The notes beneath the pieces were generated by a model, which worked only from the letters and a program-made list of their open reading frames with translations, made no database searches and was not told the origin of the DNA. This document shows, piece after piece, positions 1-48,976 of a DNA stretch of 48,976 nt. This stretch comes from Dehalococcoidia bacterium (GTDB taxonomy: Bacteria > Chloroflexota > Dehalococcoidia > SM23-28-2 > HRBIN24). Location of the stretch: the NCBI GenBank assembly GCA_034435615.1, contig DAOTWZ010000079.1:1-48976 (forward strand), read 5' to 3'. Position 1 is the stretch's first letter; every line of letters begins with the position of its first letter. The translations under genes and the position numbers were made by a program.

Positions 1-1115
1 AGGCCCGACAGATCGCCCCGGATGCTCTCCAGCCCCTCCTTCACCTTGGTGCCGTCCAGGGGGTAGCCGTGCTTCTCCAGGGCGTTGCGGATCGCCTCCA
101 CCATCACGGCACCGATGGCCAGGCCCCGCAGGTACACCGTGTCGGCCCGGTTCAGGAAGTCGTGGGGCGTCTTCCCCTGCTGGGTGTACATCTGCCGGAT
201 CTCCTGCAGGATGGGTATCTCCGCCCCCACATTGGCGAAGTGGATGCCGTAGTAGCCCTCCGTGGCCTGCCAGCCGCCGGCCGCCTGGATGATGTCGTCG
301 GCCACCGACCAGACCAGGCCGATGACCCGGTTCAGGGGGAAGCCGAGCTGCTTCAGGGCGGTGATGGTGACGGAGGCAGGCCGCCCGTAGGTGTGGGCAA
401 TGACCCAGTCAGCCCGGTATCGCTGCACGATGTCCTGCGCCTGGGCCGTCTGGTCCAGGCCAGGGGGCGGCACGGCGAACTCCCTGTACTCGAACCCCTC
501 GATCTGGGCGAGGCGCCGCAGCACCTCCAGGGGCTCGCGGCCGGCCGGGGCGTCGTTGTAGATATAGGCGATCTTGGGCTTGCCAGGCCGCCCTTCCCTC
601 TGCCACTGGTCCAGGATGAACTTCACCGCCGCCCCCGCCTGGCTCCAGTAGCTGGCTGCCACGGGGAAGACGTAGGGGAACTTCTGACCGTTGGCCGAGG
701 CGGCGATGCCGAAGCCGATGGAGAGACAGGGGATCTTGTCGGCGTTGCAGCGGTCGGCCAGGGCGGCGATGAGGGGCGTCCCCCCGGCGAAGAACATCAC
801 CACTCCCTGCCGCTTCAACTGCTCATAGGCGTCCACGCCCCTGGGCACCTCGTAGCCGAACTCGATATCGATGAGGTTGATAGGGTGGCCGTCCACGCCG
901 CCCCTGCTGTTGACCAGGCTGATGTAGTCCGCCCAGCCCTGACGCAGGGGTATCTCGTTGACGGCCACAGGGCCTGTGCCGTCGTAGGTGGTGCCTATGC
1001 TGATGGGGGGCTTGGTGGGGGTGCCTCCCTCCTGGCCGCCACCGCACGCGGCGAGGACGAGCGAGGCCATTCCTGCCACCAGGGCCAGGAGCCAGTGCCT
1101 GGAGAGTCTACTCAT
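1..1115 (-). CDS. ABC transporter substrate-binding lipoprotein of the periplasmic-binding-protein type I family (LivK/Leu-Ile-Val or urea/amide-binding type). The C-terminus runs off the left window edge.
   Basis: I translated the minus strand by hand from the ATG at 1115, with RBS GAGGTGA upstream. The product starts MSRLSRHWLLALVAGMASLVLAACGGGQEGG, with a lipobox LAAC, and continues with a PBP1-like sequence (ISIGTTYDGTGPVAVNEIPLRQGW, GVVMFFAGGTP). There is no in-window stop, so the ORF is missing from the supplied track. The track's plus-strand ORF 69-1280 is its antisense. Confidence 0.7.
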   Translation of the reverse strand, partial: MSRLSRHWLLALVAGMASLVLAACGGGQEGGTPTKPPISIGTTYDGTGPVAVNEIPLRQGWADYISLVNSRGGVDGHPINLIDIEFGYEVPRGVDAYEQLKRQGVVMFFAGGTPLIAALADRCNADKIPCLSIGFGIAASANGQKFPYVFPVAASYWSQAGAAVKFILDQWQREGRPGKPKIAYIYNDAPAGREPLEVLRRLAQIEGFEYREFAVPPPGLDQTAQAQDIVQRYRADWVIAHTYGRPASVTITALKQLGFPLNRVIGLVWSVADDIIQAAGGWQATEGYYGIHFANVGAEIPILQEIRQMYTQQGKTPHDFLNRADTVYLRGLAIGAVMVEAIRNALEKHGYPLDGTKVKEGLESIRGDLSG

Positions 1116-1297
1116 AGCCTTCACCTCTTCGTCCGAGTCTCGGTCTCCTCGGGCCGCGTCTCTGTTCGTTTGGTCCATGTCCCGCTCCCCGGCGCACGGG
1201 CACCTGGCCATCTCGGCGGGCGGTGCGCCTCAGCACCGGGCCTCCCCGCCTCCTCCCCCCGAGAAAAGCTCACCATGTAATGGCAAAAGTCACCGCT

Positions 1298-1326
1298 AAT
1301 ATAGTGAGGATGCTGGAAGATTGCAA
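1298..1326 (-). promoter_or_regulatory. Sigma70-type promoter TTGCAA-17-TATATT driving the substrate-binding-protein gene. A TCAC-N10-GTGA palindrome (1290-1307) overlaps the -10.
   Basis: These are the minus-strand hexamers at 1326-1321 and 1303-1298. The island is AT-rich within a GC-rich sequence. Confidence 0.45.
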
Positions 1327-1376
1327 GAGCCCCAGCGGGGGAGGCGTGGTGGGGCCCCCTCCGCTGCGGCGGACGG

Positions 1377-2831
1377 TCAGACGTCGTAGTAGAGGTAGAA
1401 CTCGTAGGGGTGGGGGCGGAGCCGGATGGGGTCTATCTCCCGCTTCCGCTTGTACTCCGTCCAGGTCTGGAGGAGGTCATGGGTGAAGACGCCGCCCCGC
1501 AGGAGGAAGTCATGGTCTTCCTCCAGGGCACGCAGGGCCTCCTCCAGGCTGCCGGGGACGGTGCGGATGGCGGCGGCCACCTCGGGGGGTAGCTCGTAGA
1601 CGTCGGTGTCCAGGGGGTCGCCGGGGTCCATCTCGTTGAGGATGCCGTCCAGCCCCGCCATGAGAATGGCGGCGAAGGCCAGGTAGGGGTTGCAGGAGGG
1701 GTCGGGCGGGCGGAACTCTACCCGCTTGGCGGCGGGACTGCGCGAGTAGACGGGGATGCGGGCGGCGGCGGAGCGGTTGCGCTGAGAGTAGACCAGGTTG
1801 ACGGGGGCCTCAAAGCCGGGGACGAGCCGCCGGTAGGAGTTGGTGGTGGGGGCGATGAGGGCGCAGAGGGCGCGGGCGTGGGCCAGCAGCCCGCCGATGA
1901 AGTAGAGGCCCAGGAGGCTCATCTGGGCGTAGCCCTCCGGGTCGTAGAAGAGGTTCTCGCCGTTCTTCCAGAGGCTGACATGGACGTGCATGCCGGAGCC
2001 GTTGTCGCCGAAGATGGGCTTGGGCATGAAGGTGACGGTCTTGTCGTGCTCCCGGGCGACATTCTTGAGGATGTATTTGTAGAGCATGACCTGGTCGGCC
2101 ATGCGGGTGAGGGTCTGATAGCGCATGTCTATCTCGCCCTGGCCGGCGGTGGCCACCTCGTGGTGGTGGACCTCCACCTCGATGCCGGCCTGGAGCATCT
2201 TCAGGACGGCCTCCGAGCGGATGTCCTGGAGGCTGTCCACCGGCGGGGCGGGGAAGTAGCCCTCCTTGTAACGGGGGCGGTGGCCCAGGTTCTTTCCCGG
2301 GCGGCCGGCGTTCCAGGCCCCCTCCTCGGAGTCGATGGCGTAGTAGCCCTCGTGCTCGTTCTGGTCGAAGCGGACGGCGTCGAGGATGAAGAACTCCACC
2401 TCGGGGCCGAAGTAGGCGGTGTCGGCTATGCCGGTCTCCGCCAGGTAGCGCTCCGCCTTCTGGGCGATGTAGCGCGGGTCCCGCCAGTAGCGCTCGCGGG
2501 TGACGGGGTCGCGCACGTCGCAGATGATGGAGAGGGTGGGGACGCGGTAGATGGGGTCCAGGAAGGCGCTGGCCGGGTCGGGCACCAGGAGCATGTCGCT
2601 CTCCTGGATGTGCTGGAAGCCCCGTATGGAGGAGCCGTCGAAGCCGATACCCTCGCTGAAGATCGTCTCGTCCAGGGCCCTGGCGGGGATGGAGAAGTGC
2701 TGCAGGGTGCCCGGGAGGTCGGTGAACTTGAGGTCCACCATCTTAACGTCCCCCTCCCGGCAGAGGGCGATGACGTCAGCAGGGGTCCGGGGCCTTCTCT
2801 CCACCGCTCTCCCCTCCTCGCTCGCGGTCAC
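1377..2831 (-). CDS. glnA: Glutamine synthetase type I (GlnA).
   Basis: The 484-aa ORF contains GS motifs ([26 protein letters not shown]) and a C-terminal catalytic domain. It has a GTG start overlapping the upstream gene's TGA stop (GTGA). Confidence 0.9.
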
Positions 2832-4249
2832 TGCTGGCCATCCTCCGGCTGCGGCTGCTGGGGAGCGGGGGCCTGGTCGGCGCCCTTGAGGCCGGGCAGC
2901 CGCCTGAGCAGCTCCTCCAGCTTGACGCCGGTGAGGGCCTCGACGATGGGCGGTAGCTGGGCGATGACCTCGGTGACGTCCCGGGTGACCTTGCTGGCGC
3001 CGGTGGAGTCGCCTCCCCCGGAGATGACGACGATGCGCTCGGTGCGGGCGAGGGGGGCGGCCACGGCTTCGGCCATCTTGGGGAGGACGTTGACCAGGAC
3101 TTCAGTGACGGCGGCCTGGTTGTAGCGGGCCCAGGCATCGGCCTTGCGGTCCATGGTCTGGGCCTCGGAGAGGCCCTTCTCCCTGATGACCTCCGCCTCG
3201 GCGAGGCCGCGGGCCCGCAGCGCCTCGGCCTCCCCCTGGGCCTCCGCCTCCAGGCGGTAGCGCTCCGCCTCGGCCAGGGCCTGGATGCGCTGGCGCTCCG
3301 CCTCGGCGGGACGGATGACAGTGGCCATGAGCTCCCGCTCCTTGCGGAGGATCTCCTTCTCCTCTAGCTCCGTCTGCAGCTCCTTCTCCAGGATGCCGAG
3401 CTGCACCTCCTCCCGCTTGACGAGCTGAGCGGTCTTGAAGCGCTGGAGGTCGTAGGCCAGGTCGGCCTCGGCGCGGCGCTGGTTGATGGCGGCCTCCACC
3501 TCCGCCCGCTTCAGCTCGTAGTCGCGGCGGGCCTCCTCTATCTTGGTGTCCACCTGGTAGCGGTAGGACTTGGCCTCCTCGTCGGCCCTGGCCTCGCCGA
3601 TGATGGCGTCCCGCTTCACCTGGGCGGTGCGAGGGCGGCCCAGGGCCTCCAGGTAGCCGCGGGGGTCGTTGATATTGCGGATGGTGAGGGAGACGATCTC
3701 CAGCCCCATCTTGGCCAGGTCACGGCTGGCCAGCTCCTTGACCCTCTCGGCGAACTCCCGTCGCTGCGTGTAGAGCTCCTCTATGGAGATGGTGCCCAGG
3801 ACGGCCCGCATGTGCCCCTCCACTATCTGGAGGGCGGTCTTCATGATCTCCTCCTGGGGACGGGAGAGGAAGTGCTCGGCGGCGGCCTGGATGGCCTCCT
3901 CGTCCCCCCTGACCTTGACGTGGGCGACGCCGTCCACCGCCACGGGGACGCCATGGACGGTGTAGACCTCCGGCGTCTTGACCTCCAGCCCCATCAGCTC
4001 CAGGGAGAGGCGGCGGGCCTGCTCTATGATGGGCCAGACCACGGTGCCGCCGCCCCAGATGACGCGGTAGCCCAGGGTGCGCCGCCGGCCCTCCCGATCC
4101 ACCACGGTGCGGCGGCGGCCGCTGACGATGAGGACCTCGTTGGGGCCCACCTTGGTGTAGCGGGCGGCCGCCACCGGCAGGAGGACGGGCCAGCCCACAG
4201 CCCAGGCCAGCAGCCACAACAGGGAAGAGAGGGGACGCGCCTCCGTCAT
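2828..4249 (-). CDS. SPFH/band-7 flotillin-family membrane scaffold protein (FloT/YuaG-like).
   Basis: The 473-aa ORF has an N-terminal hydrophobic anchor, an SPFH domain and a long Glu/Ala/Arg-rich coiled-coil region ([26 protein letters not shown]). The ATG at 4249 is preceded by GGAGGTGA. Confidence 0.85.
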
Positions 4250-4255
4250 GGCCCA

Positions 4256-5561
<1,306 letters not shown>

Positions 5562-6833
5562 CTAGCGGGCGTAGGCGCGCTCCCCGTGCTCGGCCAGGTC
5601 CACCCCCACCAGCTCCTCCCGGGGGGAGACGCGCAGGCCCATGGTCCAGTCCAGGAGCTTGAGGATGGCGAAGGTCATGACGAAGGAGTAGCCCCAGGTG
5701 GCGCCGATGCTGGCCAGCTGGGCCAGGAGCTGCTCCGGCCGCCCGTCTATGACGCCGCCGATGCCGCCCCGGAAGCCGGCCGTCTCCGTGACCAGGGCGG
5801 TGGCGAAGATGCCGGTGGCCAGGGCGCCCCAGGTGCCGCCGATGCCGTGGACGGCCCAGACATCCAGGGCGTCGTCCACTCCCAGCCAGCCCCGCAGGCG
5901 CGTCGCCAGGTAGCAGAGGACGCCCGCCCCGGCGCCGATGATGGTGGCGGGCAGGGCGTTGAGGTAGCCATCGGCGGCGTCCCAGGCCCCCACGAAGCCG
6001 GAGGCCGGGGTTATGGCCACCAGCCCCGCCACGGCCCCGGTGGCCGCTCCGGTGACGCTGGGCACACCCTGGTAGGCCCAGCTCATGGCCAGCCAGGCCA
6101 CCGTGGCGGCGGCCGCCGCCGTGTTGGTGACCACGAAGGCGTTGGCTGCGGAGGCGTTGGCCGCCACGGCGCTGCCGGCGTTGAAGCCGAACCAGCCGAA
6201 CCAGAGGAGGGCCGCCCCCAGCACCACGTAGGGGACGTTGTGGGGCTCCATGGGCATCCGCCCCAGCCCCAGCCGCTTGCCGAAGGCCAGGGCCGCCGCC
6301 AGCCCCGCCACCCCCGAGTTGATGTGGACCACCGTCCCGCCGGCGAAATCGTAGGCTCCCAGGCCGCCCAGGACGCCCAGCCAGCCGTTCTGCGCCCACA
6401 CCCAGTGGGCGATGGGAGCGTAGACCAGCGTGGACCAGAGGACGACGAATACCAGGAAGGTGCTGAACTTGGCCCGCTCGGCGAAGGCGCCCGTCACCAG
6501 GGCGGGCGTGATGATGGCGAACATGAGCTGGAAGGCCATGTAGGCCAGATGGGGCACGGTGGCGGCGTAGGGACCGGGCTCGCTCCCCACGTGGCGCAGC
6601 CCGAACCAGGAGAGATCGCCGATGAAGCCGCCGTGGTCCGGCCCGAAGGCCAGACTGTAGCCCCAGAAGACCCAGAGCAGGGAGACGACGGCGATGATGC
6701 TGAACCCCTGCATGATGGTGGCGATGACGTTCTTCTCTCGCACCAGGCCGCCGTAGAAGAAGGCGAGGCCCGGAGTCATGAGGAGCACCAGGGCAGCCGA
6801 GGCCAGCACCCAGGCGGTATCGCCGCTGTCCAT
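5562..6833 (-). CDS. amt: Ammonium transporter (Amt/MEP family).
   Basis: The multi-TM protein carries Amt motifs (GAFAERAKFS, VVHINSGVAGLAAALAFGKR, DDALDVWAVHGIGGTWG). I prefer the ATG at 6833 (MDSGDTAWVL), which follows GGAGGAGA, over the unsupported ATG at 6872. Confidence 0.88.
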   Translation of the reverse strand: MDSGDTAWVLASAALVLLMTPGLAFFYGGLVREKNVIATIMQGFSIIAVVSLLWVFWGYSLAFGPDHGGFIGDLSWFGLRHVGSEPGPYAATVPHLAYMAFQLMFAIITPALVTGAFAERAKFSTFLVFVVLWSTLVYAPIAHWVWAQNGWLGVLGGLGAYDFAGGTVVHINSGVAGLAAALAFGKRLGLGRMPMEPHNVPYVVLGAALLWFGWFGFNAGSAVAANASAANAFVVTNTAAAAATVAWLAMSWAYQGVPSVTGAATGAVAGLVAITPASGFVGAWDAADGYLNALPATIIGAGAGVLCYLATRLRGWLGVDDALDVWAVHGIGGTWGALATGIFATALVTETAGFRGGIGGVIDGRPEQLLAQLASIGATWGYSFVMTFAILKLLDWTMGLRVSPREELVGVDLAEHGERAYAR

Positions 6834-6911
6834 GGTCTCCTCCAGGGGCGCGGGGAGACTACTCCAGCCCATAGAGTGGCGCCGCAGCGGGCAAGCGGGG
6901 TTACCGGCCGG

Positions 6912-6936
6912 TTACGAATATGTTACATTCTCGTAA
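6912..6936. promoter_or_regulatory. A 25-bp near-perfect palindrome TTACGAATATGT-T-ACATTCTCGTAA in the divergent amt/pdxT intergenic region. It is a candidate operator.
   Basis: The arms match at 10 of 12 positions and are centred on 6924. A TAAAAT hexamer follows at 6934-6939. Confidence 0.45.
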
Positions 6937-7030
6937 AATATCGGCGTTTCTCCAGCGGGAGCCGCGGCCTAGCTCTCTGGCGCCCGCCGACCGGCGGCCC
7001 CGGGCCCCCACCCCACAGGGCGGGGCTTGT

Positions 7031-7039
7031 GCTAAAATA
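7031..7039 (+). promoter_or_regulatory. Extended -10 (TGCTAAAAT) for pdxT.
   Basis: It lies 16 nt upstream of the ATG at 7055, with an AGGGA SD between them. Confidence 0.35.
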
Positions 7040-7054
7040 GACGATGCAGGGACT

Positions 7055-7675
7055 ATGGCGCGCATAGGCATTCTGGCCCTCCAGGGCGATTTTCTCGAGC
7101 ACCAGGAAGTCCTCACCCGTCTGGGCCAGGAGGCCGTCCAGGTCCGCAGGCCCGAGCACCTCGAAGGACTGGACGGCCTCATCATACCCGGGGGTGAATC
7201 CACCACCTTTTGTCGTCTCATGCGGGACTTCGGCCTCTACGAGCCCCTGCGGGACCTCATCGCCGCCGGGCTCCCCACCTGGGGCACCTGCGCCGGCATG
7301 ATCGTCCTGGCCAAGCGGGTGCAGGACCTGCCCTACGCCACCCTGGAGGCGCTGGACGTCGAGGTGGACCGCAACGCCTACGGTCGCCAGGTGGACAGCT
7401 TCGAGGTGGAGCTGGCCGTCCCCTCGCTAGGCCGGCGACCCTTCCCGGCAGTCTTCATACGGGCCCCTGTGGTGCTGGAGGTAGGGGAGGGGGTGGAGGT
7501 GCTGGCCCGCCTGCCCCAGGGACCCGACCAGCCGCCGGCGGGCGCCGGCACCCCGGTGGCCCTGCGCCAGGGGCACGTACTGGCCACCTCCTTCCATCCC
7601 GAGCTGACCCGGGACACCCGCTTCCACCGCTACTTCCTGAGAATGGTAGGGGCGAGGCGGGCCCACAAGGCATGA
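7055..7675 (+). CDS. pdxT: Glutamine amidotransferase subunit PdxT (SNO family glutaminase), with no pdxS gene adjacent.
   Basis: The product MARIGILALQGDFLEHQEV...IPGGESTT...GTCAGMIVLAK...DRNAYGRQVDSFE...FIRAP...SFHPELT aligns along its whole length with Bacillus PdxT/YaaE. The start follows an extended -10 TGCTAAAAT and an AGGGA SD. Confidence 0.85.
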   Translation: MARIGILALQGDFLEHQEVLTRLGQEAVQVRRPEHLEGLDGLIIPGGESTTFCRLMRDFGLYEPLRDLIAAGLPTWGTCAGMIVLAKRVQDLPYATLEALDVEVDRNAYGRQVDSFEVELAVPSLGRRPFPAVFIRAPVVLEVGEGVEVLARLPQGPDQPPAGAGTPVALRQGHVLATSFHPELTRDTRFHRYFLRMVGARRAHKA

Positions 7676-8613
7676 CCGCGGTCTACGCCCTGAACCCCGC
7701 CCACCTCATCATCCTGGCCTCCCCCGTCAACCACCTGCGCCTGGACGAGGCCAGGCCCTGGGAGCGGCTCCTCCTGGAGCAGGCCTCCCCCCACCCCCTT
7801 CAGGTGGCCTGGGAGCACTGCCCGCCCTTCTCCCGAAGGCGGCGGGCCTGGATCAGCCTCCGCCGCTCCCAGGTGCGGGGCCTGCTGGCCAGCCGCCCCC
7901 GCTCCCGCCCCAGCGCCTGCGAGATAGACTCCCTGATGGTGATGGACGGCGAAGCGGAGACGGCGGTGCGGCTCCTGCGGGCGGCCTGCCAGGACCTGGC
8001 CCTGGACGGCGTGCAGCGGCTCTTCCTCCGCCTCGCCGCTGACAGCCCCCTCCTGTCCGCCGCCTGCCGGGCCGGCCTGGTGCCCTACCGCCGGGACTAT
8101 CTCTTCCGCTTGGAGCGGCGGAGGGAGGACAGCGAGGCCCTGCCCGGCCTCCGGCCCGCCACCACCGCCGACCTGCACGCCATCTACGCCCTCTACAGCA
8201 GCGTCGTCCCCGCCAGCATCCGCTACCTCGAGGGCGTCACCCTGCGGGAGTGGCAGGCCGCCCAGGAGCGCTGGGCCCGCCCCCGCGATCTCCTGCTGGC
8301 CAGAGACGGCCGCGCCCTCGCCTGGTTGCATATGGCGGCCCAGGACGGTTTCGCCCTCCTGTCCCTCCTCCTCCACCCGGAGGCCCAGGAGCAGGTGGCG
8401 TCCCTCCTGGACGAGGCGCTGGCCCACCTGCCGGGGGAAGGCCCCGCCTTCTGCCTGGTGCCCTCCTACCAGCCCCACCTGCTGACCGCCCTGGAACAGC
8501 GAGGGGCCAGCCCGGTCCGGGAGTACGTCACCCTGGCCAGCTACCTCCTGCGGCCCGTCCCCCGCGCCGTCCCGGAGCCAGAACGCATAGAGGGAGCTAT
8601 CCCGGTGAGCTGA
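7672..8613 (+). CDS. Hypothetical protein, about 313 aa, possibly a tandem degenerate GNAT-like fold.
   Basis: Its ATG at 7672 overlaps the pdxT TGA stop (ATGA). The product (MTAVYALNPAHLIILASPVNHL...) has two halves that each end in a GNAT-like beta-strand/helix pattern (...LFLRLAADSPLLSAACRAGLVPYRRDYLF; ...FCLVPSYQPHLLTALEQRGASPVREYVTLASYLL). There is no canonical Q/RxxGxG/A motif. Confidence 0.5.
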   Translation: MTAVYALNPAHLIILASPVNHLRLDEARPWERLLLEQASPHPLQVAWEHCPPFSRRRRAWISLRRSQVRGLLASRPRSRPSACEIDSLMVMDGEAETAVRLLRAACQDLALDGVQRLFLRLAADSPLLSAACRAGLVPYRRDYLFRLERRREDSEALPGLRPATTADLHAIYALYSSVVPASIRYLEGVTLREWQAAQERWARPRDLLLARDGRALAWLHMAAQDGFALLSLLLHPEAQEQVASLLDEALAHLPGEGPAFCLVPSYQPHLLTALEQRGASPVREYVTLASYLLRPVPRAVPEPERIEGAIPVS

Positions 8614-8616
8614 GCC

Positions 8617-10203
8617 GTGTTGAGGATAACTGACGACCTGGACGCCCTGCTGGCAGTAGTGCCGCCCCACATCGCCGACGCCCTCCGCCGGCGCCACGAT
8701 AACTTCGAGCTGCTGGAGATAGTCATGGACCTGGGGCGCCGGCCCCAGGCCCGCTACCCGGGCAGGGAGGTGACCCTCAGCGAGCGCGAGGTCACCCACG
8801 AGGACATCGAATACGTCACCTCCCGCATCGGCGAGTTCACCACCGACAACCGCGCTGGCATCGAGCGGACGCTGCACCGCATCTCCGCCATCCGCAACCG
8901 GCGGGGGCGCATCGTCGGCCTCACCTGCCGCGTCGGTCGCGCCGTCTACGGCACTGTGCGCATCATCCAGGACCTGCTGGAGTCCGGCAAGAGCCTGCTC
9001 CTCCTGGGCCGCCCCGGCGTGGGCAAGACCACCCTCCTGCGGGAGGCCGCCCGCTACCTCTCCGATGAGCTGGGCAAGCGGGTCATCGTAGTGGACACGT
9101 CCAACGAGATCGCCGGCGACGGCGACATACCCCACCCCGGCATCGGCACCGCCCGACGGATGCAGGTGCCCACCCCTTCCCTGCAGCACGCCGTCATGAT
9201 CGAGGCGGTGGAGAACCACATGCCGGAGGTCATCATCATCGACGAGATCGGCACCGAGCTGGAGGCGATGGCCGCCCGCACCATCGCCGAGCGGGGGGTG
9301 CAGTTGGTGGCCACCGCCCACGGCAACAGCCTGGACAACCTCATCATCAACCCCACCCTCTCGGACCTGGTGGGGGGCGTGCAGTCCGTGACCCTGTCCG
9401 ACGAGGAGGCGCGGCGCCGCGGCACTCAGAAGGCCATCCTGGAGCGGCGGGCGCCGCCCACCTTCGATATGGTGGTGGAGATCCAGGGCTTCAACCGGGT
9501 GGCCCTCCATCGGGACGTGGCCGCCACCGTGGACGCCATCCTCCGCGGCTACCCCGTCCAGGCGGAGATCCGGGAGCTGGACCAGGAGGGAGAGGTACGG
9601 GTGCTCCAGCAGGCCCACTTGGAGGTGGTGACGCCGGGCCGGCGGGGCCGGGAGGGGATGGGGACCCTCCCGTTCGCCGCCAGCGAGGGGGCCCCCGCCC
9701 CCGGCCGGCGGCAGGGGGGCGCGCCCGCCCAGGCGCCAGCGCGCCAGCGCCGCATCTACCCTTTCGGCGTCTCCCGTGACCGCCTGGAGCAGGCCCTGAT
9801 GGAGACCCGCTTCCCGGCCGTCATCGTCAACTCCCTGGCCGACGCCGACGCCCTGGTCACCCTCAGGAGCTACTACCGCCGGCGGCCCCAGGTGGTGCGG
9901 GAGGCGGAGGAGCGGGGCATACCCATCTACGTCGTCAAGAGCAACACCGTCTACCAGCTAGAGCAGTGCTTCCTGGCCATGCAGCGGGAGCGCAGCGGCG
10001 ACCCGGTGGCCGCCGCCCTCTCCGAGGCGGAGGAAGCCATCGGCGAGGTCCTCAACAGCGACCGCCCGGTGGACCTCTCCCCCCAGAACGCCTACATACG
10101 CCGCCTCCAGCACATGCTGGCCCAGCGCTACAACCTCTCCTCCCAGAGCGTGGGGCGCGAGCCTCACCGCTACGTGCGCATCCTGCCCCAGAGCATGGAG
10201 TAG
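8617..10203 (+). CDS. AAA+/P-loop ATPase with a C-terminal R3H nucleic-acid-binding domain (Ycf45/SpoIIIAA-like family).
   Basis: The GTG start lies 4 nt after the previous stop. The product has a Walker A (GRPGVGKTT) and Walker B (VIIIDEIG), plus a C-terminal R3H-like region ([36 protein letters not shown]). Confidence 0.7.
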
Positions 10204-10241
10204 GGGGTGCTGCCGTCCCTTCCGACCCACCGTGAGCCAGC

Positions 10242-10263
10242 CCGGCCCGGGAGAGCGGGCCGG
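10242..10263 (+). terminator. GC hairpin (CCGGCCCG-ggagag-CGGGCCGG) after the ATPase gene.
   Basis: The stem is a perfect 8 bp. No U-tract follows. Confidence 0.3.
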
Positions 10264-10292
10264 AGGCGCCTCCCTCCTCGCCCGGGTCGCCC

Positions 10293-10967
10293 ATGAGCCC
10301 CGCGGATGAGGCCCGAGAGACGGCCGCCGGCCGGGGCCGCTTCGTCACCCTGGAGGGAGGTGAGGGCTCCGGCAAGTCCACGGTGGCCCGCGCCCTGGCC
10401 CGTCGGCTGCGGGCCGCCGGCCTGCCCGTCTGCCTGACGCGCGAGCCGGAGGGGACGCCCCTGGGCCGCTTCCTCTGGCGGGCCTTTCGCCTCCGCTCCC
10501 CCCTGCCAGCGCCGGACCCCCTGGCCGAACTACTCCTCTTCGAGGCGGCCCGCGCCCAGCACGTGCGGGAGGTGGTGCGGCCCGCCCTGGAGGCCGGCCA
10601 GACCGTCCTCTGCGAGCGCTTCACCGATTCTACCCTGGCCTACCAGGGCTACGGCCGCGGCCTGGAGCTGGAGCTGGTCCGCCGCCTCAACGCCCTGGCG
10701 GCCGGCGGCCTCGTCCCTGACCTGACCCTCCTCCTGGACGTGCCACCGGAGGTGGGGCTGGCCCGCAAGGCCCGCCAGCGGGCGGCGGCTGACCGCATAG
10801 GCCAGGAGGGGAGCGAGTTCCACCGGCGGGTGAGGGAGGGCTACCTGGCCCTGGCCCGCGAGGAGCCGGCCCGTATCCTGGTGGTGGACGCCACCCGTCC
10901 CCTCCCCGAGGTGCTGGCCCTCCTCTGGGAGCGACTGCGACAGCTCCACCACGGCATTCCCCCCTGA
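10293..10967 (+). CDS. tmk: Thymidylate kinase.
   Basis: The product contains FVTLEGGEGSGKST and a LID-region arginine cluster, over 224 aa. Confidence 0.9.
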   Translation: MSPADEARETAAGRGRFVTLEGGEGSGKSTVARALARRLRAAGLPVCLTREPEGTPLGRFLWRAFRLRSPLPAPDPLAELLLFEAARAQHVREVVRPALEAGQTVLCERFTDSTLAYQGYGRGLELELVRRLNALAAGGLVPDLTLLLDVPPEVGLARKARQRAAADRIGQEGSEFHRRVREGYLALAREEPARILVVDATRPLPEVLALLWERLRQLHHGIPP

Positions 10968-11008
10968 CGCCTGCCTCCGAGTGGCCCCAAGACCCCGTCC
11001 GTGCTAGG

Positions 11009-11937
11009 ATGGAGGCGCAAGGCTCTGTCCTCCCCTCGAGTGCCATGGCCCCGCGACGAGTCCGAGTGCGCGTCCCGGCCACCAGCGCCAACCTGGGGCC
11101 CGGCTTCGATTGTCTGGGCCTCGCCCTGGACCTTTGGGGCACCCTCACGGTGACGGTAGGGGAGGCCCCGGCCACGGCCCAGCCCTCGCCCCTGGAGGCG
11201 CTGGCGGGGGCGGTCGTGCGACGCCTGCTGGAGAGAGAGGAAGGGCCGTCCCTCCCCCCCGTTCACGTCAGCTACGACGGCGGTGTGCCGGTGGCGCGGG
11301 GGCTGGGGGCCAGCGCCGTCGCCCGCGTGGGGGGCCTCCTGGCCGCCAGCGCCCTCCTGGGCTGTCCCCTGGACGGCGAGGCCCTCCTCCAGGCCGCCGC
11401 CGAGCTGGAAGGCCACGCCGATAACGTCGCCCCTGCCGTCTTCGGTGGGCTGCAGGTGGTGGTGCGCCGGGAGGACGGCCGCTACCTGCACCTGGGCCTG
11501 ACACCGCCCCCCGGCCTGCGGGCCGTCCTCTTCGTCCCCGACCGGGAGATGCTCACCAGCGAGAGCCGGCAGGTATTGCCAGAGAGCGTCTCCCGGGCGG
11601 ACGCCGTGTACAATATCGGCCGGGCGGCCCTCCTGGTGGCCGCCCTGGCCAGCGGCCGCCGGGAGGCCCTGGCCGAGGCGACGAACGACCGCCTGCACCA
11701 GCCCTACCGTGCCCGACTCTTTCCCCCTCTCATCCCCCTGCTACAGGCGGCCCGGGAGGCGGGCGCCCTGGGCGGCTACCTCTCCGGCGCCGGGCCCACC
11801 GTCTGCGCCCTGGCGGCCGAGGGGGCAGAGGCAGTGGCCCAGGCCATGGCCGCCGTCGCCCAGGAGATGGACGTCCCCGGCCGCACCATCGTCGTCTCCC
11901 CCAGCCTGAGGGGAGCGGAGGTTGTGGGAGGGAGCTG

Positions 11938-11938
<1 letters not shown>
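11009..11938 (+). CDS. thrB: Homoserine kinase (GHMP kinase family).
   Basis: The product contains VPATSANLGPGFDCLGLAL and a GHMP motif (GLGASAVARVGG). An alternative ATG at 11045 is possible. The stop overlaps the lysC start by 1 nt. Confidence 0.85.
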
Positions 11939-13158
<1,220 letters not shown>

Positions 13159-13189
13159 ACGGGCGCCGCAGCGGCCCGCAGCGGGGCGC

Positions 13190-13218
13190 GGCAGAGGGAG
13201 GCCGGGTCGCCCTCTGCC
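13190..13218. terminator. Hairpin between the convergent lysC and MBL genes (GGCAGAGGG-N11-CCCTCTGCC).
   Basis: The inverted repeat is a perfect 9 bp. Confidence 0.4.
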
Positions 13219-13242
13219 GTTGCGTGAGGCCGGCGCGGGCCG

Positions 13243-13980
13243 TCAGCTCCCGCCGTAGCCCCGCTTCAGCTCCGTCAGCAGGTCGGTCAGGGCGCGGGGG
13301 ACGTCACCCACCACCGCCGCCCCGTGCATGCAGGCCGCCACCCTGGGGTTCAGCGCTATCAGCCGCTGGACGGTAGCCTCGGTGTGGGGGCCTATGGGGT
13401 AGTAGGTGGTCTTCCACTCCCGCGCCAGGAAGGCGTTGGCCGCCAGCGCCTGCTCCACCACGTCGCCCCCCGTGACCGGGCCCGGGTTGCCAAAGTGGGT
13501 AAAGAGGTCGCTGGCCAGCAGGATACCCTCCGTCTCCTCGTAGGCCAGGATGGCGTCCCAGGCGTGGGGCACGTGGGGAGTGATGAGGTAGCGCACCCGC
13601 CGCCGCCCCAGCTCCAGCACCTGGCCGTCCTCCATCACCCGGGGCGGTCGGATGGAGAAGTCGTTCACGTTGACGATGGCGCCCACCAGCCCGCAGACCG
13701 GCTCCGCCTGGGGTGCCGCCTGCAGGAACTCGTTGAGGGCGCCGCTCTCGTCCGCCTCCCAGTGGGACCAGGAGATGTAGCGCAGCCGGGCGGGGTCCAC
13801 CACCTTCCTTATGGCCTCCAGGGTCTCCTGGAAGATGCCCCGCTGCCCGGTGTGAAAGAGGAGGGGCTGTTCGTCCAGGATCAGGAACTGGTTGAAGGTA
13901 ATGCCGCCGCCCGGGATGGGATAGGGGACGAAGGTGGAGATACGGAAGACGCCATCGGCTATCTCGTGCACCTCGGACAT
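13243..13980 (-). CDS. MBL-fold di-iron protein, flavodiiron-type lactamase-like domain without a flavodoxin domain (ODP-like).
   Basis: The 245-aa product carries the H-x-E-x-D signature (SHWEADESG) and downstream His/Asp ligand candidates (PHVPHAWD, DLFTHFG), as in the N-terminal domains of flavodiiron proteins. Confidence 0.6.
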   Translation of the reverse strand: MSEVHEIADGVFRISTFVPYPIPGGGITFNQFLILDEQPLLFHTGQRGIFQETLEAIRKVVDPARLRYISWSHWEADESGALNEFLQAAPQAEPVCGLVGAIVNVNDFSIRPPRVMEDGQVLELGRRRVRYLITPHVPHAWDAILAYEETEGILLASDLFTHFGNPGPVTGGDVVEQALAANAFLAREWKTTYYPIGPHTEATVQRLIALNPRVAACMHGAAVVGDVPRALTDLLTELKRGYGGS

Positions 13981-14117
13981 GGCTGTTCCTCCTCTCTGCT
14001 GTTCGGCGGGCGGGCCTCGGCCCGGGCCGCTGCCGGGGGCGGAGCAGTGGGGTCGTTCGGGGGAGGGCGGGTGACGCCCGGCCTGCCTTCGTCTCCGGAA
14101 CGGACGGAGACATTGTA

Positions 14118-14156
14118 GTGCCCCCGGGCGGGCCTGTCCACGCCACCCGGGGGCAC
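14118..14156. other. Perfect 11-bp inverted repeat GTGCCCCCGGG-N17-CCCGGGGGCAC.
   Basis: It lies 24 nt downstream of the LLM gene stop. A minus-strand TACAAT follows at 14117-14112. Confidence 0.4.
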
Positions 14157-14179
14157 ACGCTGTCCCTGGCAGAGCGCCC

Positions 14180-15106
14180 CTAGCGGAAGCGCTTCACCAC
14201 GTCCTTGGCCAGCACCTCCACGTGGACGGGGAACTCCTCCAGACGGGTGATGATGGGTACCAGGACCAGGTGCCGCACCCCTACCTCCAGGTACTGCTCG
14301 ATGCGGCGGGCGAAGTCGTCCGGCGTCCCCAGGACGACGTAGCGCTCCACGATGCGGTCGAAGGGCTGGTTGTAGCGATGGCTCAGGTCCCTGTTGGCGA
14401 TGCTCTTGGCCTCCTCGTAGGAGTCGGCCAGGCAGCAGAACTGATAGAGAGCGGGGACGATGCTGTCGGGGTCGCGGCCGGCCTCGGCGGCATACTGCCG
14501 CACCTTGTTCCAGCCATCGGCGAAGCGGCCAGGATCGAAGAGGTAGGGCATGTAGCCGTCGCCCAGGCGCCCAGCGCGGCGCATCGCCGCCTCCGAGCGC
14601 CCCGTCACCCAGATGGGCGGCCCCCCAGGCTGCACCGGCTTGGGCCGCAGGCTCACCCCCTCCAGCCGGTAGAACCTCCCCTCGTAGGTCACCTCGTCCT
14701 CCCTCCACAGGAGACGCAGCATGCGGATCGCCTCGTTGGCCCGCCGGCCCCGCTCCTCCACCGGCACGCCGCAGGCGACGAACTCCTTCGGATACTCGCC
14801 CCCCACGCCGATGCCCAGCACCAGCCTCCCCCCAGAGATGATGTCCACGCTGGCCGCCTCCTTGGCCGTCAGGGCGGGCGGCCGCAGCGGCAGCAGCACC
14901 ACCGCCGAGCCCACGGTGATACGCCGCGTGCGGGCGGCGATGGCCGCCATCACCGTGAAGGCGTCGAAGGTGGGAACGTAGAAGAAGATGTGCTCGCCCG
15001 TCCAGACGGAGTCGTAGCCCAGCTCCTCCAGACGCTCCGCCTCCTCAATGGGGACGCGCCCGGAGCCGCCCCAGGGGAGCTGCACGCCGAACTTTATCTC
15101 AGACAT
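14180..15106 (-). CDS. Luciferase-like monooxygenase (LLM-class) flavin (F420 or FMN)-dependent oxidoreductase.
   Basis: The product MSEIKFGVQLPWGG...LGYDSVWTGEHIFF...RITVGSAVVLLPLRPP shows the TIM-barrel LLM pattern. Confidence 0.8.
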   Translation of the reverse strand: MSEIKFGVQLPWGGSGRVPIEEAERLEELGYDSVWTGEHIFFYVPTFDAFTVMAAIAARTRRITVGSAVVLLPLRPPALTAKEAASVDIISGGRLVLGIGVGGEYPKEFVACGVPVEERGRRANEAIRMLRLLWREDEVTYEGRFYRLEGVSLRPKPVQPGGPPIWVTGRSEAAMRRAGRLGDGYMPYLFDPGRFADGWNKVRQYAAEAGRDPDSIVPALYQFCCLADSYEEAKSIANRDLSHRYNQPFDRIVERYVVLGTPDDFARRIEQYLEVGVRHLVLVPIITRLEEFPVHVEVLAKDVVKRFR

Positions 15107-15260
15107 CGGCCTCCTCCTGCGCCGGTCTTCTGTTTGAGCCTATGTTAAGCCTCCGCTCGGGAAGCGCCAATCCCCCGCCCTTGACAGGCCGTCCAGGGTG
15201 GACTTTTTCTATTAGCGCAGCCCGGGGGCTGCTCTTTCACCCTGACCCGAGGAGGGCATC

Positions 15261-16232
15261 ATGACAGTGCTGGTGACCGGGGGCAAGGGATTCATCGGCG
15301 CCGCGGTGGTCAAGCGGCTCCTCGCCTACGGCCAGGAGGTGGTGGTCCTGGAGCCCCGGCCCACCCCCGGCCGACTGGCGGAGGTGGCGAACCGCGTCCG
15401 CCTCCTCCCCGGCGACGTGACCGACCTGGGAAGCCTCCTCGCTGCCATGCAGGAGCACGGGGTGGAGCGGGTGGCCCATCTGGTGCTCTATCGCTCGGGC
15501 CCGGCGGGAGACCGGCCGGGCCCCGGCGGCCCCGGCCCGGAGGACCTGTACAACGAGATCACGGTGATGATGCAGGGCACAGCCAACGTCTTCGAGGCGG
15601 CCCGCCGGGCGGGCGTGCGGCGCATCGTCTTCCCCAGCTCCATCGCCTACTACGGGGCCCAGTGGCGCTTCGGCGAGCGCCCCCTCCGGGAGGAAGACCC
15701 CTCCCTCACCCCCTCCCTCTACGGGGTCTACAAGCACCTGGGAGAGGTGCTGGCCCACCAGTACAACCGCCGCTGCGGCATGGAGATCGTCTCCCTGCGG
15801 GTGCCCATCGTCTACGGGCCGGGAGGGCGCATCGCCGGCGGAGGCGTGAACCTCATCGCCACGGAGGGTGCGCTGGGGCGGCCGGTGGTGCTGCCAGGGG
15901 CGCCGGAGGACAGGGTGCTCATCGCCCACGTGGAGGACGTGGCGGAGATCGTGGCCCGGCTCCTCCTGGCGGAGCGGGTGAGGCACGAGGTCTACAACGT
16001 GGGCGGCCACACCGTCTCCTACCAGGAGCTGGCTGACATCCTGCGGGAGCTCCTCCCCGATGCCCAGGTCTCCTTCCAGCCTCAGCCGGGCATCGAGCTG
16101 CCCTACCTGGTGGACTGGGGCCGCCTGCGGGAGGAGCTGGGTTTCCAGCACCGGGACGTCCGCCAGGCCTACAGGGAGTTCATAGACCAGACGCGCCGCC
16201 AGGCGGGCCTGCCGCCGCTGGCAACGTCCTGA
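15261..16232 (+). CDS. NAD-dependent epimerase/dehydratase (extended SDR).
   Basis: The product contains MTVLVTGGKGFIGAAVVKRLL and YxxxK (YGVYKHLGE). The RBS is GGAGGG. Confidence 0.8.
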   Translation: MTVLVTGGKGFIGAAVVKRLLAYGQEVVVLEPRPTPGRLAEVANRVRLLPGDVTDLGSLLAAMQEHGVERVAHLVLYRSGPAGDRPGPGGPGPEDLYNEITVMMQGTANVFEAARRAGVRRIVFPSSIAYYGAQWRFGERPLREEDPSLTPSLYGVYKHLGEVLAHQYNRRCGMEIVSLRVPIVYGPGGRIAGGGVNLIATEGALGRPVVLPGAPEDRVLIAHVEDVAEIVARLLLAERVRHEVYNVGGHTVSYQELADILRELLPDAQVSFQPQPGIELPYLVDWGRLREELGFQHRDVRQAYREFIDQTRRQAGLPPLATS

Positions 16233-16317
16233 GCCACGGCCAGTTGCCATAACAGCCCTTGCCTCCCCGGAAGGGCCAGGGCCATAATAGGTCTTGTCTC
16301 TGCGGATTTCGAGCAAT

Positions 16318-19300
16318 ATGTTTACGCATCTTCACCTTCACACCGAGTACTCGCTCCTGGACGGGCTGTGCAAGATCCCCGCCCTCATGGAGCGGGTGCG
16401 GGAGCTGGGCCAGGAGGCGGTGGCCCTCACGGACCACGGCGTCCTCTACGGCGCCGTCCAGTTCTACAAGGAGGCCAAGTCCCGGGGCGTCAAGCCCATC
16501 ATCGGCGTGGAGGCCTATGTGGCCCAGGGCTCCCGCCACTCCCGTGAGCAGCAGGAGCGGCAGCCCTTCCACATGACCATCCTGGCCCGCAACAACCAGG
16601 GCTACCGCAACTTGATCCAGGTGGTCACCAAGGCCCACCTGGAGGGCTTCTTCTACAAGCCCCGCATAGACAGGGAGCTCCTGGAGCAGCACCACGAGGG
16701 GCTCATAGGCCTCTCCGGCTGCGTCTCGGGAGAGATACCGCGCCTCCTGCTGGCCGACCGTTTCGAGGAGGCGGAGCGGGTGGCCCGCTACTATCGTGAG
16801 ATCTTCGACGGCCACTTCTACATCGAGCTGCAGGAGCACGGCCTCCCGGACGAGGCATCCCTCAACCGCAAGCTCGTGCGCCTGGCCCGTGAGACCGGCA
16901 TCCCCCTGGTGGCCACCAACGACGTCCACTACATCCGGCGGGAGGAGTGGCAGCTCCAGGACATCCTGCTCTGCATCGGCACCAACAGTACGGTGGACCA
17001 GGAAGACCGCATGCGCATGGCCGGCGACCCTGCCTCCTACTACCTGAAGTCGGAGGCGGAGATGCGCCAGCTCTTCGCCGACCTGCCGGAGGCCATCGAC
17101 AACACCTGGCGCATAGCGGAAGGGTGCGACATCTCTCTGGAGTTCGGCCAGCTCCACATCCCGCCGGCGGAGGTGCCGCCGGGCCTCACGCCGGAGGAGC
17201 ACCTGGCCCGCCTCTGCTACGAGGGGTTGCGCCAGCGCTACGGCGCCCAGGCGGAGGCCGCCCGCCAGCGCCTGGAATACGAGCTGGACGTGGTGCGGCG
17301 CACCGGCTTCACCAACTACATCCTGGTGGTGTATGACATCGCCCGCTACGCGCGGGAGCGGGGCATCTTCATGGGGGTGAGGGGCTCCGCCGCCGCCTCC
17401 ATCATCCTCTACTGCCTGGGAGTGACGGACATAGACCCCCTGGAGCACCGCCTGGTCTTCGAGCGCTTCATCCACGACCAGCGGCGGGAGATGCCGGACG
17501 TGGACCTGGACTTCGCCGAGGACCGGCGGGACGAGATGATCCAGTACGCCGCCCAGCGCTACGGGAGGGACCGCGTCGCCCAGATCATCACCTTCGGGAC
17601 GCTGGGCGCCAAGGCCTCCCTGCGGGACGTGGGCCGGGCCCTGGGCATGAGCTACGCCGACGTCGACCGCGTCGTCCGCCTCGTCCCCAACCTGCCCCCC
17701 TCCTTCGGCGTCATCACCATTGAGCGGGCCCTGGCGGAGAGCCCCCAGCTCATGCAGGCCTATGAGGAGGACCCCCAGGTGAAGCGGCTGGTGGACACCG
17801 CCCGCGCTCTGGAGGGAGTAGCCCGCCATGCCAGCACCCACGCCGCCGGCATCGTCATCGCCCCCGAGCCCCTGACCAACTACCTGCCCCTGCAGCGTTC
17901 GCCCACCAGCCGAGACGATGCCGCCGCCCTCCCTACCACCCAGTACGCCATGAACGACGTGGCCGAACTGGGCCTCCTCAAGATGGACTTCCTGGGCCTG
18001 GGGAACCTGACCATCCTCCGCACCGCCCTGGACCTCATCGCCGAGACGCGGGGGAGACGTATAGACCTGGACACCCTCCCCGACGGCGACCCCAAGACCT
18101 ACGATATGCTCTCCCGCGGCGAGACCTTCGGTGTCTTCCAGCTAGAGTCGGCGGGGATGCGCCGCTATATCGTGGACCTGAAGCCCACCTCCGTCAAAGA
18201 TCTGGCGGCCATGGTGGCCCTCTACCGCCCCGGGCCCCTCCAGCACATCCCTACCTACATCCGGGCCAAGCACGGCCTGGAGCCCATACGCTACCCCCAC
18301 CCCGACCTGGCCGAGATCCTGGACGAGACCTACGGCGTCATCGTCTACCAGGACCAGGTGCTCCTCATCGCCCAGAAGTTCGCCGGCTACAGCCTGGGCG
18401 AGGCCGACCTGATGCGCAAGGCGATGGGGAAGAAGATCCGCTCCCTCATGGAGGCGGAGCGGGAGCGCTTCATCAAGGGGGCGGCCGCCCGCGGCTACTC
18501 CCGCAAGGTGGCGGAGACCATCTTCAACCTCATAGAGCCCTTCGCTGGCTACGCCTTCAACAAGGCCCATGCCGTCTCCTATGCCAAGATCGCCTACCAC
18601 ACCGCCTACCTGAAGGCCAACTACCCAGAGGAATACATGACGGCCGTCCTGCGCATGACCCTGCGCCGGCCAGACCCCACCCAGCGGGTGGCGGAGGCCT
18701 ACGCCGAGTGCGTCCGGCTCGGCATCCCCGTGCTGCCGCCGGACGTCAACCGCAGCCAGGTCAACTTCTCCCTGGAGGAGCACCAGGGGCGCTGGGCCAT
18801 CCGCTTCGGCCTGGCCAACATCAAGAACGTGGGCGAGGGGATGGCCGAGGAGATAGTGGCCGCCCGCGAGGCCGGCGGCCCCTTCCGCAGCGTGGAGGAC
18901 TTCTTCCGCCGTCTCCCCGCCGGGGCGGTGAACAAGCGGGCCCTGGAGAGCATGACCAAGGCCGGCGCCCTGGACTCCCTGGGCCGGGGGAGGGGCACCA
19001 TCCTGGCCCACCTGGACCGCCTCGTCTCCCTGACCCAGCGCTCCCAGAAGCTACGGGAGACGGGGCAGGTCAGCCTGTTCGACCTGGCCGGCCCGCAGCC
19101 CGAGCTGGAGACCGTCCCCATGGACGAGGTGGAGGTGCCCCTGGCACGCCAGCTCGCCTGGGAGAAGGAGCTGCTGGGGGTCTACCTCTCCGAGCACCCC
19201 TTCAGCCGGGCGGCCAAGGCCCTCTCCCCCTACCTCTCCTGCCACCTGGCGGAGGTATCGGCGGAGATGGCCGGCCGGGAGGTGGTGCTGGCCGGCTATG

Positions 19301-19896
19301 TGGCCCACACCCGCTCCCTCACCACCAGGGACGGGCGCCTCTTCTGCGCCGCCGAACTGGAGGACCTGTCCGGCGCCGCCGAGGTCACCGTCTGGCCCGA
19401 CGTCTACGAGGAGACCAAGCCCCTCTGGCGCCACGGCAACATCGTGGTGGTGCGGGCCCGCGCCCGTGAGCGGGGCGACGACCGCCTCCAGCTCAGCGTC
19501 CTGCGGGCCGTCCCCTATCGGGAGGGAGAGTTCGACCCGGCCGCCCTGGGGCTGCCCCAGAACGGCAACCGCCGTCAGGAGGAATCGCCGCCGGCGGAGG
19601 AGGCGCCGCGGCCGCGGCCCGGCCGGCGCGCCCGGGCGGCCAGCGGTGGCGCTCTGCGCATCGTCCTGCGGGAGACGGAGGACACCGAGGGCGACCAGGA
19701 GCGGCTGCGGCAGGTCATCAACGCCCTGCGTGACCACCCGGGCCAGGACGCCGTCACCCTCTTCATCCGCCAGGCGGACGGCGAGGAGGTGCAGCTAGCC
19801 CTGCCCCGGGCCCGCATCTGCCCGGAGCTGCTGGGCCGGCTCCGGGAGGCGGTGGGCTCCTGGGGCGACGTGGAGGCCCTCCAGGCCACCGCCTGA
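16318..19896 (+). CDS. dnaE: DNA polymerase III alpha subunit (DnaE1).
   Basis: The PHP domain begins MFTHLHLHTEYSLLDG, followed by a polymerase core, an OB-fold and a C-terminal tail. The ORF track's upstream TTG start at 16294 is unlikely. Confidence 0.95.
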   Translation: MFTHLHLHTEYSLLDGLCKIPALMERVRELGQEAVALTDHGVLYGAVQFYKEAKSRGVKPIIGVEAYVAQGSRHSREQQERQPFHMTILARNNQGYRNLIQVVTKAHLEGFFYKPRIDRELLEQHHEGLIGLSGCVSGEIPRLLLADRFEEAERVARYYREIFDGHFYIELQEHGLPDEASLNRKLVRLARETGIPLVATNDVHYIRREEWQLQDILLCIGTNSTVDQEDRMRMAGDPASYYLKSEAEMRQLFADLPEAIDNTWRIAEGCDISLEFGQLHIPPAEVPPGLTPEEHLARLCYEGLRQRYGAQAEAARQRLEYELDVVRRTGFTNYILVVYDIARYARERGIFMGVRGSAAASIILYCLGVTDIDPLEHRLVFERFIHDQRREMPDVDLDFAEDRRDEMIQYAAQRYGRDRVAQIITFGTLGAKASLRDVGRALGMSYADVDRVVRLVPNLPPSFGVITIERALAESPQLMQAYEEDPQVKRLVDTARALEGVARHASTHAAGIVIAPEPLTNYLPLQRSPTSRDDAAALPTTQYAMNDVAELGLLKMDFLGLGNLTILRTALDLIAETRGRRIDLDTLPDGDPKTYDMLSRGETFGVFQLESAGMRRYIVDLKPTSVKDLAAMVALYRPGPLQHIPTYIRAKHGLEPIRYPHPDLAEILDETYGVIVYQDQVLLIAQKFAGYSLGEADLMRKAMGKKIRSLMEAERERFIKGAAARGYSRKVAETIFNLIEPFAGYAFNKAHAVSYAKIAYHTAYLKANYPEEYMTAVLRMTLRRPDPTQRVAEAYAECVRLGIPVLPPDVNRSQVNFSLEEHQGRWAIRFGLANIKNVGEGMAEEIVAAREAGGPFRSVEDFFRRLPAGAVNKRALESMTKAGALDSLGRGRGTILAHLDRLVSLTQRSQKLRETGQVSLFDLAGPQPELETVPMDEVEVPLARQLAWEKELLGVYLSEHPFSRAAKALSPYLSCHLAEVSAEMAGREVVLAGYVAHTRSLTTRDGRLFCAAELEDLSGAAEVTVWPDVYEETKPLWRHGNIVVVRARARERGDDRLQLSVLRAVPYREGEFDPAALGLPQNGNRRQEESPPAEEAPRPRPGRRARAASGGALRIVLRETEDTEGDQERLRQVINALRDHPGQDAVTLFIRQADGEEVQLALPRARICPELLGRLREAVGSWGDVEALQATA

Positions 19897-20418
19897 GCCC
19901 TCCAGGGCCAGCAGGCGTCGCTTCAGCTCCAGCCCGCCCCCATAGCCCCCCAGGGTGCCATCGCTGGCGACGACGCGGTGGCAGGGGACGACGATGGCCA
20001 GCGGGTTGCGGGCCATCGCCTGCCCCACGGCCCGGGCGGCGCCCGGTCGTCCCACCAGGCGGGCCAGGTCGGCGTAGCTGCGCACCTGACCGCGGGGGAT
20101 GGCCCGAGTCGCCTCTAGGACGCGGCGGTGGAAGGGCGGCAGCCCCTCCCAGTCGATGGCCACGTCGTCGAAGGAGACGGGGAGGCCGCGGGCGTAGTCC
20201 TGGAAACGCCGGGGGAGGTCGCCCAGCATCTCGGGGGGAGCGGGGGCGCTGGCCCCCAGGCGGAGGACCTCCCTCAGCGCCTCCGCCTCCGTCGACCTGG
20301 GGAGGACCACCCCCCTAAGCCCCCGGGGGGACAGGACGAGTCCCACCCACCCCAGTGCCGTGGGGCACAGGTGATAGAAGAGGGGCTGCCTTCCGCCGTC
20401 CTTCGCTGCCCGTGCCAA
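19795..20418 (-). CDS. ogt: Methylated-DNA-protein-cysteine methyltransferase (Ogt/MGMT) with an approximately 34-aa C-terminal tail.
   Basis: The active site PCHRVV and an HTH region (VRSYADLARLVGRPGAARAVGQAMARNP) are present. The proposed TTG start at 20418 follows GGAGGAGGGA. The tail overlaps the dnaE 3' end convergently by about 100 nt. Confidence 0.75.
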   Translation of the reverse strand: MARAAKDGGRQPLFYHLCPTALGWVGLVLSPRGLRGVVLPRSTEAEALREVLRLGASAPAPPEMLGDLPRRFQDYARGLPVSFDDVAIDWEGLPPFHRRVLEATRAIPRGQVRSYADLARLVGRPGAARAVGQAMARNPLAIVVPCHRVVASDGTLGGYGGGLELKRRLLALEGSGGGLEGLHVAPGAHRLPEPAQQLRADAGPGQG

Positions 20419-20438
20419 GCTGCCGTCCCTCCTCCGCC

Positions 20439-22925
20439 TTACCTGGAGCCTCGCCGCCACGACCACAGCCTCTCCAGGGCCATCCCCAGGAGGGCAGAGC
20501 GCAGATGGGGCCAGAGGCGTCGCAGCTCTTCCTCCTCCTCGCGAGTGGGCGGCACTCCGCCGTAGCGGGAGCGACTGTAGGCGCGGGCCAGGCGCTCGGC
20601 GTCGGCCACCTGGTAGAGACGTCGGCCCAGGCGCCGGCCGAACTCCAGCGGCGTCTCCCCCGGGCGCGGCCCCACGCCCCCCAGGCTGGCCAGGCGGACA
20701 GTCTTCTCCCACAGCTTGTGGACGTGGGGCAGGCGGGCCACCGGGGCCTCCCAGGCGAGGGCAAGGCCGCCCCCCATCAGCGCCAGGGCCAGGGCGACCC
20801 CTACCACGGACCAGAGGACGGCCGTCCGGGCGGGGCCGCCGCCCGTCACCTCGGCTGGCGGCGGGGGCGCCGCCTCCTGGGGCGGCGGCGGGGTGGCGGC
20901 GCCACCCTCGTCCAGGAAGCCGAAGTCGTCGAACCCCGTGCCGATGCCTCCCAGGATGGAGGGGTTGAAGGCGGCGGCCAGCCGCTCCGTGGGGTTAAAT
21001 GGCACCCAGCCGTAGCCCGGGAAGAAGACCTCCGGCCAGGCGAAGGTGTGGCGGGCCTCCACGCGGTAGGCCCCCAGCTCCGCGTCGTAGTCCAGGGGGA
21101 GGAGGACGAAGCCCACGGCCAGCCGTGCGGGCACGCCCAGGGAGCGCAGCATCACCACCATGGCGGAGGCGTGCAGCTCCGGCGAGCCCCGCCGCTCCTC
21201 GAACAGGAAGTAGTCCACGATGTCCCTCCCCGCCGGGGCGGAGCGAGCCCGCAGGTCCACGGGGAACCACTGCAGGAAGGACTCTATGGCCTTGGCCTGG
21301 TCATAGGGGGTCTGCGCGCGGGAGGTGATATCCCGGGCCAGCCGGGCCACTCGCCCCGGCAGATCTCCGGGGAGGGCCAGGTAGCGCTCTCGCACCCAGT
21401 CCGGGTAGTCGGTGCTGGCCTGTCGCAGGCGGTCGCCGGGCACCAGGGGGAGGATCCCCATGGCGGTGTAGGAGTCGCCCCGGCCCAGGCCGTGGTCGGG
21501 TACCAGGGAGGGGATATCGAAGATGGCGGCATCAGCGGGGAGGAGCCAGGCCTCCTCCAGGCGGTCGCGGGGGCCCCGCTCCGTCTCCAGCAGGAGGTAG
21601 CCCTGGGAGAGGAGGAAGCGCCGGAGCTCCTCATCGGAAGCGGAGGGGGAGAACTGTTGCATCGCCCGCTCCAGGGCGGCGCGGGCCCGTCGCTCCCCGT
21701 CCGTCTCGGGCAGGCGGCGACGCTCCGTCAGGACCACGTGCACCATCGCCTCCTCAGCGACGCGCGCCTTGGCGGGCACGCTCACGCCGATGGGATAGCC
21801 CGGGGTGAAGATGACGTCCCCCAGGATGCCGCCCCGCCGCAGCTCCACCTCCACGGTGGTGACGGCCTGGGGATTGAACAGGGAGGACAGCTCCTGCGGC
21901 ACCTCCACCTCCATACGGGGCCCCACGCGCCAGCCCCCGGGCGTGTACTCATCGTAGATGGAGCCTCGCAGCACCAGCGGCTGGGGCTCCGTCCCCGGCG
22001 GGAGGCGCACCCGCAGAAGCTCCCCCTGGGCGGGGAGGCCCAGGCGTCCCCGCAGGGGCAGCACCGATGTGTAGTCTCCAGAGGTGGGCAGCTTGCCGCC
22101 CTGCAGGGGGCCCGCCAGCCTCACCCAGTCATCGGCCAGGGACTGGACGGGCCGGCTGGCCAGCCCCCAGAGGTAGCCCAGGGGCCGGACGGGCCCCGTG
22201 GGCATGATCCAGGCCACCACCAGGAGGAGCACAGCCGCCCACAGCGTCAGGTGCAGGGTGCCCAGGCTGATGAGGGGTGGATAGTGGACCCCTTCGGCGC
22301 GCCAGCGGGCCAGGTGACGCATCAGGTTGGCACGGGAGATGAGAAGGAGGCTGGAGATGGCGTACAGGACGAAGGCCGCCAGCACTCCCTGGTCCAGCAC
22401 CACGAAGTTGACGAAGAGGGTGGCGCCGCCCAGCAGCAGCCCCAACCAGGGCTGCTGCCAGCGCAGCAGGCTCCAGATGAAGATGAAGGCCCCGCCCCAG
22501 GTGAGCCCTGCCACCAGCACAGCGAAGGGGAGGGAATCGTTGCTGATGCCGCCCCCCAGGACGATATCGAAGTAGCGCTCGAAGCGCAGGTAGAGGGCGT
22601 CCACCCTCCCCATGAAGCCCTCGCCCCCCGTCAGGAAGAGGGCCTGCAGGAAGGTGGAGAGGAGGGCCAGCACTATCCCCAGGGGCCAGGCCACCAGCAT
22701 GGGCAGGCGGCTACGGGCCAGGAGGAAGCCGGCTGCCATACCTCCAGCCCCCATCGCCATGAGGGAGGGCATGGTGTCCGCCCAGTTGGCCGCCTGGATG
22801 CTCCACGCCACCCCGGCGAAGGCCAGATAGGCGATGGCCAGGGTGAGCCACTCCTCCCAGTCCAGGGCCCTCGGCCAGGGCCGGCGGGCGGTCTCCAGGG
22901 CGTCAGCGGGGGTGGTCAGGGCCAC
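20439..22925 (-). CDS. Transglutaminase-like membrane protein (TgpA-type: N-terminal multi-TM, TGase core, C-terminal DUF4129-like region).
   Basis: The 828-aa product has an N-terminal series of hydrophobic helices and a transglutaminase core (ESFLQWFPVDLRA...ELHASAMVVMLRSLGVPARLAVGF). The GTG start follows GGAGGTGA. Confidence 0.8.
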   Translation of the reverse strand: MALTTPADALETARRPWPRALDWEEWLTLAIAYLAFAGVAWSIQAANWADTMPSLMAMGAGGMAAGFLLARSRLPMLVAWPLGIVLALLSTFLQALFLTGGEGFMGRVDALYLRFERYFDIVLGGGISNDSLPFAVLVAGLTWGGAFIFIWSLLRWQQPWLGLLLGGATLFVNFVVLDQGVLAAFVLYAISSLLLISRANLMRHLARWRAEGVHYPPLISLGTLHLTLWAAVLLLVVAWIMPTGPVRPLGYLWGLASRPVQSLADDWVRLAGPLQGGKLPTSGDYTSVLPLRGRLGLPAQGELLRVRLPPGTEPQPLVLRGSIYDEYTPGGWRVGPRMEVEVPQELSSLFNPQAVTTVEVELRRGGILGDVIFTPGYPIGVSVPAKARVAEEAMVHVVLTERRRLPETDGERRARAALERAMQQFSPSASDEELRRFLLSQGYLLLETERGPRDRLEEAWLLPADAAIFDIPSLVPDHGLGRGDSYTAMGILPLVPGDRLRQASTDYPDWVRERYLALPGDLPGRVARLARDITSRAQTPYDQAKAIESFLQWFPVDLRARSAPAGRDIVDYFLFEERRGSPELHASAMVVMLRSLGVPARLAVGFVLLPLDYDAELGAYRVEARHTFAWPEVFFPGYGWVPFNPTERLAAAFNPSILGGIGTGFDDFGFLDEGGAATPPPPQEAAPPPPAEVTGGGPARTAVLWSVVGVALALALMGGGLALAWEAPVARLPHVHKLWEKTVRLASLGGVGPRPGETPLEFGRRLGRRLYQVADAERLARAYSRSRYGGVPPTREEEEELRRLWPHLRSALLGMALERLWSWRRGSR

Positions 22926-22928
22926 CGT

Positions 22929-24236
22929 TCACCTCCGCGGTCCCGGCTGCTGCACCCAGTAACGCTCGCTGGCGCCGCCGGGGCCCAGGGCCACCGCCAG
23001 GTCATCGCCGCGGCGCACCAGGTAGGTGAGGATGTCGGCCGCCACCAGGGCCGTGTAGGGGATGAGGGCGGCCTCCCTGGCCCCGAAGGTACCGGCGTCC
23101 AGCAGTACCACCGCCGCCTGCACACCGTACTGGTGCAGCGTCTGGAGGACGCTCACCCACTCCTCACGGGTGGAGGGAGTGACGACGATGAGGATGCTCT
23201 GCCGGCCGAAGATGCGGGCCTGCTCCTGCAGCACCTCCTCCAGGGGCCGGTGCCCGTCCGCCCGCAGCACCGCCAGCGCCTCCATGAGCCGCTCGTAGTG
23301 CTTGGGCCCCCGGGAGGGCGTGAGGACGGTCAGGTCCTGGCCCTGGGCCAGGTAGCCCACCCTCAGGCCGGCCATCAGGAGCTTGTGGGCCAGGGAGCAG
23401 GCGATCCTGACGGCGTACTCCTCGGTGCTGTCCTCGCCCTGGCCGGCGTGGACGGTCGCCTCCAGGTCCAGGACGAGCCAGAGGTCGCTGGCGGGGTGGA
23501 CGTCGAAGGTCTTGACCATCAACCGTCCCAGGCGGGCGGTGGAGAGCCAGTGGATGCGGTTGAGGGGGTCCCCCGGCTGGTGCTCCCGTACACCGGCCAC
23601 GTTCGGGGTCACCTGAGGGGTAGGCCGGTGCCGGGGGCCCTGGGAGGCCAGGTAGGCCGGCGGCAGGGAGAGGTAGGGGAGCTCCTCCGGGGCGGGGTAG
23701 ACCAGCACCTTCCAGCGCTCGCCGAAGGTGGCCCTGGCCCGGAAGAGGCCGAAGGGGTCTCCTCCGCTGACTCGCACGGGGCCGAAGGTATAGAGCCCCC
23801 GCCGTTTGCAGGGGACGGCTTGCTGCCAGGAGACGACGCCCCGCCCGGGCACGGAGAGGACGGCCTTGGCCTGAGCGCCCGGCATATTGGTGGGGTCCTC
23901 AATCTCCAGCGCCAGCTTGGGCAGGGAGGAGAGGTTACGCACCTGGACGGTGGTGATGACGTCCTGCCCCATCTGGAGGCGGTCCGGCTGGCGCTCCACC
24001 TGCAGCTCCAGCTTCCAGGTGCTGGCCTGGGCCCACAGCCAGGCCAGGGGGAGAAGGGCCAGCAACAGGTAGGCGGCCCGTAGCAGGATCCAGTAACCGG
24101 ATGCCACCCCCAGGACGAGGAGGACCACCGCCAGGGAGATGACTATGAGGCGGTTCTGGGCCTCGCGTGGCCGGCTCAGCAGTCGCCCTAGACGCCCCGG
24201 GCCCTTACGCCCGGCACGGGAAGCCTCTCCAGACAC
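22929..24236 (-). CDS. DUF58 (vWA-like) protein, MoxR partner.
   Basis: The N-terminus has two TM helices, and a DUF58 signature is present ([29 protein letters not shown]). The GTG start overlaps the moxR 3' end by 49 nt. Confidence 0.75.
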
Positions 24237-25144
24237 TCCGCCACCACCTGCTCGGCGCTGACCCCCTTGACGCGACTGGTGGGGTGGACGATGATGCGGT
24301 GCCCCAGCACCGCCTGGGCCAGCGCCTTCACGTCGTCGGGCAGGACGTAATCGCGGCCGTCCAGCAGCGCCCGCGCCTGGGCGGCCCGCTGGAGGGCCAG
24401 AGAGCCCCGGGGGGAGGCCCCCAGGTAGACGCTATCGTGCCGGCGGGTGGCGTCCACCAGGCCGGCTATGTATCGCTTGACCAGGGGATCCACGGAGACC
24501 CGGCGAACGGTAGCCTGCAGGTGCAAGACGTCCTCCGGCTGACAGACTGGCTCCAGCGCCTCTATGGGATGCGACAGCGCCTGGCGCTCCATGATGGTCA
24601 CCTCGTCCTCCGGGGCCGGGTAGCCCAGGTGCAGGCGCATCAGGAAGCGGTCTAGCTGGGCCTCCGGCAGGGGGAAGGTGCCCTCGTACTCCACCGAGTT
24701 CTGGGTGGCCAGCACCAGGAAGGGGCGCGGCAGGGGGTAGGTGACCCCTTCCACGGTTATCTGCCGCTCCTCCATGGCCTCCAGAAGGGCCGACTGCGCC
24801 TTGGGGGTGGCGCGGTTGATCTCGTCGGCCAGGACGATCTGGGCCATGATGGGCCCCGGCCGGAACTCGAAGTCTCCCGTCTTCTGGTTGTAGAGGGAGG
24901 CGCCGGTGACGTCCGAGGGCAGAAGGTCAGGCGTGAACTGGATGCGCCGGAAGGAGCAGCCACTGGAGCGGGCCAGGCTGCGGGCCAGCATCGTCTTGCC
25001 CACGCCGGGGACGTCTTCGATGAGGAGGTGCCCCTCGGCCATCAGAGCGATGACCGCCAGCTCCACCTCCCGCCGCTTCCCCACCATCACCCGCTCCACG
25101 TTATCGATCAAGCGCCGGGCCAGCTCTCTAGCCTCCTCCATCAA
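24188..25144 (-). CDS. MoxR-family AAA+ ATPase.
   Basis: The product contains [21 protein letters not shown] and [26 protein letters not shown], which are canonical MoxR features. Confidence 0.9.
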
Positions 25145-25216
25145 ACCTCCTCCTCTTGCTGCCTTCCGTGGTGGCCGACAGGGCCATCGGGCATCGAAGC
25201 GCGTTATCGGCCCTTC

Positions 25217-25242
25217 GCTATGGCTATATGGCTATTATAGCC
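25217..25242. repeat. Tandem GCTATG/GGCTAT repeats ending in the palindrome GGCTAT-T-ATAGCC.
   Basis: It sits in the 168-bp divergent region between moxR and the M23 peptidase gene. It is an AT-rich island. Confidence 0.45.
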
Positions 25243-25270
25243 TACGCCATTGTTGGCCGCCTGGCCAAGC

Positions 25271-25299
25271 TTGGCCCTCCGGGCCCCGTCCCCTAATAT
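25271..25299 (+). promoter_or_regulatory. Promoter TTGGCC-17-TAATAT for the M23 peptidase gene, nearly leaderless.
   Basis: The hexamers lie at 25271-25276 and 25294-25299. The ATG is at 25313. Confidence 0.4.
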
Positions 25300-25312
25300 A
25301 CGTTCCAGGACG

Positions 25313-26233
25313 ATGATGGGTGGCCGCGCCGGGGCGCTATTTCTGGCCCTCGTCCTCCTTCTCCTCGCCGGCTGTGGCGGCGGGGGAGCGGGGGCGCCCC
25401 AGGTCTCTCATCTGGCTGGCCGACCGACGCCAACGTCCGTCCCCACGCCACCCCTGCCGGAGCTGGAGCTCAGGGGCGTCCCTGCCCGCCAGGGGACGGC
25501 CTTCCTGGTAGTGGCCCGCCACCTGGTGGGGACGAGGCTGCAGGTCAGCTTCGCTGGCTCCCTCTATCCCCTGTTGCGTCAGGGCGGCGCCTTCTTCGCC
25601 TATGTCCCCGTGGATGTGGCCCTGCCGCCCGGGCCCTACCGTCTGGAGGTGGTGCAGGAGGACCTGGTGCTGGCCGCCGCCAACCTGGAGGTGATGGACG
25701 GGGGCTTCCCCCGGGAGGTGCTGCCCCTTCCCCCAGAGACGAGCCGCCTCCTGCTGGACGCCCAGGCCATCGAGCAGGAGAACCAGGCCCTGGCCGCCGC
25801 CCACGCCAGCTTCCGGCCGGAGCGGCTGTGGCAGGGGCCGTGGGTGCTGCCGGCCCAGGGCCCCTTCAGCGATCCCTTCGGCCTGATGCGCTCCCTGGCC
25901 GGCGGCCCCTTCTCTCCCCACTCCGGGCTGGACATCGCTGCCCCGGAGGGGGCGCCGGTGGTGGCGCCCGCACGGGGAGTGGTGGTGCTGGCCCAGCCCC
26001 TCCACCTGCGGGGGCTCTCGGTGGTCATAGACCACGGCGCCGGCGTGGTGAGCGGCTATCATCACCTGTCGTCGCTGGCGGTGACGGCCGGGCAGGTGGT
26101 GGAGCAGGGACAGGCCATCGGCGCCGTGGGGAGCACCGGCCTGTCCACGGGGCCCCATCTGCACTGGGAGGTGGTGGTGCAGGGGGTGAGGGTGGACCCG
26201 CTGGTCTGGCTGCAGGCACCCCTGGAGCCCTAG
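25313..26233 (+). CDS. M23-family metallopeptidase lipoprotein.
   Basis: A signal/lipobox is present (LLLLAGCGGG). The M23 HxxxD and HxH motifs appear as HSGLDIAAPEGAPV and GSTGLSTGPHLHWEV. Confidence 0.8.
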   Translation: MMGGRAGALFLALVLLLLAGCGGGGAGAPQVSHLAGRPTPTSVPTPPLPELELRGVPARQGTAFLVVARHLVGTRLQVSFAGSLYPLLRQGGAFFAYVPVDVALPPGPYRLEVVQEDLVLAAANLEVMDGGFPREVLPLPPETSRLLLDAQAIEQENQALAAAHASFRPERLWQGPWVLPAQGPFSDPFGLMRSLAGGPFSPHSGLDIAAPEGAPVVAPARGVVVLAQPLHLRGLSVVIDHGAGVVSGYHHLSSLAVTAGQVVEQGQAIGAVGSTGLSTGPHLHWEVVVQGVRVDPLVWLQAPLEP

Positions 26234-26967
26234 GGGGAGAACTCGCCCAGCTCGTAGAGGACCAGGGCGGCCGCCACCAGGGCCGCCGTCTCCGCCCGCA
26301 GGACGCGCCGGCCAAGGGAGACCACCTGAAACCCCGCCTGGCGGGCCAGCTCCACCTCGTCGACCTCTAGGCCGCCCTCGGGCCCCACCAGGAGGGAGAC
26401 CTCCGCCACGCTGCCCCTCGCCCGGGAGAGGGGCTCCTGGATGCCCCGCTCCCGCTCTCCCTCCCAGGGCAGGAGGCGGAGGCCGCTGGCCAGCCGCACC
26501 GCCTCCGGCAGGGGAACGGGAGAGGAGAGCTCCGGGGGCCGGGCGCGACCGCACTGCTCCGTCGCCTCGATGACGATGCGCCGCCAGCGCTCCTGCTTGG
26601 CGCTGCCCTCCTTCCAGGGGCGCACCACGGAGCGCCGGGTGACCACGGGGACGATCTCCGCCACTCCCAGCTCCGTAGCCTTCTCCAGCACCAGCTCAAA
26701 GCGAGGCTCCTTGACCAGCCCGGCGAAGAGACGGAGACGCGCCGCCGGCTCGGGCGGAGAGGGGTGGTCGGCCAGGACGGTGGCGGTCACGGCCTTGGGG
26801 GAGACGGAGACCAGTTCCACCTCCCACTCCTTGCCGGAGCCGTCGAAGAGGAGCAGCTTCTCGCCGGGGCGCAGCCGCAGGACGCGGGAGAGGCGCCAGG
26901 CCAGCTCAGGGCCAAGGGTAGCGCGTCGCCCCTGGACGGTGCCGGCGTCCACGTAGAACCTACGCAT
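26230..26967 (-). CDS. rsmE: 16S rRNA (uracil1498-N3)-methyltransferase RsmE.
   Basis: The product begins MRRFYVD, with a PUA-like N-terminus and a SPOUT C-terminus. It overlaps prmA by 8 nt. Confidence 0.85.
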   Translation of the reverse strand: MRRFYVDAGTVQGRRATLGPELAWRLSRVLRLRPGEKLLLFDGSGKEWEVELVSVSPKAVTATVLADHPSPPEPAARLRLFAGLVKEPRFELVLEKATELGVAEIVPVVTRRSVVRPWKEGSAKQERWRRIVIEATEQCGRARPPELSSPVPLPEAVRLASGLRLLPWEGERERGIQEPLSRARGSVAEVSLLVGPEGGLEVDEVELARQAGFQVVSLGRRVLRAETAALVAAALVLYELGEFSP

Positions 26968-27889
26968 CCTCCTTCACCGCCAGGAGGGCCGCCCAGGGCG
27001 GGTCCTCCAGCCGCTCCAGCGTCCGCAGGCCGTGGCGGGAGAGGGCCCGGGCCAGGGCATCGGCGCTCTCCTGCAGGAAGCCACTGGCCACCAGGCGGCC
27101 CCCGGGCGCCAGCGCCCGGGCCAGGAGGGGCGCCAGCCGCTCCAGCGTCAGCCCGTCTATGTTGACGGCGATCACCTGGAAGGGCCCCTCCCCGGCCACC
27201 TCCGGCGTGAGGGTGCCCAGCCGGGCGCAGACCCGCTCCGCCACGCCGTTGCGGCGGGCGTTCTCCCCGGCCGCCCGCACCGCCTGGGGGTCTATGTCCA
27301 GGGCCAGGACGGGGGCCGCCCCCAGCTTGGCGGCGGCGATGGCCAGGATGCCGGTGCCGGTGCCCAGGTCCAGGGCCCTGTCCCCCGGCCGCACCGCCCT
27401 CTGGAGGGCCCGCAGGCACATGGCGGTGGTGGGGTGCTCACCGGTGCCGAAGGCAAGGCCGGGGTCGATCTCGATGACGATGTCGCCAGCGCGGGCCTCC
27501 CGCCTGTCCCAGGAGTGGTTCACCAGCACGCGGCCGATGCGCCGCGCCCGCAGGTGGCGCTGCCAGGAGCGCTGCCAGTCCTCCGCCCTCAGGCGGCGGG
27601 GGCGCAGCCAGCGGGGCGGCCGGCGCAGGGGGGCGAAGCGGAGGGCCAGCCGCAGGGAGCGGCGGCGCTGCGGCGTCGCCTCGTCCGAGGGCAGGTAGGC
27701 GCGGACGAGGGCGCGGCGGGCGCTGGCGGCGATGTCTCCCTCCGGGGTGGCGGCCCACCCAGCACCTTCCGGGAAGGGGCCCCGGTACTCCACAGCCACT
27801 CCGCCGGGGCAGTGCTGGCGGAGGAGGTCGGCCACCAGTTCGGCGTCGGCCGGGTCGGTCTCCAGAGTGATCTCCGTCCACATGGCCAC
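26960..27889 (-). CDS. prmA: Ribosomal protein L11 methyltransferase.
   Basis: The product has a SAM-binding motif (DLGTGTGILAIAAAKLGA) and PrmA N-terminal and C-terminal regions. Confidence 0.85.
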   Translation of the reverse strand: MAMWTEITLETDPADAELVADLLRQHCPGGVAVEYRGPFPEGAGWAATPEGDIAASARRALVRAYLPSDEATPQRRRSLRLALRFAPLRRPPRWLRPRRLRAEDWQRSWQRHLRARRIGRVLVNHSWDRREARAGDIVIEIDPGLAFGTGEHPTTAMCLRALQRAVRPGDRALDLGTGTGILAIAAAKLGAAPVLALDIDPQAVRAAGENARRNGVAERVCARLGTLTPEVAGEGPFQVIAVNIDGLTLERLAPLLARALAPGGRLVASGFLQESADALARALSRHGLRTLERLEDPPWAALLAVKEDA

Positions 27890-27911
27890 GATAGCCCGGC
27901 CCCGGGCGGGG

Positions 27912-29036
27912 TCAGGTGAGGGCGTCCCAGATGCGGCTCAGGATGCCGCGGTCGCCGTCGCTGTGGACAGGGGTGCCGAAGCTGTCGGCCAGGGCCTCCA
28001 GGAGCCGCCGCTGCTGCTCGGTGAGCCGCCGCGGGACGACGACGCTCACCTGGACGCGCAGGTCGCCGCGGCCGCCGTCATGAACGTGGGGGATGCCTTT
28101 CCCCTTGATGACGAACTCCTGGCCGCTCTGGGTGCCCGCCGGGATGCGCAGGAGGTGGTAGCCACCCTCCAGGAGGGGTATGCCGGCGTCGCACCCCAGG
28201 GCGGCCTGGGCGATGTTCAGCTCCAGGCGGTAGAGCAGGTCGTAGCCCTCCCGCTGGAAGTAGGGGTGGGGCCGGAGCCGTATGGTGATGTAGAGGTTGC
28301 CGGCGGGGCCGCCGTTGGGGCCGGCGTCGCCCTCGCCGCTGAGGCGCATCTGGGTGCCATCGTCCACGCCGGCCGGCACCTTCACCACGAGGCGACGGGT
28401 GCGGCGCTGGCGGCCGGAGCCGCGGCAGTCGCGGCAGGGATGGGTGATGATGCGGCCCTCGCCGCGACACTGGGGGCAGGTGGCGACGTTGATGAACTGG
28501 CCGAAGATGTTGCGGTGGACGCGCCGCACCTCACCCAGGCCGCCGCAGGAGGGGCAGGTGGCAGGGCCAGCGCCGGGCTCGCTGCCGGAGCCGCCGCAGC
28601 GGGAGCAGGCCTCCGCCCGCGTCACCTCTATCTCCTTCTCGCAGCCGAAGGCGGCCTCCTCCAGCTCCAGCTCCAGGGTGAGGCGGCGGTCGGCCCCCCG
28701 CTGCGTCTCCCGGCGGAAGGTGGCCCCGGTGCCGCCGAAGAAGGCGTCGAAGATGTCGCCCCAGCCGCCGAACTGGAAGCCCTCGAAGGGCCGCCCCGCC
28801 GGGGCGCCCTGAAGGCCGGCGTGGCCGTAGCGGTCGTACAGGGCCCGCTTTTCGGGGTCGGAGAGGACTTCGTAGGCCTCGCTGATCTCCTTGAAGCGCT
28901 CTTCGGCGTCCTTCTCCTTGTTGCGGTCGGGGTGGTACTTCATGGCCAGCCGGCGGAAGGCGCGCTTTATCTCCTCCATGCTGGCGTTGCGGGGCACGCC
29001 CAGCACCTCGTAGTAGTCGCGCTTGGTGGCGGCCAT
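27912..29036 (-). CDS. dnaJ: Chaperone DnaJ.
   Basis: A J-domain is present (YYEVLGV...HPDRN), followed by a G/F-rich linker and four CxxCxGxG zinc-finger repeats. Confidence 0.95.
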
Positions 29037-29046
29037 GGCAAGCTCA

Positions 29047-29052
29047 ATTGTA
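29047..29052 (-). promoter_or_regulatory. -10 TACAAT lying 10 nt upstream of the dnaJ ATG (leaderless-type).
   Basis: It is the reverse complement of ATTGTA. There is no SD before the ATG. Confidence 0.35.
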
Positions 29053-29131
29053 GCAGAGGGTCAGGGGTGGAAGGAGAGGCGAGGATGTGGCCCCAGCGTC
29101 GGGTGGTCTCGCTTTCAGGGAAGAAAAGGTT

Positions 29132-29207
29132 TGGTGGAGATAGCGGGGCTCGAACCCGCAGCCTCCGCGATGCGAACGCGGCGCTCTCCCAATTGAGCTA
29201 TATCCCC
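29132..29207 (-). tRNA. tRNA-Ala (anticodon CGC) with encoded CCA.
   Basis: The reverse complement GGGGAUAUAGCUCAAUUGGGAGAGCGCCGCGUUCGCAUCGCGGAGGCUGCGGGUUCGAGCCCCGCUAUCUCCACCA folds as a cloverleaf. The G3:U70 Ala identity pair is present, and the anticodon loop is UUCGCAU. Confidence 0.9.
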
Positions 29208-29243
29208 ACCAGTCCGGATTTTAGGCCGGGGAGCCCGGCGGCG

Positions 29244-29798
29244 TCAATCGCCGCGGCGGGCCTCCGGCAGGAGGCCAGGCACCTCCTCCACCAGGAGGCG
29301 CCCCCCAGCCAGGTCCACCTCGGTGATGAACTCGTCCACGGCGGGGACCAGCACCTCCCCCAGGGGGCCGTGGACCAGGAGGACATCGTTGGCTCCGGTG
29401 GGGAGCACCTGGACCACCTGGCCCAGGTAGACGCCGGCGGTGGTGTGCACCTCTAGCCCTATGAGCTGGAAGTAGTAGTACTCGCCCTCTCCCAGCTCCT
29501 GGAGCTCCTGCTCCGCCACCTCCAGATAGAGGGAGCGGTAGCCTTCGGCCTGCTCCCGGCTGTCGATGCCGCTCAGCTTGAGGTAGGCCCGTCCCCTGTA
29601 CCAGTGGGCTCGCTCTATGACCCGGCGTTCCCCCGCCAGATAGACGGAGCGCCCCGGGGAGAGGAGCTCCGCCTCGGCCAGGGGAAGTATGGCCAGCTCC
29701 CCCAGGAGGCCCCAGGGCCGCACCACGCGGCCCACGGCCACCATCTGTCCAGCGGGAGCGTCAGGATGCGGACGCGGTGCAGCGTCCCTCTCGGCCAT
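29244..29798 (-). CDS. rimM: Ribosome maturation factor RimM.
   Basis: The product contains VAVGRVVRPWGLLGEL...GEYYYFQLIGLEV, with RimM N-terminal and PRC-barrel motifs. Confidence 0.8.
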   Translation of the reverse strand: MAERDAAPRPHPDAPAGQMVAVGRVVRPWGLLGELAILPLAEAELLSPGRSVYLAGERRVIERAHWYRGRAYLKLSGIDSREQAEGYRSLYLEVAEQELQELGEGEYYYFQLIGLEVHTTAGVYLGQVVQVLPTGANDVLLVHGPLGEVLVPAVDEFITEVDLAGGRLLVEEVPGLLPEARRGD

Positions 29799-29816
29799 CG
29801 GCTCTCACGGGCCGCC

Positions 29817-30044
29817 CTAGCCGATCTCCAGGACCGCCCGCACGCCCTGCCGGGCAGCCGCCACCCGCAGGAGGGTGCGCAGGGCGTTGGCGATACGGCC
29901 CTGCTTGCCTATGATGCGGCCCATATCAGCATCGGCCACCCTCAGGTGAAGGACGATGTGGTCGCCCTTGTCTTCCTCCGTCACCACCACCTGGTCCGGG
30001 TAGTCGACGATGGCACGGGCCACGAACTCCACCAGCTCCTTCAT
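29817..30044 (-). CDS. KH-domain RNA-binding protein (YlqC/UPF0109 family).
   Basis: The 75-aa product has a KH motif ([19 protein letters not shown]). Its position between rpsP and rimM matches Firmicutes. Confidence 0.8.
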
Positions 30045-30050
30045 GGAAGG

Positions 30051-30383
30051 TTACTCCTGCTCCGCCGGGCGTCCGCCACCCGCCTGACTGGCCTGCAGCC
30101 GCCGCAGGTGCTTGGTGTAGACGTAGGGCGGCAGGCCAGCCTTCTCCATCACTCCGAGACGGGTGAGGAGCTTGGCCGCCGCCTCGGAGGGCTGGGCCCC
30201 CTGCTTCAGCCAGTAGATGGCCCGCTCCTCCTGGACGCTCACCTTGGCCGGGTCCGGGAGCGGGTCATAGTGGCCGATGATCTCCAGGAAGCGCCCGTCC
30301 CGGGGGGCGCGGGAGTCGGCCACCACCAGCCGGTAGAAGGGGCGGTTGCGTCTGCCCATGCGTGATAGCCTGATCCTCAGCAA
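30051..30383 (-). CDS. rpsP: 30S ribosomal protein S16 with a C-terminal extension.
   Basis: The product begins MLRIRLSRMGRRNRPFYRLVVADSRAPRDGRFLE. Confidence 0.9.
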   Translation of the reverse strand: MLRIRLSRMGRRNRPFYRLVVADSRAPRDGRFLEIIGHYDPLPDPAKVSVQEERAIYWLKQGAQPSEAAAKLLTRLGVMEKAGLPPYVYTKHLRRLQASQAGGGRPAEQE

Positions 30384-30402
30384 GCTAGCACCTCCAGTTC
30401 CC

Positions 30403-31743
30403 TCAGTTACGGGACTTGGGCCACATAGAGAGGAGACGGCGCCCCTCGCTCCCTGCCAGGCTCTTGAGGAGCCGCCTCACCTCCCAGTACTGGTTCAGGA
30501 GCCGGTTGACCTCGGCGACGGTGGTGCCCGAGCCACGAGCGATGCGCCGCCGCCGGCTGCCATCGATGATCTCCGGGTGGCGCCGCTCCTGCGGCGTCAT
30601 GGAGAGGATGATGGCCTCCGCCCGTTTCAGGTAGCGCTCGTCCATGGCCTCCTTGGGTAGCTGGCCCTTGATGGCGGCGAAGCCGGGCAGCATCCCCAGG
30701 AGCTGCTGGATGGGCCCCATGCGCTGGACCCGCTGGAACTGCATGAGCAGGTCCTCCATGGTGATCTCGCCGCGGCGGGCCCGCTCGGCGAAGCTCTCCA
30801 CCTCTTCCTGGGCGAACTCCTCCTTGGCCTTCTCGATGAGGGTCAGGACATCGCCCATACCCAGGATACGCCCGGCGACGCGGTCGGGATGGAAGGGCTC
30901 CAGGGCGTCCGGCTTCTCGCCCGTCCCCACGAATTTGATGGGCACGCCGGTGACGGCGCGAATGGAGAGGGCAGCGCCGCCGCGGGCGTCGCCGTCCAGC
31001 TTGGTGAGGACGAGGCCCGTGAGCCCCAGCGCCTCATGGAAGGACTGGGCGGCGTGCACCGCCTCCTGCCCGGTCATGGCGTCCGCCACCAGGAGCACCT
31101 CAGTAGGGGAGAAGGCCTGACGCAGCTCCCGGAGGGCCTCCAGCTCGTCCTCGGCCAGGGCGACGCAGCCGAAGGTGTCCACCAGCACGAGGGTGGCCCC
31201 CTGGCGGCGGGCCTCCTCCTGGGCCCGTCGGGCCAGCTCCCGCGGCGCCAGCTCGCCCTCGGGAGCGGAGACGGGTATGGATAGCTGCCGTCCCAGGGCG
31301 ATGAGCTGCTGGGCAGCGGCGACGCGGTAAGGATCGGCGGCCACCAGGAGGGGACGCTGCCCCTGCCGCCGCAGGTGCAGCCCCAGCTTGGCGGCGGTGG
31401 TGGTCTTGCCGGAGCCCTTGAGCCCCACCAGCATCACCACCGTGGGCGGTGTGCGGGCGAGCTCAAGGTGGGCCTGCCCGCCGCCCAGCACCTCCTTCAG
31501 CTCCTGATGGACGATGTCTATTATCTGCTGGACGGGGGTGAGGCTCCTGTGCACCTGGGCGCCCAGGGCGCGCTCCCTCACCCGGGATATGAACTGCCGC
31601 ACCACCTGGAAGTGGACGTCCGCCTCCAGGAGGGCGAGACGCACCTCCCTCAGGGCTTCGTCCAGGTCCTTCTCGGTGACGGTGCCGCGATTTCCCAGGC
31701 GGCGGAAGGCAGCCTGCAGCTTCTCTGTCAGGGTATCGAACAT
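30403..31743 (-). CDS. ffh: Signal recognition particle protein Ffh.
   Basis: The product contains MFDTLTEKLQ, an NG domain (GLKGSGKTTTAAKL, DTFG) and a Met-rich M domain. Confidence 0.95.
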   Translation of the reverse strand: MFDTLTEKLQAAFRRLGNRGTVTEKDLDEALREVRLALLEADVHFQVVRQFISRVRERALGAQVHRSLTPVQQIIDIVHQELKEVLGGGQAHLELARTPPTVVMLVGLKGSGKTTTAAKLGLHLRRQGQRPLLVAADPYRVAAAQQLIALGRQLSIPVSAPEGELAPRELARRAQEEARRQGATLVLVDTFGCVALAEDELEALRELRQAFSPTEVLLVADAMTGQEAVHAAQSFHEALGLTGLVLTKLDGDARGGAALSIRAVTGVPIKFVGTGEKPDALEPFHPDRVAGRILGMGDVLTLIEKAKEEFAQEEVESFAERARRGEITMEDLLMQFQRVQRMGPIQQLLGMLPGFAAIKGQLPKEAMDERYLKRAEAIILSMTPQERRHPEIIDGSRRRRIARGSGTTVAEVNRLLNQYWEVRRLLKSLAGSEGRRLLSMWPKSRN

Positions 31744-31865
31744 TGCCGATTTAACATTTTAGGCCACCGGGCAGCCTCGGGGAAAGGAAGGGGGTAGACA
31801 CCGCCCGCCAGCCCTGCTCTAGCTAAATAGTAATCATTATGGCCTTCTCCGGCTAGAGGGCCCCG

Positions 31866-32066
31866 TCAGCGGCCCCGGGCCCGCCTGCCGAAGGCCCCCA
31901 GGAAGGGAGAGCCGGCCCCCAGGAGAAAGCCGAAGTCATACCAGTTGCCGGCCCTACCCGTGTTATAGAAGGGGAAGCCCTCCCAGACGCCGAAGACGTG
32001 GGCGATGAGGACGATCCACGCCGTCAGGCCGTTCCAGAGGCCCCAGAGGAAGTCCTGCCACCACAT
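31866..32066 (-). CDS. Small Trp-rich membrane protein (66 aa), hypothetical.
   Basis: The ATG at 32066 is preceded by AGGAGGGGGAG. The product MWWQDFLWGLWNGLTAWIVLIAHVFGVWEGF has one or two hydrophobic helices. The ORF track's longer 115-aa version has no RBS. Confidence 0.45.
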   Translation of the reverse strand: MWWQDFLWGLWNGLTAWIVLIAHVFGVWEGFPFYNTGRAGNWYDFGFLLGAGSPFLGAFGRRARGR

Positions 32067-32152
32067 CTCCCCCTCCTGTAGGCCGCGGGCCGCCGGGCGG
32101 GCGGCCCGGGCCTTCCCTCGGACGGCCGGGGCCGGCGGCGCCGCGGCGGCAC

Positions 32153-33187
<1,035 letters not shown>

Positions 33188-33304
33188 TCAGGGGCAGAGT
33201 AGCCCCTCTGAGCGTTCCAGTTCCAGGATAACATAGGGACGGGGTTGGGCCATCGCCCTCGCCCGCCCCTGGGGGTTACAGGGCCGTAGCAGTGGCCGGC
33301 CGCC

Positions 33305-33826
33305 CTAGGCCAGGGCGCCCTGCAGCCCCATAAGTCCCCGCACGTGCTGTATCTCCCCCAGGTGGGTGAAGCCGTGGGTCATGCAGGTGGTGCCTATGGC
33401 GTTGGCCACCTTCATCTCGCCCAGGGGCTTCACGGTGACCACCTGCTGCAGGTAGTCGTCGTCGATGCTGGCCAGGAAGGAGTCCACCGCCTGCCAGACC
33501 TGGCGGGCGTAGTCCAGGAACTCCTGGGCGGAGGGGAGGCGGAGGGCCCGCGCCTGCTCCAGCGTCCAGCCGGTGCCCTGGTGGACGCGGTCCAGGCCCC
33601 AGCGCTCGTGCCAGCCGCCCTCCATCCAGACGGTGGGCTGCCGTTGCAGGACGAAGCGGACGATGTTGTCCTCCGTCCGCACCACGTGCCAGGCCACGAA
33701 GGCTATGGGCACCCCGTGCTCGGTGGCCGTCCAGTGGAGCTGTTCCGGCGTCAGGTCTTTGAGCAGCTCCTCGTACTGGCTGTGCATGCGGTTGAGGTGC
33801 TCCCTCAGGAACTCGACCAGGGCCAT
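33305..33826 (-). CDS. DinB/YfiT-like (DinB_2) putative metal-dependent hydrolase.
   Basis: The 173-aa product shows the four-helix-bundle His pattern (WHVVRTEDN...HGFTHLGEIQHVRG). Confidence 0.7.
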   Translation of the reverse strand: MALVEFLREHLNRMHSQYEELLKDLTPEQLHWTATEHGVPIAFVAWHVVRTEDNIVRFVLQRQPTVWMEGGWHERWGLDRVHQGTGWTLEQARALRLPSAQEFLDYARQVWQAVDSFLASIDDDYLQQVVTVKPLGEMKVANAIGTTCMTHGFTHLGEIQHVRGLMGLQGALA

Positions 33827-33891
33827 GGGCTCCTCCTCGCGTGGGGGGTCTCGCGCCGCTAATGTAGGGCCGCCCTATCCGGCATGTCAAG

Positions 33892-34755
33892 CTAGCCGGC
33901 CAGGAGGAGGCGCCGGGGCTGGCCGCCCGGCGAGCGACGGAAGTTGACCAGGTAGAATCCACCGTCCACCTCTTCCACGCGGCAGCGGCCCGGCCGGGCC
34001 AGGACGGCGGCCGTCTCCCGGCCCAGGGCCGCCCTCTCCTCCGCCGCGTCCTCCCCGGGGGGCAGGAGGCCGCTCTGGGCCACCGTCTGCAACTGGAGGT
34101 CACAGAGGGACAGGAGCCAGCCCAGGAGCAGCTCCGCCCAGCCCAGGTGGAAGGAGCTTTCGGCGAAGGCCACGGGCAGATGGTCCAGGGCCAGCTCCGG
34201 CCCCGTCAGCAGGGCGCTGGCGCCGAAGTGGGGCTGGGAGAGCTCGCTGGCCGGCCGGTAGATGGCGGCGAGCCGCGGCTCCTGGGCGATGGCGGAGCTG
34301 GCCCGGTAGCGGCCCAGGGCCAGGGAGAGCGCGGGGGGCTCCGTCTCCTGGACGAGGGCCTCCGCCAGCCACTCCCGCCACTCAGTGAAGGCGGAGGCCA
34401 GCAGGCCCCGCTGGGCGGCCACCATATCGCAGGCGGTCCGCACCAGCGGCACCGCGGAGGCGTAGGAGCCCCGGACCAGGAGCTGACAGGCATCGGCCAG
34501 GGCGGCGAAGGCGCGGCCCCAGAGGGCCAGCAGGGCCGCCGCCTCCCCGCTGCGCTGGCGGGCCAGCGCCCTGGCCAGCCGGAGCTGCAGCACCATGCCC
34601 CGCTCGAAGAGGGAGAGCTCTTGCCCCAGGAGGAACTGGGACTGACGGTAGGCATCCTGGACGTCCGGGGACTCCTCCTGCGGCCGGGGCGGCAGCCGGT
34701 AGCGCTCCGGCACCCGCAGAGGGCCGATGCGGGTACGGGGCCGCTCCCCGGCCAT
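33892..34755 (-). CDS. Hypothetical protein (287 aa), no family recognised.
   Basis: Its ATG lies 3 nt after the eno stop (TAG-GCC-ATG). The protein is Ala/Leu-rich and has no motif I can place. Confidence 0.5.
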   Translation of the reverse strand: MAGERPRTRIGPLRVPERYRLPPRPQEESPDVQDAYRQSQFLLGQELSLFERGMVLQLRLARALARQRSGEAAALLALWGRAFAALADACQLLVRGSYASAVPLVRTACDMVAAQRGLLASAFTEWREWLAEALVQETEPPALSLALGRYRASSAIAQEPRLAAIYRPASELSQPHFGASALLTGPELALDHLPVAFAESSFHLGWAELLLGWLLSLCDLQLQTVAQSGLLPPGEDAAEERAALGRETAAVLARPGRCRVEEVDGGFYLVNFRRSPGGQPRRLLLAG

Positions 34756-34758
34756 GGC

Positions 34759-36610
<1,852 letters not shown>

Positions 36611-36657
36611 CGCTATCAGTCCTCTCTCTCCTCGCCGTCCTTCGTATCGGGAGAAAT

Positions 36658-36666
36658 ATGATAGCA
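36658..36666 (-). promoter_or_regulatory. Extended -10 TGCTATCAT for the LOG-like/eno operon.
   Basis: It is a minus-strand motif about 45 nt upstream of the ATG at 36610. Confidence 0.4.
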
Positions 36667-36781
36667 CAAGGCCGGCCTAGCCGCTGCCCGAGAGACGGAC
36701 GCGGGGCGGCCCCGGCCTCCAGCGCGCCTTCCGGGAGGCCGGGGGCCGCCTGGCCTGTCCGGCTGAGGGCCCGGGGAGGCT

Positions 36782-37738
36782 CTAGGCGCCCCGCCCCTGC
36801 ACCCTGGCCCGCGGGTGGGCGTTGTCGTACGCCTCCCGCAGGTGCTCGCGGGTCAGGTGGGTGTAGACCTGGGTGGTGGCGATGCTGGCGTGCCCCAGCA
36901 GCTCCTGCAGGTCCCGCAGGGGCATGCCCCCCCGCAGCATATGGGTGGCGAAGCTGTGTCGCAGGGTGTGGGGGGTGACCACAGGTGCCAACCCCACCTC
37001 CCGCGCGTAGCCCTTGAGGATGAGCCAGAAGCCCTGACGGGTGAGCCGCTCGCCCCGCCGGTTCAGGAAGAGGGCCTTCTCGTCCCGCTGGCGGGCCAGG
37101 AAGGGCCGGCCCTCCTCCAGGTACTGACGGAGCGCCTCCGCCGCCTGCTCGTGGATGGGGATGCTGCGCTCCTTGTCCCCCTTGCCCCGACAGCGGACGA
37201 AGGGGGCGGCCCCCAGGTGGACATCGTCCACGTCCAGGGAGATGAGCTCCGTCACCCGCATGCCGGTGGCGTAGAGGAGCTCCAGCATGGCCTGGTCCCG
37301 TCGGGCCTCGGGGGTCTGGCGGCGGGCGGGTTGCTCCAGCAGCTCGTCGACCTCATTGGGGGAGATGGCCCGGGGCAGGGCCTTGTTGACGCGGGGCGAG
37401 GAGAGCCCCTCGGTGGGGTTCCGCCGCATCAGCCCCTCCGACACCAGGAAGGCGAAGAAGGAGCGCACGGCGGCCACCTTGCGGGCCACCGAGGCGTCGT
37501 TGTAGCCGCGACGCCGCAGCTCCAGGATGAAGTCCTGGACGAGCGCCCGGTCCACCTTCTGCCAGGAGGCCTCCCCGCCGAGACGGCCTCCAATGAAGTC
37601 GGCGAGCTGCTGGAGATCGTTGCGGTAGGCGGCGACGGTGTTGGCCGAGGCCCCTTTCTCCACTTCCAGGTATTCCAGGAACCGGGCCAGACCATCGCCA
37701 AGGCTGGGCGGCGCCTTGGGACGTGTTCCGGTCACCAT
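36782..37738 (-). CDS. Tyrosine site-specific recombinase, XerC/XerD type.
   Basis: The catalytic R...HxxR...Y signature is present (HTLRHSFATHML, LGHASIATTQVYTHL). The ATG at 37738 follows AAGGAGGTGA. I cannot assign C versus D. Confidence 0.85.
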   Translation of the reverse strand: MVTGTRPKAPPSLGDGLARFLEYLEVEKGASANTVAAYRNDLQQLADFIGGRLGGEASWQKVDRALVQDFILELRRRGYNDASVARKVAAVRSFFAFLVSEGLMRRNPTEGLSSPRVNKALPRAISPNEVDELLEQPARRQTPEARRDQAMLELLYATGMRVTELISLDVDDVHLGAAPFVRCRGKGDKERSIPIHEQAAEALRQYLEEGRPFLARQRDEKALFLNRRGERLTRQGFWLILKGYAREVGLAPVVTPHTLRHSFATHMLRGGMPLRDLQELLGHASIATTQVYTHLTREHLREAYDNAHPRARVQGRGA

Positions 37739-37928
37739 AACATCCCTCACCTCCTTACAGAATCAGTAGTGTGCACGGGCCCCGCCTGCGTTTAGCCCCC
37801 GGCGCACGGCACTTTTCCACATCTTATCCACGCAGAGGGCCCTGGGGGAAATATGTGGCTACCGGTGCCAGGGGTCAAGGGCTTTTGGCCGCTAAGACGC
37901 CAAAACTGGCCAAATGGCCGCGCCAGCG

Positions 37929-38563
37929 TCAGCCACCGGTCTCCTCCCCCACCTGCCACGCCTGCGGCCCTATCAGGGGAACGAAGCGGCAGGCCCCCAG
38001 TCGACGCTGCCGCAGCCCGGACGCCTCCTTGGTCACCACCACCAGCTCCTGCAGGTCGCGGCCCCCCACCGGGACGGTCATGCGCCCCCCGGTGGCCAAC
38101 TGCTCCAGGAGCTCCCGGGGCACGGAGGGGGCGGCGGCGGTGACGATGATGGCGTCGTAGGGCGCCTCCTCCGGCCAGCCCAGGACATCCTCCCGGGCCA
38201 GCTGCACCCGGACGTTGTCGTAGCCCAGCTCGGCCAGCAGGCGGGCCGCCCGCTGGGCCAGCTCTGGTATCCGCTCCACGGTGACGACCTCCCGCGCCAG
38301 CTCGGCCAGGATCGCCGCCTGGTAGCCGGAGCCGGTCCCTATCTCCAGGACCTTCTCATCGCCCCGGAGGGCCAGCGCCTCCGTCATTATGGCCACGATG
38401 AGGGGCTGGGAGATGGTCTGCCCGTGGCCGATGGGCAGGGGACGGTTCTCGTAGGCGTAAGGCACCAGATCCGGCGGGACGAAACGCTCTCTGGGCACGC
38501 GTGTCAGGGCAGCCAGGACGCGTTCATCGTCGATCTCTTCCCGAAGCTCGGCGAGAAGGGCCA
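37929..38563 (-). CDS. pcm: Protein-L-isoaspartate O-methyltransferase.
   Basis: The product contains VPRERFVP and a SAM motif (LEIGTGSGYQAAILA). The start at 38563 (MALLAEL) aligns with E. coli Pcm. A longer alternative start exists at 38618. Confidence 0.85.
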
Positions 38564-38673
38564 TTTTCGCCCTTTGGAGACTATTTCCCAGGTTACGGCG
38601 CCCGTCGAGCATGGTCATCTTCAGTATACAACCGGGGCGGCGGCCGCCTTACTATCTATCAGGGGAGACGGCC

Positions 38674-39432
38674 ATGGCCAGGTTCTGGGTGGGCACATCA
38701 GGCTGGCACTACTACCACTGGCTGGGCAACTTCTACCCGGAGGACCTGCCCAGCGGCCGCTGGCTGGCCTACTACGCCCGCCACTTCGCCACGGTGGAGC
38801 TCAACAACTCCTTCTACCGCCAGCCGCGGCCCAGCGCCTGGGAGCTGTGGCGACGCACCGTGCCCGAGGGCTTCCGCTTCGCCGTGAAGGCCAACCGCTT
38901 CATCACCCACATCAAACGGCTGCGGGAGGTAGCGGACTCCCTGGAGCGCTTCCTTGAAGGGGCCAGCCGGCTGGGCGACCGCCTGGGGCCCCTGCTCTAT
39001 CAGCTTCCACCATCTTTCCACAGGACGGAGGAGAACCTGGAGCGGCTGGCCCGCTTCCTGGAGCTGCTGCCGCGGCAGCAGCAGCACGCCGTGGAGTTCC
39101 GTCACCGCTCCTGGTTCGGCGAGGAGACGTGGTCAATGCTCAGGCGCTACGGCGTGGCCTTCTGCTGCTTCGACTCCCCCGGCCTCAAGACCCCCCTGGT
39201 GGCGACGGCCCCCCACGCCTACGTCCGCTTCCACGGTGGCGAGGCCCTCTACGCCAGCAACTACAGCGACGAGGCGCTGTGGGAGTTCTCCCGTCGCCTG
39301 CTGGCCCTGGGCCAGGAGACGGCAGAGGTCTACGTCTACTTCAACAACGATGCCTGCGGCTTCGCTGTGAGCAACGCCCGCACCCTGCGGGACTACCTGG
39401 AGACGCCCGCAGAGGGGCGCCCGGAGGCCTAG
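38674..39432 (+). CDS. DUF72 (YecE-like) protein.
   Basis: The product begins MARFWVGTSGWHYYHWLGNFYP. The SD GGGGAG precedes it. Confidence 0.75.
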   Translation: MARFWVGTSGWHYYHWLGNFYPEDLPSGRWLAYYARHFATVELNNSFYRQPRPSAWELWRRTVPEGFRFAVKANRFITHIKRLREVADSLERFLEGASRLGDRLGPLLYQLPPSFHRTEENLERLARFLELLPRQQQHAVEFRHRSWFGEETWSMLRRYGVAFCCFDSPGLKTPLVATAPHAYVRFHGGEALYASNYSDEALWEFSRRLLALGQETAEVYVYFNNDACGFAVSNARTLRDYLETPAEGRPEA

Positions 39433-39478
39433 CGCCTGATTTCACAATCACGCTACTATATAGGGGCGGAGGTGGCCC

Positions 39479-39937
39479 ATGCGGTTCGACATCACCAAGC
39501 TGCCCATAGACGTCCTCGTCCTCGGCGGGCTGGCGGTGGCCATCATGGCCACCTTCCTGGCCGCCTTCACGCTGACCACCGGCATCGAGGTCGGCGAGGA
39601 GGGCGGCGAGGGTGGCGGCGGCACGCCGGTGGGCCCGCCCCAGACGGAGGTCACCATACGCGGCCTGCGGGGCAACGTCTTCGACACCGACCAGCTTGTG
39701 GTAGTGGCGAACCAGGACGTGACCGTCCACTTCGACAACCAGGATGCCGGCATCCCCCACAACTTCCACCTGTACCGCTCCCCCCAGGCCCAGGAGTCCA
39801 TAGCAGCCGGCGAGGTCTGCATGGGCCCCTGCAGCTACGACGTCACCTTCAACGTGCCAGAGGGGGACTACTTCTACCGCTGCGACATCCACCCCACCAC
39901 CATGACGGGTACCCTCCTGGCCAGGCCGGCCCAGTAG
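39479..39937 (+). CDS. Membrane-anchored cupredoxin (type-1 blue copper protein, plastocyanin/amicyanin-like).
   Basis: The product has an N-terminal TM helix, a Gly/Glu-rich linker and a cupredoxin domain. Copper-ligand candidates are H in IPHNFH and C-x2-H-x3-M in YRCDIHPTTM. Confidence 0.65.
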   Translation: MRFDITKLPIDVLVLGGLAVAIMATFLAAFTLTTGIEVGEEGGEGGGGTPVGPPQTEVTIRGLRGNVFDTDQLVVVANQDVTVHFDNQDAGIPHNFHLYRSPQAQESIAAGEVCMGPCSYDVTFNVPEGDYFYRCDIHPTTMTGTLLARPAQ

Positions 39938-39941
39938 CCGC

Positions 39942-41786
39942 CTAGAGGGACTCCAGCACCTTACGGGCCAGCGCCCGTGTGAAGCCGGGCGTGGCCGCCA
40001 CGTCTTCCAGCGGCGCCTCCCGTATCGCCTGCAGGGAGCCGAACTTCCGTATGAGGGCCCTCTTGCGCTTGGGGCCGATGCCGGGGATGCTGTCCAGGGC
40101 CGACTCCAGCCCCGCCCTGTCCCGCACCCGGCGGTGGTAGGTGATGGCGAAGCGGTGGGCCTCGTCCCGGATGCGCTGGACCAGATAGAGGGCCTGGGAG
40201 GTGCGGGGGAGGACGATGGGCTCCGCCAGGTCCACCACGAACAGCTCCTCGAACCGCTTGGCCAGCCCCGCCAGGGGGATGTGGCCCACCCCCATGTCCC
40301 GCATCACGTCATGGGCGGCGGAGACCTGCCCCTTGCCGCCGTCCACCAGCACCAGGTCCGGCAGCTTGGCGAAGGAATCGCCCTCCTGGTCCCCCTTCTG
40401 GGCGGCCGCGCTGGCCCGCTGGAAGCGGCGGCGCAGCACCTCCTGCAGCATGGCGAAGTCGTTGGGCCCGGTCGTCAGCTTGATGCGGAAGCGGCGGTAC
40501 TCCGCCGGCCGCGGCTTCCCCTCCACGAAGACGACCATGGAGCCCACGGCGTGCGCTCCCTGAATGTTGGATATGTCATAACACTCGATGCGGCGAGGCG
40601 GCCCCGGCAGCCCCAGCTCCTCCGCCAGCTCCGTCAGCGCCTGCCGCAGGTTGTTGCGCTCCGAGAGGAGGCGCACCCGCAACGCCTTCAGCGACTGGTG
40701 GGCGTTCTCGATGGCCATCTCCACCAGGGAGCGCTCCTTCCCCTCCCCGGGGATGCGCAGGCTGACGGGGCCGCCCCGCTTCCCCGCCAGCCAGTCCGTC
40801 AGCAGCTCCTGGTCCTCCACCGGGGCCGGCAGCAGCACCTGCTCCGGTATATAGGTGGCCGCCTGGTAGAACTGGGTGAGGAAGCTCCCCAGCACTCGCC
40901 CCGCTGGCTCCCCCTTGGCGCCGTCCAGGGAGAAATGGTCACGGCCGATGACGTTGCCCCCCCGCACGAAGAAGACGTGGACGCAGGCATCGGCCCCCTC
41001 CTGGGCCAGGCCGAAGACGTCCATGTCCACGTGGCGCCCCATGTCCATGGCCTGCCGCTCCCCCAGCCGCTGGATGGCCCGGATCTGGTCGCGCAGGCGG
41101 GCCGCCCGCTCGAACTCCAGTCGCTCGGAGGCCTCCTCCATCTGCCGCCACAGCTCCTCCACTACCTCGTCGGTGCGCCCCTCCAGGAACTTGATGGTCT
41201 GCTGGACGACGCGGTCGTACTCCTCTTTGCTGCAGAGGCTGGCGCAGGGGCCCAGGCAGCGGTGGATGTAGTACTCCAGGCAGGGGCGGGGATCGTCCCC
41301 GGTGATGGTCTTGGTGCAGGAGCGCCAAGGGAAGAGCTTCTTCACCAGGTCCAGCGTCTTGCGGACGGAGCCGGCCCCGGCGTAGGGGCCGAAGTAGCGG
41401 GCGCCGTCCGGCAGCACCCGCCGGGCTATCTCCACCCGCGGCCAGGGGTCGGACAGGTCTATCTTCAGGTAGGGATAGTGCTTATCATCCTTGAGGCGGA
41501 CGTTGTAGTGGGGGTGGTGGCGCTTGACCAGGCTGGCCTCCAGGATGAGGGCCTCCTGGGGGTTGCGGGTGACGATGTACTCCAGGTCGGCGATGCGAGT
41601 GACCAGCTGGCGCACCTTGGGCTCCAGGCTCCGCGCCGAGCCGAAGTAGGAGCGGACGCGCTCCCTGAGGCGGGTGGCCTTACCCACGTAGATGACCCGT
41701 CCCCGCTCGTCCCGGAAGATATACACGCCAGGGCTGTCGGGGAGGGCCTGCACCTGCTGGCGCAATCGTTCGGCGCGCTCGTCCAT
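39942..41786 (-). CDS. uvrC: Excinuclease ABC subunit C.
   Basis: A GIY-YIG domain is present (GVYIFRDERGRVIYVGKA), followed by a UvrBC-interaction region and an RNaseH-like endonuclease domain with C-terminal HhH. Confidence 0.95.
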   Translation of the reverse strand: MDERAERLRQQVQALPDSPGVYIFRDERGRVIYVGKATRLRERVRSYFGSARSLEPKVRQLVTRIADLEYIVTRNPQEALILEASLVKRHHPHYNVRLKDDKHYPYLKIDLSDPWPRVEIARRVLPDGARYFGPYAGAGSVRKTLDLVKKLFPWRSCTKTITGDDPRPCLEYYIHRCLGPCASLCSKEEYDRVVQQTIKFLEGRTDEVVEELWRQMEEASERLEFERAARLRDQIRAIQRLGERQAMDMGRHVDMDVFGLAQEGADACVHVFFVRGGNVIGRDHFSLDGAKGEPAGRVLGSFLTQFYQAATYIPEQVLLPAPVEDQELLTDWLAGKRGGPVSLRIPGEGKERSLVEMAIENAHQSLKALRVRLLSERNNLRQALTELAEELGLPGPPRRIECYDISNIQGAHAVGSMVVFVEGKPRPAEYRRFRIKLTTGPNDFAMLQEVLRRRFQRASAAAQKGDQEGDSFAKLPDLVLVDGGKGQVSAAHDVMRDMGVGHIPLAGLAKRFEELFVVDLAEPIVLPRTSQALYLVQRIRDEAHRFAITYHRRVRDRAGLESALDSIPGIGPKRKRALIRKFGSLQAIREAPLEDVAATPGFTRALARKVLESL

Positions 41787-41794
41787 CGCATGGT

Positions 41795-41800
41795 TTATTG
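41795..41800 (-). promoter_or_regulatory. -10 TACAAT lying 8 nt upstream of the uvrC ATG (leaderless-type).
   Basis: It is the reverse complement of ATTGTA. The ATG is at 41786. Confidence 0.4.
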
Positions 41801-41889
41801 TAACGCCGGGGCTGGCGGGACGCCCTTACCGCCCCTTGTCAGGGGCAGGCGTAGCTGCCATTATGTAAGAGGCAGGGCCAGGGCTACCG

Positions 41890-41964
41890 GGCAGGGTAGC
41901 TCAGCGGTAGAGCGGCGGCTTCATAAGCCGTGCGTCGTGGGTTCGAATCCCACCCCTGCCACCA
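41890..41964 (+). tRNA. tRNA with anticodon CAU (elongator Met-type, or tRNA-Ile2 if lysidinylated), encoding CCA.
   Basis: The sequence is GGCAGGGUAGCUCAGCGGUAGAGCGGCGGCUUCAUAAGCCGUGCGUCGUGGGUUCGAAUCCCACCCCUGCCACCA. The G1:C72 pair shows it is not an initiator. Confidence 0.9.
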
Positions 41965-42001
41965 GGCCGGCGCCACGCCAGGCCGGAGCGGGAGGGATGT
42001 C

Positions 42002-42484
42002 ATGCCCCTGGACGAGTCGGCCAAGAAGACGGCCCTTCGCATGATCCCCTACGGCCTCTTCGTCCTCGGCACCTGTGGCCAGGAACAGGTCAACGCCTCC
42101 ACCGTCAACTGGGTCTCTCAGGCCTCCTTCCGGCCGCCCCTGGTCATGGTAGGGGTGAAGACGGACAGTCGCGCCTACCAGCACCTGAAGGAGCGGCCCG
42201 TCTTCTCCCTCAACTTCCTGGAGAGCGGCCAGAAGGATGTGGCCTTCGCCTTCTTCAAGACGGTGGAGCCGGAGGGGGAGACCATAGGCGGTTACCGCTT
42301 CCAGAGGGGCGAGACGGGCGCCCCTATCCTGGAGGTGGCCCCCGCCTGGGTGGAGTGCCGCGTCACCGACGTCATCGAGCGGGGCGACCACGCCGTGGTA
42401 GTGGGGGAGGTGGTGGCCGCCGGCCTGCGCCGGGAGGCCCAGCCCCTCACCATGGCGGAGTGCGGCGTCACCTACGGCGGTTAG
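42002..42484 (+). CDS. Flavin reductase-like FMN-binding protein.
   Basis: The product MPLDESAKKTALRMIPYGLFVLGT...NASTVNWVSQASFRPPLVMV shows the flavin reductase split-barrel pattern. Confidence 0.75.
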   Translation: MPLDESAKKTALRMIPYGLFVLGTCGQEQVNASTVNWVSQASFRPPLVMVGVKTDSRAYQHLKERPVFSLNFLESGQKDVAFAFFKTVEPEGETIGGYRFQRGETGAPILEVAPAWVECRVTDVIERGDHAVVVGEVVAAGLRREAQPLTMAECGVTYGG

Positions 42485-42558
42485 GCCGCCTTGACGCGGG
42501 GAAGCACAGGCCCTACCCTCTCGGCAGCGGGCTTGTCCAGCCCGCCGGGAGGAAGGCT

Positions 42559-42951
42559 ATGAAGGAGTTCGTCAGGAGCGCAGCGGGCGTTCATGCCCCG
42601 GTAGGCCGCTACTCCCACTGTGTCAGGGTGGGCAACACCATATACCTGGCAGGCCAGGTGGCCCTGAACGAAAGGGGAGAGCTGGTGGGCCGGGGCGACA
42701 TCAGGGCCCAGACGGAGCAGGTCTTCAGGAACATCCAGGCCCTCTTGGCCGCCTGCGGGGCCTCCCTGGGGGACCTGGTCAAGATAACTAACTACCTGGT
42801 ACGAGAGGAAGATATAGCCCCCTACCTGGAGACGCGGGCCCAGTTCCTCACCGGTGAGCCCCCGGCCTCCACCCTGCTGGTGGTCTCCCGGCTGGCCTCC
42901 CCGGACTTCCTGGTCGAAGTGGAGGGCATCGCCGTGGTGGACGGCCAGTGA
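42559..42951 (+). CDS. RidA/YjgF-family reactive-intermediate deaminase.
   Basis: The product contains APVGRYSHCVRVGNTIYLAGQ and a C-terminal PASTLLVV...VEVEGIAV. Confidence 0.8.
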   Translation: MKEFVRSAAGVHAPVGRYSHCVRVGNTIYLAGQVALNERGELVGRGDIRAQTEQVFRNIQALLAACGASLGDLVKITNYLVREEDIAPYLETRAQFLTGEPPASTLLVVSRLASPDFLVEVEGIAVVDGQ

Positions 42952-42988
42952 GCCCACCGCCCGACGAGGACGAGGGCCGTCGAGAGAG

Positions 42989-43438
42989 ATGCCTTCCCAG
43001 TTCGAGGACGACCTGCGCCACGCCCTGGAGGAGGCGAGGGCCGCCCGCGAGGGGCTCCTCGCCGTCCTCGCCCCTCTGACCGACGCCGATCTGGACCGCG
43101 CCCGTCGTGGCGGCTGGTCCGTGCGCCAGGTGCTGGAGCACCTGGTCCTGGCCGAGAAGGGCTACCTGCGCGTCCTAGCCCTCCTGCGGGAGTCACCGGA
43201 GCCGCCTCCCCGGCCGGAGCCCGCCCCGGTGGCCTCCCTGGCGCAGGCAGTCCGGGAACTGGAGGCCGGCCGCCGCGCCCTCCTGGAGGCGCTGAGGGAG
43301 GTGGACGAAGAGCTCTTCTACACCCTGCGGCCGGTGGGACGGGAGCAGTTCAGCGTCCTCAGCCTCCTGGAGAACCTGGCCAGCCACGAGCGGGAGCACA
43401 CCGCCCAGATAAAGGCCATCCTGGAGGCCACCTCCTGA
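42989..43438 (+). CDS. DinB-family (DinB_2) four-helix-bundle protein.
   Basis: The product contains WSVRQVLEHLVLAEKGYL...HEREHTAQI. Confidence 0.6.
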   Translation: MPSQFEDDLRHALEEARAAREGLLAVLAPLTDADLDRARRGGWSVRQVLEHLVLAEKGYLRVLALLRESPEPPPRPEPAPVASLAQAVRELEAGRRALLEALREVDEELFYTLRPVGREQFSVLSLLENLASHEREHTAQIKAILEATS

Positions 43439-43467
43439 CGGCCCCGCAGGAGCGCCCTGGAGGCAGA

Positions 43468-43484
43468 GGCCCTATAATGGCCCC
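43468..43484 (+). promoter_or_regulatory. -10 box within GGCCCTATAATGGCCCC, upstream of the alpha/beta-hydrolase operon.
   Basis: It is a perfect TATAAT (43473-43478) flanked by GGCC. Confidence 0.4.
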
Positions 43485-43534
43485 GAGAGCGCCGCAGCGT
43501 GGCCGCGGCGCCACCCCACAGCCAGGAGGAGGCC

Positions 43535-44413
43535 ATGGAGCGGCCGGTGGAGTTCTACAGCGAGGGCGTCAGGGTGCGGGGCTACCTGACGGCGCCCCAG
43601 GAGGCCCGCGGCCTGCCGGGCATCGTCCTCTGCCACGGCTTCGGCGCCCTCATGGCCATGGACTTCCCGGACTACGCCCGCCGTCTGGCCGACCAGGGCT
43701 ACGCCGTCCTCCGCTTCGACTACCGCCACTTCGGTGAGAGCGAGGGTGAGCCCCGCAACCTCCTCCTCCCTCTGCGGGAGGTGGAGGACGTGCGCAACGC
43801 CATCACCTTCTTCCAGCAGCAGCCGGAGGTGGACCCGGCCCGCATCGGCCTCTGGGGCACCAGCTTCGGCGGCGCCATCGTCATCTACACGGCAGCGGTG
43901 GACGAGCGGGTAAAGGCGGTGGTGGCCAACGTCCCCGTCACCAACGGCCGGCGCTGGATCCGCTCCGTCAACACCGCCTTCGACTGGGAGCGCATCCTGG
44001 ACGAACTGGAGGCGGACCGCGTGCGCCGCGTCCTGACTGGAGAGTCCAAGGTGGTGCCCGTCTCCGAGTTCCGGCCGCCGGACCCCCACCCCAGCGTGGC
44101 CGCCTACTTCGAGCGCTTCCAGCACCTGCTGGGCCCCCGCCGGGAGATGCCCTGGCGCAGCGTGGAGGCGGTGCTGGAGTTCGCCGCCGACGAGGTGGCA
44201 GACCGCATCTCGCCGCGGGCGCTCCTCATCATCGCCGCCCCCAGGGATACCATCACCCCCCTGGAGCAGGCGGAGCTGGCCTACGCCCGGGCGAGGGAGC
44301 CCAAACGGCTAGTCCTCCTGCCTCGCCATGTCGCCCACTTCGAGGTCTACACGGAGCCCATCGTCTCCATGGTGATGGAGGAGTCCCTGGCCTGGTTCCG
44401 CCAGTACCTGTGA
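43535..44413 (+). CDS. Alpha/beta-hydrolase (dienelactone hydrolase/peptidase S9-like).
   Basis: The product contains LCHGFG, a nucleophile elbow GTSFGG and a C-terminal D/H. The SD is AGGAGGAGG. Confidence 0.75.
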   Translation: MERPVEFYSEGVRVRGYLTAPQEARGLPGIVLCHGFGALMAMDFPDYARRLADQGYAVLRFDYRHFGESEGEPRNLLLPLREVEDVRNAITFFQQQPEVDPARIGLWGTSFGGAIVIYTAAVDERVKAVVANVPVTNGRRWIRSVNTAFDWERILDELEADRVRRVLTGESKVVPVSEFRPPDPHPSVAAYFERFQHLLGPRREMPWRSVEAVLEFAADEVADRISPRALLIIAAPRDTITPLEQAELAYARAREPKRLVLLPRHVAHFEVYTEPIVSMVMEESLAWFRQYL

Positions 44414-44424
44414 AGGGGTGAGAG

Positions 44425-45342
44425 ATGGGGGTTTTCGGCTACCTGGCGCTGCTGACCCTGGGGATCACCCTCGGCTCCGTCTTCTTCCTCACCGCCTCCG
44501 CCCTGGGGGAGATGGGCCCCCTCCTCCTCATGACGGTGCGGGCAGTCCTGGGCTTCTCCTTCCTTTCCTTCCTGGGGCTGTTCCTGCGGCCCCCCGTCCT
44601 CCCCCTGCTACGGAGGCGCTTCTGGCCCCTGCTGGCGGTGGCCCTGGCCAACTACGCCATCTCCTGGCCTCTCATCGCCTGGGGGCAGACACGGACGGAG
44701 AGCAGCACCGCCGGCGTCCTGGCGGCCAGCAGCCCCATCTTCACCGCCCTGATAGCCCGCTTCCTCCTCCCCGGAGAGGCCCTCCGCCTGCGCGTCCTCC
44801 TGGGGCTGCTGGTGGGGCTGGCCGGCGTGGCCCTCATTGCCGGCTTCGACTTCGACAAGCTGGGGGCATCTACCCTCACCGGCGACCTGGCCGTCGTGGG
44901 GGGCGCCGTCCTCTTCGCCCTGGCCGCCGTGATCTTCCGTCGCTACCTGGCGGGGGCCAATGAGCTGGGGCTGGCCATCAGTATGGGGCTCCTGTGTGTC
45001 CTCGTCCTGGTGCCGGCGGCCGCCCTCACCTACAGCCCGAGCGACCTGGAGGTCTCCTCCCGGGCCTGGGGCGCCCTCCTGATACTGGGCCTGGTGACGG
45101 GGTTGGGCCTGACCTTCCCCTCCTACCTCTGGCTGGTACGGCGGGCGGGCCCCGTGCGGGCCTCCCTGGTCTTCTACATATCGCCCGCGGTGGCCGTCCT
45201 CTTGGGCTGGGGGGTGAGGGGGGAGAAGCTGGACGCCCACACCATCGTCGGCCTGCTGCTCATCGTCGCCAGCCTCACCCTGGTCAACCAGGCCGCCCGT
45301 CTCCCCCTCCGCCCCCGCTCTCCCGCCCCCCTCCGGACCTGA
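44425..45342 (+). CDS. EamA/DMT-superfamily transporter.
   Basis: The product shows a 10-TM duplicated EamA pattern. Confidence 0.75.
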   Translation: MGVFGYLALLTLGITLGSVFFLTASALGEMGPLLLMTVRAVLGFSFLSFLGLFLRPPVLPLLRRRFWPLLAVALANYAISWPLIAWGQTRTESSTAGVLAASSPIFTALIARFLLPGEALRLRVLLGLLVGLAGVALIAGFDFDKLGASTLTGDLAVVGGAVLFALAAVIFRRYLAGANELGLAISMGLLCVLVLVPAAALTYSPSDLEVSSRAWGALLILGLVTGLGLTFPSYLWLVRRAGPVRASLVFYISPAVAVLLGWGVRGEKLDAHTIVGLLLIVASLTLVNQAARLPLRPRSPAPLRT

Positions 45343-45359
45343 GGGCGACGGCTGGCGCG

Positions 45360-45400
45360 TTGACGGCCCTCGCCGGGGGCGGCTAGAATCTTGGCGATTC
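45360..45400 (+). promoter_or_regulatory. Promoter TTGACG-18-TAGAAT with an overlapping palindrome GAATC-N5-GATTC (45386-45400).
   Basis: It lies upstream of the CoA-transferase gene. The RBS is AGGGGAGGGGAA. Confidence 0.45.
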
Positions 45401-45419
45401 TCGCAAGGGGAGGGGAATC

Positions 45420-46628
45420 ATGGACATGTCCATGCCTCTGGAGGGCGTCCGGGTGGCCGACCTGACCATCTACGTGCAGGGGCCCGTCGCCGCCCAGATC
45501 CTGGCCGACCTGGGGGCGGAGGTGATAAAGGTGGAGAAGCCCGGCGTGGGCGACCTCTCCCGCGTCGCCACCCGTTTGTTCGAGCGCACCCTCGTCCTGC
45601 CAGGGGACCGCCGCCTCCTCTGGGAGATGGGGAACCGCAACAAGAAGTCACTGACCCTGGACCTCTACCACCCCAAGGGGCGGGAGCTCTTCTACCGCCT
45701 CATCGAGCGCTGCGACGTCCTGGTCACCAACCTGACGCCGGAGGCCTTGCGGCAGATGGGCGCCGACGAGGAGAGCGTCCACCAGCGCAACCCGGACATC
45801 ATCTACGCCCGGGGCAGCGGCTTCGGCCCTCGCGGTCCCTACGCCGAGGACCCCTGCCAGGACACGGCCGGCATGGCCCGTTCCGGCTTCATGAGCCTGT
45901 GCAGCCACCCCTCGGGCGTCCCCGGCTATCCGCCAGGGGCGGTGGCCGATGTCGCCTCCGCCACCATGCTGGCCTTCGGCGTGGTGACCGCCCTCCTGGC
46001 CCGGGAGCGGACGGGCCTGGCGCCGCCCGTCGTCTACGCCTCCCAGATGAGCAGCATGATGTGGCTGGCCCTCTTCCCCGTCGCCCTCTACGCCAACACC
46101 GGCGAGGAGTATCCCCCCTTCGACCGCACCGACGTCAGCAACCCCATCTTCAACATCTATCGTTGCGGCGATGGCCGCTGGATCGCCCTAGGGCTCTACT
46201 GGACGGACCGCTTCTGGCCCCCCTTCTGCGAGGCGACGGGGCTGCAGCACTTGCGGGACGACCCCCGCTTCGCCACCGACGAGGCCCGCAAGGAGAACCG
46301 GCGGGAGCTTATCCGCATCATAGACGAGGTGATGGCCACCAGGCCCAGCCAGGAGTGGGAGCGTATCTTCCGGGAGCGCAAGTTCTGGTTCTCCATCGTC
46401 AACCGCTACTCGGACCTGCCCACGGACCCTCAGGTGCAGGCCAACGGCTACCTGGTGGAGCTGGACAACGGCCTCAAGGGGCCCAGCCTCCCCTTTGAGC
46501 TGGCCAGCGTGCAGCCCCGGCTCCATGGCGCCCCGGCCCTGGGGGAGCATACAGAGCAGGTGCTGCGGGAGCTCTGCGGCTGCTCCCCGGAGGAGATAGA
46601 GGCGCTGCGAGGGGAGCGGGTGGTCTGA
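45420..46628 (+). CDS. CoA-transferase family III (CaiB/BaiF/Frc-like).
   Basis: The product contains LEGVRVADLTIYVQGPVAAQILADLGAEVIKVE and the conserved Asp region (ARGSGFGPRGPYAEDP). Confidence 0.85.
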   Translation: MDMSMPLEGVRVADLTIYVQGPVAAQILADLGAEVIKVEKPGVGDLSRVATRLFERTLVLPGDRRLLWEMGNRNKKSLTLDLYHPKGRELFYRLIERCDVLVTNLTPEALRQMGADEESVHQRNPDIIYARGSGFGPRGPYAEDPCQDTAGMARSGFMSLCSHPSGVPGYPPGAVADVASATMLAFGVVTALLARERTGLAPPVVYASQMSSMMWLALFPVALYANTGEEYPPFDRTDVSNPIFNIYRCGDGRWIALGLYWTDRFWPPFCEATGLQHLRDDPRFATDEARKENRRELIRIIDEVMATRPSQEWERIFRERKFWFSIVNRYSDLPTDPQVQANGYLVELDNGLKGPSLPFELASVQPRLHGAPALGEHTEQVLRELCGCSPEEIEALRGERVV

Positions 46629-46635
46629 GGCCGCC

Positions 46636-48027
46636 TCAGCCCCCACGGCAAGTGGCGAGCCAGTCCTGGACGCCCCCGTCACCTACCAGGCGCACAGGAT
46701 AGCCGGCGGCGTCCAGGACGCTGGCCGCCAGGGCGGCGCGGTGGCCACTGGCGCAGATGGTCCAGACCTCCCGGCCCGGCGGCACCTCCGCCAGCCGCCG
46801 CGGCAGCTCGCCAACGAAGATGTGCTGGCTGCCCGGGATGTGCCCTCGCTCCCACTCCGGCCGCTGGCGCACGTCCAGCACCTGGGGGCTCTCGCCCGCC
46901 GAAACAGCGCGGCAGAGCTCCTCCACGCTGGCGACGGGATAGGAGCGCAGGGGACGGCCGCTCTCCGCCCAGGCCTCCACGCCACCCCGCAGATAGCCCC
47001 ACACCTCCTCGTAGCCGATCCTCATGAGCTGCGTGGCGGCCTCTGACAGCGCCTCTTCCTCCGGCCCTGGCAGCACCAGCAGGAGGGGCTCCCCGAAGGG
47101 CACCACCCACCCCACGTAGCTGGCGAAGGTGCTGTCCAGCTCCACATTGATGGCGCCAGGCAGATGGGCCCGGGCGAAGCTGCCACGGTCACGTCCGTCC
47201 ACCAGCCAGGCGCCCCGGCGCAGCGCTGCCTCCGCCTCCGCGGGGGCGATGGCCGGGGGGAGCGGCAGGCCTCCCAGCAGCCGGGGGCCATGGCGGTTGA
47301 TGGGCGCCATATAGGCGTAGTAAGCGGGGAAGGCGGGCAGGCCGGAGAGCTGGCTTGTCAGGAACTCTTCCGCATCGGGGGCGGCCAGGGCCCGGTTGGC
47401 GCTCCGCTCCTTGCCCAGGGTGGAGGTCCGCTCCCGGGAGGGGCCCGCCGTGCAGAAGCTGCCGGCGCCGTGGGTGGGCAGCACCTGCACCGAGTCCGGC
47501 AGGGAGGCCAGGCGACGCAGAGAGCGGAACTGGAGGATGGCCAGGTCTCTGGTCAGCTCGGGGCCCAGGAGGTCGGTCCGGCCGGCGCCCCCGACGGTGA
47601 GGCTGCCGCCGGTGAAGACGGCCAGCGGCCAGGGCTCTCCCTGGCGGTAAAGGAGCCAGCAGAGGTGCTCCGGCGTGTGGCCGGGCGTCTCCCAGGCCAC
47701 CAGGGCCAACTCTCCCAGGGGGAGCCGCAGCCCCTCCCCGGCTGGCCGGTGGGGGAAGCGGTAGCCGCCTCGCTCCGGGGCGACGATCTCCGCCCCCGTG
47801 GCCTCCCTCACCTCCAGGGCGCCCGTTAGATAGTCGTTGTGGACGTGGGTCTCCAGCACGTAGCGGATGGCCAGCCCCTCCGCCCGGGCTGCCTCCAGGA
47901 AGCGCCAGGCATCCCGCTGCGGGTCTATGAGGGCGGCCTGCCCCTGAGAGGCTACCAGATAGGAGTTATCGCCCAGGCCGGGCGTCTCGAAAAGATGTAT
48001 GCGCACATGTATCGCCCTCGCTTTCAT
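46636..48027 (-). CDS. MBL-fold persulfide dioxygenase (ETHE1/CstB-like) fused to two rhodanese domains.
   Basis: An N-terminal MBL motif is present (ETHVHNDYLTG...GHTPEH). A C-terminal rhodanese has an active-site Cys in ICASGHRAA. Confidence 0.75.
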   Translation of the reverse strand: MKARAIHVRIHLFETPGLGDNSYLVASQGQAALIDPQRDAWRFLEAARAEGLAIRYVLETHVHNDYLTGALEVREATGAEIVAPERGGYRFPHRPAGEGLRLPLGELALVAWETPGHTPEHLCWLLYRQGEPWPLAVFTGGSLTVGGAGRTDLLGPELTRDLAILQFRSLRRLASLPDSVQVLPTHGAGSFCTAGPSRERTSTLGKERSANRALAAPDAEEFLTSQLSGLPAFPAYYAYMAPINRHGPRLLGGLPLPPAIAPAEAEAALRRGAWLVDGRDRGSFARAHLPGAINVELDSTFASYVGWVVPFGEPLLLVLPGPEEEALSEAATQLMRIGYEEVWGYLRGGVEAWAESGRPLRSYPVASVEELCRAVSAGESPQVLDVRQRPEWERGHIPGSQHIFVGELPRRLAEVPPGREVWTICASGHRAALAASVLDAAGYPVRLVGDGGVQDWLATCRGG

Positions 48028-48074
48028 GGGGGAAGGGGGGAGGCTGTAGGGGCGGCGTGGGGAGCGCCACGGTA

Positions 48075-48092
48075 GCGGCCATTATAGGCCCG
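48075..48092 (-). promoter_or_regulatory. -10 box within GGCCTATAATGGCCGC (minus strand), upstream of the PDO-rhodanese gene.
   Basis: It is the reverse complement of GCGGCCATTATAGGCC. This is the same GGCC-TATAAT-GGCC architecture as at 43468. Confidence 0.4.
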
Positions 48093-48106
48093 CGCCGGGC
48101 GCCGCG

Positions 48107-48883
48107 TCAAGGATAGCGCAGGGCCAGCCACTCCTCCCAGGTGGTGCGCCCGTAGCGGCCGTCCGGCGCCGTGTTGAAGCCCTGACGGAAGGCGCGGGCA
48201 GTGCGGCCGGGCAGGGGCAGGTTCACTATCCTCATGCGGCGGCCCTGGGCCTGCAGCCAGAGGCGGGCCATATGGCCCAGGGGCAGCACCTCCGGCCCGC
48301 CTATGTCCGGCTGGCGGCCGCCCGGCCCCTCCTGGACTATCTCCACCAGACGGTCGGCCGCCTCCCCGGGGTCGATGGGCTGATAGACGAAGTCGACGGG
48401 CAGCAGGGAGACGGGGAAGCGGAGGAAGCGGCGCAACACCCGTTCGATGAAGGTGTGGAACTGGGTTATGCGCAGGACGGACCAGGGCACCGGTCCCTCT
48501 GCCACCAGCCGCTCCGCCTCCAGCTTGTAGCGGTAGTAAGAGAGGGGTATGCGGTCTATGCCGACGATGGAGACGTAGACCAGGTGGCCCACGCCGGCCT
48601 TGCGGGCCTCCTCCAGGAGGCGGGCCGTCCCCCGCACGTCCACCGCCAGAGGGTCGCGGCGGGGGCTGCTGGCGGCATGGACGATGACGTCCACCCCCGC
48701 CACCGCCTCGGCCAGGCCGGAGCCGGAGGCCAGGTCAGCCTGGACCCACTGGATGCTGGGGTGCAGGGGCTCCGGCCGGGGCCGGCGGCTCATGATGCGG
48801 ACGGCAAAGCCGGCGTCCTGCAGGCGCGGTCGCAACTGCTGGCCGAGGGTGCCGGTGCCGCCGGTGACGAGGACGGTAGGCAC
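48107..48883 (-). CDS. NAD(P)-binding NmrA/atypical-SDR-like oxidoreductase.
   Basis: The product contains MPTVLVTGGTGTLGQQL. Confidence 0.7.
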   Translation of the reverse strand: MPTVLVTGGTGTLGQQLRPRLQDAGFAVRIMSRRPRPEPLHPSIQWVQADLASGSGLAEAVAGVDVIVHAASSPRRDPLAVDVRGTARLLEEARKAGVGHLVYVSIVGIDRIPLSYYRYKLEAERLVAEGPVPWSVLRITQFHTFIERVLRRFLRFPVSLLPVDFVYQPIDPGEAADRLVEIVQEGPGGRQPDIGGPEVLPLGHMARLWLQAQGRRMRIVNLPLPGRTARAFRQGFNTAPDGRYGRTTWEEWLALRYP

Positions 48884-48903
48884 GGGGAGCCTCTATACGA
48901 GAG

Positions 48904-48976
48904 TGGCGCGCTCGGTGGGATTCGAACCCACGACCTCAGCCTCCGCAGGGCTGCGCTCTGTCCGGGCTGAGCTACG
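48904..48976 (-). tRNA. tRNA truncated at the window edge (positions 6-76 present), with apparent anticodon GCG (Arg) and encoded CCA.
   Basis: The reverse complement is CGUAGCUCAGCCCGGACAGAGCGCAGCCCUGCGGAGGCUGAGGUCGUGGGUUCGAAUCCCACCGAGCGCGCCA. It has D, anticodon and T arms, and the anticodon loop is CUGCGGA. Confidence 0.7.

Follow-up and report, generated by a model that had tools for sequence, protein, structure and literature searches.

The control of nitrogen genes by an OmpR-type GlnR circuit is usually treated as a speciality of the actinobacteria. The pho boxes of the E. coli regulator PhoB are 11-bp direct repeats near the -35 element, which are bound head to tail and bring about activation, and the site of the MerR-family regulators TnrA and GlnR of B. 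subtilis, TGTNAN7TNACA, is a true inverted repeat that is bound by a dimer. The cis-element of the actinobacterial GlnR has been described as two 22-bp boxes built from an a-site, gTnAc, and a b-site, GaAAc, with a six-nucleotide spacer (PMC5826061, PMC10235972). The co-crystal of the DNA-binding domain of S. erythraea GlnR was made with a GTAAC consensus for both sites and shows binding in a head-to-tail fashion, and cryo-EM of the M. tuberculosis amtB promoter placed four GlnR protomers head to tail on four sites around the -35 element (PMC10235972). The commonest motif in S. venezuelae is GTnAC-n6-GTnAC (PMC5826061). In the open-access literature, of which our coverage is incomplete, GlnR is mentioned together with Chloroflexi only incidentally, and our searches met with no account of OmpR-type GlnR sites from Chloroflexi-like organisms.

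The element examined for the current report lies upstream of an amtB gene in a window of 48,976 nucleotides (the whole stretch of DNA that was analysed). On the amtB strand, from 6937 to 6900, it reads TTTAC gagaat GTAAC atattc GTAAC cggccg GTAAC, that is, four pentamers that start at 6937, 6926, 6915 and 6904 with a spacing of exactly 11 bp and with spacers of 6 nt. A preliminary description of this DNA had drawn attention to an AT-rich palindrome at the same place and had stated that none of the known consensuses for nitrogen regulators fits it cleanly. That statement was wrong, since GTAAC-n6-GTAAC matches the OmpR-type GlnR site exactly, and does so twice (PMC10235972, PMC5826061). Judged from its sequence, the element is identical in form to the characterized actinobacterial GlnR sites; the features of GlnR boxes that are found here include three copies of GTAAC and one of TTTAC, the 6-nt spacers, the direct orientation and the conservation of the boxes in a diverged relative, bacterium HR24. 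We consider it probable that the element consists of four putative sites in tandem for a winged-helix regulator of the OmpR/PhoB family, of the type represented by the actinobacterial GlnR.

The array resembles the GlnR boxes of the S. coelicolor and M. tuberculosis amtB genes in its four directly oriented 5-nt sites with 6-nt spacers upstream of amtB-glnK. It departs from them in several respects: the host is not a recognized actinobacterium, all of the sites are of the GTAAC/TTTAC type and none is a GAAAC b-site, the distance from the array down to a putative -10-like hexamer seems to be longer by one helical turn, and the operon includes orfX, a flotillin gene and glnA instead of glnD. The spacers are like those of the S. 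venezuelae GTnAC-n6-GTnAC motif, which has two sites as compared to the three to four sites of the window (PMC5826061). An OmpR/PhoB-family architecture is also common to this array and the pho boxes of E. coli (PMC10235972), whereas the pho core, taken here as TGTCA, differs from GTAAC and serves the phosphate regulon rather than nitrogen. The likeness to the B. subtilis TnrA/GlnR system consists of the nitrogen control of amtB (nrgA) and glnA and of an AT-rich 17-bp site; the window, however, has 2 mismatches to the core of that site, and the symmetry is not kept in HR24.

The coordinates of the features are collected in Table 1. The most likely start of amtB is the ATG at 6833, the first ATG of the open reading frame being 6872, based on the ribosome-binding site, the alignment with homologues and a public gene call; the N-terminus predicted from this start, MDSGDTAW, aligns with homologues, and an identical AmtB of 423 aa exists in a public record (MAG GCA_006214125.1, contig VAPR01000723.1). 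With this start the intergenic region extends from 6834 to 7054, and pdxT follows on the plus strand from 7055 (TIGR03800, 229.5 bits), so that gene calls bear out the location of the element between amtB on the minus strand and pdxT on the plus strand, as it had originally been placed. The GC content is 42% for the element and 70.6% for the window. There are 66 nt between the end of box 4 and the amtB ATG, and the four boxes start at -104, -93, -82 and -71 relative to this codon. Downstream of amtB, the gaps within amtB-glnK-orfX-floT-glnA are, in order, 9, -11, 6 and -4 nt, and from this spacing we conclude that the five genes probably form a single transcript; the overlap of the glnA start with the flotillin stop makes glnA the probable last gene of the amtB operon. 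The orfX product matches no family in Pfam or NCBIfam, and the orfX region is conserved in HR24.

Table 1. Features of the amtB control region and of the genes downstream of it (window coordinates).
Feature	Position	Strand	Basis or remark
glnA, type I glutamine synthetase	1377..2831	-	TIGR00653, 652.8 bits vs cutoff 429
floT, flotillin-like (Band_7/FloT) gene	2828..4249	-	NCBIfam FloT, E 3e-113, under curated cutoff; PF01145
orfX, 322 aa	4256..5224	-	Overlaps glnK end; gene call in public records
glnK, P-II signal protein	5214..5552	-	NCBIfam P-II models, E 8e-35; PF00543
amtB, ammonium transporter, first gene of presumed controlled operon	5562..6833	-	Pfam PF00909, E 2.3e-123; 423 aa
Shine-Dalgarno GGAGGAG of amtB	6837..6843	-	Sequence; 3 nt upstream of ATG 6833
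Candidate -10 hexamer CACTCT (nAnnnT type)	6873..6878	-	Inferred; 21 nt downstream of box 4
Four-pentamer array, 11-bp period, equal to two 22-bp GlnR-type boxes	6900..6937	-	Sequence
Box 4, GTAAC, promoter-proximal	6900..6904	-	Exact pentamer
Box 3, GTAAC	6911..6915	-	Exact pentamer
Flagged 25-bp inverted repeat, by-product of boxes 1-3 and two AT-rich spacers	6912..6936	.	Repeat finder
Box 2, GTAAC	6922..6926	-	Exact pentamer; centre 6924
Box 1, TTTAC, promoter-distal, weaker site	6933..6937	-	In 11-bp phase with the other three

The phased pentamers stand out clearly against the composition of the window. A triple of exact GTAAC pentamers in 11-bp phase would be expected only ~6e-6 times per window, GTAACN6GTAAC with no more than one mismatch occurs 2 times against an expectation of 0.12, and the array has the unique top score among four-site arrays on either strand of the 49-kb window. 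The promoter-distal box 1, TTTAC, is a 3/5 match to the consensus, and other arrays have variants of this kind (TTTAC, TTAAC and TTCAC) at the corresponding place. Elsewhere in the 49-kb window nothing has a score near that of the array, and neither a further array nor a half-array turned up next to other genes; the only nitrogen genes of the window are those downstream of the array.

Insights into which parts of the element are maintained can be drawn from bacterium HR24 (unclassified Bacteria in NCBI), the nearest diverged relative among the amtB loci that we recovered, for which a 9-kb fragment was compared with the window. Six closer copies of the locus, one of them the window's own record (L147) and the others L148-L152, carry no footprinting information because their intergenic region is 98% identical. 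Between HR24 and the window the coding DNA is 79-83% identical, and blastn gives no alignment of the intergenic region. The HR24 region nevertheless contains the array GTAAC-n6-GCAAC-n6-GTAAC-n6-GTAAT, with starts at -100, -89, -78 and -67 from the amtB ATG, and a box-by-box comparison (counted by hand) finds the pentamers identical to those of the window at 16 of 20 positions and the spacers at 6 of 24, which is the chance level. The HR24 array is preceded by a thioredoxin-reductase-like gene of the same orientation instead of by pdxT. Boxes are oriented alike relative to amtB in all of the related loci. As the HR24 boxes have been kept with amtB while the spacers, the palindrome and the neighbouring gene have changed, it is the phased boxes that are conserved and the element belongs to amtB. 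The proposal that amt and pdxT share a divergent control element is thus not borne out, and we came upon no evidence for a regulation of pdxT by the array.

The palindrome itself is real. A repeat finder recovers TTACGAATATGT-T-ACATTCTCGTAA with arms at 6912-6923 and 6925-6936, of which 10 of the 12 positions (83%) are complementary. The repeat is centred on 6924, the middle base of box 2, with box 1 and box 3 each 11 bp away on opposite sides. The pentamers (GT.AC) account for 6 of the 10 arm matches, and two AT-rich spacers supply the remaining 4. GTAAC equals its own reverse complement at every base but the middle one, and this gives the region its palindromic look. A second and better palindrome, GTTACCGGCCGGTTAC at 6900-6915, overlaps the flagged one, as a direct repeat of a quasi-symmetric unit will yield overlapping palindromes of this kind. 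The judgement by which a palindrome of this kind had almost certain significance was overstated: the whole window contains 67 inverted repeats whose 12-nt arms match at 10 or more positions across a gap of 0-3 nt, as compared to ~31 in Markov-1 random sequences. What does hold of this judgement is the unusual composition, since the flagged repeat (28% GC) is the sole one of these repeats under 45% GC. The spacers that flank the inner boxes are complementary at 4 of 6 positions in the window and at 1 of 6 in HR24, and over 17 arrays the spacer complementarity is mostly at chance (~1.5 of 6), with the window's value as the maximum. The palindrome is a side effect of pentamers phased at 11 bp. 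Of the claim that a dimeric regulator binds here, one part survives, namely that the amtB control region very probably includes a predicted protein-binding site. The other part, a dimer operator, is not supported by HR24, which retains the pentamers without the palindrome and with spacers that are complementary at 1/6 and 1/6 positions.

The distribution of such arrays was surveyed in a set of 146 amtB loci, drawn from public genomes as well as metagenomes and scanned for four phased G(T/A)AAC-like pentamers. Arrays no more than 250 nt upstream of amtB and on its sense strand were found in 13 of the 146 loci (34.9 kb searched), as against 7 array sites in the remaining 1.80 Mb of the surveyed DNA. 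Two of these 7 outlying sites lie directly before a second amt gene (L022 and L028), three lie farther upstream of amtB on its strand (L003 and L088) and two are antisense. Of the 36 array hits in about 1 Mb of loci, 34 have the sense orientation of amtB, a direction that is fixed by asymmetric variants of the pentamer such as GAAAC and TTAAC. Part of the conservation of the pentamers across the loci is circular, since the scoring favoured G(T/A)AAC, an objection that does not apply to the strand bias, the position or the spacing. Slightly lower-scoring hits of the scan include amtB promoters from Streptomyces, Kitasatospora, Mycolicibacterium and Williamsia, genera in which the control of amtB by GlnR is established. 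Among the MAGs with arrays are some that carry Chloroflexota labels, namely Dehalococcoidia (L003) and Thermoflexaceae (L022).

A candidate for the binding protein is suggested by five of the surveyed loci (L108, L086 and L153-L155), in which a GlnR-like regulator gene is clustered with the array and amtB. These loci have in common with the window four phased boxes, oriented alike, directly upstream of amtB-glnK(-glnA), and they differ from it in having the regulator within the cluster, GAAAC as the last box and 10 nt between this box and a TAnnnT hexamer. In L108, L086, L153 and L155 the array and amtB are directly preceded by an OmpR-family regulator gene, which in L154 lies one gene (asnB) farther upstream within the cluster; there too the array adjoins amtB. 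The L153-L155 clusters consist of a split glutamate synthase (gltB), the regulator, amtB, glnK and glnA, and the arrays that directly precede amtB in them read GTAAC-n6-TTAAC-n6-GTAAT-n6-GAAA(C/T), with the TAnnnT hexamer 10 nt beyond the last box. Among solved structures the best matches to the L108 regulator are the GlnR entries 8HIG, 8HIH and 8HML of S. erythraea and M. tuberculosis (E about 2e-33), and its DNA-binding core is ~63% identical to that of S. erythraea GlnR (counted by hand from the alignment); the L153-L155 regulators are 67-77% identical to the L108 protein. The array-linked regulators contain a pseudo-receiver domain in which the acidic pocket and the phospho-acceptor Asp have been replaced (LLEM, MLAM), as have the conserved Thr and Lys. 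Orphan GlnR has been reported as phosphorylation-independent, and the replacements fit a regulator of that kind. For the lineages in which such a regulator is built into the gltB-regulator-amtB-glnK-glnA cluster, a close homologue of the regulator is labelled Deltaproteobacteria. A tblastn search found no OmpR-family gene in the 49-kb window or in the 9-kb HR24 fragment, and Pfam scans found no OmpR-family regulator among 20 proteins of the window.

The position of the array relative to a promoter might be somewhat unusual. In most of the related loci a hexamer of the TAnnnT/nAnnnT type follows 10 nt after the last box, which agrees with the published location of the b2 site downstream of the -35 element. 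The corresponding position has no -10-like hexamer in the window (CGCTGC) or in HR24 (TTGCCC). HR24 has CATGCT at 21 nt after the last box, the same distance as that of the candidate CACTCT in the window, and given a -10 element at this distance the position equivalent to b2 is vacant in the window. Such an arrangement would move the array upstream by one helical turn without changing its face of the DNA, and the last box would cover the -35 position, as in classical PhoB-type activation. A scan for a sigma-70 consensus promoter found none, and the best agreement with the sigma-54 GG-N10-GC promoter had 3 mismatches, with the GG..GC spacing off by one on inspection. As had been reported, the heptamer TAAAATA is present twice in the region, at 6934-6940 and at 7033-7039. 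Repeated 7-mers number 4 in this region as against a mean of 4.0 in random sequences; a repeated 7-mer composed entirely of A and T appears in 0.35% of random sequences, by a test that was chosen after the repeat had been seen. Of the two copies, that at 6934 overlaps box 1 (TTTAC when read on the opposite strand) and has no conserved counterpart in HR24. That at 7033 forms part of TGcTAAAAT (7030-7038), an extended -10-like sequence 16 nt before the pdxT ATG that is plausible as a putative pdxT promoter and is ~90 nt away from the array.

The boxes could also be read by a protein other than GlnR. Within the OmpR/PhoB family, a different regulator (for example a PhoP-, MtrA- or RegX3-like protein) might bind the same direct repeats and replace a GlnR orthologue or compete with it, possibly as a repressor. 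There are precedents for this in Streptomyces, where PhoP competes with GlnR at the a3-b3 boxes of amtB (PMC5826061) and where MtrA is reported to repress the same nitrogen genes (PMC9151340). RegX3 and MtrA were close runners-up to GlnR in the structure search with the L108 regulator, and the residues of the recognition helix that contact bases are common to PhoB and other members of the family, so that the comparison of proteins is no proof of a specificity for GTAAC. We nevertheless regard another regulator of this family as rather unlikely, in view of a pentamer that is the exact GlnR consensus, of array-adjacent regulators that sit within nitrogen-assimilation clusters and of the poor fit of the pho-box form (taken as TGTCA-n6-TGTCA), the best match of which in the region has 3 mismatches. 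A GlnR-type regulator is also in keeping with the nitrogen assignment made originally, which is supported both by the type of the boxes and by their location upstream of amtB-glnK-...-glnA. Of the regulators that had been named as candidates, TnrA, the MerR-type GlnR and NtcA do not match, and it is the OmpR-type GlnR whose consensus matches exactly.

The reading with which the element was introduced, that is, a 25-bp operator for a symmetric dimer (for example of the TnrA/MerR-type GlnR, NtcA/CRP or AmtR/TetR type) that controls amtB and pdxT divergently, has in its favor the complementarity of the arms, their AT-richness in a GC-rich window and the location of the site between divergent genes. 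We consider it very improbable. Sixty-seven repeats of the same quality exist in the window, HR24 keeps the phased pentamers but not the palindrome and does not have pdxT as a neighbour, and of two palindromes that overlap, one with its middle at 6924 and the other at 6907/6908, at most one could mark the center of a dimer. Many of the boxes in related loci are asymmetric (GAAAC, TTAAC), and the arrays run almost uniformly in the sense of amtB. The palindromic consensuses of TnrA, NtcA, AmtR, NrpR and NtrC all fail as well. For TnrA and the MerR-type GlnR (TGTNAN7TNACA) the best match is TGTTACATTCTCGTAAA, with both of its mismatches in the right half-site and with a symmetry that is absent in HR24. 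Nothing at the palindrome matches the NtcA site (GTAN8TAC, located ~22 nt before a -10 box); the sole match to it with 1 mismatch, GTAACCCCGCTTGC, consists of box 4 and its flank and has no equivalent in HR24 on inspection. The best match to the AmtR site of the TetR family (CTAT-N6-ATAG) has 2 mismatches and lies at 7026-7039, away from the element; the NtrC enhancer TGCACC-N5-GGTGCA is matched with 5 mismatches. One could also suppose that no specific regulator is involved and that the element is an AT-rich UP-element, a stretch of curved DNA, a chance feature or an RNA hairpin. An AT-rich tract does lie upstream of a presumed promoter, and TAAAAT-like hexamers are present. We hold this to be scarcely credible, as the exact and phased repetition of GTAAC is far beyond chance and as HR24 has kept the box positions in a region that has otherwise diverged; the RNA folds no better than shuffled sequences (z of -1.35 and -1.55), and the only Rfam matches in the window are tRNAs.

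Returning to the GlnR-type array, its mode of action can be pictured by analogy to the described systems. Each 5-nt box with the consensus GTAAC would bind one DNA-binding domain, the 6-nt spacers would separate neighbouring boxes by one helical turn, so that all of them face the same side of the DNA, and up to four GlnR-like protomers might thereby bind head to tail between 6937 and 6900. The array would adjoin the amtB core promoter on its upstream side, from which the bound regulator could recruit RNA polymerase. We infer that the binding protein would be GlnR-like, that it would act as an activator rather than a repressor, that it would do so at a promoter near the candidate -10 hexamer and that the five genes would be co-transcribed. 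The most likely outcome would be the activation of amtB-glnK-orfX-floT-glnA under nitrogen limitation, by which ammonium uptake, P-II and glutamine synthetase would come under a single switch.

The kind of element described here is well known, and it represents ordinary gene regulation in a little-studied thermophile lineage rather than a new mechanism. What was an unknown palindrome is replaced by a concrete assignment to GlnR-type tandem sites, and by means of this array an uncultured thermophile probably turns on ammonium uptake together with P-II signalling and glutamine synthetase. A broader reading, which reaches beyond the window, is supported by several of the surveyed loci and is given about an even chance by us, is that the system of GTAAC boxes and GlnR-type regulators is not confined to the actinobacteria and that the window is one instance of a widespread, undescribed branch, here with its array shifted by one helical turn as compared to that of the actinobacteria; this branch would include the HR24-like thermophile, the Dehalococcoidia and Thermoflexaceae MAGs and the lineages with pseudo-receiver regulators. 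Such observations hint at a wider use of OmpR-type GlnR and, if this is true, would help to annotate the nitrogen regulons of Chloroflexota-like and other MAGs.

The 25-bp inverted repeat between amtB and pdxT is not the only dyad symmetry in this intergenic region. It is overlapped by a second palindrome, GTTACCGGCCGGTTAC, which matches at 14 of 16 positions and contains a perfectly palindromic CGGCCG spacer. This second palindrome arises from boxes 3 and 4, i.e., from the last two of the four 11-bp-phased pentamers (TTTAC, then three times GTAAC) upstream of amtB that we read as a GlnR-type array. Upstream of box 1 there is an extra GAAAC pentamer, which is out of phase with the array (13 nt from box 1 vs 11). 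A substitution directly after this pentamer (GAAACG/GAAACA) is among the few differences between close relatives.

Some of the surveyed genomes carry two amt genes (L022, L028 and L003). In L022 and L028, both amt genes are equipped with a box array of their own, and the Dehalococcoidia metagenome-assembled genome L003 has two arrays, which lie 340-700 nt upstream of its second amt gene. GTAAC-type arrays also precede amtB in clusters that encode an OmpR-type regulator whose pseudo-receiver domain is without the phospho-acceptor Asp. The family of this regulator is large (7439 matches at E<=1e-20), and a close homologue carries the label Deltaproteobacteria bacterium. All three family members that were looked up (L153-L155) belong to a cluster that comprises split gltB, the regulator gene, amtB, glnK and glnA and is followed by nadE in L153 and L155.

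In bacterium HR24, the nearest diverged relative, the amtB reading frame (L004 3984-5261) is split over three segments, in frames 3, 2 and 3. These imply two frameshifts, which reflect either an assembly error or a pseudogene. The orfX region is kept in HR24, and orfX is annotated as a gene in public records. Searches of Pfam and NCBIfam gave no family match for it. It is unusual for a nitrogen-assimilation operon to carry an unknown gene as well as one for a flotillin.

Features discussed in the text (window coordinates unless a locus is named)
Feature	Location	Strand	Remarks
orfX, 322 aa	4256-5224	-	between glnK and flotillin gene, within tightly packed amtB-glnK-orfX-floT-glnA
Second palindrome	6900-6915		
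GAAAC pentamer	6949-6953	-	
GC-rich palindrome	6996-7007		
TGcTAAAAT, extended -10-like element	7030-7038	+	16 nt upstream of pdxT ATG
pdxT	7055-7675	+	
313-aa ORF	7672-8613	+	start overlaps pdxT stop
SpoIIIAA-like ATPase, 528 aa	8617-10203		PTPase and R3H domains; next after 313-aa ORF
tRNA gene, partial	48907-48976	-	Rfam tRNA, 52.6 bits; 5' end missing, truncated by window end
Box arrays, two-amt locus	L022 2232-2291 and 4298-4346		
Box arrays, two-amt locus	L003 3299-3336 and 3624-3661		
Box array, two-amt locus	L028 5851-5888		
Pseudo-receiver OmpR-type regulator gene	L108 2220-2888		
Pseudo-receiver OmpR-type regulator genes	L153, L154, L155 4001-4696		

In the window, no pdxS gene is adjacent to pdxT, and the 313-aa ORF that follows pdxT has no family match. 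In its half nearer to pdxT, the intergenic region contains a GC-rich palindrome, GGCCCCGGGCCC, which is adjoined by a 4-bp insertion in the close relatives L148-L151. The TGcTAAAAT element is likely to be the pdxT promoter, in which case the pdxT leader would be very short.
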